DNA of 64,000 nt from assembly GCA_964252035.1 (NCBI GenBank), contig OZ176209.1. The stretch is one strand, 5' to 3'. The stretch's first letter is position 1. Each line of letters opens with the position of its first letter. The notes below the pieces were generated by a model. It saw nothing but the letters and a program-made list of their open reading frames with translations, was not told where the DNA came from and did no database searches. The position numbers and the translations under genes were made by a program. Below are positions 1 through 64,000 of this stretch, piece after piece. This DNA is from Podarcis erhardii (lineage: Eukaryota).

Positions 1-794
1 TAGGCAGTGGCTGGCACACTTTATAGCGCTCTACAAATAGTAATCTACAGATGGTATGCAAAGGAAAGAGGTGTGTATATGAATAAGTCTGTGTATATAT
101 GTGGGTGATCAGCCTATGTTTATTTGTCTGCACCCTTTGTTGTGTAGACTAGACTACACAACAGAGTGAGTATACGCAATGCGTATTTTTTATGTAAAAG
201 GATATTAATTCCTTTGTAATGTTGAAAACAGGAAAGTCAAATTCCCTGTGGATATTGTGCACTCAGTTACAGGCCTTTCATCAGTTCTGGGCTGGCTGTG
301 AACTGGGTTTTTCTGAATATACAGCTAATGGGAAGGAGTAGATTGTCATGCAGTAATATCAGTGACTCAACCTGTGAAGACACTTTCACAGGAGTTGTCT
401 TAGTGCCTTTGGCTGCTTGTTTTGTTGGTAAAAGATTCTGTGGTGGTATGGGAGTTTCTGAAGGAGTCAGGAACTGAAGCAGAGGCAAGATAGTGCTGGG
501 TTGGCTGAACTTCCCCATAAATGAGCGTCTGTGGGGAGTCTTGTGCAAAGAGGAAAAATGATAAGCACTTGAGGTCTGACTACAGTTTATTCACTTGGAA
601 GTACATGAGGACAGAGGCAAGTGAGAGGGACTTGAACCCAGAGCCAGGTGTTCTGAACCCAGAAGCATGTTTTACTAATTGGATGAATGGAACAGCAGCA
701 CAGTCCATCTGTATGTCTTGGAAGATGTGGAAAGGCCCAAGCCATAGGCCTCTCATATCCTGTTCTCCTCTGCCACTAATTTCCAATAAGGTAT
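1..794 (-). other. LRTM2: LRTM2 3'UTR (may extend beyond the window); candidate AATAAA signals at 586-591 and 119-124
   Basis: Downstream of the stop at 795; TTTATT on plus strand at both positions. Confidence 0.5.
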
Positions 795-1298
<504 letters not shown>

Positions 1299-1414
1299 TC
1301 AGATCACATCATGCTCAGAGCAATAATTCATTTCAATGCAGCTGCTGTGACTGAACACTTAAATATACAGGGATCATTCCCTCTTCCCGGGGTGTAGCTT
1401 ATGTCATATGCTGA

Positions 1415-2012
1415 GAGTTTCTAGGAGCTGCAGGTGATGGCTGAGTGCAGGTTGGGGACCAAAGGTGGACAAACTACCCCAGAAGGAGCATAATGGTAGT
1501 ACCCCTCCCCCAACACCCCAGGTGGGGGTAGCTGATGGATTTCAAACCCTTGGTGAGTTAGGGACTCCCCCTGTATGCAAAGCAGATGAGACCAATAGTG
1601 GAACCAATGATCAAGAAGGCAGTTTCTGTATGTGCTGTAGAGGGAAGTGAGGGGCAGATGGGACTCATCAACCTAGGAAGATAGCCCATCTAGAAGTAAA
1701 ACTGTGATCCTAAGCCTCTGCTGCCTTGTAGGATATCTTCGGAAGAAGAAAAAGCTAAGTAGTAAACCCTACAAATCCAGTGTGGAATCCCTAAAATGGT
1801 TGGATGGCACCTTGTACACCTCTGACATCACCTGCAGCCAAGTTGGTGCTCTGCTCTCCTTTGGACCGCATCAGTGAGGCCCAGGACCTCCATACATACT
1901 GCCTAGGCTTGCACCCCAGGAAGGTCACTTAGGTGCTGCTAATGCAGCAGTTTGATTTCACCTCCCAGGGGCTCACTCCATTGTCTCTTTAGACAGATGG
2001 ATGCCAACAACA
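1415..2012 (+). mobile_element. Non-autonomous RTE-tailed retroposon, copy 1
   Basis: Extensive similarity to 14926-15440 (e.g. tcaaacccttggtgagttagggactccccctg); 3' end ccattgtctc...gatgccaacaac resembles RTE-clade tails; boundaries approximate. Confidence 0.6.
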
Positions 2013-3459
2013 AAGCCACCCACCCACCCCTTCTTTAACTAAGCATTTGGCCATTTTGAGTCAAGAAATGTGTTGCACAGAGAACATTCTGTTTGGAAAC
2101 GGAAGCATTTTTCTAGGTGACAAGTGTGAGACCCAAGACAGTCTCAAGTTATGGGGATAATTGTCTTTGTGGAATATGCTGAAAAACACCAGCTTAGCTA
2201 TTCTTTTTCCACAGCCTTATAATCACCAGCAGTGTTGATAGTGCATAACTGATGTCACTGAGATTTTGTCCATGAAACTCAGAAGCCTTCATAGGCTGAA
2301 ACTTCTAGTAGATTAGAGTCCCCTAACGTGTGGCTAAACAAGAGTCCTCTGTATCCATCAGCAAAACAGATATTGATTGCTACCCTAAGAGATCCTGCTA
2401 CCTTTAGCCCTTTATTGCTTTCTGTTTCAACACAATGTAAGACGAATGTCCTATACATTGCTGCTGCTTTTTTCCTGTCTACTAACACTTTATAACAATG
2501 TTTAACTTGCCCTTGGCCCAAAATCAGACTCACAAGGTGAATTGGAAAAAGAATTTGAACAACAATCAATGACATTACTAAGGGGGAGAAAGAGAGAGGG
2601 AGGGGGGGAGAGGAACTTGCCTGTATCAAAAAGGGTAGCCAACAATTAAAGCTCTTGCTTTTAGCTCAGGTTATAGTGTTTCAGCAGTTAGAAATATTTA
2701 ACATTTTCCATCAGTAATAACAACATACTACAGTTAATTGACTCAAAGGTTACTGTTAATTAACACATCATCATTGACATATATGCTGCTGAGCCATTTC
2801 CCCCCCAGATGGGAGAACTTAGATATAAAATTATGGTTGCTTGGGCACTGGCTCTATTGAAACAGTGAAATCCCCACTGAGAGAGCAGAGGTCAAAGTCC
2901 ACTGTGGGAATCTTGCACATAATTGGTAGTACTAAGGTCAAAATCCAAACTGCGCAATACGACCAATGACCTTCCCTCTGCTTTGTTTGGTGTTTAGCAC
3001 CAGTGAAATTGCCTTATCAAGGAAAATATCTGAATGCATTCTGTAATTCATTTTGCATTCTAGCAACTACACGTTCCCCTGATCTTTTTCCCACTGTAGT
3101 GATTTGCAGCCAGTGAATCCAGAAACTCCAAAATGATCAGATGGGCTTGACCCCTTCCTCATCTTGATCCCTTCAATTATATCCTCTTCTGAAAGTTTGG
3201 ACAACTGTCAGCATTTGCAAAGAGAAATTTGGATGAGAAGATAACCTGCAACTCCAACTACAACATGCGACTTTGTAACATAATACGGCAGGATTATAAT
3301 GCATAGTGACCATTCTCCATATCTGAGAATTAGAATTTAGGTCAGCCTGATCAGTCCAACTTCTCTCTCTTTTCTGTCTAGCTGCTCCTTTTCAGCGCTT
3401 TATAGCCAGGAAAGACTAGGAGTGCATAACCTTCAATGTTGAGATTTGGACCTCTCTCA

Positions 3460-4101
<642 letters not shown>

Positions 4102-7100
4102 TCATCACTGGTAGACTGTATGCACAGTTTCACTTAAGATTTTTGCCTTCCTTTGCAGCCAGATTTAGAATGTCTTCTCGTGTCTAGTGAGAAGAATCTA
4201 CCTTGTGGTCTTGTGCCCAGTTGGTATGACCCTATATAGGATAGCTTCTTAATAGTCTGTGATTAGACTGATAACCAAACGAGCTTCCTCATGGATGAAT
4301 CCTTGTACTGCCAGATGGATTCCCACAGTGTGAACTTCCTTTTAGCCTTTTATGAGCTAGCAGGGCTAAGGAATAAACATTCTTACAGTATGGTGGGGGA
4401 GAAAGGTCAGCATATTCCCAGAGAGCTTTGCTGCCTGATTCCAGTGTGCTTCAATATAATAGATACAATAAAGCCAAGCGTGATGGAAGAACAACTCAGA
4501 GCTAGTATAGAAAATTGCTAACTCTTTCTAAATTATCAGAATAGTTTTGATAATATTTAATTGGAAACCTTTAAGTTGTTACTTAGAAAGCAAATTATCA
4601 ATTCATTGTGTTTTCTTAAGAACAGGATTTGTGGTGGACAGAGATGATTTTGACCCCAGTACAAATTTTAAGGTATTTAGCATTTTGCAGCCAGTGTCCA
4701 AAGACCCTAGTTACACATGAACTACTAAAATCCATACTACATATCTAAGACCTAAATAATGAAGCCTGAAAAGAGAAACCTTGCACAATTTTCTGAAGGT
4801 CAACAAATAAGCACTGAAAGGATGAAGTAAAGCCGGCAATAGGTTTGAAAGGTGTGTTCCCCCAAAGAAAATGCTCTTCCATCTGCTTCCCTCCGTGGAA
4901 TGAAAGAATCTTAAAACTAGATGGTTTTACCTGATTTTAATAACTTAAAGGTGAATAAATGTTCCCAAAGTCAGCAGCCCTTGATCTACAGTTGAAAAAA
5001 AGCATTACAAACTGCTTTCATTTTCGAAGCACATCGTACATTTTGAATTTGGGTTAAATCCAAAACCAATGAATATGCATATGGACCTGAATACTGATAC
5101 CTAATTCAAGGGCTAAATCCAAATCTTATACCTGTTTCCCACACAGTCTTTGGTATTAAGTAATGTGGTATTTGTTGAACCATTTCAGGTTCCAAACAAA
5201 GTCTGTAATCTGAAGGATTCTTAATAAGTTTCTTCCTCTCAGTTAAGTGAATTGACATCTATACAGGTCCAGCAGATGCTGATTCAAGTTTCTACCCCAA
5301 CTCTCCTAACAAAAGTTAAGCAATAGGCGGTGAGGGTGGGGGTGTTCTCTGGCCTCACAGCAGCCTTTCTACTAAGAAGAGGCCAGGGTCAATAGCATAG
5401 ATGTTACAATGGATGCCATGAACCCAGAAAACAGATCCTGTTGGCACCAGAGTTGGTATTCTCTGTCTAGAGGTATTTAATTCCACTCAGAGTATCTCAT
5501 TCTATGGATGTAGGATGATGCTTGAAAGAACAAGAGGGAAGGGAAAGTGACATGAATTGTGCAAGTGATCTTGCTTTTCTTGGATGCTTGACTGAAGTAC
5601 CATATTAATTATACAGTGATATCTGTGATGATGAGAGCACATTTAGCTGCTTTGTGTACAGGGAAAGGTGAGAATGTATCAGGTAAGGCTATATAGGTGA
5701 CACTCTTCTATGTCTGTTTTAGCAAATGCCATCCTTTCTGCTCTAACCCCTAGTTGAGCACCTCTGGGAAACCACCATTAGTACTGCTACCCCTACCAGA
5801 CATCTGGGTGCATAATTTCCTGAGAATTTTAATTTACACCACAACTCTACTACTATAATGATGGCTGAGAGAGGCAGGGGGACAATGTTACATGTCTTCC
5901 TGAAGGAAACTCCAACAATATCTACTAGGCAAAAATGTAAGGTCATGGTGTGGTTATTTAGGGATACAGGTATGGTTACTCAGGTCTCAAAAGGCAGTGT
6001 GCCTGTGAATGCTCAGCAGAGCAGGTAGGAATTTTTTGTCTCATGAAAAGTAGCATTAACTACGAAACAATAGTCTAAGTGAAATATTCAGCATACTCTA
6101 TGATCTTATGTCAAGAAAAGGTAATGTTACTTTGTGAGATGTTCAGGACTGTAGTAAGATGATCCAGGAATATAAGATTAGGTCTGGGCTCAGTGGCGTT
6201 TAGAGTAAATAATTTATAATGGCAATCTAGGAAGCAAGGGTGTATAACAAAGGCAAGGCTCTTAGGCAAAAGGAAATAATTTCCTCTGTAAATATCATCG
6301 GCGTCTTGTGTTCTGACCCCTAGTCTTTCTTTTTGGTGTGAGTCTATACCCCCTGCCTAGCTTAGCTGCATGTATCCTCATTAACAAAAATAACTCTCTT
6401 CATAACTCACTGCAGAGATGGCTTGGTGGTTCCACTGGAGTACACTTAGACTGAAGTCCTATACTTGCTTATCCAGGAATAGTTCCCTCTGAACTTAATG
6501 GGACTTCTAAGTAGGTCTGCATAGGTTTGTGCTGTTAGCCTATCTTAAACTTCTGTTGTTCCTGCTTTGTCATATCCACATTTTTTTAAAGTCTGAAGCT
6601 AATGCCCCACAGGGATTGTTCACTGAGAAGACGAACAATGTGAGCTCTTTTGGAAACTATTAGTGGGAAAGAAATGTTGGTATGTGCATGCAAGTATTAC
6701 ACGAAACACATCAACATACCATTGCTTCCACTTTTTTTCCTAGTGTATGACTTAACTCAACTTCTTGAACCTCATACTGTAAGAATCACCGCAATGAGTA
6801 ATTTAATGGAATTGGGCCAATATAGGCTACTTCACAAATGACACCATCTGGACTTTGACATTTGTAAAGCTTGTGAATATAGTTAATGTGGTCTGTAACA
6901 TAGGAAAGAGCAACTTAAAATTTAAGTATAGTCCTTTGCAATGTGACTATGACAATTGAATAGCCTGGTCAACATATGACATGACTGTCATGAACTGAAA
7001 TGGTTTTGAGATGTGCATCACAGGTCCTCACATCATTAATTTTTCCCTATGAGTGTTTGGCCTTCTCTATACTGCAAAATAATGGATGTTATATTTTTAA

Positions 7101-7461
7101 GAGGGCAAAAATATTAACTTTTGTGGGTTGTTGTGATACCAACATATACAGGACTGACTGTGGAAGGTGATAGAGGTTCCTTTGCATATTGGGCATCCTT
7201 CAGGCATTAAGAGCAAGTTGGTACCCACTCTTTTGCCACTCTCAAGCCCGTTCTAATCACAACCCGTAACCACTGATTATGATTATCTGCAACATGTGAA
7301 AGCACCGTTGCTTCTTCCTTCGGCATTACACTTCTTGTCATTCGTAGGGGGAAAAAATCTGAGCACTACACTCACTATTGAAATAAAAACACTCTCCCTT
7401 CCCCTCACTGGAGAAATAGGGGACAGCCTCCTGCTTAGCAAACAACCTGGGCAGTACTTAC

Positions 7462-7528
7462 AGCTAGTTTTCCTCCATCTCAGGGAAAGCCTGTTGCTCC
7501 ACCAGTAGCCTCCACTCAGAGACAGCAT
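7462..7528 (-). CDS. LRTM2: LRTM2 first coding exon, coding part (67 bp)
   Basis: ATG at 7528 in ACCATCATGC context; MLSLSGGYWWSNRLSLRWRKTS then donor AGCT|gtaagt at 7462/7461; phase 1 joins exon 4061 (T+TG=Leu); total CDS 67+591+458=1116 nt=371 aa+stop. Confidence 0.88.
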
Positions 7529-7615
7529 GATGGTTACTGTTTTCCCCGTGGTGTCTTGTGCCTGCCAGCCAGGCTGGCACACTTTCTTGCAGGAATGAAC
7601 AGCAGTCTGACGAAT
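7529..7615 (-). other. LRTM2: 5'UTR part of the LRTM2 start-codon exon
   Basis: Acceptor cttttgttctgcttttaccttctag|A at 7616/7615; no upstream ATG in 87 nt. Confidence 0.7.
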
Positions 7616-8914
7616 CTAGAAGGTAAAAGCAGAACAAAAGAGCATATGGCTATCAGGGGTCTAACAGAATTATATATAGGTCTGGAAGAAACCTCACTGA
7701 AATTAACTGGCTTTACTATCAGGCAAGGTGAGACATCTTTAGTAAGTTTTTTTTTAATAAAATAAAAAAATAAAATAAAATGTGCTCACTGAGGATTGGC
7801 AGAGGGAAGAGCATCTCCAAAATTCTGCTAGGTAAGTGTAGGGAAGTTGGAACAATTTTTCTGGGAAATCTGAATGCTCAGAGTAGGCATGGTGCCATCT
7901 TGGAAGTGCTTCTCAACTGCTGGTGAAGGGGAAGGCCAAAAAGATGAGATGAGGTGGCTGGCAGGGGAGTGTAGAAAAAAGGCTGAAAGAACTCTGCCAA
8001 CCCATAGATATTAGAAAACCACATTTTAATGGACCTTAATCAGAAAGCAATATTAGATAACGAACAAGAATTGTTCATTGCTTTGAAATTGGCTATATCA
8101 GTGCAGGTGTACTGGAGTTTTTTAGCAGAGAAATGCATAAAGGTAGATGGGAGGGGTTTAAATTGCATCATTAATTACTAATCACATAACAAATGATATC
8201 CAATTTGTGTGTCCAACATTCCTTGTCGCCACACATAAAGTGCAATGAATTGCATTTACGAAATATTGCAGTTTTGATAGCAGAAAAAATGCAATGTTGC
8301 TACAACAAAAGAGTAAACTTGAGGGAAGATGTGCAGATTATGTGCAACAAACAAGAAACAATTATGGAGGAATTTGCACAAAAAGGCCTGAAGTAGCCTC
8401 TTTCCACTCCATTTCTGGCATTATTGATTCGATGCAATCCCTCTTCTGCTCTGTGGGGAAAAACATTGCTCCCTCTAGGAAACTCTTGAATCTTCCCTGT
8501 GCCTGCTTTACATGTTTCCTGTGTGTGTTAAGTTCAGAGCAGAACTAATAAATCACACATGGAACTGCTTGTTGGAGGTTCCTTGCTAGCTAGGTTGAGG
8601 ACATCCTCCTAATCATCACCCCACTTTCCCCACTGCAAATGCTGTCCGATGCCCACACACCCCTAAGACATATAAATATTCCCAATTAATAAATGGTACC
8701 ATCATGGTTAAATGTAGTAGAAATTCATTGTATAGAGTCATGGTTGCCTCCGTTAGTTTGCAACAAGAGAAATCCCAGTGCCAGTTTTAAGCCTGTTCAG
8801 AAGCTAAATCTTCTGACCTGAACATCCCGCCTCTAATCCCAGATGTGTGTAACTTCTCACTGGCAAGAGAAAGCCATTCTTCATGTTCTTAGAGACACCC
8901 TAGAAGCTGGTTCA

Positions 8915-9087
8915 CAGTGCAGTTCAGTGGTAGAGCATATGCTTTGCATGTAAAAAGTTCCAGGTTCAAACCCTGGCATTTCCAGGTGGGACTGTGAAAG
9001 ACTCCTCTCTGGAGCCTTGTGGCCAGTAAATGTAGATGACAATGAGATAGATGGAGAGCGGTCTGGTGGTATACATTTCCTATGCTC
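8915..9087 (+). mobile_element. tRNA(Ala)-like-headed squamate SINE (Anolis SINE2/Squam2-like; family name unverified)
   Basis: ttcagtggtagagcat...ggttcaaaccctggcat head; tail ...ttcctatgctc. Confidence 0.75.
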
Positions 9088-9231
9088 ACCATCTGATGTC
9101 CACAGCATCAAGTGATGACACGCATGTGTGACTTGGGCTGTTGAAGGTTTAACATCACAGACCTTTCATGCCACTTCATATACAATGCTGTTAATTAGTT
9201 CAGATAGTCATCTGATTTTCAGGTGTATGAG

Positions 9232-9321
9232 CATAGCTGTCAACATTTTCCTTTTTTTAAGGGGAATTCCCTTATTCCGAATAGGATTCCTCTCAAGAAA
9301 AGGGGAAAGTTGACAGCTATG
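9232..9321. mobile_element. 90-bp MITE with 13-bp perfect TIR CATAGCTGTCAAC
   Basis: catagctgtcaac at 9232 and gttgacagctatg ending at 9321; TSD degraded. Confidence 0.75.
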
Positions 9322-10587
9322 ATCAAGAGATGCACATGCACAGGCTTGTGTGAACCAGTGCTAGGATTACTTTATTCAATCCAAGGCTACTTCACATGTC
9401 CCCAGCATTAGGAAGAAGTTGGAAGACTAGACCTGGTGAACCGCAAATGTATTGCCTAGCCTACCAATTTCCGTGTAGTCAGCTGTGGTGCTGTACTGAA
9501 ATCAGGGCTTCAGAACCCACTGGGAGAAAATAAGTACACAAAATGCATACAGTCATGCCCCTAGGGACATGCTTGGAGCTCTTTTGTGCTGCTAAGCTTC
9601 CCTTCCCCCTCATCCCTTCTGGGTGACAAAGCGGGGGAGATGCCTGCAACAGGAGTTCCCATCTCCAATTTTGGGGGGAGAGTGCTGGTGGTTTATACAG
9701 ATTTAATTTTGCAGCAGCTGAAGAGCAAACAAATGAAAGCAGAGGTATGGGGGGGGTGCAGGAATTACATTTTAATCTAAAGGAAGTGTCTGTATGTCAG
9801 AGGAGGTGAGCATCCTAATTAGAAACCCCCAAGATAATCAGTTTTATCCCCTGGTGATTATAATGAGCCACCATGACAACAGGTTCTCCCCCTGCCCTTT
9901 AGCTACCAAAGGCAGGGGCAGGAGGGGTCACTGTTTCTGGAAGCGTCATTTACCGCTCCTCCTGCTGCTTTTTCAGATTTATTCAGGGGGAAGCTTTGCA
10001 GCCCACCCACTATTGGCTCAGAAAGGGCGAGAATGCCCACTAAAATCCGGCTTCTCCTCCCTCCTCCCTCTTTTCCCAGTTCCTCCCCGCCTGCTCTTGG
10101 AAAATGTTATGTCTCCCTTTTGGCTTTATTTTTAGATTTGTATAATATGCCCGAAGCTCAGTCCGTGTCCATCATTTTCCTTTCCTCCTCCCTCCCCTCA
10201 TTCATTTATTTTGATGGGCAATCAAATCCTCCCAAAGGCTCTTAAAATCACACAGCACAGAGGGCGAGAGGATTTGGTGTGATTCGTGAAAGCTGTTGAG
10301 AGAGATAATCTGACACGAGGATGCCGAGGTGAAAGATATTAAGAGCGTTTACAAAATATCTGCCTTCCTCCCCCCACCCCACAAAACACACACACAAACC
10401 ACATTCCAAAAAAGAGAGAGAGAGTTGGAATCTCTCCTTGCACTTCCTTGCAAAAGGGAAAGCCTCAAACCCCTTTGCGCCTGCCAGAGCTCAGGGCTCC
10501 CAGTGCTTTTAACCAGCCGCTGGAGCATCCTCTGGATATATTCCTTCCCTCTCCCCCTTTTTGCCAAGACACAGCAGGAGCACTTAC

Positions 10588-10788
10588 CTGGAGATGCTCT
10601 GCTTATCAGCCTGGGCTCTGGCCAAATTCCACCTTCTTTCCTCTCTTTCTCTGCCTCCTTGACTCCCAGCAAAGAGGTTTGCTCCTCTCCGAGTCTGTGT
10701 CCTATTTAACTCCCCTACCCCACAGGAACCAGCAGCAGAGTTAAGCTGACAGCCACAGAGACTTAGCAGGCTGCGCTGGATGGCTGGG
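10588..10788 (-). other. LRTM2: Candidate non-coding 5'UTR exon of LRTM2
   Basis: Consensus donor CAG|GTAAGT at 10588/10587; plausible acceptor ctgatcaactctccag| at 10789/10788; no ATG inside; 5' boundary uncertain. Confidence 0.45.
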
Positions 10789-13039
10789 CTGGAGAGTTGA
10801 TCAGTTTCAAATCCTGTTGTGGAATGATCCTGTCCTTCCCTCCCTGAGGTATTAGGAACTGCCTGCCACTCTCTTTGCCTCTCTCATTCCCACCCCCATC
10901 GCTCAGCCTGGTTTTGCTCTACAGCTGCTGCTCTGATGTTATCAGCAATCCACCTGTACGGCTGGGCTCAAGTACAACCAAAGAGACGTACACCTTTCAA
11001 AAGGACAACTTAACAATGCTGCTACCTGATTGTGCTGAGGACGTGAAGGCAGAAAACATATTTCTTAAAAAAAGAAACTAAAAAGAAGCACTTGAGCTTG
11101 ACTGGGAGCCATGCCAGTTTTTAACCTCAAAACTCTTTCCCTGACTCCTATGTAAATTGCCTGTTGTTCTTACTTAGGGCTGGTTTGCACATATCCACAT
11201 TTCTCGTGGCATCGTGATGGCTTGTCTGTGTGAATGGGCTGTCACAGATCACACATCTCGGTTGCAACACCTTGAACACAATGTTTTTCTTTGGAATGTC
11301 AGTTCACACAGCTAATATTTACCAGTCAAGTGCAAAAACAAAAAACAAAAAACAGGTGATGTGCAGGAATTAAAGAAAAGGCATTTTGCATGTTTACTGA
11401 GGCACTGTTCTTACTACATATGCCCCGAGGCTGTGTACTAGCATTAAATACGGGTTCCAGAGCTAAAGTCTGATGAATCTTGGCTCAAATTAAGCCATGT
11501 GGAGAGCTTTAGCTGCCCCCCCCCCCAGCCGCTGAACCCTGAAATCTGTGTTCAATGCCATGACCTAGATGGAAATCTATGAAGAAATAACAGCAAAGGA
11601 GTTGCTTCTGAGCATGTGCAAAGTGCATTTCCTATACCTTTGAATCATCACAAAAGTCATCACATTCTTTCTCTTCCCTCCCTCTTTCCATATGTGTGGG
11701 CATCCCTGTGTGTGCTTCTAGATTAGAGGATTTGACCAATTTGAGTACCATCCCCTTTTAAGAAACTTTTTCCTGAAAGAGGCTACCTTTTTAAAAAAAT
11801 AAAATGTTAAGATCTATTTCAACATCAAGATTAACTACAACAGAAACATTTTTGGGAATGCATTATACATAATTAGCAGTCATTTGGGAATGATAATATT
11901 CCCTTATTTTAATTAATAGACTTTTACATCCATCATCAATTTCATCTATCACTCATGATTACTATTATTATACTACTTTGAAAAGGTCTGCATGTAGAGT
12001 TAATAGATCACATCCTCACCATATATTTAAAGCACTTTTAAAGTACATGATTTTTACCAAAGAATCCTGGGAACTGTAGTTGCTAAGGTGCTTGGAATTG
12101 TAGCTCTCAGAAGGGTAAAATCAGGCAAAATATAACCAATATTATTTTTTATTCGTCTGAGAAGTAATTGTGCTGTGGTTTGGGAGTTTAAGATCTATTT
12201 AATATTTTTGTTTTACCAACATCATTCAGACGCCTCATCAAAATGTATCTATTGGAAGAAAAATACCTTTAATTATTTTAGTTGTTTCTTTCCAGAAACA
12301 TAGAGTCTTTGTGCTCTTAACAATAGTAGGAGAGAGAGAAATTCAACAAGCACACCCTTTTTCTAGATCAGTGAGGGAGACTGTGTCTGTTGAATTCCTG
12401 CTCATCTCACAAACTGAAGGCAAGTTGGGGTAGCTGACATGATACCCTCCAGATGATGTTGCATTTTTAATTCTTTATTTATTTATTTATTTATTTAGGG
12501 TTTTCTTGTTTTACAGTGTCATTAGCCCCAGCCAGCACCATGTTCACCAATGGTCAGCGCTAATGGGAGGGCACCATGTTCACTCCCCATGAGTTAAAAG
12601 GAACAGATCCATTGTCAGAGAAAAAATGAGAGATAGCAATTCTAGTCCTCACCCTAAAGCATCCTCTGTACCACTGCGCTTCGGTTTGTGGGTCAGGAGG
12701 GACTTGTGTGTCATGAGCAACTTGATCTCGGGTGGGTCACAGCAGAATCATAACCACCATTTTCTTTTTTCTGTATGGGATTTTTGTAAGGAAAAGTGGG
12801 GAACAGTGCATAAAAGAGGATTGTAGCAGGTACACCTTGGTTGCATTTACAATGCATATTGCATTTACCAAGGTTTCCTTTTCTATACTTTCCTGATACC
12901 TGGCAAATGAGAAGCAAGCACAGGAAGATGAATATGTGTGATTAGAGAACTGGGTCCCATGTTGTAAGTTTCAGTTAAAGGTGGGTCTTTGGTTTGAAAA
13001 GGACTGCTACTCTTCATAATTCTCCTCTCTCTTTGGGGA

Positions 13040-13374
13040 AGGACTGTGGTTCAGTGGTAGAGCATCTCCTTTGCAAGCAGAAGGTCCCATGTTCAATCCT
13101 TGGTGTTTCCAAGTCTTAGCGTATATAGCAGGGGTGGCCAACTCCCAAGAGATTGCAATCTACTCACAGAGTTAAAAACTGACAGTGATCAACCCCATTT
13201 TGGGGGGTTCAGGTCAAAGTTGTTGAGCTTCTTTGTGGGGAGCCAGTGATCTACCACAGACGTCCGGTGATCTACTGGTAGATCACAATCTACCTGTTGG
13301 ATGTGCCTGGTATATAGTATTGAGTTAGATGGACCAATGGTCTGAATCACTATTAGGCAGCTTCCCATGTTCCT
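13040..13374 (+). mobile_element. tRNA-derived SINE (same family as 8915) interrupted by a MITE
   Basis: Head ttcagtggtagagcatctcctttgcaagcagaaggtccc; tail gatggaccaatggtctg...aggcagcttcccatgttcct. Confidence 0.8.
13129..13309. mobile_element. hAT-type MITE, 181 bp, 8-bp TSD GTATATAG
   Basis: Ends caggggtggccaac / gttggatgtgcctg; gtatatag at 13121-13128 and 13310-13317. Confidence 0.85.
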
Positions 13375-13494
13375 GTGTTTGCTGGTGTGGGTTTTCAGAT
13401 TAAACCACGCAGAGCATGTGGTAAAGTACATCTGACCCTCATTGGGATTTGAATGTCTAGATTAGATATTAGGTTCTGATAAATCAAGGCTAAC

Positions 13495-13518
13495 GCTGCT
13501 GCTGCTGCTGCTGCTGCT
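13495..13518 (+). repeat. (GCT)8 trinucleotide repeat
   Basis: Direct reading. Confidence 0.95.
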
Positions 13519-14793
13519 GTTATTTATTAATCACCTTCCACATACATGTCTCAAGGTGATGTATAAATATAAGCAAAAAGGGAGAGCAAAATAATTATAA
13601 ACATCACAGAAAATAACAGCAGTCTTTTAAAAAAAGCAACAACAACCCACAAATAAACATACAAATAGACGCCCCTGGCAGCATGAACTACACACTCCAA
13701 AACATAGGATTGTGGCTTTAAAGCCCTAACCTGTTTTGCTATCTCAAACGGTTCAGCATGTAGTTAAGTATTACTGTGCAGTGACATTTAAGTGTGTAGT
13801 CACATGTCCCTGAACAGACACAGGGTATCAATCTGGAAAAAGTTAGGTACAGCGCAAGACTGAAATCATAAACATCTTATGTAGAAGTACCCTCCCTTAA
13901 AAGAAATGGGATTTATTTCTGAGTAAATGAACCAGGCAACTCGGCTTAGATTTATCTGTGTGGGCATAGGTGTGTGTGGAGCCCAGTAGTGGAGTGGGGT
14001 GGAGCCCTGGGTTTAAACAAATAGATCTGCTGTCCTAATATGCATTTTAAACCCTCATGAAGATTCATGTTAGCAATTGAGATAGGTTTTTCATTATCTT
14101 AATCGTATTATCCTTTACAAAATGTGCTTTCAATGTGTGCATGTCAGCAGGCTCTCTATATAATCCATGCCTGTTTGCAAACATATGTGTTTATAACACA
14201 TGCATAAACTTTCCTCCACATATTTCTATCAGTACAATGTAATGTCTATATTTGTCAACACTGATATCATAATCTTCACTTATTCTAGTTTCTGTGCTTC
14301 ATCATATCTAGTCTCTGGACTCTCTCTCTGGATTCCTCTTTCCTGAATATAAAAATGGTCAGATCACTTTGACCTGTGGTTTGTCTTAGCACAGCATATT
14401 TGAATTTTGGCTGCCAAGTGTATTAAAAAGTCAACTCCACTCAGTCTCAACAATTTTAGATATTAGAGATATTCAAAATGTTAGGTTGGCTGCTGTGGGC
14501 ACCCTAGCTAATAACTGTTCACATTTGTGTCCTTCATGAATTCCTAGAGTCATCGATCATTCTCAGTTACGTTGCTGACCTCTACTGCCTCTGGTTTTGC
14601 AAGTAAACTTTGTTCTCTGTGTTAGTGTTCCATTTTCAATTATTAAAAATAAACATATTTAAAATATTTTACAGTTTTTAACCTTTTGTGCCCTTGCAGT
14701 ATCTCCATTGGGTAAATCTCTCCCATTGTCTGATCCAGTGAGCCTATAAACCTTCAGGGATTTACACACAAGCTGGAAGCGCAAGCCAGTTTG

Positions 14794-14795
<2 letters not shown>

Positions 14796-14835
<40 letters not shown>
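14796..14835 (+). repeat. (AC)20 microsatellite
   Basis: Direct reading. Confidence 0.95.
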
Positions 14836-14838
<3 letters not shown>

Positions 14839-14925
14839 GGTGTGTAACACAAAATGAATAATGCCTCATAGATAAAACAGGCATGAAACATAGCCACTCT
14901 TGCACTCATCTTTCACCTGTAGCTC

Positions 14926-15440
14926 CTAGAAGCTGTCAATGTGCAACAGCAGCCACACCTCGGGAAATCGCTTTGACTGGCTGGCTAAACCAGGTAAGGG
15001 TAGCTGATGGGTCTCAAACCCTTGGTGAGTTAGGGACTCCCCCTGCATGCAAAGACAGCTTCCAGCAGTTTGAGTGGACAAGACCAATAGTGGGTCCAAC
15101 TGTCAAAAAGGTGGCTTCTGTCTTGTGGGATATCTTTAGGAGAAGAAAAAGCTGAGGAGTAAACCCTACACAAATCCAGAGTGGAGTCCCTAAGACAGTT
15201 GGGTGGCACCTTGTACAACTTATGGCATCTCCTGCAGCCTATCTGGTGCCAAACGTATTGCTCTGATTGCCTTTGGACCACATCAGCGAGGCCAAGAGGT
15301 GGGTCCAGGGCCATCATACACATTGCCCAGGCTTGCACCTCAGGGAGGTCACTTAGCTGCTGCTACCACAGCAATTTGACTTCACTTCCAGTGACATACT
15401 CCATTGTCTCTTGAGACTGACAGATGCCAACAGAAACAAC
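14926..15440 (+). mobile_element. Non-autonomous RTE-tailed retroposon, copy 2
   Basis: Colinear with 1415-2012 apart from indels; ends actccattgtctcttgagactgacagatgccaacag. Confidence 0.6.
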
Positions 15441-16994
15441 AAAAGATAACCAGATAACCAGGAGCTCTGTGTTCAAAGTGGCATTATATTAGCCTCCAGA
15501 ATTACAGCAGTAAACGGAATTTGTCAAGGGTGCCGAGTGTATGTATGTTAGACTAGAGGAATGTAGCTCATAAGGACTGAAACATATGCCAATATCACAG
15601 AGTGCTTGAGAGCTTATTCACACACATCAGTGACACTAAAGTCTTTCTCAGTTGCTGTAGCCTTTTAAGAATTCTGCTGAAGAGTTGGCAAATGATAGAG
15701 GATGCTTTAAGGAGATTATCTCCCAGTCATATTCTCTCTCTCTCTCTCTTTCTCTTTCCTCCTCCCATGCATATACAGACATTTTCAAACTTCTCTGAAG
15801 TTTGCAATAGAATTCTTGGTTCAAAAACATACCAATAAATGTATTAAAAATAAATCTTTCGATGTAAAAAGGAATATTTTAGGGTAAAATACACACAAAA
15901 ATGTATCTTGGGGAAAAATAGACATTAAAAACAATACACATTTTAAAGAGGTTTTAAAGAATTACAGATTGAGGTGGAAACATGATGGAATAGAATGGCA
16001 AAACTGACACTGACAAAGAACCAGGCTTTATCCACCTCAACTCTGGAGCAATGTTATGTCAGGGCTTCAGAGACATTGTGGGGAAATTAAAATGAAGCCA
16101 CTCAGAGGAGTGTTGAGTTCAAGTGGCTATAGACAGCATTTTTAGTCAGTGGCTAGGTAAACAGTCGTCCTGAGGGCTCAGGCCATTGGCAACTGCCCAA
16201 CAGCATTAACTGTGTCTAAGCATTGGTATTCGATTATTGGATCATGGTCCAGCTGGAGACCCTGCCTGAGCAAAGATGGGACATGCCAGGTGTATTAAGC
16301 ACCTCTTTTGGAGATAAGAAAGAGAGAGGTAGAGAAAGATGGAGAAAGAGAAGGTGAAAGAGAGAAAATGCAGTCTTGATAGATATGATGAACATAACAA
16401 TATTGTATTAGATATGCACACATTAAAAGTGGGGTCTGTTTTTCATCTTAGGGTTATCACTGTGGTGGGCAGTAATCTAGAGGAGAGTGTTTTTTTAGGA
16501 TGCCCAGACCAAACCATTGTGGTCACATAACAAAAATGTTAAAACATAATGCCTAGCTAAAAAATAATAACCCACTCTTGTCGAGTGACTTATGAATAAA
16601 TTTGTCTATGCTGCAGTTAGAGGTCTGCCCTGACAAATGCGGCCAAAAATGATAATCTGTCTTTTAATCTTAAAATGTTTGATTTCAGTGATTCCTTGTT
16701 TTATGGTTACTTATTTCCTACTTCCATTAGAAGTTGTAAAATATTCAATTGAAGCAGTAGAACGTCATGTTGTCACATGACACTGCATTTAGAATAGCAG
16801 TGTAGCCTGCATATTGGCTTTGTTTTTTCTAGATTCTATGTGTGCTACCTGGTGCTAGTTTAGGACATCAGCTTGTCTAGAGCCCTCTCTCTCATTTTTT
16901 AAATATAACATATCCTTGTCATTCCAAAGAGGAGGAAATGTGCAGATAGCATTCTGTCCAATTGTTTAATAAGAATAATGTTCTCTCCTGCCTT

Positions 16995-17160
16995 GCAGCC
17001 AGCAAGGGGAAACTACTGTTTAGGGAAGTTTTAAATGTTTGATGTTTTGTTGTTGTTGTTTATTAATAATATTCTGTTGGGAGCTGCCTAGAGTGGCTGG
17101 GGAAACCCAGCCAGATGGGTTGGGCATAAATAATAAGTTGTTGTTGTAGTTGTTGTTACT
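16995..17160 (+). mobile_element. L2-type LINE 3' end fragment
   Basis: gggagctgcctagagtggctggggaaacccagccagatgggttgggcataaataataa followed by a simple-repeat tail. Confidence 0.6.
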
Positions 17161-17930
17161 GTTGTGATAGACATCAATTGACCAGTGGGGAAGCAGAGCT
17201 GAATCATGGTGGAAAACAATGTGATTTGAAATAAAATTCTCCTAGAGTAGCAATATATTCCCATAATTAAAACTACTCAGTATCCCTTTCTACATCTCTG
17301 ACCATTGACTGTACTGATTGAGGCTGATGCGTGTTGTAGTCCAGAACACATGGAGGGCACCAAGTTGGGGAAGATAGAGATTTTGGTTCAGAAAGGTGGG
17401 ACTGTTCAACAGGTGGTGGTGTCCTTGTGGGCCAAAATTTCCTACAAGGAATCAGTCCAATGTGGTAGGCTTCTCCATGCCCCTTCCAGATTTATGTGCT
17501 ACACTTTCAATGTTTCAAGTGTGTGGAAATAAGTAATATAGTCTGGTCCCCGTCCCCATTGACCCGTGCAGTATTTTATATTGTGGTCCAGTCTAAAGAA
17601 TATGGCCAAGGATGCTTTAAAACCTTTGTGATAGGGTAAGATTCACACGTCTCTTGCTTGTATGATATATGTTTCTCTGCTGGAGCTTGTGGGATGTGTT
17701 GCATGCGGCACAATTGGTGGAATGATTGGGATATGGATGGACAACTAGAAAAGAGGTACAAAGTTCATTTTAAAATCCAAGTCAAAGTATCTGGTTTGTA
17801 ATTATTTTGAAGGCTGGCTGAAATCTGTTACTCTGTACTACAGGTGTATGCAATTATTACCAACATTTTACTCTGCTAATTATGAAGCCATCAGATTTCC
17901 TCCTGACCAAGGCTATGCTTTACAAACACA

Positions 17931-18268
17931 GGGCTCATCCACACTTAGTTTTTGCCCCACACTTTCTAGGTACAGGTTTTCTCTTTAAAGCTTCATATCT
18001 GAGCACTCCCCCCCCCCCGACCCATTGCTTTTCCCAGGAAAACTTGCCATTTAACGCTGAATCAGAACAAAAGGCAATTCAGGTTATCTGTAGATTGCTG
18101 CAATTCAGGTTACCTGTGGGTTGCTGTTTGTTCTGATTTAGCAGTAAAGAGTAGGTTTTTACAGGGAAAGTGCTCCCCCCCCAAAAAAAAACACACGCTC
18201 TGACATAGAGCTTTAAAAAGTGGACCTGTGCTTAGAAATATGGCACAAAAGGAAGTCTGGATGGTTCC
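17931..18268. mobile_element. Long imperfect palindromic element (fold-back MITE-like)
   Basis: Arms of about 150 bp are reverse-complementary (gggctcatccacactt... / ...aagtctggatggttcc; aatcagaacaaa / tttgttctgatt). Confidence 0.7.
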
Positions 18269-18920
18269 TAAAGAGAGATGGCTTTGTTTTTGGTGCATAA
18301 CTGCAGAAGGGTCATGGTTTAAGAGGGCAGTGAATAAGCTAAAATGGTCACATTTTCTCCTTTTGCATGACTGAGGAGCAGGTGCATGTACTGTTGAAGC
18401 AGCAGAAGCAGGGGACAGTAGGACGCACAAGCCTGTCATGTCTGTCCCCAGCAGAATTTGTTGGGCTCTCAGACTCAGAAAGGAAATGGAGGCAGAACAA
18501 ATGAGAAAGACCACTCTTTCATGGCATGAGCCAACTTCCCCAGTTTTTGCGGTATGTGCCAGGAGCAAATGCACAACTATTAGAGGAAAATGCTAAGTGA
18601 ATGTGCTAGATTTGCATAATTAGCTAGCAGTTTGCATAATGTGCAAGTTAGGCTTTCCAAATTTGGGTGGCTGGGGTGCAGCAACCCTAAGTACATCATT
18701 TCGCATTAAAGGATACATTAATGGTGGGTTCCATTTGGCATGGTGGATCATAAGTTGTGCAGGCCTGGCTTAGTTGCATCGGTTGCTTGCTGGGGAAGCG
18801 TAGCTGTCGCTGTGACAGTTCTAGTACTAATGCAGAATTTGTTTTCCATAATACTGGGCTCTGTGAAGTTGCTGCTTGGCTTGTATTTTGAAAAGCATCA
18901 CTGAAATACTTTGATTACCT

Positions 18921-19078
18921 CAGTGGCGTAGCGTGGGGGGTGCAGGGGGGGCCAGCCGCACCGGGCGCAACATCTGGGGGTTAGGGTTAGGGATAGGGTT
19001 AGGGGGCGCAAATCCAGGGTTAGGGGGCGCAAATTACTTGCCTTGCCCCGGGTGCTGACAACCCACGCTACGCCACTG
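18921..19078. mobile_element. 158-bp hAT-type MITE with 17-bp perfect TIRs, 8-bp TSD GATTACCT and internal TTAGGG repeats
   Basis: CAGTGGCGTAGCGTGGG ... CCCACGCTACGCCACTG; gattacct at 18913-18920 and 19079-19086. Confidence 0.93.
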
Positions 19079-19544
19079 GATTACCTTGTTTCTGGGCAAG
19101 GCCATTTGATTCATGTGGTCTTACCCTAACCTGTTACAATGAGAGGTGTAATATCTCATGAACAGGCAAAGCAACATGATATAGTACCCACTAGTATTGC
19201 TTAATATGAGCTATTTGGGGGGACTATTTAAGGTTTATTATGTCCAGCCTCCTCACTTGTCCCTCAGGCTTTGGGCAGTTTACAATTTAAAGCTAATAGG
19301 TATTTAAATAAAAACTGATAAGCTTTAATGTCTAGCTTCCTTTCCTGTCCCTCAGGCTTGAGGCAATTTATAACTAATAAGCATTCTTATAAAACCAGGC
19401 TACTCTTAAAAAATTATCCCTAAACAAAGTGTATTAATGCTCATTAAATTGTTAAGTGTCCCAAGACTGAGGCACTGGAAAGGAGACTAGACTTTTAAAT
19501 AAATAAATGTTATCTTCCTATTTTTGGAAATGGGCCACTTAATA

Positions 19545-19742
19545 TGAGCTCCAAGCCAGGAAGTCCCTAGTTCAAAACTCACCTCAGCCTCAAACTCTCT
19601 AGGTGGCCTTAAGTAAGGCACCGTTTTCTCAGCCCTTATTTGTAATATGTGGATAACAGTACTGGTTTACCTTACAGGGTTATTGTAAAGACTGCTGGGG
19701 AAATATAGCTGAAGCACTTTAATGCACTATATCAGTGCTGTT
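19545..19742 (+). mobile_element. MIR/Ther1-like CORE SINE, degraded
   Basis: ctagttcaaaactcacctcagcc...ccttacagggttattgtaaaga...gaagcactttaatgcactatat. Confidence 0.55.
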
Positions 19743-20764
19743 GGCAATACTCAAGCAACAAGCCAGTGATGAGATCAGGCCCAGTGTAAAGCACCCAGTA
19801 TACTTGAGCAGCTGCAAGAGTCCACACGTCCTGGAAGAGTCCACCATGCCTCCCCTCCCCTTTCCCACCATCAGTTGGGCCCCCCTAGGAGCATTGTGCT
19901 GACACTGGCAGTGCCATGCAGGTGACAACACCGTTGGTGAGTGTGATGGCAAAACCTACCTATGAACTAGCCAGAATCCATGGAAAAATCTCTTGTGATG
20001 CTTTCAACAAAGCTATAAGTCATTCCCAGATGTTCTTCCAAATGAATGAAGATGCAGAATCTGCCAGAGAAACTGTTTGTTGTGAGTTGCATTCCCAGTT
20101 CCGCTCCCAGGGGAATGCTTGAAGGAGGGAAGTTTCTGATCCGTTCTACCTTTGAATTAGCAGTCCATATGCTCATGTTAAGCATGAACATCATCATTAG
20201 CTCAGTAAACCATTGCGCTAAGGCATTTAATTAGAAATGACAATCCTCACCATATCAAGCATTTCTACAGTCTTCTAAAAATTACATCTAAGTTCATGCC
20301 ATAATTTGAGCCAGAGCTCACTCTGAGACTTTTTTAGCGCCAGCTCTCAGTTGTGGAACATATGATTGCGTATTAACTCTTGGTTTGTGCCACTCTATAA
20401 CCCTTTGGCATTAAGGGTCAGGTTTAAAGAAGTGGAAAGTAGAATGCAAATGATTTAAGATTTGACATGGCAATTAATTTTTAGGGCCTCTGCTATGAGT
20501 GTTCAGCCTGACACCTCCAATATTTAACTCTCCCTAAGCAATTGCAATTCCATGGTCATCATATGGATTATTGAATAACTGAGTAACTGACTGGGTGGAT
20601 TATTGATCGTGCTTTAGTGAAGTCCTCAGAATGGCTCAAAATATTAATGAATTGCAATTAATACATTAAAAGCAATACACTCAAAACCAAGCAAACTATA
20701 AACAGACCACCTGGGGCAAGAGAGGGCAGCTGGTGTTTTTTGTGTCTGCTTCCCTCTCTCTATT

Positions 20765-21000
20765 GTTTGTTTTAAAAATTAATTTATATCCTACCCTTCT
20801 TCCCAGAGGAGCCCATGGTGAGAAACACTGAGGTGATAAAACAGTTCAAATGTCTAAAAATACCTAAAAGCAATTCCAATGCAGATGGAGACCAGGAAAG
20901 ATTTCCACTTAAAAGGTTTGTCGAAAGAGGAAAGACTTCAGTTGGTGCCAAAAAGACAACAGAAATGGCACTAATCCTTCCCACAGTGCCTTACTACTGA
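20765..21000 (-). mobile_element. L2-type LINE fragment, antisense
   Basis: tttatatcctacccttcttcccagaggagccc tail and aggaaagacttcagttggtgccaaaaagacaacagaaatggc; recalled consensus only. Confidence 0.45.
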
Positions 21001-23104
21001 TTTACAAAATCTTGCCATTCAAGACTTGTCATTCCCTCCTTGAAACCCAACCAGAACAGTGATGAGGAAATGTTGGAGGTATCTAAGATCAGAAAAATAA
21101 GTCAGATCAGTTGCAATGTGGAGTCTTGAGAGTCTTCCAGACTTAGGTTGAAAATCAGTGTCCATTTGAAGTCTTCTTGTTTCACTCTGAGCTCCTCCAG
21201 GTTACTTGTTTATTGAGTTTTCATCTTGATTTGCTTGTACAAAGCTTGCATGGAAATTAGATTATAACCTGTCTTTATTGACCTTTTATTCTTATTTGTT
21301 CTTGAGAACAGTGTGTGACAATGAGCCTTCATCCTGCATTCATCATCATTTCTTTACGCAGTGTTTATACATCTTCCTATTAATAATTTGTTCACTCTAC
21401 ATTTCAGTGCATTCTTTTTTAAAAGTGGATTTCTTGCACTAGGGCAACAGAACGGCTTAATCACTTTAATACAACAAGCCTAAAGTTCCCGGTATGCGTT
21501 TAAATCCCAGTCCACAATAGTGTCAGTCTGGAGGCATCCCCTTCTTCCACTGTTATCTAAACTGTCTCCAAGAAGTAGCCTGCTGAAACGTACTCCCCAT
21601 GGCATATAAAAGGCTGGTTACAACTGTTTGTCATCTGAAACTCTTTCAAGATAAAGGGATTCCGATTCCAGAGATTCCCAGGCTTTTTCAAAATGGTGGC
21701 CATCACAGCTCCTGAAGAGTAATTGTGATAAAGAAGCATTTACCAGGGCAAAAAGGACTAATCCAGTGTGCTGTGATAGATGGTGGGTGAGTCAGATTGG
21801 GAATAACAGATTCTGTTGTGACTGAAACCCAGAGTAACAGGACAGCACTAATTCTAAGCGCTAGCATAGAGCACATGTATATATTGTTTAGTAGAACAGA
21901 GGCAGCTGAGTTGGACAAGTTACTGCTTGCCTTCCTGTTCAGTGCAGAGAAATACAATTCTCTCCATCCCTAATATGGAGAAAAAAATAATACCCAATGT
22001 GAATCAGGGTGAGGGATTCCATATGAGATTGGAGAAACCGTTTTCAGTTCTAGCCAGGAACAGTTGCATGTGGGTGGCAGCTTATCACCAGCCTTGCCAA
22101 TTTTAATCCAAATCCCAATTTTTGTCTCTCTCAGCTGCAGAGGAAAAGGTCTTCTCCATAGGCACTTTAATTTTCTGCAGAGGTTAATCGTGTAGTCAGT
22201 AGTGGCTCAGGGATTTAATCCCCCCTTGTTTAGCCCCTTGACAGAAGGTTTGTGTCCATTCTGAGGTCAGCAGAAGTGATGGAGAGATCAGCTTTCTTTG
22301 CACAGCACACACTCTATATTTGCCCATGAATTTATTTGGGAGACTTTGAACACATGCAATTCCTTCCCACATTTCTTCCTTTGGGGGATGAGGTGGCATT
22401 GCACGTTGCAGTTAGGAGAAAGGGCTGTCGCTTGGGAACCCTAGCTCTGGTTATATCATTTCCCCACATAATTGTACTAAATTCTCAGCTCTGCAAATGC
22501 TAAGAGGCTTTTCTTTAGTTTAATGCTATGTGTAACAAAAACGGAGTGGGGGGGAATAGGAAGAATGTGGTGAAATGACTTTTAATTGTGGCTTTTAGAT
22601 TATGACACCTATGAGAAGAAATAAGCCTCAGGAACTCTGAAAGTAACGGTCTACCATTTACTGGTGCTTTCTTCTATTTTAGATAAAATTATTTGAGCAA
22701 TGTAAAGCAAGTGAGATGAAACATTTTTTGGGACCAACAAGTGTTTAAAATACGATGTTCTGTTTTTTGGCTGGATGTCTGAGGTGGAGTAGGGGAAGAC
22801 AGGGAGATTTCTGTGCCATGACTTCAGCCCATCTTACTCCATGACTTTGCAGAATTTTTTTCAGCTCCCAAAACTGAGTGGGAATGTTAGAACTGACAAG
22901 TGCTGAAAAGTTGCAATGGATGAAAATTTCAGTCTCACTTGTATTGCTACAATTCAACATTTATTTATCACAGTCTTTTGCTCTTGACTGCATAGAATAT
23001 AAAAAGTAATATGACCCCAGCTTATAGGACTTGCACTAGCTGCAATTCAAAAATTTTCTTTAAGTAACTGTGTAAGTAACATAGCTACCTTTGTGTGTGG
23101 GAGT

Positions 23105-23165
23105 ACAGAAATTGTAGGATTGGAAGGTACACCAAGGGTCATCTAGTCCAACCCCCTGGGGATTG
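23105..23165 (-). mobile_element. CR1 3' tail fragment
   Basis: ttggaaggtacaccaagggtcatctagtccaaccccctg. Confidence 0.6.
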
Positions 23166-24362
23166 GAATTTTGGGTTCCTTTGACAAGGCATGCTACACC
23201 TGCCACACTGAGACTGCATCCAGATAGTGGTGGTAGGTCTGCCACGGGGTGCATTGCAGGAAATTGGTCTTCAAATGTACATCAGGAGTACACTTATTGT
23301 TCATGAAGACAAGGACAGATTTAAAGAAGGAGCAGTGTGAGAAAAGGGAGAGGCGGTTCAAGCAGTGCCTAAATCTAGGCTTCAACTTTGATATAAGATT
23401 TTAGATTAAAATACTTTATCTCTTCATTTTTGTTGCCTGGTGTTCAGTCTACTAGACCACACCTTTGCCCTGTGGCACATTTGTTGTTTAGAAAACTCCT
23501 GCTGCGACTTCTGGCACTGTGTCTGAGCTTGGAGGCAAATAAGCAGATTTCCATGACAACACCTGCCTGTTCTTATTAAATCATACAGGGGGCCAAGCAA
23601 TTCCAGAGTCAGAAAAGCTTCATATAACCTGTTCCCTTTATGCATGTGGCATTTCATGCTAGCATATCTCCAGTGTGCGGTGCAATACATAAAGAACACT
23701 GACTGCTGTGCAGAACAGAAAGGCATAGATGGCAGAATGAGATGGCATAGATAGGAGTAGAAATGGCATGTGGCTATGTGTGGACCCTTTCTGTAGTAGA
23801 TATGAAAGTGTGGTTTTTAAATCAGAGAACAAATGAATATTTATTATGTACCATAAGTCATCACAGCAAGAAAGGGAATATGAATCAGAAAGTGGTGGTG
23901 ACCCAATATGAGCCTTGGGAAAAACAAGACTTCCAACCCCCATTCCCAACAAATATTCTTACTGCATTGCTTCTGAATTCTGATTTGAAACTTGGGCAGC
24001 CATTCTGAAATATGACATAGTACTTATGAGGAATCCACTTATCCTTAAACAAAAAAGCATTAAATATATCCATATTCTTTCAAATTTCTCGCGTCTATTT
24101 ACATGGATTCTTGAAATATTTTGACCACTTTCTTGCACCAAACAAACAATTATTGTGACATTTTAGTTTTTTCACACCAATCCGTTTTCATTCTCCCAAG
24201 CAAAGCACTTATATGCCTTTAGACTACAGAACCCATGCTGTGCAATCACAAGAAAACTGTTGATGTGTACAGCCTATTGTTTATGCTGGTTTAAAACAGC
24301 ACAAAGCATGATGCAATAGACCACTAAAACCTTTAGAGTTTTTCCATACTGCTGTATTATCA

Positions 24363-24649
24363 CTAGCCCCTACCCTGAAACAGTCATGTGATAGGCCATT
24401 CTTTATTACCTGCAACCTCATATCTTGTACCTTGGGAACTCCAAGAAAGCAAACAATCATAGCTGTTCTTAAACTGGTGGTTAAAATAATGCAGTTCTGA
24501 AAAATTCAGTCTGACATCTTGATCCAAATGTATCCAAACATAGAAGAAAACCTTCTCCTTGGTCTCAGGAACTACCATGCAAAATTTGGTTGTGATATCT
24601 TGACAGGTGTCCAGATACAAACAAACAACTTTCCGAAATGTGTATTAGA
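24363..24649 (-). mobile_element. Probable non-autonomous Helitron, copy 1
   Basis: Minus strand A|TC...CTAG|T boundaries; shares catcttgatccaaatg, aatttggttgtgat...gtcca and ctttcc...tagat with 54457-54703; no TSD. Confidence 0.55.
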
Positions 24650-26271
24650 TTTACAGTATTTATTTATTTTACAACTTCATGAACTGCTTCACAGCCTGAA
24701 GTCATCAAAGTGGCATACAACAAGATAAAAATGAAATGCAACACATACAAAACCTGCAAGTTCTATAAAAAAACCATTTCCATAAACTCTAAAGCAATAC
24801 AACAATTCCTACAAAGTCTAAAAGCAATACAACAATTTCTACAGATCTAAACTTAATGTTTGATAAGTGATTGGGTCACATAAAGCTTTCTTAAACAAAA
24901 TTGTCCTCAGTATATGCATAAACATCATGATGCCAAAGTGCTAGTCACTAATCCTACATCATGCATGGTCGGAAGACTTGCTGCCAGGAAGATTTTGGGG
25001 GAGGGAAGGAAGGGAATCTCAGTCAACATAGAATCACAGCACTGGAGAAAGATAGCATCAACCTCCCACGAAAATAAATATAATCAATTTTTTAAAGCAA
25101 ATGGCCACAAAATGGTAGGGCTATGAGGAAGGAGCTGGTATTCACCTTTTTGAAAAAGAGATAAAAGCTCACACATTTGAGTGAGGCCATGTGGGAGCAA
25201 TTAAATTCTTGATAATTAAACACTCTAAAATGGTGCAGATACTGGTGCAGTGGCTGGGAAACAGTTGTGTTCTACAAAGCATTCATAAATCTGGTGAGTG
25301 TGCTAGCAGGGGTGTGTGTTAAACATAACATTTTCCAATGACAGAGTTGCAATTTAAATATCCCTGTAAGCAGAAATGCATCATTAAAAGGATACATGGC
25401 TTCTGCATATTTGAGGGGCAGCTGTACAATTTTTTTCCTACCAAAAATTACAAGAGAAAAAGGCCCAAATGGTTCTTTCTTACATATGTCACTTTCATTC
25501 CTGGGAGCAGAACAATGAGAATCTTGACACTTTGAAAGCTTTCTAGTTTATCAATCCTTAATTCCAGTATGCTTCACCCTAGTCCAATTGGCCTCACTTT
25601 TCCTGTCCCCCATCTGATCAGAGTTATCATCATATGAAAAGCTGTGAGCCATTTTGCCAGCCAAGGAGAAAGGCGGTTTGGGAAGAGTGAGCGAATAGTG
25701 AAGGGCCACACTTCAGACTTGAAGTCTGTTAGAAACTGGATAGCTGCCTCTGTGTTTTGTGGGGGCTTTTGCGCATAAAGTCATCACCACAGACATCAAG
25801 ATACGGAATAGCAAAAGATGTCAACAATAATATGGCAGCCACTTTTCATTCCTAAGGGGTTTTTTAAATCTGCATTTACAGCTGCTAGCAAAGTTCCCAG
25901 AGGAAGGCTCACCCTCCTCCTTAAATTGCACTATATTTATACTGAACTCTGAAAAGGACTTTTGCTTATTCCTCTTTCTGCCTCAATTAGCTTCATGAAT
26001 TTGCTTCACTTGATTTACCGCTGTGGTATAAGCACACTGCATGCCACAACTCGGAAGAAGCCTTAAGCATCTCCAGCAGGTTCCACAGGGGACATTCTAA
26101 CCCCCCAGAGTGTTCCTTGAGATGCCCGTGCAGAACCCATGTGATACACACTAAAGCCAACTGCTTCAGAAGGACAATTAAGAGACCATCAGGGAAGTGG
26201 GAAGTGCTTTGAAATGCTGCCATATGGCTCATCAGAATGGCTCCTCTTTCCTCACAGCCCATGCCTTCAGG

Positions 26272-26463
26272 GGAAGTGCCATGACTCAGTGGTGCATGAT
26301 TTGCATGGAAAATACTCCTGGGTTCAACTCCCAGCATCTCTACATATTGTTGCGGGAGCTCCCTGCCTGAAATGCTGGAGAACTACTGCCAGTCAGTGCA
26401 GACAGTGCTTTGCTAGATGGACCCAATGGTTAGACTCAATGTAAGGCAGTATCCTATATTCCT
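26272..26463 (+). mobile_element. tRNA-derived SINE (family as 8915)
   Basis: gactcagtggt...ctgggttcaactcccagcatctc...ctgccagtcagtgcagac...aaggcagtatcctatattcct. Confidence 0.75.
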
Positions 26464-26591
26464 AATGCTTTGTAAACTGGCCAAGGTATCCAGGTCTCAT
26501 ATTTTGAGACTCCACAAGATTGAAGTATATAAAATGCTTGTGGATGCTCCCAGTTTGCCAGTCCTGAAGGATTTGTCTACTTTTAAGAGAC

Positions 26592-26677
26592 TTAGGCTGC
26601 AATCCTGTACACACTTACTTGGGAACTCAACTACTTCTGAGTAAACATGCGTAGGATTTTGCTGTAAATGGCTGCAG
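26592..26677. repeat. Short palindromic squamate repeat (gcaatcct...aggatt); related fragments at about 6455-6540, 13855-13935 and 35460-35510
   Basis: taggctgcaatcctgtacacacttacttggga...ttctgagtaaacatgcgtaggatt. Confidence 0.5.
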
Positions 26678-27974
26678 GTGGAGTTATTTCTTCATCACTA
26701 AGTTTCTGGTGGGTGCTACTGAGGGCAATTTAGGACTGTGGCTCCAGTGGAGAGACTGTAGCAGGACAAATTGTACCCAGGAAAAGAATTTGCACCCTGG
26801 TACCAAAATAAGCAAAAGAGGGCCTCATTTATGTTATGCCTTCGGGGAACAGAGGGGCTGCTTGGTGCTGATGTGGTTATTACATCTTCACACATGTGAT
26901 AACTGACTTCCTCTCTTCCCTCAGTACTGTCATCATATACCATATGCTTTCATCTAGACATCACCCACCATTCCATGTTTGAGTTTTGACATGTTCACAC
27001 CTCCTACCACAGTATCTGAGTGCTGCAGAAGGCTTAGAAAATAACTTAATGGAGGTTTGAAATATTGAAAGGGAGACATCTTATTATTAAGGAATCATAA
27101 ATCCTAATTCAGTGCACTAGTAGGCAGGCAGTTTTCAGAGGGAAAGCAAGTGTATGCTACTAGGAGACAACAAAATTGTTTGGGCTTTCCTCCATGCAGA
27201 TCCTTTATCTGGATTTATTTTAACTGCCTTGGGTAGAATGGTGACTGCTTATAGTGTCTGCAATAATGTCAATCTGGGATACAATTCCCTCGGGCCCTTC
27301 ACTCACTTGAAATAATCCACTAGCAAACATGGTTCATTCTCGGCAGTTGCAGAACAATCCAGTCTTACAAAATGGACCCTAGCAGCAAAGCTTCAGAGCA
27401 AAGTGGTCTCTGCTTCTGGAATGACCTCAGCTGACAAAAGAGGAGGAGGCCCTAGTTTTCTGACCTTTGTGACAAATCTGTCCATGTGTTCTATAGTGTG
27501 CAAAGTATCCCCCTTTCTATTGTATAACAGCACCTTGGACAGCATCTGTCCCTGCTTCCCCAGCTTTGAACCAACTCCTAAGTTTTTTTCCCCTGAAATT
27601 CACAAGTTGCAGAGCATTATTTGAGGGTAAGATATACTGATCCTGTTTGCGACTAGATTTATGACTAAAACGGGACAGAACCCGTTACCAGAACTCTCTC
27701 AAAGTATGGGGAAAGTTCAGATCCAGATTTTTGAAAGGTGGCATGGTAAACAATGGAGGGACTTGTCCCTTGTGGCAAACAGGGTAGTGCCCCACCAACC
27801 TTAGTCTGCCCTCAACCACTTGCCTTTTTACTTAAAACCAATCCAGTGGGTAGCATTTCCTATTGGCTGCCTCCTCCTTAATCTCAGTGTTGCCCTCGAT
27901 AAACTCAGCAGAGAGAAAGATGGAGACAAAACTAGAATTAATTGGCTCTGGCTCCACCTACTACTGACTTTCCA

Positions 27975-28125
27975 GCCTTTTACTGGTGGTGAAGAGGGTA
28001 ATATGGAAACCCCCGTTTCAATCTGAAATATGAGCCCATTAAAAGAGGCCACTATCTCTTAACCTTATCGTCCACCTCACATAACATGGCTATCATAATA
28101 CTGGCCTACCTAACAGGGTTGTTCT
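27975..28125 (+). mobile_element. MIR-like SINE fragment
   Basis: taatactggcctacctaacagggttgtt core motif. Confidence 0.45.
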
Positions 28126-28130
28126 GATTG

Positions 28131-28131
28131 G

Positions 28132-28175
<44 letters not shown>

Positions 28176-28202
28176 CAGACAGATAGACAGATAGATAGAT
28201 AG
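28131..28202 (+). repeat. (AGAT)n/(AGAC)n microsatellite
   Basis: Direct reading. Confidence 0.95.
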
Positions 28203-28237
28203 AAAGAATGAGGCTCTCAGTGGGTGAGGGTCTAAAA

Positions 28238-28242
28238 CATCA

Positions 28243-28279
<37 letters not shown>
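28238..28279 (+). repeat. (CAT)3(TAT)n microsatellite
   Basis: Direct reading. Confidence 0.95.
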
Positions 28280-29564
28280 GCCAAATTGCAATACCATAGA
28301 ACAACATTTCCATACGCTGCATGGTAAGTAGGTCTAGAAATCAGCTGAGGTCCAAACAATTCCTACTTTAATTTTAAAATAAATAAAGACAGGCAATGAA
28401 ATGGATGCATTGTGGCAGGCTGCTGTGAATAAGAGATGCATGTGTGCGCTCTGTCTCATTCAGCACACACATTTCTCTGATCTTGTTTGCGCGCGCACAC
28501 ACACACACAGGCGGACACACACAGAGGAAATGATTAGAAAGCCCTCCCCCCTTTTTCTCCCTGCTTTTCCTCTCAGTGCCTCCTGCTTTCTTCTGAGTAA
28601 ATCCTTCCTATGTATCAAAAACTACAAAAAGGTAGCCTGTGCCCTTTTCCTCCCCCTGCTTCCACCAGCATGACACCTTCACAAAGGTTCACTGATCTCC
28701 GGGACCAGCCTCCAGGGCAGCAGTGGGAGGGGGGGAAGGGATGAGACAACTATTTTTGGCTCCTCTTGCAGCATGGCATCTCTTGGTTCATGTTTTGTAG
28801 CATGATTCTCATGCGGTGCATCAGTAGAACAGGGGCACAAAAAAACAAATCCAAGAGAAAGTGCCTTATCACATTAAAATCTTCTTTGCTGGCATCTGAA
28901 CTTTCTATGGACAAGCTCTTAGTCCACAAACATACTCGTTTTTTCTTCCTTCGTATTCCTTCTCCGTATCTTTGTTTTGCCCAGCTTTCTTTCTTTCTTT
29001 TAAAGAAGCAACTCAGTCTAGAAATTGTGCCTATAAAACTGTCACTAGTTAAAGTGGTACTTCTCTCCTCCCTCCACCCCTCTATTTCTGGGCAAATTTC
29101 CATATGAAATTGTTCTTGATGGGAATGCAAGAAGATCCAGTATTCAGGGGGATGGGTAGGAATAAGCAACGGCGATCCAAACTACTGACCCTCACGGTGC
29201 CTATTCTCTGAGGCTATAACTATCTTTGCCACTGAGGAAGCGTTATGCCTTATCACTGGCTGGCAGGCACTATTTCTTCCAGCCCTCTGCATCTGACTTT
29301 GATTACCCACAACTATCTGCACTGGACTCATCATCACCTGCCACTCTGTCAATCAAATGACTGGCCCGTGGCTTTGGTCATTTGTGTTCTCCCTCAGAAT
29401 TGCCTTTTCATGCACACAGAAAGTGAGGGAGATTGATCCATCAGCCTCGTAAATCCCTCTCTAAATCAGTGAATACCCTCTGGACAGAATGGCAAAGGGC
29501 AGACAAGTGGAAGCAATTTTCCCAGCGGTCAGATGGTACCACAGAGACAAGATCCGCTACTTAC

Positions 29565-29897
29565 AGTTCTCTGCTGGCTGGGATGGAGTCTCTTTAGAGT
29601 TGCCAAACCCTGTTGTGGGTATCCCAACGTTTCTGTGCAAGCGATGTGCAGGCAGGCAGGCAAGCGCTCGTAAAGCGCCGCTCGGCATCATCCCCCTTCG
29701 CCCTGCATGATGCCAAGACTCTGGAACCATCGGAAGTGCAGCAGTAGAGCAAAGGGGAGATAGCTGTGTGCAATAGGGACGGCAGTCAGCTGAATAATCG
29801 AGAAAGCGCCAAGTGGGGAGGAGAGAGAAAGAGAGAGGAAGAGATGGAGCAGGGTGGAGTGACAGCTGGGGGTACATCTGTGATGACAGCAGCAGTG

Positions 29898-29928
<31 letters not shown>

Positions 29929-29950
29929 TGAGAGAGGGGGGGTAGCATGC
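29565..29950 (-). promoter_or_regulatory. LRTM2: Candidate LRTM2 promoter / first exon
   Basis: Donor AACT|gtaagt at 29565/29564; locally elevated CpG (gcgctcgtaaagcgccgctcgg), CT/GT repeats at the 5' side; TSS not determinable. Confidence 0.4.
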
Positions 29951-30488
29951 ATGCACATTCAGACACACAGGCTCACCCAGTGAGAAGGAGCCGACCCAGA
30001 CAAGCAAGCAGAATCTACTCTCAAAACATCTACAGTCTTAGAGTCTGTCAGGAGCTTGAAAGCTCAGAATTATCCTCATCTTCTCCTTGGGAAACAGCAG
30101 GTGCTTTTGTATTGCTTGAACTCCCTTCACCCCTTTTTGAGAAGCAGGAGCAGATAATCAGGAGGGATTTAAGCATCCTCCTTCCTTTCTTCCCCTTGTT
30201 ATGAAGCAGCAGGAGGTATGGGGAAGAAAGGAGACTAATTGTGCACAATAAAAAACACAGTGAAAAGTGAAGGAGTTGGCTGCCTGCCTGCTAGTTTTTC
30301 AATAGGGTTTGGAATAGGCACAGAGTAGGGGGTTAAGGGGCCAGAGTGGAAGGCAGCACCCAGGCTCTTTGGCAACCTGGAAAGCAGAAAGGAGAAAATA
30401 TAGTTTGTCTCCAAGATGGACTGAAACTTGACTCTGGATAAAGAGCTAGCAGCTACAACAGCTTGGCAGAAAGAGTAGCCTATGGTGG

Positions 30489-30572
30489 AAGGGTCATAGC
30501 TCAGTGGTAGAGCATCTGTTTGGATGCAAAAGGCTCTGGGTTCAATCCCCAGCATCCCTGGATAAGGATGAG
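30489..30572 (+). mobile_element. tRNA-derived SINE head (3'-truncated)
   Basis: gggtcatagctcagtggtagagcatctgtttggatgcaaaaggctctgggttcaatccccagcatc. Confidence 0.75.
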
Positions 30573-31353
30573 ACTGAGAGCTGAGCGACACAATATGAAG
30601 AAATACGATTCCTGTACAAACACCCTGCTATAATTCCTCCATCCCTAGTCAGTCACCTCAGTCTGCATAATGTGTAGATTGGGTATCAGTCCAGGAGGAC
30701 CTGCTCAGCTACCTCTATGAAATCTTTCATATTATGTCCTTTTTTGTTTCCTGCAAATTTTCATTTCTGTCAAACATCTTTCCTCTGTCCTCGATTTCCC
30801 TCCCCAAAGCTTAGTCCAGCAAGAATTACCCTTCATCCTATCTGCTCTAACTGCATTCCCTCCAATACCACCTCTCCTTTTTTTTAGATTGTATTTGCTT
30901 TACTTCCATTTTTAATTATTTTTAGACTGTTCTGAAGTTACTTTTTAAGTATAATGGCTCTTAGACATTCAGCAACAATATGACAAGCACTTGATGGGCA
31001 GACATTTTTCACTTACTAAAAGGATAAAATAGATCAAAAGAGGTCTCTTTCTGGTTACTCTCAGGTCCTCCTTTATGAAATTATGCCTCTTTTTTTAGGC
31101 AAACCAACTGCCATGGCAGAATAATGAAGACAGGAGTGTATTGAACCAGGTAGAAAGGAATAGAGTTTGCAGCATGGACAAAGTGAAAATTATTTTCAAA
31201 CAGTTGTCTCGGGTCTGCCACGCTTAGTAAAATTAGAAAAACATTCTGCAGCAAGACTTCATTAAGTTCAGTTTTTATCCTGCTGCATTCCAAGGTTCAC
31301 GATTGGTAACAATACAATACAAAACACCCAATGAAATTTAAATTACCACTGCC

Positions 31354-31690
31354 ATAAGAACATAAGAAAAGCTGTGCTGGATCAGACCAAAGGCCTATCT
31401 CTTCCAGTACTCTGTTCTCACAGTGCGCAACCAGATACCTGTGGTTCCACAGGCAGGACAATAGCACAACAGTACTCCCCTCCCCATGATCCCCAGCAAC
31501 TAGAACACTGCTTCAGAGGTCTAATACCTTTAATACTGGAGGTCATGCATAGTCATCATGTCTAGTAGTAATTGATAGCCTTAGTCTTCAGGAATTTGTC
31601 TAATCCCTTTTCAAAGCCATTCATACTGGAGGCCATTTCTATATCTTGTGGCAGCAAATTTTGAAGTTTAACTATGTGCAGTGTGAATAG
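31354..31690 (-). mobile_element. CR1/L2-group LINE 3' end, antisense
   Basis: ataagaacataagaaaagctgtgctggatcagaccaaagg...tctaatcccttttcaaagcca. Confidence 0.7.
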
Positions 31691-31885
31691 GCTAAGTAAC
31701 TAATTTTTGCAGTCCTTCGAGAAGGCATAATGGGTTCAGATTTTGAGGGATTTGTACGTGTTATCATTGTCAATTAACTTACAGTAACTGGGACCAGTTT
31801 TCTTAGCCATTATGGTGCAAAGAAGCCATTTTTCTGTCTCTGTCTCTGTCTGTCTCTGTCTCAGAAATGGAACTGCACAACAGAA

Positions 31886-31938
31886 CTTCCTTCCTTCCTT
31901 CCTTCCTTCCTTCCTTCCTTCCTTCCTTCCTTCCTTCC
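31886..31938 (+). repeat. (CTTC)n microsatellite
   Basis: Direct reading. Confidence 0.95.
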
Positions 31939-33460
31939 CGTAGTCTGAAACCAGTGAGACAATGGACAAGATCCTGATGGCATGAAAAAATGGGTTGCAG
32001 TAATAGGGTCCAAGATTACAAAACCATTGTTTGTGAAGGTGGTGCCAAGAACTGGCTCCCATTAGCCTACTATGTTCCAAAAGATCCCAACTGAAACCTA
32101 CTCAGATTAGGGGACATGTAATGAAATCTTCCTTTCCAAAATTATTGGTTTACTCTGCCACCAAAGAAAGATCTAGGAGTGGTGACCCTCCTTATTGGTC
32201 ATAAGCATTGATGCTAGGCTAACAAGCTTTTATATTTACATAGATAAATCAATATACCCCCAAAGGCCAACTGAAATGCACATCCTTTGGTGCCTGACAG
32301 ATTCTGGGCAGTGATGGAGACAGTTGGCATCTCCCCTGAACAGGCGTTCTACAGTTGTCATGCCACAATGGAAAAGGCCATATCCTACCTCCCCACGTTT
32401 CTCATATGTTAATCTTGCTGTTCAAGAAGTACATATGGGCAGATGTTTTACTGAAGCATTTATTGAAATAAATTCAGAAAATGTGAGTCAGAGAGCTTAA
32501 ATGTCAATTTCTCAGACTCACACCTTTTGAAAACATTTTCCTTACAACCCTTGGCAAAGGTTACCCCATGTCGTCATTTAAGTTACATAGGGCTGTCAAG
32601 TTCCAAACTGCTTTTGGGGATTGATCTGGCCCACAAGCTGCTAGCAGGATATCCCTGATCTGAGGCCTTCTATATCTGGCTTCTCTCACAAACATTTCTA
32701 CCTGGGTAGAGATACCCTTTTAAATTACGTAATGTGTCCCTTTTAAATTACATAAAATTGTGACTAGGAAAGAAGATGCGTCTCTTCCATTTCTGCATGT
32801 TTTTGAAGGACAAGCTGCAAGTGATAGAGAACTAATACAGTATAATATAGGTTAGGATCCATATAGCTCGTTTGGTGTACTGAAAGGGGCTTTTCGTTGT
32901 GTTCTCGAACACCTTCCTTTCTTCCTGCCTTCCTTTCCACATGGTAAGTTGCTTTTTAATCCAAGGGAAGCTTACTGTTAGAGGCCATTGAATACCAATT
33001 GCTGGGAATCACAGGTGCGGAGAATGCTGTTGCACTCAGCTTTGGCTTGCAGGTTTCTCATTGGCATTTGGTTTGTCACTGTGATTCAGCATGGTTTTTC
33101 CTATGCTCTTACGCATGCACCCTATGCATAAATGCATGCAGCCCGAACAGTGACAAGTGCCATATCTGGTATCGGTAGCTTGAGTACAAATTGCTGTACA
33201 AGATTGTACTACATGGCTAGCCCTGAACTTTGGCTTGCTTCCTACTCCCACTCCACTCGCACACAAACTTCCCTGTCGTCCCCCCACCATTTATCTACCT
33301 TCTCCATTTGTTGATATGAAGCATATTAACTACTTAGTAATCTTCACTTTTGACATAACTGTATTGTATTGACCCTCCTGCTAATTACTAAATGCAGTGG
33401 GATTTACTTGTGTATTCTGTAGGATGGATGGAAAACAGATTCTTCTTTGCCATGTTTTTC

Positions 33461-34611
33461 TTTTTCTTTTTTTAACATAATTTTTATTAGCAGGCCAATC
33501 CAATCACATTATTTCCAAATCATAATTCCAAATTATACAGCCAACTTTTTAAATTTATTGGGGGTACCCATACATCAAGCTCTGAACGAGGATCAAAACA
33601 TCACTTCTGTTCCTGCTTTTATCAAACAGTTCTATCCAGATCTGTCCAGATAGTCTCTTTATTACTTTCTTCGTCTTCTTGTTGTTATCATATATTCCTT
33701 TCTTTGCGATCTCTGATAGTCTTCACAAGCGGTTTAGAAACAAACAACATCTGCGTGGGTTTTGCACAGTCCAAAAGTCATATCTCATAAGGACAGCCGC
33801 CATTCCTCCCCTTCTTCAAAAATTTATCCCCGGTCTGTCCTATTAATTTTCCCAAGCTTGCCACGTATTTCACAAAGGGGCTCTGCCAGGTTATCACATT
33901 TCAATCCATCATTCACATTCCAATGACCCTGGTCCTCCTCCCCTCGCTTTTCTTCGACAAGCCTGTCTTAGCAAGACGCCATTAAAAACTGCGTCATAGA
34001 ATTTTTCCTCTGCTCTCCGATATTTACCAGTCCTCTCTTCAATCAATAATTCACTCCACACAGCTCTTAAATTCTTGCTTCCGATTAGTAAAAGGCAACA
34101 ATTCGTCTCTTTGGGGTGGAGGTTTATAAATACTCACATAGGCAAAGAAAATAAAAGTTTTTTCCTCCACCCCCCCTCTTTTTTCGCTCCGCACGTACCA
34201 GTCTCATAATGGTGGTTCATCGCTTGATTTATTTGTCTCCTCCCGTCGCTCCAATCACAGAAATGCATTAATCAGCAGCCTTATCTCTCGAACTTTGTTT
34301 GATGTATGTGCTTCAGCTTCTTTTCCAATTATATATTTCCAATTATTTTTCCGTGCTGAAGCAAACCGGGGCGCTGATTGGAGACGGCTTCAGGAAGAGC
34401 CGACTTCACAGAGGGCTTGTGCCAAATGATCCTCACCCCCGTCTTTCAAATCGGGGGGTGCATTGTGACTACCGCTGGCAAGGCAGCCCCCCCATATCCT
34501 TGGGGGGGTAGGAAGACTGCATACTTCCCATAGCAGCCTCTTAATTACCTCGTGTGGGTCGGAGAGATGTTATTGTCGGCCATCTTCCAATGTGCCACCT
34601 GGTGGCCCCCC
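33461..34611 (-). mobile_element. 1151-bp L1-like non-autonomous retroposon, apparently full length, 17-bp TSD
   Basis: TSD TCTTTGCCATGTTTTTC at 33444-33460 and 34612-34628; 5' GGGGGG...AAGATGGCCG motif; AATAAA plus A-rich tail at 3' end; CpGs retained; no ORF >=60 aa on the element strand in the track. Confidence 0.85.
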
Positions 34612-35544
34612 TCTTTGCCATGTTTTTCATTCCCTTTGCACAATCTGCCAGGATTTATATTTCTTCTGGTGAAAACATGAAATGCTTAGTGCTTTCATGT
34701 TCTTCTAAGGTTTGTTGTTCTGGCATTATCCACTAAAGAGTTGTAAGAAAGCTGCAGGCCAGTGATATGATCTAGTTGTGATAAAGGAAATGGTTCTCAC
34801 TTGAAATGGTTTCAAGGGATAACAGGGAATTTACCCTGTGTACAAAGGCAGAATGTCTTTTAAACCAAATCTGCAAACAGCCTCATTTACAGCCTATGAT
34901 GTTTTCCCATCAAATAGCACCAGAGGGATATTAGTTGCAGGTCCTTACCAAATAATATGGGTTTTTCATGGGTAAGTGCTCAGGAACTAGTAAAATTGGA
35001 GGAGGAGGGTAGTGGTGATTGCAGTATCCCAGCCCTCAAAATGTTTAGAACCAGGTCCTGGAGAAATGTAGGTAATTATTCCTTTTACAAGCAACTCCAC
35101 AGCAATAAGCACTGCTGTTTTGAATATTGTTCCTGTGTTGCATGCACCTATTGTTTCTACAATTTCGCTGGTGAATAATATACTCCTTCTTGTACCAAAA
35201 TACCTGTGCCATCTTGAAGCCTATTTTTAAAGTTAATGTTTTATTTTTATTTTACTTTTTTTAGACTTGATAGTTTCTTTACTGTACTACTGAAAGAGTT
35301 ACGTGAGCCCACTCCATTAAAGATAAATAGATCCTACCCCTCCAGCTTAGCAACTGCTGATAATTTTAGACTGGGTTGTCTTTTGTCTTACCTTTTTCAC
35401 CTTTGCAATCCACCTCACCAGTACTGGGTCAAAAAAAGAGAAATGGCACAGGAGTGACATAGGCTGCAGTCCTGTGCATATTTACCTGGAAATAAGGCCC
35501 ATTGGGGCCATGATAGATCCCTGAGGATGGATCTATAGTAGTAG

Positions 35545-35800
35545 AATTGTTGTTGGCATCCGTCTATTTCAGAAGACAATGTAGGAGTGCACTTTTGGGG
35601 ATGAAGTCAAACTATTGGAGGCTTACATCGCCTGCTGTGGCTGTAGAGATCAATATGGGAGAGATGTGTTTTGTTGCAGCTGGGGCAGATGAAGACATCT
35701 CGTTGTGCTGCTGCAGATGCCCCATGGTATTTCTTCTATCTGTGCTCCTCTCAGTGGTCATTCCTCCTTTGGTCACTGCTATGGATGCCTTTCCAGTTTA
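35545..35800 (-). mobile_element. RTE-tailed element, antisense, related to 1415 and 14926
   Basis: gttgttggcatccgtctatttcagaagacaatg is the reverse complement of the shared tail motif. Confidence 0.55.
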
Positions 35801-37313
35801 AATGGTCAAAACACCTCAACCTACTACCCCCTTCCGTATTTTAAATCTCCCTTTTATTCTTTTATTTTAATGTCCTTTTATTTGTATTATTACAAGAATT
35901 GCCACACAAAAACTTCAATTAAAAATAAGGATCAGGTACAATCTTGATCCATGAGAATATGGAGATTCACTACTAGTCAGAGTAGACAGTTCTGAGTTAA
36001 GTGGACAATTTGATGAATTAGGTACAAAGGAGTTCTCCATCTTCCTGTGTTTTGAGGAAACACAGGATGTATAGATTTGCACTGTAAAAGTGGCTGTAAA
36101 AATGTATAGATTTGCACTGTAAAAGTGACAGGAGAGTATGTCTCATGGTTATTCTCACCTCTAGCCAGGCTCCTCAATTCTTTTCCATGGGGCCAGGCTT
36201 GTGGTGTTTCTTTGCTGGCTCCTGCTTAGCACTCAGGCTGAAACCTGCCTTTTATTATTCTGTAAAGATCCTCACTGCTGCCTCTTCAGTGTAACTCAAT
36301 GAATATTGAGCCAATAATGCCAGAGAAAAATTCAGTCTCTTCTTTTCTATTTCCATTACATCTTTACAACTTGGACCCAGATGAATCTTGTGTCTTGTCT
36401 GGTTGTGCATGTTCAGGAATTCAGGGAGAAGGCAGCTGTAGGAAATAATTCCCTTCCTTATTCCACAACAGTCAGATTCGTTTTATTATAAGAATGCTCT
36501 AAGATGTACCAGCAGTAGAAACATGACATGAAGGACACTGACACCATGGCTCCGAGAGCAAAAATGATGTACTCTGCCCCTGATGCTGGCTGCCAGGTTC
36601 AATGTACGCATAGCACAGAACTCTTTCCTCTATGGTTTTCACGCTTTCAAAGCTGCATTCCAACATCAGATTCCAAGGGTAGTGTGGCATGAAGGCCAGG
36701 GGACTTATCTGTGAACCAAGATCTCAGTTTCAGATCTTACCTCTGCCATGAACACACGAGATGACTTTAGGCAGACAACAGATGAGAAAGATTCCCCTCT
36801 CCAAGAACTGAAGGTAATTTGAAAATGCAAGCACTGCTCCTACTGTGTACTTTTGCCTCTGGTAAAAAGATTTTGCAGAGTTTTTATACATTTTCCAAAA
36901 GCCTTTGGAGTAAAGGCTTCTTTGGAACAAACAAAACACATGTAGAGAACTTGGGAAGCAATACCTGTCTCCTGCCACTTTCAGCTCTCTTTAAGAATTA
37001 CTGTATCTTCTGTTTGCAGCCTAAGAGTCTTCCTATATTGCACTTTTGAATCATGATTATATCAGATGGCTTTTATAATCTGCAGCAACCCAAGGGGAAA
37101 GTGTTTTGGCAGCCTGTTGTATCTTGGTAGTGTTTAGTGGGAGGCAGGTGTCTGTACTTCAGCACAGCAGTTGATGCTTCCGTTTGCATCACCTTGTTAA
37201 ACCCCTGACTCTCACTTTATGTTCTGACTCAGCATTTACCTGTCATTTACACTTGGAAATGGTGCGATTTCTTCTGGTGACTGCATGGAAATATTTAGTT
37301 TCTTTCCCTAACA

Positions 37314-37339
37314 TCTCTCTCTCTCTCTCTCTCTCTCTC
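37314..37339 (+). repeat. (CT)n forming part of the polypyrimidine tract of the 37368 exon
   Basis: Direct reading. Confidence 0.9.
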
Positions 37340-37367
37340 CCCAACCTCCTTGTTTGTTTTTCCATAG

Positions 37368-37429
37368 CTGTGGGTGTGCAAATTAAACTAGAATTTCTTC
37401 AGCGTAAGTTTTGGATGGCTACACAGCAG
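37368..37429 (+). CDS. CACNA2D4: CACNA2D4 internal exon, 62 bp: (A)VGVQIKLEFLQRKFWMATQQ
   Basis: tccatag|CTG...CAG|gtaaaa; matches human AGVQMKLEFLQRKFWAATRQ as recalled; preceded by (CT)n pyrimidine tract. Confidence 0.93.
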
Positions 37430-37815
37430 GTAAAAATGCTGAAGTATAGTACAAAAACAGAAGGTGATATATGGTGATGTTTTACTTTCCACATTTCCAC
37501 AAAATCCTTTCTAAAATGTTTATTAAACAGATTTGTGCAATAGATTAGTTTTTAAATGACACGTTTTGCTAATCCTTTGACAACTTCAATGCTGCATCAG
37601 CTGCCAGTCTGTTCTCAGAACGTCATGTTAACAGAACACCACAAGCCTGGCATGGCATTAAATCCACTGCAGCTGACACATTTAATTGTGGAATTATGTT
37701 TGTACCGATTCAGCCCTTCAAAATCTTGTTTGGTTTTAGGCAGAAAGTTTACCGACTCCCCTCTACCATCCTGAGTGCACTGCACTCCATCATGCTGTCT
37801 CTGCTTAATCTAGAT

Positions 37816-38051
37816 CAGGAGTCAGCAACCTTTTTCAGCCGTGGGCCGGTCCACCATGGGGGGGCCGGACTATATTTTGGAGGGGGAAATGAACAAATTC
37901 CTATGCCCCACAAATAACCTAGAGATGCATTTTAAATAAAAGCACACATTCTACTCATGTAAAAGCATGCTGATTCCCAGACCGTCCGTGGGCTGGATTT
38001 AGAAGGTGATTGGGCTTCATCCAGCCCCCAGGCTTTAGGTTGCCTACCCCG
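37816..38051. mobile_element. hAT/Charlie-like MITE, 236 bp
   Basis: Ends caggagtcagcaac / gttgcctaccccg; TSD atctagat (37808-37815) vs atctaaat (38052-38059), matching the NTCTAGAN Charlie target preference. Confidence 0.8.
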
Positions 38052-38239
38052 ATCTAAATGGCGATTCATTCTGCCTCAAACTATTTTCTTAAGGCTGAAT
38101 TTAAAAGGGTGTTGTTGATACAATCTAATAGTACTGTGGTTGTAAGCACTTTCTGTACTACTGGTTGCATTAGCTGCCAGTTCACTTTAGGGCTTAATTT
38201 AACGTGCCCACACCAGTGTTTAAATCCCCAAATACCTGA

Positions 38240-38545
38240 AGACTGCTTCCTTTCCTATAGATCCTATTGGGTGTTAAGATAGGAAGAGGGGCCCCTCTTG
38301 ATAGTTTCGTTGCCCCAGAAGCTTGGAATGGTGGTAGCCTGGGAAAAGACATTCTCTGTGGCAGTCCCTGTTGTGGAACTCCCTTTTTTACACTGGCATT
38401 TGACACCTGAGATGTATATTTTTAGGACCCACCCCATTTTTGTGATTGTAAGTCATTTTAAACTGTTTTTAATGTTGTATTTTAGGTTGTTGTAACCCAC
38501 CCTTAAGGTGAATGCAGGAAAAATTAAATTAACCACAACAGCAAC
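38240..38545 (+). mobile_element. L2-type LINE 3' fragment
   Basis: cattctctgtggcagtccctgttgtggaactccc and ttttaatgttgtatttt...gtaacccaccc tail. Confidence 0.45.
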
Positions 38546-41346
38546 CACATTCATCCCATAATCACAGACATTTGAGGGAAAGGTGCACACTGAGAACTAG
38601 ATCCACCCCCCACCAGCCCAAAAGATGACTGTCTAGTTGAGAATAAATGGAGGCTAAAACTTCATTCCCAGAGGGAGAAGTGTCATAAATAAGTTTAAGA
38701 ACTTGGCATTATCAGCCTCCTTACATGTGTGCAGTTATACATTATTATACACTATATAAAGTTTAGCTGGGAATGAGAAAGTGATGATTGAGGGGTGCTG
38801 AAATGAAACTTGCTCACATTTCTGGCTCTGTTTCCAGCACCCATTCATGTGTAAGAAGCCTTCTCTTGGTTCACTGGCAGTCAATAATGGTTCAATAAGG
38901 AGTTACTAATGGACATTTTGTCTCCTCTTTCCACTTCCCTTCCATGTTCTGCAATGACCTGCGTGTCAATGGTTCCATTTACCATCTTCCAGCCCAATGA
39001 CACTGATGTAAGTAAGGAGCTTTGAAGGCCAAGAGATTTCCCAGAAGCCCCTTCCTGTGTGTGCTTCATAAAACATTGATAGTCATGTGTCATTTGTGTG
39101 TCAGGAGTTGGGTTGAATACATTTATATGTAGAGTACCTAAATATTGCAGACAAACCAAAGCAAGTTGCCAAGAAGCACTAAAGAGTCTGAGTCATATAA
39201 TGGGAAAAGTTTGAAGGTTCAGAAATGGCTTGATACCTATGAAGTCATCAGAGGCTGATGAGCTTTAACATATTTCATGAATAAGTACATTTTAAGCTTT
39301 TCCACCCCAGCAGCCCTAGAGCAGCAGCTAGAGTTACAAAGCCTTGATTCTGATGCGGTTGAGCTCACGGTCCGATTCAGTCCTGTGCAACTTCTAAACA
39401 ACTTTGCAAATAAGTTCACAATAGTTACTAGCCTTGTTGCTGCATCATCAGGTGAAGTTTGATCTTTCCAGAGCTAGGGATTTAGCCTGCTTTCTAAGAC
39501 ATGGCTTCTAAGAACAGAATACCAATCTGTTTCTTCAGAATGTATTCCATCTGATTGCTCCTTTGTGCCAGTGGAGGCTGGGGCATAACTAATCAGCTTA
39601 GTTGCCTGTGGAGAGTAGACATTGCTTCCAGAAGACCAGGTGGAGAAGTTTTTTTTTAACTGCAAAAACATTTGCCCACCCAACCCCTGCCTCCCTTTCA
39701 GGATGTCAGTCTACACCTAGGAGAACTATTTTCTTAATACGGGGAGAGAAAAAAAGATTTTTTTTTTGTCTTTGTGATAGATATGACACTCCATATGATG
39801 CAAAGCCAATCATAAGCATTTAATGGAATTTCTACAGCCTACCAGCTTAATTAATATGCAGGTGGGCCCTGGAAGGGTAAACAGACTAGTGGGAATCTGA
39901 TTATCACAATCAGTTCTTGTCTCCAGGAAATATTTGCATTCCTGTCTGACAGGATTGTGCAGCTTAATCAAAGAATGGGATTCAGTTGGTGCTGAGTTGA
40001 ATCTACATCTCAAATTAGCTGTCAGGGTACCATAACCTCTTGCTCTAATGCACAATGACAAGGCAATAAAGAAAGTTACAGTCAGGATGACAGCTTATTT
40101 TATCCAGTACAAATCAAGAAAATGTCTATATTTAATAGAAACATATGGCAGAATCTTTGCCACAAGCACAATGAACCAGAGCTGACAGGGCTCTTTTCCC
40201 CACCTTTAAATAGCCTGCTATTTTTTTTTTAAGGGGTTGCTACTTCTACCCTCTCCCAGGCTTCTACAAAAGAGCTGCACAACACCTCAATCTCCAAGCG
40301 GTGCGAGGTTCCAGGTGCTTACCCATGTTTCATTTTGGAAATGAGGCACCATGGTTTCCACATGGGGGCCACCCAAGGTTTGGGGGACTCCACCTGACCA
40401 TGCAAACTCATAACAATAAATACTTCTGTGGATATTTCAGTGTTCCTGGTTTATATAGCAATTCATATAAGAAAATTTCAATCTATTTCTTTTTTGGTGT
40501 CCCTTCTGTAAAATTGGGGGACACTGCTCATTTACTAATAAAATATATTTTAACTGGGATTTGGCCTCCTGATGGAGGAGTAAGCAGCTTTGGGGAGATA
40601 GACACTCCCTTTCCTCTATGTCTTAATTGGGTCAAAAGAAAGAAAATTGAGCTCTCCCATTAAATCCCAGTGATTATCACTCAATCATCTATGTGTCTTC
40701 ATACTTGCTGGTTTGATTGACAGCAATAGGGTGCCTTTGGCAGTACTTTTATTGACAGATTTTCCCAATCTGTTCCATTAACCACAGAGCAGGCATGTGA
40801 TTCCTGGGCTAATGTGCATGTTTTAAAAAATGACTGATCCACATTAAGAAGCTCCATGATTTCTTCAATTATTGTTGTTCTTTAATAAAAAGACAACATT
40901 TTCATCAGCTTCTCCCTTGTGCATCTTAGATAATAACAGTCCTCTGTTAAAAAAAAAGAATAGAAAAGTGAAAAAGACAGATCAATTTATTTAGTGCAGG
41001 AATATGGAACGTTTTGTAGCTGACAGGCAGATATTATTCCCACCCACCCCCCTCTGCTGGCCAGATTTGACAATTTGGCAGAACCATCCTCATGTCATGT
41101 CTGATGTCACTGTGATAGCCCCAGTTGTTGGGACTTCAAAGGGCAGCATAAGCTGATTGAAAGCCCTTTTTTAAGCAGCCCTGAGCTGCTCTTTAAACGT
41201 TCAAAAACTGGGGGTTCAAAGAACAGAGTGGGGCTGCTTGCAAAGGGGCTGTTAAACAGCTCCATGTTGCACTTTGGTCATGTGCATCTATTCCCAGCAG
41301 GGGATTTTGGTGTATGCAGCCAAGCTGAGCAGGATTTAACCCCCTT

Positions 41347-41407
41347 GAGATGAGCGCTGCAACCTCAGAGTCATCCGTGACTGGACCTAATGATCCCTTT
41401 ACCTTTT
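41347..41407 (+). mobile_element. Sauria SINE 3' tail (5'-truncated insertion)
   Basis: gagatgagcgctgcaacctcagagtc...ctggacctaatgatccctttacct. Confidence 0.75.
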
Positions 41408-41847
41408 TATCCCTGATGAACAGGAGTTAAAACCTGCTGCTTTGTATACAGTATGTGTGCAAAGGAGGTTCAAAGAACAGTACAGAGCTGCTGGCAAAGG
41501 GACTTTCAAACAGCCCCATGCTGTGCATTGGTTGCATGTGGCTCTTCCCAGAAGGGAAATAGATTCATGCAGCCAAACTGAGCAGGATTTAATCCCTGCT
41601 TATCAGCTGATGAGAAAGAGCTAAAACCTGCTGCTTCTGCTGTGCACACTATTTGATAGCAGGGGAACAGCTAACATAGAATCAACCCCCCACCCCTGCC
41701 CATCAACTGGAGTAACATCAGTTGATTGGCAGATGGGCATGGTTTTGGGTGTTTGTTTGTTTTTTGAAAAAATGATTCATGTTCCAAATTTCCTTCACTG
41801 GGAGGCCTCGCAGTTTGAAGGTTCCCCACCCCTGATTTAGGTCCTCT

Positions 41848-42036
41848 ATAAACAGCGTTTCCGTGCACTGCTCTGGTTTCGCCAGAAGCGGCTTAGTCAT
41901 GCTGGCCACATGACCCAGAAAATCTGTCTGCAGACAAACGCCAGCTCCCTTGGCCAGTAAAGCGAGATGAACGCTGCAACCCCAGAGTCGTTCGCGACTG
42001 GACTTAGCTGTTAGGGGTCCTTTACCTTTACCTTTT
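41848..42036 (+). mobile_element. Sauria SINE, 3' half
   Basis: gcgtttccgtgcactgctctggtttcgccagaagcggcttagtcatgctggccacatgacc...cctttacctttacct. Confidence 0.9.
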
Positions 42037-43163
42037 TATAGACTGCTTAGTATCCACAGATCTTGAAGCAGTTTGCAATACCAAAAATCCAAATACATCT
42101 AAATACATACATGGACAAGAAGCCGACTTTCAGAAGATTCACATTAAGAAATACATAAACATGCAATATCCATACCCATAATAACCATAAGATAAGGTAA
42201 TAAAAAACTAATGTGTAGCATGCTAAAATCTCCCAACCAACATAAAACTCACAGTTTACGCAACCCCTCACAACATATTCCTCCAGTAATTTCCAACAAC
42301 AGATTGATCATCCAACGCATGGCAGGAAACACACATGGAAGAATTGTACTGGACAAATCAGTAAGCACAGAATGAATGATAATTATGAAACCCACAGGGA
42401 CCAACAATATTTTCTTACTCACCATTTAACCCTCCATGTATTGTTAGGTTCAATGCTGTGACACATGTCAACTTTGGTTCACTTCAGATCTTCAACTGAA
42501 GCAAATGGACAGTGCCCGAGGACACTATACAATGTTCATATATCATTTGTCAAACTGTTACCAGAAAACCAGAGGCAGCCAACATTGTCACTGCTTTCTC
42601 CATTGTGCAACAATCTTTACTATTACTATCAAGGGCATCTGGTTCTGTCATGTTTACCTACACTGAAATTTGCTTTGATGCACCAAATAGTCATCATTCC
42701 ACACTGAACACAGCATATGAAGCAACAAACATGTATCTAACACATAAGAAGCAAACACCAGGGAGTGGTATTTGTTCCAAACTCCTAGGCTCATATTTCT
42801 TGTACATCTGCATATGTATGTCTCAGTTGGAAACATTTCAGAAAAGTCATGGTGAACAAGGCATGGTGAAGTAGCTTAATCCAATTTAAGATAAAATACA
42901 GCATAACCACATTCACATAAAGAACAACTGCCACTCTAGGAAGCTGAGCTGAAAAGACCACTGGGACACTTCTTTCATAGGCTTACTTAAAATGATCCTT
43001 CTTGTGGAGAAAGCTGAAGGGGATGTAACACACCAGCATATGATGTGCAAATGTTGCCTGAATTAGACATGCCTGCTCCTTACTCCTGTAAAAATACCTA
43101 ATGATGCCCAGGTAAATGCAGTCTAAAGTGAGACATTATTTAACTCCTCCTCTTGTATTCCAG

Positions 43164-43208
43164 TGCAGTGATGTGGATGGTCTGTGTCCCTTGAACTGTC
43201 AGAATGAT
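43164..43208 (+). CDS. CACNA2D4: CACNA2D4 exon, 45 bp: CSDVDGLCPLNCQND
   Basis: ttccag|TGC...GAT|gtaagt; phase 0; homologous to CSTVDGPCTQSCEDS. Confidence 0.9.
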
Positions 43209-44974
43209 GTAAGTTGCTAGTTTTATTTTTATTTTTTTTAAAAATTGTTCAGACCTATAATTGAGGAAATGTAACTTGAGGGTTCTGTGACTCAGAATCA
43301 TTATTATTCCCCTGTTGCTTTTTATTTGCTTGGCTAGTTTTTGTTTTTTACAGATGGGGAAAGAGATGGTTCATTGCTGAGGGCCATTCTCTTTGCCTGA
43401 GATCCAAACCAGATATGGTAGGGCAACCGTCAGAAATAAAGTAGGTGGGTCTATTCCTTGCAAGGGGGAAGAGAGAAAAACTTCCCGTGTTCTATGCTTT
43501 AAGCAGTTTTCTCCTAGTTCATTTTTGACACCAGACATGAGCTGGACAAATTGAGTAAAGCGGAAGAGCGCAGAGAGATAAGATGAGCAGGGAGATCAGA
43601 TTTCCACTTTCCTCTACACATGTTTTACCCATGTAAATGATGGACCTGATCCCCATGAAGTAGGGATGTGGATAAAGTACAGCCTCATCATGTCCCATTT
43701 GGTCCCTAGCCAGAATTTGAACCCAGGTGGCTCTATACATGTAAATTATTTACTGACCACTAATCAGCCTAACCTCTCAGAGCTGTTTAAAATGTGAGAA
43801 AAAGAAAATGCATTAGTTTTTATTGCATTCTTAGCCCATCCTTTCCTCAAGAAATGCAAAGGTGCATATGGTTCATTCTCTTTTAGTCTCCACGGTATGT
43901 TAGAATGGGGGGGACGGGACTGGCCCACGGTTACCTAGCAAACTTCCTAGCTAAACAAGGATCTGAACCTCTTGTTTCCTCAGTTACAGACCAGCACTCA
44001 AGGCAAGAAGCCTTAAAAATACATCTTTGAAGGTTCTGATAAGACAATGTGGCTCTGAAAAATGGCATATGAAAACCTCTTGAGGGTTTTATGTGGACTG
44101 GAAGGACTTGGACTTTCATAATAATTCTGGAATCCATTTAGAAAGCTTACAGAATTGCAGTACCCCATATTATTCCCAAATATCAATTGTGTATTGAGAG
44201 TGTCATTAAGTTTAATTAATTGTTATGAAAACATTGTGAGAACCACAGCTATGACTAATTATGAAGATAAGCATGTGAATATAGTGTTCATTCAGGCTTA
44301 AGCAGTATGTGGACTAAGAACTCCCAGAAGTGCAAGCTGGATTTCAAAGGGGCAGAGGAACCTGAGACCAAATTGCAAACATGTGCTGGAGTATGGAGAA
44401 AGCTAGAGAGCTCCAGAAAAACATCTACTTCATTTCTCTAGCCTGCAGTTGCTTTTTTAATGAGTTACCGGACTTGTACCTTGCAGTACACCGCTGTGTT
44501 TACTTTGCCCCAAAGATGCTACAAAGAATGCTACAGAGTCTAGACAGAACTGCATGAGCTCTATGAAGCCAAATGGAACAGGATTCTGGGATAGCCTCGC
44601 ATGAGCCCCCAAATATGCTTTACTTTGGGGGGGAAACAGTATGGAGTGTAAGCCTACAATAGTAGTGCAAAAGTACAACCAGTACTCTGATATCAAATTC
44701 AGGAAACTTGTAAGCAAGCACAGAAATAACAAAACATCAGAGAGTCTTAGGTGATGTACACATTAGCAGCTTAAAACACAGCAAGGACATTCCCCAGGCA
44801 CACACCCACACACACTGCATGTCAAGTCACATTTGCTGATTGTTGTACACACCACAGAGGGGACAGGGATGTCTTCACCCAACGTGCAGACCTGCCCCTA
44901 TAGCACTTCCCCAAGCTCCTATTCATGAAACTCATCTGTGCATGCGCAATAGGGGGAGATTATTGGGCTGCTTT

Positions 44975-45068
44975 TAGTTTTTGTTATGTATTTTGTGCTT
45001 TTTACATTGTAATTGCCCTGAGATCTATGGGTATATGGCAATATGCAAATTTAATAAATAATATAATA
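44975..45068 (+). mobile_element. L2-type 3' tail
   Basis: tgtaattgccctgagatctatgggtatatggcaatatgcaaatttaataaataat. Confidence 0.5.
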
Positions 45069-45488
45069 GATGTCTCAAGTGTACACAGCTCAATTTAATT
45101 GCAAAACGAATGTGGCATAAGTTTCCTTTCAGATTAATGGCAGTCTATGGGGAAACACATCAAACAGTTGTATTTCTCAGGAAACTACAGGATTTATCTG
45201 ATTTATTTAACAAAATTTATATACTGCTTGATTGTAAAACAATAAAATTAAGTTTAGAAATCTCTAAGTGGTTAGCTTTCTGTTGTGGGTAACATTGTGT
45301 GTACATGGATTCAAAAGCCAGTGGTGGGAGCAAACCGGAGCCAGAGTTAACGGTAATGGCTTACATAAGACCACTAGAACTGGAAGCAGAATCATAGCAG
45401 CTCACAGGGTAAGGCAGAAGCTTTCATACTAGGCAATATTGTCTTCTCTATAGCTGAAATTCCTTCCTCATTCTTTTTTTCTCTTCAG

Positions 45489-45551
45489 AATCTGAACTGC
45501 TTTCTCATTGATAATAATGGATTTATACTCGTTTCCAAAGCCTCCAAACAG
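45489..45551 (+). CDS. CACNA2D4: CACNA2D4 exon, 63 bp: NLNCFLIDNNGFILVSKASKQ
   Basis: ctcttcag|AAT...CAG|gtaaga; conserved alpha2delta IDNNGFI motif. Confidence 0.93.
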
Positions 45552-46514
45552 GTAAGAAGTTTTCTGTGCTTACTTATAAAGCCTGTTTATAGAGCTGGGG
45601 GGCAGGGAGGAGCAAATTGGACAAATCTGCAGATTTCTTTTGTTAAGGCTTAAGCAAGGGGACTTCAGGCTTTCCCCCAAAAGAACAGTGAATACGTGCA
45701 CTAATCACTTTTTAGACTTCGTGCAAATTTGTGAATCTCCCAAGATAATTATATTTATTAACTATAATTGCACCCTACCTTTCCAATAAGGAACTCAGGG
45801 TTGAGTTTTATCTTCTTTTAAACCAGGCCACATTACCTCATGGTCAACTTTCTAGAGGCTGCATGCCAACACTGGACAGGCCTAGAGGTAATAGTGGGTG
45901 GAGCAATGAAAGTAACTCTTGCACAATAGGCTACATTCCAGCCAGGACGGGCTTGTCCATCAGGTGGACAAGCAGCAGAAGGCAGAAGTCCAAGAGGTGA
46001 CACCCATTGCAGGCACCCTGCTCACCCCGCCACCACTTCCAGTGGCAGAGAAGCAGCAGTGGCAGCTTCCAGCAAGATCTCACCAAAACCTTGTGAGATC
46101 TCATCAAGAGCTCGTCGGAACCCACTATCTTCATGGATAGTGGGCACTGCTTCATCCTTACAACATCATACCATATAGTACGCCTGTACTGTATTACTAT
46201 CCCCATAGTTTAGATGATAAGCTGAGAAATGGTGACTTGTCTAAGGCCACGTGGTGAGTGCATGGCTGAGCTAAGATTTGCATTTCATTTTTATTGACCA
46301 TGGCGCCACACACTTCTCTAAACCCCTCTTTGCTAAACAGCCTGAGGACATAGCAGAGCACCGCCTGCTTAAAGGGCTTGTTTTATGATAGTGGCAATAT
46401 TAAGTATAGGATTTCAAACTCGTAGTGGGGATGGATTAGCTGGACTGAGAAAAAGCTGAGGAAGTTTATCTATAGTTTCTGCTTTTTTCTCTCTTTATCT
46501 CCCTGTGTTTGCAG

Positions 46515-46585
46515 ACCAGCAAATTTTTGGGAGAAGTGGATGGCTCTGTTATGACCCAGCTTATAAGCATGGGAATGTTCAAACA
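46515..46585 (+). CDS. CACNA2D4: CACNA2D4 exon, 71 bp: TSKFLGEVDGSVMTQLISMGMFK(Q)
   Basis: tttgcag|ACC...ACA|gtaagt; FLGEVDG motif. Confidence 0.93.
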
Positions 46586-47257
46586 GTAAGTATTACTATC
46601 TCCTCTGTATTGATTTCCTTTCAGAGAAGAGCCTGGTTGAAGCAAAATGCCTTATCCCCATTGAGAATTATCACAGCTAAACATTAAAAAAGAGAATGAA
46701 GACAGTGGGGTGTGGAACATTGCCTCAGTTGTTAGGACTTGTTCACATTTGTTATCCATAGAAAGATTCAAGCATCTCCAGGTACATACCGTACTCACAT
46801 AGGCAAATGTAATGTGTGAACTGCATAATAATGGGTGCAGCCAGTACCGATTCTATGATTGCAGCAGCCAAAAAAAGCATTGCTGCGGTAACAGGAATCA
46901 CTCCTGATTATATCCACTGTCACACAGTTTGTGCACAATGTGAACGAATGCAAAATGTTACCTATTTTTATTTCCCTGCTTGTGTTCTAAGAATGCATGT
47001 TGAAACAAACAAATACACAAAAATACAGGCACATATCTTTTTTTAAATGTCAGAAGTAACATTACATTACTGTGTAGCAATACAATTTCATGTGGCTTCA
47101 TCTAGGCCGTTTATGTTCCTGACTTGGAGGCCCTTATATGTTACCAGAACAGCATGGGAGCCCAGAACCATGTGAGCAAAGCTAACTGTGTTTGCTATTC
47201 CCATCCAATGTTTCCCTGTACAGCATAGTACAGGTCACAGGCTTTCAAACATTATCT

Positions 47258-47424
47258 GCAGCTCATTGGTAAAGCACATGTTTCGTATGCAAAGGTTCTA
47301 GGTTAAACCCCTGGCTTCTCTGGTGAAAACCTATGTGTAAAACTCTGGAGAGCTGTTGCCAGTCAGTGCAGACAATGATGAGCAAAATGATCTGACATGG
47401 TGTAAAGGAGTTTCCTATGTCCAT
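47258..47424 (+). mobile_element. tRNA-derived SINE (family as 8915)
   Basis: gctcattggtaaagcacatg...ggttaaacccctggc...tgccagtcagtgcagacaat...ttcctatgtcc. Confidence 0.7.
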
Positions 47425-47934
47425 GTGTTCCGAAGCAGTTCCCATGTTGCTGATGTAGCATACAGAGGGATGCAGAGTCAGACACAAATGGCATAAAGAA
47501 ATCTGAGAGCCCAGCCAGATGTGTCTGGAAGAGCACAAACCTGTCCAGTTTGGACCTGGCCATGGGGAAGAAATGCAGCTGTTGGGCTTTGCAGCTGGCT
47601 GGGAATAGTTGCTATGATGTTTCTAGTTGTCAAAAGCAGCTTTCAGGACCTTGGCATGAGTAAAAATAGCAGCTGAGGTAACTCGAGTAAATCGCATACA
47701 AAGTTTTCATAGGGTAGGGGCATATTGTGACATCAGTAAGAAGTTTCTTCATCAGATACCACATAGTCAATCAAACACTGTATGGGAGTAGATCCTGTTG
47801 TGCTAATCCAATGCTAAGCACAAACTAAACTAAATTATTAGGATGAGGATATATGGCTGTTCCCTGTGTGAAGACAGATCCAGGCTAGAATTCATGCAGG
47901 ACAAATGAATGTGTTTGCAGCTATGTTGAGCAAA

Positions 47935-48070
47935 GGGCATGTGACAGAGCACATGTTTTGCATGCAGAAAATCTCAGGTGCAGTTCCTGGCATGTCCACT
48001 AAAAATCTCGCATAGTAGACCTGGGCAAAACAACTGCTAGACCTTTGAAAGTCACCTTCAATCAGAATTT
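47935..48070 (+). mobile_element. Degraded tRNA-derived SINE
   Basis: gagcacatgttttgcatgcagaaaatctcaggtgcagttcctggcat. Confidence 0.55.
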
Positions 48071-48076
48071 AAAAAC

Positions 48077-48205
48077 GTAAAGGACCCCTGGACAGTTAAG
48101 TCTAGTCAAAGGCGACTATGGACTGTGGCGCTCATCTCGCATCAGGCCGAAGGAGCCGGCGTTTCCAAGTCATGTGGCCAGCATGACTAAACTGCTTCTG
48201 GCGCC
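48077..48205 (-). mobile_element. Sauria SINE 3' part, antisense
   Basis: gtaaaggacccctggacagttaagtc...ggcgctcatctcgc...gtcatgtggccagcatgactaa. Confidence 0.85.
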
Positions 48206-48336
48206 ACAGTGTTCCGTTGCACCACTATACAATCAGAGTGCACAGTAGTGGGCTAGGCAGACTGGTGGACTCTTGGGCTAAGCTGGTGTGTTGAACACAT
48301 TGGCCCACTTGTCAGTTTTTTATGGTTTTTTTGCAG

Positions 48337-48412
48337 GGTGAAAATGTACGATTACCAAGCCATGTGTAAAATGCCCCACCACCACCATAGTGGTGCACGC
48401 CCTCTTCTCAGT
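48337..48412 (+). CDS. CACNA2D4: CACNA2D4 exon, 76 bp: (Q)VKMYDYQAMCKMPHHHHSGARPLLS
   Basis: ttttttgcag|GGT...AGT|gtaagt; YDYQAMC motif; phase matches the previous exon. Confidence 0.93.
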
Positions 48413-50804
48413 GTAAGTATCTGTAAGCGTTTCTACATAATACATAAAACACGGAATAAAATATATTAGAGCAGCATTGGTCCAGTTCTTTAAGTCATTC
48501 TGCTCCAGGGTGAGACCATCCCATGCCTCACCATCGTTGCCAGGCATGGGGTGCAGCAGAGAGCGGTGTGAGGGCAGAAGTGCCTTTGCTTCCCCTGCTG
48601 ATTACACTGAGGGTGGAATCGTGCTTATCATCCTTGTCTTTGCTACAAGCCTGATTGCTTTTCCTGTGCTCTTATTTGAGGACTATGCAAGGACAGAAGA
48701 AGAAGCCAAGGCACGTCTTCCCTCATGTCCTCTTCTCCATGTACTCTGATTGTGGGGGCTGGACACAATTACGTCATTTATCTGATGACGCCAGTGAAGG
48801 CAGACTGGGAAGGGGATTTTAATTGTTTATTACAGGACAGGAGATTTCCTGGTTTTTCACTAATATCTTTTTGCTGGTGTCACAACAAAGATGATGATTT
48901 AAACCCAAGTCCAGAGTGCTGCTATTCCTTCACCTACAGCCTATGTGCTCAGAAAAATGTGGCACTTGCATAGTGAGAATATATTTCTGATCCAGCAACC
49001 AATTAGCCGTCTCCAATTTTCCTTTCCCAAAGTAAGTAATTTCCACTCTGTTTCACACATGCATTTAGCCGGAGTCAGCAGACCAAGCAAAACAATTCCA
49101 AAATTCAATGGGGAAAGGCACAGGTAAAAATTGACCCATCATTCTGCAATTGATCCTGGGATCTGTTTCATGCTACATGTATTGACCAAATAGCAGTACA
49201 TGTGTATTAAAGATGGAAGATACCAGAGACAATGCATTCTAGGGATGGAAAGTTGCTGAACTTTTCCTTCCTTTTCTCCCCCCCCCCCATCTCAATTTAT
49301 GCCTGCTGCATCTTTCACCAGTAATCAAAATGAACTCTGAATTAATCCTGCATTGGAGCACTCTGGGGCCAATTTTGGCTATATGAAATTGTTGCTGTCT
49401 ACTAGTTCTGTGCCAGGAAAGTTTCAGGTTGTGGCACCCTTAATTGATCAGAATAGGATTTGTTTGTTAGAGTTGGATTAACTAAGTAGTTGTATCTGGC
49501 ATTACATAATTAAATTTGTATTAACTAAATAGGGAAACACTCACTAATTACAGTTGGACTGTTACTGCAAATGAAAAGGCTTTTTATCACCCATGTTAGC
49601 TCTAGTCCTTTAGGAGATTTAGCCTTGTCCTTTGAAGGAGAGATGGGTGGATATGTGAAAATGTAGTGCTTTTCCAGCTCTGAGTAAAAACAATATAAGC
49701 TCACCACAGGTCCTGAACCTGGCGCCTTGAATATGGTAGGCAGTGGTTTAGCTTGTCACCATCAAGTAAAACTAAGAAACCCAGTAAAGGCAAGCCTTTC
49801 TTAAACATCAAAATGTCAGAATTTATCATATGGCAAAGCCTAAAGGCTTCTTCAGACATCTTTTTTTATTGTGCATCCAGAATTATTTCTGCTTCTCATT
49901 GTATTGGGGTGGTGATATGCACGATACCATTTACAATACTGTTTGTGGTAAAAGTTTTGGGATGGACATACTTCTTCATTCCCTGTTGGTGCATGTCCCA
50001 TAGTTTCCTATTGAAATTCTGTAACTTTTTAATAATACAGTACAAGTGTTCCGGGGTGTCCCGCTTTTGCTGCACTATAGTGCAAGAGTGCTCATCCAGA
50101 TAGCAATAATGTTTGGTAATGCTGGGGAAGCATTAGAGAACAAGTAATAAAGCAGAATGATGTGTAGATGGTCCAGTATAAACCCACCACTAATGCAGTA
50201 TTACTGTGTCAATGGCATAGTACAGAATATAGCCCCCCCCCCGAAAACCCCCACCCATCTGGAGGGGTCCTACTACTTATTAAAGTTTCCTGGAGAGGCT
50301 TGTGTCTGGTTACAGCAGCAAAATGCTTGACCTTGGTTCCTGCTAAGGTTCATCTAGCGGCCCATCCTTGCTCTTCTGATCTTGCCACTCCACCTGACAA
50401 GCACTGACAAGCACTTGGCCAAAGGGATCTTAAAATGCTACAGAAAACCCTCCAAATTCTAAAACCAAAACATTCAAATTGAGCTTTTACAATAAAACTA
50501 TGTAAATGAGGCATACCTGATTTGGTTGAGTAACTCATCGTTTCTTTTAAAATTATGTTTTGGTACCTTTTTGTCAAAAGACAAGGATATCAGTCCAATA
50601 GCTTTCATCATTAATTCATTCATCGTTTTATGAATCTCACTCTATCATGTCTGTTTGTTTATATAACTTTAATGAGGTGCTTTAAGAAATGTTTTGAATG
50701 TTGCTTTGAGCATGTACAAAAGCATGGAAATTAACTCATAAATCATATAAATAAACAAATTGTGAGGAGAGCTGGAGATGAGCAGACATTTAAAAAAGGG
50801 GGGG

Positions 50805-50911
50805 GGGGGAGTTGGAGTGATGGTCATGAGAAGAAACTGGAAATATAACAGCTAAAATCCGATGTCTTCTCCAGTCCAATATCTGGAGGGCCACAGGTTC
50901 CCTCTCCCTGC
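50805..50911. mobile_element. Partial hAT MITE (MER20/URR1-like right end)
   Basis: atctggagggccacaggttccctctccctg. Confidence 0.45.
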
Positions 50912-51691
50912 TGTTTGGAAACTAGCTCGCCTGACAGAATGAAACAAAAAAGTAATCCCTGGAAATGTCACCATTGTTGTTTATAAGAAGAAAGCACTAA
51001 TGGAGAGAACAAAAAATACAGACTGAACCTTTGACCTTATTAGGTTTCTACTCAGATATAGCTTTGAGTTCATACAACACTGTAGTTGAGAATGATATTA
51101 GAATTAAGATATACAAATATACCTCACATGTCATATTCCCACAAAAGAAAAATAATACCTTTGCTCCAAAGCAGAGTTGCCTAAATCCTTCAGAAGAGAC
51201 TATCCACATTTTCAGCATGATCATGAGGATTAGAAATCCCCTGATATTAAAATTGTTCTGCATTGTGTAGCACCTACCAGTTTATATGCTAGAGGCCTTA
51301 TTGCATTAGGCACTCCTACTAACAAGGTTTGTGTGGTGTTTTGCTTTTGTGTACAGTTTGAAGTGGAAACACTATTTTCCACCGTTAGAACAAAAATGTT
51401 TTCTAAAGTTTTAGTCGCACAAATAGCTTTAGCTCTTTCTTTCTACGAGCTATTTAGGCTATTACGGTTGAAGAGAGCCAGTTAAGTAATTATGTCTTCA
51501 AAGACTCATGCGAATTCCCGATAAGCTTTCCAACCTTTCCAAAGATGAGGTTCAGAATTATTATTGGTAGTAGGCTGACTTGTATGCATATTGCTGCTTC
51601 TTAGAATCTGCCTCCTAATTTGTAGATTGGCTTCTGGAATTGTGGGCTCTGTAAAATACTCCTCTTCTTTGGCTTTCTTCTTTTTCAACAG

Positions 51692-51744
51692 CCAGTTTAT
51701 GCCTTATTGGGAGCACTAAAGTGGCTGATAACTGACTTCCTCAT
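51692..51744 (+). CDS. CACNA2D4: CACNA2D4 exon, 53 bp: PVYALLGALKWLITDFL(I)
   Basis: tttttcaacag|CCA...CAT|gtgagt; homologous to PISAFLTATRWLLQELVL. Confidence 0.88.
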
Positions 51745-51788
51745 GTGAGTACAAACATTTTGGAGTTCTGGAGGGAAATATCATTAGA

Positions 51789-52192
51789 ATGCCTTATGAG
51801 GAACGGCTAAGGGAGCTGAGCATGTTTAGCCTGGAGAAGAGGAGGTTAAGGGGTGATATGATAGCCATGTTCAAATATATAAAAGGATGTCACATAGAGG
51901 AGGGAGAAAGGTTGTTTTCTGCTGCTCCAGAGAAGCGGACACGGAGCAGTGGTTCCAAACTACAAGAAAGAAGATTCCACCTAAACATTAGGAAGAACTT
52001 CATGACAGTAAGAGCAGTGGAATTTGCTGCCAAGGAGTGTGGTGGAGTCTCCTTCTTTGGAGGTCTTTAAGCAGAGGCTTGACAACCATATGTCAGGAGT
52101 GCTCTGATGGTGTTTCCTGCTTGGCAGGGGGTTGGACTCGATGGCCCTTGTGGTCTCTTCCAACTCTATGATTCTATGATTCTATGATTCTA
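51789..52192 (+). mobile_element. CR1 LINE 3' end (ORF2 C-terminal remnant, 3'UTR, (ATTCTATG)n tail)
   Basis: PYEERLRELSMFSLEKRRLRGD...LNIRKNF is the CR1 ORF2 C-terminus; ends ccaactctatgattctatgattctatgattcta. Confidence 0.93.
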
Positions 52193-52928
52193 GAAGTAGA
52201 AACTATAACTGCAAGCTTTAGTACATTTACATCAGTGTATTAATCAACTAATGCTTGTGTTCGTTAATAGATATGAGGAAATTTAAATTGGTGGGGCTTG
52301 ATGTTACTGCCACAAACATGTTTTAAAATTCCGGTATGTGACTATAATAGCGAATAAACAAGAAAATATTCAAAACAGTCCTGAAGCAATTGACAGTCCT
52401 AACTTTTAGAAGCAGAAGCTGGGAAAGTTGCAGTTGCTATACAGATAGTCCTGTTATTCCAAAATGTAGAATTGAGAGACATCAATGGATTTCCAGTTCC
52501 ATGAAACTTAGGACACACCCGTTTCTACAGGCAGGTTACTTACATACTATATTTTATTCTAAAATCAATGGAGAATGAGTACTTGTTTTTTCTATGTAGT
52601 CCGCACACAATATGGACCATGTATTGCATGCTTCTGGCCCCTGAAATCACTTATTGAGAAACCAGTTTCATTCAGAAAATAAAAGTTCCTTGCATATTGA
52701 TTCTGCATTACCCCACAGTGTGCCCATTTGAAAACAGACAGTGGTGTTTGCATATATGTGTATGCACATATTTCCAATGATGTTGTGAGTGGAAGTATAC
52801 CAAAATCGCAATCACTGCTTCTTCATTCATCTGGGACATATGCAGGGAGGAAAGGGCATGGAGGGTTTTCAGATGTGTACCAAGTAACCACATCTACCCT
52901 TGTGGGCAGCAGGAAATTAAATCAATCT

Positions 52929-53076
52929 AGAATCATAGAAATGTAGGGTTGAAAGGAACCACGAGGATCATCTAGTCCAACCCCCTACAGTGCTGGAATC
53001 TTTTGCCTAACATGGAGCCTGATCCCACAACCCTGAGATTAAGAGTCTCATGCTCTACTGACTCAGCTATCCCAGG
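52929..53076 (-). mobile_element. Minimal SINE: tRNA-Lys(CTT) head fused directly to a CR1 3' tail
   Basis: Reverse complement ...TAGAGCATGAGACTCTTAATCTCAGGG...TTAGGC then AAAAGATTCC...GGGGGTTGGACTAGATGA...TTCTATGATTCT. Confidence 0.85.
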
Positions 53077-54456
53077 TGTTGAAAGCAGCATGTTGAGCAT
53101 AAGCATGAACCATTCCAGACTGAGAAAAACTGCATTTTTGTGCAGCAAATGGGTTAGTGTGTCTGTAGCCACAAACTTGTTTTAATAGTCATTCCCTCTC
53201 CCTAGGGAACTATAATTCTTTGAAAGGTTAGGAGTCATGTACAGAGTTCCCAGCAAGATAACTTCCAGAATTATTTTGGGGAGACAATACCAGTAAATCC
53301 AATACAGATTTGTGTTGTAAAAATGTCTTTTGTAGCAATGAGTACCAAAGCCAGTGCATCACAATGGAATAATCAGGTAAAAGGGAGATTTCGGTTCATA
53401 GGATGGAAGTGTCAAATGAGTCACATTAACAGAGACAAAATTGTGCCACTGGGCCTGTTTAATAAAACATCTGGGCCCTATTTTAGTAAGAGAATATCTG
53501 CATGTGAGCCTCCTTCACTTCTGGTTCAATGCTTTGTAGCACAAATACAAGAAGCACAGGAAACACACACGCACACCACAGAAGATGCTACCATGTTTCT
53601 GCATCTTTTTCTTGGGTGGAGTCTGCTGCTTGTGCTGACCTTGGAAATTCTCCAGTTCGAGATAAAGACTACATGAAGAAGGAGAATGGCTTGTGCATAC
53701 AAGCCATGTGATTTGCAGGCATCACACACATGGGATTAGTGCATTAGAGCTCTAAGAGGAAAAATCCTGCCATTGTATGAAGCAGAGGCATTTGTGTCAT
53801 GCCTTCATTCCTGTGGTACCCAAGAGGCTTCCAGCAGCATTATCAAGTAGGCAGTTTAATTATTTCCACCTTCCAGTTGCGAAAACATGGGGAACCGATT
53901 TGTACAAAATCATAGCAGTACAACATATATAACAGGGCCAGTAAAGGGGTCCAGAGTTCCTGATTTCAAGTGGAAGTCCATAATATGCAAACCTGCTTAT
54001 TAAGGCTGTTAAGCGTGGGAAAGAAGCTGCACTGGGGAGCAGGAACTCTGATGTCATAAACAGAAGGTGGCAGGCACAGGCACTTGCTTGCCCAGCAATG
54101 ATACATTTTTCCCTGGGGAAGAGCTTTGTGTGTTAGTGAGCCAATGTCACTAACATTAACACTTTTATGTTCTACTACATGGATGTAAATCAACAAAGTA
54201 TCTGTGAGTATCTACATGGATGTAAATCAACAAGTATCAGACTTACCCTTCCCTTCTCAAATTCTAATGAACTTGAATAATTTGCTCTGTTGAAAACATA
54301 AAGGGGGGGCAATCCTGTTCCTATTAGGAAAATATGTTAATGGAGTAGACCTAACTTGCCATCTCTGCCAAGGTGACACATTGTGGGAGGTGGGGTTTCA
54401 GGAAGAAAGGCAGATTCATGAGTATGTTTGATATTTTATTATTAATATATTTGTTA

Positions 54457-54703
54457 CTAACAACCTCATACCCAGCATTGCTCGGAAGTTCTCAGAAACC
54501 CAAAAAATCGGCGTCATTTTGTGATCAGTGGCTAACACAGTGCACCTTTGAAAAGTTTGGTTTTCCATCTTGATTCAAAATGAGGCCCAATTGCATACAA
54601 ACATAGGTTAAAACCTGGCCTTTGATCATGCTTAATTTGGTTATGATCTATTAAGGCGTCCAAATATATAGAGAACAGGCAGCTTTCCAATATACATTGT
54701 AGA
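54457..54703 (-). mobile_element. Probable non-autonomous Helitron, copy 2
   Basis: Minus strand A|TC at 54703, TTAG|T end preceded by ccgagcaatgctgggtat; shared motifs with 24363-24649. Confidence 0.55.
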
Positions 54704-55580
54704 TACCATGCTCCCCCTCATGTAGAACATGGAATGGCTGTCAGCACATTAAAAAATAAATAAACACACCCAGCAAATGGATATTAAAAATAAACTGAAC
54801 AAAAATATAGCCATGAAATACTATTAAACAACATTTAAAGGTCAGCAGCGCAGTAGAGCTTAACAAACAAGGCTTCCGCTCTGCTATGTTTTGTAAGCCT
54901 GTAACAATAGATAATGTTTTAAGCTGCCATATGAATAAACAGAAAGTGGAAGACAACCAAACATGCAATGGGAAGGATTTGCATAAATGGGAAGCCACCA
55001 CCAAGAAGGCTTTACTGTGTGTTGTACCCCCCACCTTAGAAAGTACTCAATGAAGGGACTACCAGCAGCGCCTCCTTGGTAGTGCAGTGGAAATCAATAA
55101 TTATACTAGACAGAGACTGAAGTGTTAGATTCAAACACCTTTGAACTTGAGACAAGGGCCATATTCCAAGATTCTTCATAGAGATTAACTTGCTAGGCAC
55201 ACTCCGCAGCTGTCACTGGGCACTGAATACCAGCGTCCACCGTCGCGGAGCAGATGGCTTTCAAGGTGACCGAGTATATTTCCCTCCCAGCCACAAGGAG
55301 CACAGTGTTAATGACAGCCTTGCCACAGGAATTGCTAGTAATTTATTTTAGGATTAAGGCACAATTAACCATTCTGAAAAGTAAGAAAGGAAGATTTAAA
55401 GTAACTGGCTCAGGTGTGAACTAAAAAGAAACAGCAAGGCAAGTTCTAGGCTGCTCCTACAGACGAAAAGCTCAGAGTAGAGCAAATCACAGGGACTGTC
55501 TGCCTGCATAACACCTTTGCCCTTCCAGGCTAGCGTAAAATACATCTTACTCTCTCCCCCCCCCCCCCGTCTTTTGACAG

Positions 55581-55636
55581 ATTCTTTCTGGAGTTCAACA
55601 TATCTGGCTTCTGGCACACAGACAATTTGGCAGATG
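55581..55636 (+). CDS. CACNA2D4: CACNA2D4 exon, 56 bp: (I)FFLEFNISGFWHTDNLAD(A)
   Basis: cttttgacag|ATT...ATG|gtgagt; homologous to FLLEWSVWGSWYDRGAE; frame continuous. Confidence 0.87.
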
Positions 55637-56206
55637 GTGAGTATGTGGGAATGCAGCCAGCTCACAGCACACAAATTTTGCAGCCACTGGGCTTGGATGA
55701 AGGAATCACACATACGAATGCAATTTAGCACAATCCAGAGACATTGTCACCCTGTTGGCACTGAGAATCTATTCGCCAGCTTCCATTTCACCTTTATTGA
55801 GACACCCTAGAATATACTGGCAAGGTTTAATAACACTGTCAACTGTGTCGGCTCATATATGTGGTCTGTGTTGGGGTATCCCATGAGGTGGATGAAAGAC
55901 TACTAACAACTATTTGCTGAAGCAGTGGGCCAGTTCTTTCATCTACATGTACTTTGCTTGGAACGTGCAGGGAAGGGTGTCAGTGTTAAGACCCCTAAAA
56001 GCCTGTGGTACAGTGTCTAAAACAGCAATGTGGGTAACTTGTGGTCTGTGGATCACATGCGCTCTGAGCAAGTGTCGCTTTGTCTATGAGCTCTTAAAAT
56101 TACGAAGCTTTATTCCTTCCATTCCTGTCCTCCGTTTCTTGGAGATAATTTTTGAAACATAACAGCAATGTAAGCTAAAAGTAGAAAAACACAGGCAGTC
56201 TTTTGT

Positions 56207-56208
56207 GA

Positions 56209-56264
<56 letters not shown>

Positions 56265-56265
56265 A
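56207..56265 (+). repeat. (GAAA)n microsatellite
   Basis: Direct reading. Confidence 0.95.
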
Positions 56266-56701
56266 CTTTCTAAATATAATTAATTCTTAATACGTTTCAT
56301 TTAAAAATAATAATAAATGGCAGAAATCATTTCAAAAGCACAATCTCATACAGCAAATGTTACTTATGGTATTGGCTGCTAGGGTTTGGCAACAGTAATA
56401 TGCTGGTTACATACATTATGTTGCTTACACATATTTTAACCAGATAGAATAGCCGTCTCTCTCTAGTCCAGGGTGTACTTCCAATATTGTACTTGTTTCT
56501 GAAAGCATTGCCTGCTCCTAAACATTTAGGAGTGTGCAGGCCAAAGCTTTCAGTGTCAAATATTCTCGTATTTTTAAGTAAATCACATTCACTTCACATA
56601 GGCTTATGTGAAGGAAGGAATGATATAAGACAATAAAACATATTTCTCATGAAACAGCAGTTTAGTTAACTGTAAAGGCAGGTGAACTTTAAGGAGTAGT
56701 C

Positions 56702-56886
56702 TCACACTCATTGTTGCTATTGTGAACAATTATTTCTTCATTTCACCACCATGTCATTCTTCCTCTTTCTTTCTTCATTTCCCATTCTTCCTATTCATGT
56801 GTCTTCACCATGGAATTCTACCACCATCTTGTGATCATCATCATGGATTCATCTGCATCACATGTTATGCCATGCAACCTATATAG
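56702..56886 (+). promoter_or_regulatory. Splicing-regulatory region: YCAY cluster plus UGC motifs before the microexon
   Basis: 20 YCAY tetramers counted in 56702-56873; TGC at 56868 and 56873. Confidence 0.7.
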
Positions 56887-56907
56887 CCAAGGCTGTTTTC
56901 CATCATG
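56887..56907 (+). CDS. CACNA2D4: CACNA2D4 21-nt microexon: (A)KAVFHH(A)
   Basis: atatag|CCAAGGCTGTTTTCCATCATG|gtaagt; phase 1-1; matches human AKSVFHHS as recalled. Confidence 0.88.
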
Positions 56908-58458
56908 GTAAGTAGAATCATTATAGTGCAGCAAAAAGATCTCCATTTTCTGGAAACAGGAGAACACCCAAGCAGATTTGCCCAGAAAACTGGGGGCAAT
57001 TCCTTTCCCTCATCACAGCTGTTCAGGAATTAGCTGCGACTGCCTAGCTGAAAACAGAGATATCACTACTTGTTTAATTATTGGGCTACCACTCACTTTG
57101 TGATTGGCATACTTCACTGCAAGTTTCTGCGCTTGCTGGTCCAGCTGTAACCTTGAATATAAAGATGTACAGAAGCTCTAGGGATGTGCCAATATGTGCA
57201 AACAACAGCAGCTTGTGCAAAGCATGTGGGTTCACCCATATAAGCCTTGCTGAAATGAACTAAGGTTGCATGGCAGCAGTTCTTACTGGGAAATAGGCAA
57301 TGGGTGGAGAATTCTGTTGTACACTGCTAAAGTGAATCTTATATTGATATTTGCAAATCTTGCCCTTCAATATTAATAATATTTTACAGCAAGCTTGGTC
57401 CATTATAAAGGAACAAATTAGTATTTGAAAAGTTGCAAGGTTTATCAGCATTCCATCTTCTATTCTACCCCCTCTCCCCCCCCCCATTTCATTCTCAATA
57501 CATTTACACATTATACAAATGCATAGGCCTTCCTATGGTGCTTTTAATCTACAATCTGATCTTGCTATCTGTCATACTAGGCCAGACCAATAGGTGCTGC
57601 TTCTGGAGTTGGTGCCTGATGTCTCAAATAATGCTTGGTATCCCAAGGTCTAGAGGTAGAGTAAGAACTTCAAGGAGTTATTTCCTCTGTTCAATTGTTC
57701 ATGAGTGGTAATTGAATCAGGCCAGGCCTAAGTGTTTGCATGATAATTAGCATGCTACCAGTAAACCCAACAATAGCAGGATGATGAAGAAAGGAGGAAG
57801 GGTGGACTAGGGAGGTGCCACTCGTGCAAGAGAAAAGACATGGTGGTGGTTGCTTCATGCAGGAAGGGATGTAACCTTAGTTGAGCCCCAACCAGAGCTC
57901 CCATGTACTATGGTTGCTCTAAAAGGATCCATAATAATCAGAGGATCCAGGTCAAATATGGAGCTCAGAAAGAAACACGAGAGGACATTCTTGCATTCTC
58001 AGTAGGTACAAAATGCAAGTAGAGATAATTAGCTAGAGGTGGGCAAGAATCTATCAGAAAGAAACTTCAGTCTGTTTGCAGAATTGCATGAGGACAGGTG
58101 GTAATCACTCAACTGGAAATCCAGCAAAACTGTATTATTCAGACAACTGCAGATAGTCAGGTTCTGATGGCTAGAGCAACTTCAATAAATAAGTTCATTC
58201 AACTTACTCATAATTTATTTATGTTAGAGAAGCAGATATGATTACAGGTTGGCTGAATAAGCAGCTCTAGCCCTTTATTCCCCCTCCACCATTCAGACAA
58301 AGGCTGGCTGATAAATGGCTTGTCTATAGAAATAAGAAATATGGGAGCTGCCCTTATGTCAATAAGATATAGCTAACCAAGATAAATATTAAAACTCTTT
58401 GCATCGTTTACACCATTTGTCATCATTATTAGCTACCAGTAAACCCAACAACAGGGGA

Positions 58459-58628
58459 TGGGCCATAGCTCCGTGGTGTAGCACCTGCTTTGCATGAAGA
58501 AGACACCAAGTTGAATTCTTATTTCCCAGGTAGGGCTGAAAATAGCTTTGAGCTGAAACCCTGAGGAGCTGCTGCCAATTGGTGTAGACAATACTGAGCT
58601 AGATAGTCCAGTAACTTCCCATGTTCCA
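58459..58628 (+). mobile_element. tRNA-derived SINE (family as 8915)
   Basis: gggccatagctccgtggtgtagcacctgctttgcatg...gtagacaatactgagctagat...cttcccatgttcc. Confidence 0.75.
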
Positions 58629-58919
58629 ATATGTCACTAAAGCTTCAACATGTAAGATCTGGGGCATGTGAGGGTACTTCCCAGGTCAGCTGAGCACCAG
58701 CCTGCCCTTAGTCAAGGAGAGAAAAAACCTTCTCTATGATATCCTGGCAAGAGGTAGTATTTCCTTCCCAAATTCCAAACATCAGCAGTTGCTAAAGCTC
58801 CTGTGGAGAAGAAGTTGTTAAACTGGTTGCTTGCTCATGAGTAGCCCAGCCAGTAATCAGCCAGGATGGGCTACAGGTAGGTAAGGGTGAACTGCCCTGA
58901 GACGGCGGTATATAAATTC

Positions 58920-58955
58920 AAATAAATAAATAAATAGATTAGATAGGTAGATAGG

Positions 58956-59021
<66 letters not shown>

Positions 59022-59022
59022 G
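58920..59022 (+). repeat. Compound (AAAT)n(AGAT/AGGT)n(AGAC)n microsatellite grown from an L2-type tail
   Basis: Preceded by gccctgagacggcggtatataaat. Confidence 0.9.
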
Positions 59023-59198
59023 TGGGGCTAAGAAGCTCCAATCCTCCAGACTCTTGCTGGTGGATTATAAGCCTCGGAGGAATTGGGGAAGTAGGACAGC
59101 AGCATAGGAGTAACTGGTGGAGAGTAATATTTGGGGGTTTAGTTATTTCCCCATGAGGGCTGAAAGACAGAGAAGGGAGCACAGGTTGCTTCCGAAGG

Positions 59199-59460
59199 CA
59201 GTGGGCGCTGATCTATTAGGCCAATAGGGCACTGCCCTACCAACCGCAACCAGCTCCCAACTGCCTTCTTTCTTACAACCAGCCCAGGGGCTGGCCCTGC
59301 CTGCTGGTTTCTTCCTTCTAAGTGCCACTGTTGCCCTTCTATGGAGGAGGATTGGGGTTAAACTAGAATTAGTTCTGCCTATCATCAGCTCTGGCTCCTC
59401 CTACTGTTGGCATCCATGCCTTACAGCCTGTCTATCCCAATAGACACCAGCCCCCCACTG
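59199..59460. mobile_element. Old CAGTGG-TIR hAT-type MITE
   Basis: cagtgggcgctgatctattagg vs reverse complement of right end cagtggggggctggtgtctattggg; no TSD retained. Confidence 0.45.
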
Positions 59461-62400
59461 GGGAGCAGCTGGCCTGTGCATGTGCCGTAACATCTAGCAA
59501 TCTGTGAGAGAGATTTCATACAATTTTACTGTGTTTTATGTAAACCACTCAGTGGTCTTGTATATTTAATAATATATGATTTAGGAAAGCAGAGATACAG
59601 AAACTCAAGGCCCTTTGCTATATCATTAAATGGTGCAGAGGTGCCGATCTCTGGACACATGGACGGCTGCTTGGGCTAGAAAAAAAATATCTTTGGGCTG
59701 CCCTGCTGACAGTGAAATGCCAGCAATTTAAAACCTATCTCTGTTGTTATTTTTCCGGATCAATGTGACTGCAAATATCAGGATGGCAGTGACATTTTGC
59801 TCCCTTTTGCCGATGCTGCTCAGGTGTTAATTCATGCTCATCTGTGGAATGAAACTGGGGGGTGAGGGGGGAAGGGAATGCCCTGCCCCAAATGTAGCAG
59901 TGGCTTCACTGTGTTCTGCGCTGTTGAAGCTGACTGGATTTGTTCCCTCTCCCCAGGCTCAATTTATTGCTGTTATTGCTCTGTGTCCAAGGAACTGTTT
60001 GGGGTATGAGGAAATTCACTTCCGATCCAGTTAAAGTGTGGTTTAACAGAGAGACAAAAGGGAGTTTGAACAGAATGAATCTCTGTGGCTCCAAGAGCAA
60101 ATGTTATTTGTGAATGAAACGCAATAAGAAGATGGAAAGCATGCTGTGGATCTTCCCTTCCATACATGATACTAATGCAGTTCTACCTTGAGGAGAGGGA
60201 GAATCCAAGTTTGGATATGCAAAGTGAGCTGGTTGTGGACATGTAACTGCACAGCTGTAACTCACAGTTTTGCATCCTGGATAGGCCACATATTTTCCAT
60301 GTTGGGTAATTTCTAGGTTTTAGTAAGGTGCACTGCACTAGAAGAGAAACCTAGAAAATATATTGAGTGCTAAATGTGGGGTCTATCTATACAGATGCTA
60401 AATCTGGCTCCCCCAATCAGGGTTGCACTGTGGTTAAGACTCCTGTCCACCTACATTTTGTCACATTGTAGTCAAGCTGTCCAATCAGCTGCCTTTATTA
60501 GTTTCTTGGGAGTTGGTGAGTTGAGGGGTTCCAGGTTCGAATCTTATCTAGAAGACCTTAGACAAGACAACCAATTTAGGGCAGGGGGTATTGCAAAACA
60601 TCAGGGTGACATATGCAGGACTGGACAAATCCTTGCTATACAGCATGGAAACTTAATAAGACCTAGGAAAACAAATAGGTGTTGTTTACAATACTCATTG
60701 CACCATCTGGCATAAATTTATTTCGGTTTTAATCCCAGTTGAGGGAGGTTGTGTTAAAATAGCCTGCTGCTTCCTTCATAGTTGAAAGATTAGAACAGGG
60801 AATCTGCTGCATAGCTACGTTGAGGGAAACTTGGTGAAGAACATTACAGGCAAAGAAAAGCAACGGGAGGAATCAGATTGTCAGTGATGGTTTCACTGAA
60901 GCAGAGATTCAGTCACTTGCAAACCCCTCAGGAAGGACAGGTGCCATTGTGACAAAGCAATAGGAGCTCTGATGCTCACTTCCCAGCAGGAAGCAACAAG
61001 GAAAAGCGAGTCCCATTCTCTCTCCCCGCTTCACTGGTGCTTGACAGATGGGCTACACAAGTCTTCATTTTGTGTGCAATGGTGTTGCAAGCTTTGTGTC
61101 CAGATTAGAGCACTGCAATTTTCACAAAAGCTACAGTCACAGATTTGTGAAAGAGCCAGGATTGTTAGAGTGTTGGACAAGTTCAACCACCTGCTTGATT
61201 CCAATTCCAAGAGTTCACAGGTTTTACCTACCTGAGAAGGGAGTTGTGATGATAAGAGGATCCTGAGCTCCTTGAAGGGCAGGGAGATAAAAATTGATAG
61301 ATTAAAAACAAACTAGAAAAAGGTGTGTTTTTTGGATATTTGTCACTGTCTCAACTCCCAATGAGTGACACAGACTCTATACGTGTTTGTGTGACATTTG
61401 CAGTATCTTTGTGTCTCTGAGTTGTCGTCATCGCACAAGAGAATAAATGCCAGCACAGCTTTTCTCCCTCAGGCCAGTGTGATGCAAATGTCCAACAGCA
61501 TTTTGAGCATTTCTCTGTTTGAAGAACAGCAGCCCCACTGTTAGTTTTATCAAATGCAAACTTCTGCTGTTATTGATGACCAACCAGTTCACCCACTCCC
61601 TGACTATCTGGCAGGTGATTATTTTTCTCTCTGTGCAAACATATCCATGCGTTATCTCAGCTATCCTCAAATCTAAACATCATACATTGTCTTTCAAAAT
61701 GTCACAATGACACCTGGTGTTTCTTTAAAATAATAAATAATGCACCTAAATGTTAAAAATGTTGACATGCAACACAATTAAGCTAGTTTTGTACACTCAG
61801 TTAATAACATAAATATTTAAAAAAATATTCATGCTTTCTTAAATGTTTTGGATTTCAGCTTTCCAAAAACTTCAAAAGTGATTGTTATTATTTTTGTATA
61901 TATTTCAACAATTCCAAAGTCTGAAAGTCAGTAGCACAGGTGTTGTAAAGGTTTGGTGATCTGTCATGGAACAACCCCATTGAAGAAGATAACAGTGGTT
62001 ACTCAGGCTTTGTTGCTGATGCCGAAGGGCCCCCGTAACAGTTCAAGCTTCAGGGTCCCCAAAATGTAGATCTTTCCACTGCAAGTAGTCAGTTCCTATG
62101 TGGGCTAGTGGGAGCTGGATAGTGGACTTTCTTTCTAGTAAAGCTTCCTTCTTAGGTATTTAGCTGCAGTTACTAAAGATTGGTGCTGTACTAGCCCAGC
62201 TCAGCCCGCTATATTTCACGCAGTCACTGTCGTTAGTAAAAAGTCTTCCTGTTTCCCCCATATGAGCCACCTAGTAATGTCTTGGCCAGCTGGTTTGATT
62301 CTAACCATGAACTAACTGCAAGTGGTTTCCCACTTGTTTGTGTGTTTTGACTTTCTAGCAGTAAACAGCCTGTCAGACTGATAGCTACATAATCCGACCA

Positions 62401-62581
62401 TTGGCTGAAGGGTGGCCATATTCATGCTTCTAGGGCATCCTCATACACTGAGTCTCCCACACCACCTAGTGGCTGCCAGTAATCTTCGTTTTTGGGTCAA
62501 CATCTTTCCACTTCTTTTTTCCACACCTCATTTGTTTCCTTCACCTGATTTTCTCACTCAGCCTCTTTTTCCCCATCTCAG

Positions 62582-62699
62582 CTCACAAGCACAAGAAGCA
62601 CGACATGCTACAGCCATGTGACACAGAATACCCAGTGTTTGTATATGAACCTGCCATCAAAGAGACCAATGGGATTATTGAATGCGGAGACTGTCAGAA
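62582..62699 (+). CDS. CACNA2D4: CACNA2D4 exon, 118 bp (delta subunit): (A)[38 protein letters not shown](K)
   Basis: ccccatctcag|CTC...GAA|gtaaga; [10 protein letters not shown] motif; next exon lies beyond the window. Confidence 0.94.
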
Positions 62700-63086
62700 G
62701 TAAGAAATGTGCTCTCTTTCTTCCTTTTCTCCTACCTGTGCCTCTCAATTGTCTCTGGTTAGTCTGATCTCCAAGCAAACTAACTGTCCCTTGTTATCCT
62801 TGCAATGCCTCTTATTTTCCACAATTTCTTCTGAATTGCCTGCAACCATGAACTATTCCAACCTCAATTCAAGTGTCCGTTAGTAACAATAGTAGTGACA
62901 ATTGCTTAGGACCCAGGTCCCTCACAGACCACTTCCTTCTGCATGAACCTGCCAGGTACAAAGGTCTGCCTTGAACACACTCTTTGCCTAGTGCACGGGT
63001 GGGGGACCTCAGACCCAGAACCACATTTTGCCCTCCAAGTCTCTCTGTCTGGTCCTTAGAACTCTCCTCAGCCACACTCTTCACTG

Positions 63087-63864
63087 GAAACCAGGCCTTG
63101 TAAGGGTCTGGAAACCAACCTTATGAGGAATGGTTGAGGGAGCTGGGTATGTTTAGCCTGGGAAAAAGGAGACTGAGAGAAGAGATGATAGCCATCTTCA
63201 AATATCTAAAGGAATATTGGAAGTTGTAGCAAACTTGTTTGCTCTGGAGGGTAGAACCCAAACCAATGGATTCAAATTACAAGAGATTCCATCTAAATAT
63301 CAGGAAGAACTTTCTGGCAGTAAGAGCTGCTTGACAGTAGAATGGACTCCTTTGGAAGGTGGTGAACTCTCCTTCCTCAGAGGTTTTTAAACAGAGGACA
63401 CGAGTGACGCTGTGGTGTAAACCACTGAGTCTTGGGCTTGCCGATCAGAAGGTTGGTGATTCGAATCCCCATGATGGGGTGAGCTCCCGTTGTTCGGTCC
63501 CAGCTACTGCCAACCTAGCAGTTCGAAAGCACGTCAGAGTGCAAGTAGATAAATAGGTACTGCTCTGGCGGGAAGGTAAGCGGCGTTTCCGTGCGCTGCT
63601 CTGGTTCACCAGAAGCGGCTTAGTCATGCTAGCCACATGACCCGGAAAAACTATCTTAGCAAACAAACATCGGCTCCCTCGGCCAGTAAAGCGAGATGAG
63701 CGCCACAACCAGCACCCAACTGGACTTAACTGTCAGGGGTCCTTTACCTTTATCTAGATGATCATCTGCCATGGATGCTTTAGCTGAGATTCCTGCATTG
63801 CAGGGGGTTGGACTAGATGACCCTTGAGGTCCCTTCCAACTCTACAATTCTGTGGTTCTGTGAA
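63087..63864 (+). mobile_element. CR1 3' end split by a Sauria SINE (CR1 parts 63087-63395 and 63756-63864)
   Basis: gaggaatggttgagggagctgggtatgtttagcctgg...ttaaacagagg | atcatctgccatggatgctttagctgagattcctgcattgcagggggttggactagatg...ttctgtggttctgtga. Confidence 0.88.
63396..63755 (+). mobile_element. Full-length Sauria SINE (lacertid/Podarcis type)
   Basis: ggacacgagtgacgctgtgg...gattcgaatccc...gcagttcgaaagcacgtc...gagatgagcgcc...cctttacctt. Confidence 0.92.
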
Positions 63865-64000
63865 TTCCCTTTAGAAAGATAGGCAAAACTGACAATGATC
63901 ATGTTTTTTTTCTGCTTTTTTCTTTATAGGTTAGGGCATTTGCTTCAGTGTAGAACATTCCTGTTCCAAATAATTCATATCCATAAGGGCCCACAGATAA

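Follow-up and report, generated by a model that had tools for sequence, protein, structure and literature searches.

An ORF-less 1.15-kb retroposon family with L1 insertion marks in a lizard genome

The window analysed here, a 64-kb stretch of lizard DNA, contains a sequence that lacks any long reading frame and is bounded by two copies of a 17-bp repeat. This raises the questions of what the sequence is, which machinery inserted it and from what it descends. The window copy is a member of a family of ORF-less retroposons of ∼1.15 kb, present in at least 900 copies in this lizard genome.

The window copy and its insertion site

The element and its flanks comprise the following features:

33461..34611, minus strand: full-length ORF-less retroposon copy of 1151 bp, subfamily Y, 94.4% identical to the subfamily consensus
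34612..34628, minus strand: target-site duplication (TSD) on the 5′ side of the element, exact 17 bp, single copy at the empty site
33444..33460, minus strand: TSD on the 3′ side of the element, exact 17-bp direct repeat
34606..34611, minus strand: 5′ G-run, six G in the window copy, of differing length among copies
34592..34605, minus strand: putative CTCF-consensus-like 14-mer, matching the consensus quoted in the available text of 10.1101/024620
34577..34586, minus strand: YY1-like motif AAGATGGCCG, a predicted Pol II start-positioning element, kept across subfamily consensuses
34410..34590, minus strand: predicted multi-helix 5′ RNA domain, with pairing across copies
33474..33575, minus strand: conserved 3′ block, between-subfamily divergence 0.11, with 673 exact genome matches (control 5)
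33483..33488, minus strand: polyadenylation signal AATAAA, at the same place in all consensuses
33461..33473, minus strand: A-rich tail, 13 nt

A sequence-only reading had proposed an apparently full-length, ORF-less element with a perfect 17-bp TSD, a G-run at its 5′ end and an AATAAA with an A-rich tail at its 3′ end, and all of these are found on the minus strand. The window copy starts GGGGGG...GGAAGATGGCCGAC, its head being ordered as six G, the 14-mer, ATTGG and AAGATGGCCGAC, and ends in AATAAA, 10 nt and the 13-nt tail; no frame on its sense strand is longer than 74 codons between stops. The 64-kb window has just three separate exact repeats of at least 17 bp whose copies are spaced 100–8000 bp apart, and the TSD pair is one of them. 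The observed/expected CpG ratio is 0.65 in the window copy versus 0.19 for the window, in line with the CpG retention noted earlier.

The window copy is a genuine insertion. Indeed, one contig in each of runs X14 and X16 joins position 33443 to 34612 and retains a single copy of the 17-bp repeat, so that two related organisms (G and H) have the empty site. The filled site is seen in X1, possibly the source species and then not independent, and in X5, where a flank contig enters the element 3′ end by 43 bases. Flank contigs of X4 and X10 enter the element head by 29–30 bases, just below our 31-base rule, and are only suggestive of its presence, while contigs of X12 leave the flanks uncovered. 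Presence or absence at this locus differs between related organisms, and copies are therefore usable as phylogenetic markers. About 29 kb from the element, window positions 798–4101 (minus strand) contain two frames that look like exons of a gene for a leucine-rich-repeat protein (LRRNT and LRR_8), which we take to resemble LRTM2.

Copy number, length and subfamilies

Exact matches to the 5′ head number 83, 337 and 926 genome-wide by three patterns (control 0), and those to the tail motif 168 and 673 by two patterns (controls 0 and 5). These counts are lower bounds, at least 926 heads, and the objection that the sequence might be single-copy falls away. A DNA search returned at least 43 matches to the element, mostly full length, from the 40 of 1955 candidates that were scored; among the matches listed, the nearest other copy is 97% identical to the window copy. 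Of 136 loci picked by head, two were lost to the pattern; in the remaining 134, the family tail is reached at 1.0–1.25 kb in 103, further off in 20 and nearer in 4, and is absent from the stretch in 7. In the longer copies the family sequence mostly picks up where it had stopped, and those inspected contain nested CR1, L2-type, L1 or short repeat insertions. Length is uniform, with a median of 1149 bp between TSDs and a 5–95% range of 1132–1171 (n=62). About half of the loci picked by tail (n=50) are full-length, and many are 5′-truncated with TSDs of their own.

Trees, on which groups were delimited by eye, show at least 13 subfamilies of 3–22 copies each, and at least one further type was seen. 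Subfamily consensuses differ by 4–36%, while copies lie 2.4–7.3% from their own consensus; many source copies must therefore have been active side by side for a long period. Since subfamilies so far apart each contain young copies, the family derives neither from retrocopies of one gene nor from a one-off internally deleted L1, but propagates itself. Divergence between subfamilies is lowest in the head (0.08 over positions 1–100) and in the last 100 bases (0.11), and reaches 0.32–0.37 over positions 651–850. CpG sites diverge by 13–14% versus 3–4% for other sites (four subfamilies), and the retained CpGs therefore reflect youth rather than protection.

Several loci bear marks of later events. 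Nested inside family copies at L060, L082, L086, L273 and L077 are CR1 copies that are nearly intact, one of which has an ORF1 of the esterase type, and an L2-type frame of 1031 codons; all are younger than their hosts because they lie inside them. Four family copies near each other on contig 2 (L209, L210, L211 and L043) contain identical internal insertions, which suggests local segmental or tandem duplication, and adjoining copies at L088 and L182 stand head-to-tail and belong to different subfamilies. Run X19, guessed to be RNA and not counted as evidence, contains family contigs.

L1 mobilisation and the 5′ head

TSDs of at least 10 bp flank 75 of 90 full-length family copies, with a mean of 16.3 bp in the 61 copies whose TSD is 12–22 bp long. 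Among these 61, the target is Y|RR in 41 (background 12%), a pyrimidine occupies position −1 in 50, and positions +1 to +5 are purine-rich. The AT|GAAAAA junction of the window copy, which had been likened to the L1 endonuclease site TT|AAAA, is present as described; however, the family site is a loose Y|RR-A-A, and exact TT|AAAA occurs in only 1 of 61 copies. The genome also contains intact L1 with a 1260-aa endonuclease–reverse transcriptase (EN+RT) ORF2 frame. Intact ORF2 frames of 1257–1260 aa are found in two related families (L093, L171 and L174–L177), indicating that L1 was recently active, and relatives of the genome's L1 ORF1 carry Podarcis names, as would suit a lacertid. In the 11 L1 loci, among 34 and mostly of one family, that have a 12–22-bp TSD, the mean TSD is 17.0 bp, a pyrimidine is found at −1 in 11 of 11 and the target is Y|RR in 7. 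The main L1 family ends in AATAAAAATTAT, then T/A and an A-run, and the family likewise in AATAAAAATTAT-(A)n.

TSDs, target and tail like those of the genome's own L1 insertions, together with the 5′-truncated copies, support the earlier proposal of L1 mobilisation and are best read as the work of L1 ORF2p in trans. The label ‘L1-type' holds for mobilisation but not for ancestry, as no homologous L1 was found. We put at roughly 80% the probability of the mechanism overall, in which a Pol II-transcribed non-coding RNA is moved by co-resident L1. In such a scheme, the G-run/YY1 head would serve as an internal Pol II promoter and regenerate the 5′ end, and AATAAA would yield a true poly(A) tail. 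ORF2p from co-resident L1 would bind this tail and nick T-rich sites (5′-TTTTTC/A on the plus strand for the window copy), priming reverse transcription, while the folded 5′ domain would aid survival of the RNA or its arrival at ORF2p.

Simple patterns found no A or B box in eight consensuses, each of which contains 4–8 sense-strand runs of at least four T. Pol III terminates at T-runs, and those inside the element therefore argue against Pol III transcription. Taking the T-runs, the missing Pol III boxes and the conserved head together, an internal Pol II promoter in the head is likely. The available text of PMC5381506 describes mammalian L1 as starting with a G-run followed by the YY1 motif AAGATGGC, an arrangement that the family head resembles, whereas Anolis L1s start GACTTCCGGTG.. 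or GGGNGCTGCGCATGC. Many of the L1s sampled in this genome start GACTTCCGG; the family head resembles mammalian rather than sampled lizard L1 heads.

Unlike mammalian L1, the family has a CTCF-like 14-mer that separates its G-run from its YY1-like motif; this 14-mer fits the CTCF core consensus as quoted in the available part of 10.1101/024620. A candidate CTCF-consensus motif in about half of the unbiased heads is new in this analysis. Among heads chosen without regard to the motif, 25 of 58 and 13 of 25 match exactly the degenerate form scored, which we presume to represent CTCF. Only part of the heads match because several subfamilies have one G fewer. In the most frequent head variants, the differences fall where we take CTCF to be degenerate. 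A G/T switch within the 14-mer is found in two lineages, and a CTCF-plus-YY1 head with a longer spacer gave 0 matches (longer spacers only). If bound, the CTCF-like head could shape lizard chromatin.

The first 200 bases of the element are predicted to fold into five helices. Applied to 43 copies, this model, which was drawn from the same sequences that it was scored on, pairs 96.6% of 1748 cells versus 41–52% when slid. Two-sided changes occur in 6 of 41 pairs in these copies, and 12 of 154 heads show an additional G–C to A–U switch. The changes fall on a handful of branches and represent few independent events. RNAalifold, run on the copies, recovered the structure only in part, and the head does not reach significance by thermodynamic z-score (−0.97 for the window copy, −0.3 to −2.1 for consensuses). 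The predicted 5′ helices with a few compensatory changes are new in this analysis, and selection on them is suggested but, for the above reasons, not established.

Origin, competing readings and known relatives

The longest sense frame in 131 copies has a median of 80 and a maximum of 155 codons, compared with 64 and 120 in shuffled sequences, and no ORF is conserved among family copies. One sense frame, of 77–127 codons, is uninterrupted in copies from four subfamilies. Searched against 1.84 billion proteins, it gave five matches, to one element copy and four repetitive proteins, and no protein relative; the best ESM Atlas score, 0.77, is a lead only. A conserved coding frame is therefore rejected, the matches being an element copy or repetitive proteins only. 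By eye the body recalls ORF1 or the C-terminal end of L1 ORF2, a likeness that is likewise rejected, since none of 13 consensuses scores above 2.8 bits with profiles of ORF1 (20 homologues) or the ORF2 C-terminus (35 fragments). A PF02994 search of the genome found 0 of 18 candidates, its controls being silent too, and carries no weight. On these comparisons the family appears to encode no protein.

The family most likely arose by decay of an L1 or half-L1 lineage that is now lost or lies outside those sampled. No parent was found among the few L1 lineages, Tx1-clade aside, that were sampled in this one genome, a scope that makes a lost or rare parent possible. In one of these lineages, many sampled L1s start GACTTCCGG, and 29 loci other than the query (30 with it) show no meaningful 5′ UTR homology to the head. 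The ∼24 terminal bases are all that 35 diverse L1 3′ fragments have in common with the family, longer matches being neighbouring element copies, and this A/T-rich stretch could be convergent. Among candidates, L136 and L137, where L1 ORF2 fragments adjoin the element, are insertions into older L1 fragments, and L060, L082, L086 and L273 owe their apparent autonomy to the nested CR1 insertions. At L289, an L1 copy with ORF1 in frame into mid ORF2 and an internal deletion (2362–4559, plus strand) sits directly behind a 3′-truncated family copy. This only head-plus-L1 join is rejected as a parent junction and is a one-off, because L1s related to that copy carry unrelated 5′ UTRs. L066 holds, nested in a family copy, a 2109-bp element (4209–6317, plus strand) with a GACTTCCGG-type L1 head, a 230-codon frame without significant match to one L1 ORF1, and a 3′ part that by eye comprises the last ∼30 codons of L1 ORF2 and a 3′ UTR. 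It is an internally deleted L1 derivative and possibly represents a half-L1-like family.

The strongest competing account shares the mechanism proposed above and differs on origin: the family would be a bipartite internal-deletion derivative (5′ UTR plus 3′ UTR) of L1/Tx1, or a half-L1 with decayed ORF1, whose parent persists at low copy number or in relatives. We consider this plausible at somewhat less than even odds. The L1-style ends, the 2.1-kb deleted derivative at L066 and the frame open in four subfamilies all favour it, whereas the low profile scores, the noise-like matches of that frame, the one-off join at L289 and the finding that 0 of 134 heads lead to intact L1 ORFs speak against it.

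More doubtful is that the family belongs to an undescribed class, a long-lived Pol II-transcribed non-coding parasite of L1 without a LINE parent. Equally tentatively, the YY1/CTCF head might act as the promoter and the covarying 5′ RNA domain might bring the RNA to ORF2p. By an analogy that we hold just as loosely, this domain might play the role of the Alu domain in Alu. At the same low confidence, the family might, as a by-product, have spread hundreds of consensus CTCF sites, some of them species-specific, across lacertid genomes.

It is improbable that the family is a Pol III SINE whose small-RNA head escaped recognition. Although several helices with some covariation in the first 200 bases recall RNA-derived heads, the window copy has no tRNA, in agreement with the sequence-only reading, and no Rfam match at E≤1, and five other loci gave only four sub-threshold Rfam matches, all in flanks. 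The missing A/B boxes and internal T-runs, the 1.15-kb length and the canonical AATAAA further oppose it. Lacking also any detectable ORF1 or remnant of it, the family is neither a classical SINE nor HAL1, as first proposed.

Mobilisation by a non-L1 LINE is more improbable still. RTE Bov-B, CR1 and L2 are all abundant in squamates, and some family members contain nested copies of CR1 or of L2 type; however, lacertid Bov-B ends in (CAA)n according to the available text of PMC13295347. CR1 here ends in (TCTATGAT)n, an 8-bp microsatellite, whereas the family has the poly(A) end and 16–17-bp TSDs of L1.

Least probable, and largely refuted, is that the copies all stem from a single cellular transcript, mRNA or lncRNA. 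Processed pseudogenes also carry a poly(A) signal, tail and TSDs, and AAGATGGC-type starts are common in housekeeping genes. However, at least 13 subfamilies 4–36% apart need many source copies, no protein relative exists among those searched, and GT..AG ends in 0 of 14 internal deletions also reject splicing as their cause; a remote origin from cellular RNA is possible.

The family, which is probably mobilised by L1, is real and well supported as a non-autonomous non-LTR retroposon, and corresponds to no type of lizard SINE or half-LINE that was tested. In its available text, PMC5786205 confines ORF-absent bipartite LINEs to RTE, Ingi, Vingi and R2, with L1 yielding only HAL1, of the ORF1-present type; that of PMC6740152 includes CR1 as well and describes these elements as rare. 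An ORF-less family of more than 900 copies that bears L1 insertion marks and comprises many parallel subfamilies would fill a gap in the former list, as far as that text goes. Alternatively, it would show that a Pol II non-coding RNA without an RNA-gene head can parasitise L1 over the long term. In either case it provides a natural experiment on what, beyond poly(A), an RNA requires to be mobilised in trans. No such family was found in the available portions of PMC7245038, PMC5753468, PMC10670947 and PMC7983390, nor any description in the literature searched, outside subscription journals, Repbase Reports and supplements; it may be present in Repbase/Dfam as an unnamed library entry.

Bipartite LINEs or SIDEs (RIME, NARTc, Bov-A, RTESINE, R2 SIDE and Persaeus) resemble the family, in the accessible account of PMC5786205, in having no ORF, LINE-type ends and presumed Pol II transcription, which is likewise probable here. 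The family differs from them in its L1 hallmarks, its 1.15-kb length (∼270–320 bp in Persaeus) and in that the analysis revealed no autonomous partner whose ends are homologous to its own. HAL1 is also non-autonomous and L1-dependent (PMC5753468, available text). However, it encodes ORF1p, of which the family has no detectable frame or remnant. SVA/LAVA elements of hominoids, transcribed by Pol II, are in the descriptions available likewise non-coding, longer than 1 kb, poly(A)-ended and trans-mobilised by L1, but the family is without VNTR-like internal repeats or an Alu/7SL part and has many long-lived parallel subfamilies. By analogy, it would work like SVA or a SIDE, and tests for SINE and HAL1 fail.

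Squam1 (Sauria), Squam2 and Squam3 are, like the family, non-autonomous retroposons of lacertid genomes. Squam3, unlike the family, is described in the available text of PMC7983390 as Ther1-derived, 218–271 bp long and tailed by (TAAA)n or (CTT)n. Squam1 has a 3′ end in common with Bov-B, and the family is set apart from the Squam SINEs by their descriptions, so far as these are available.
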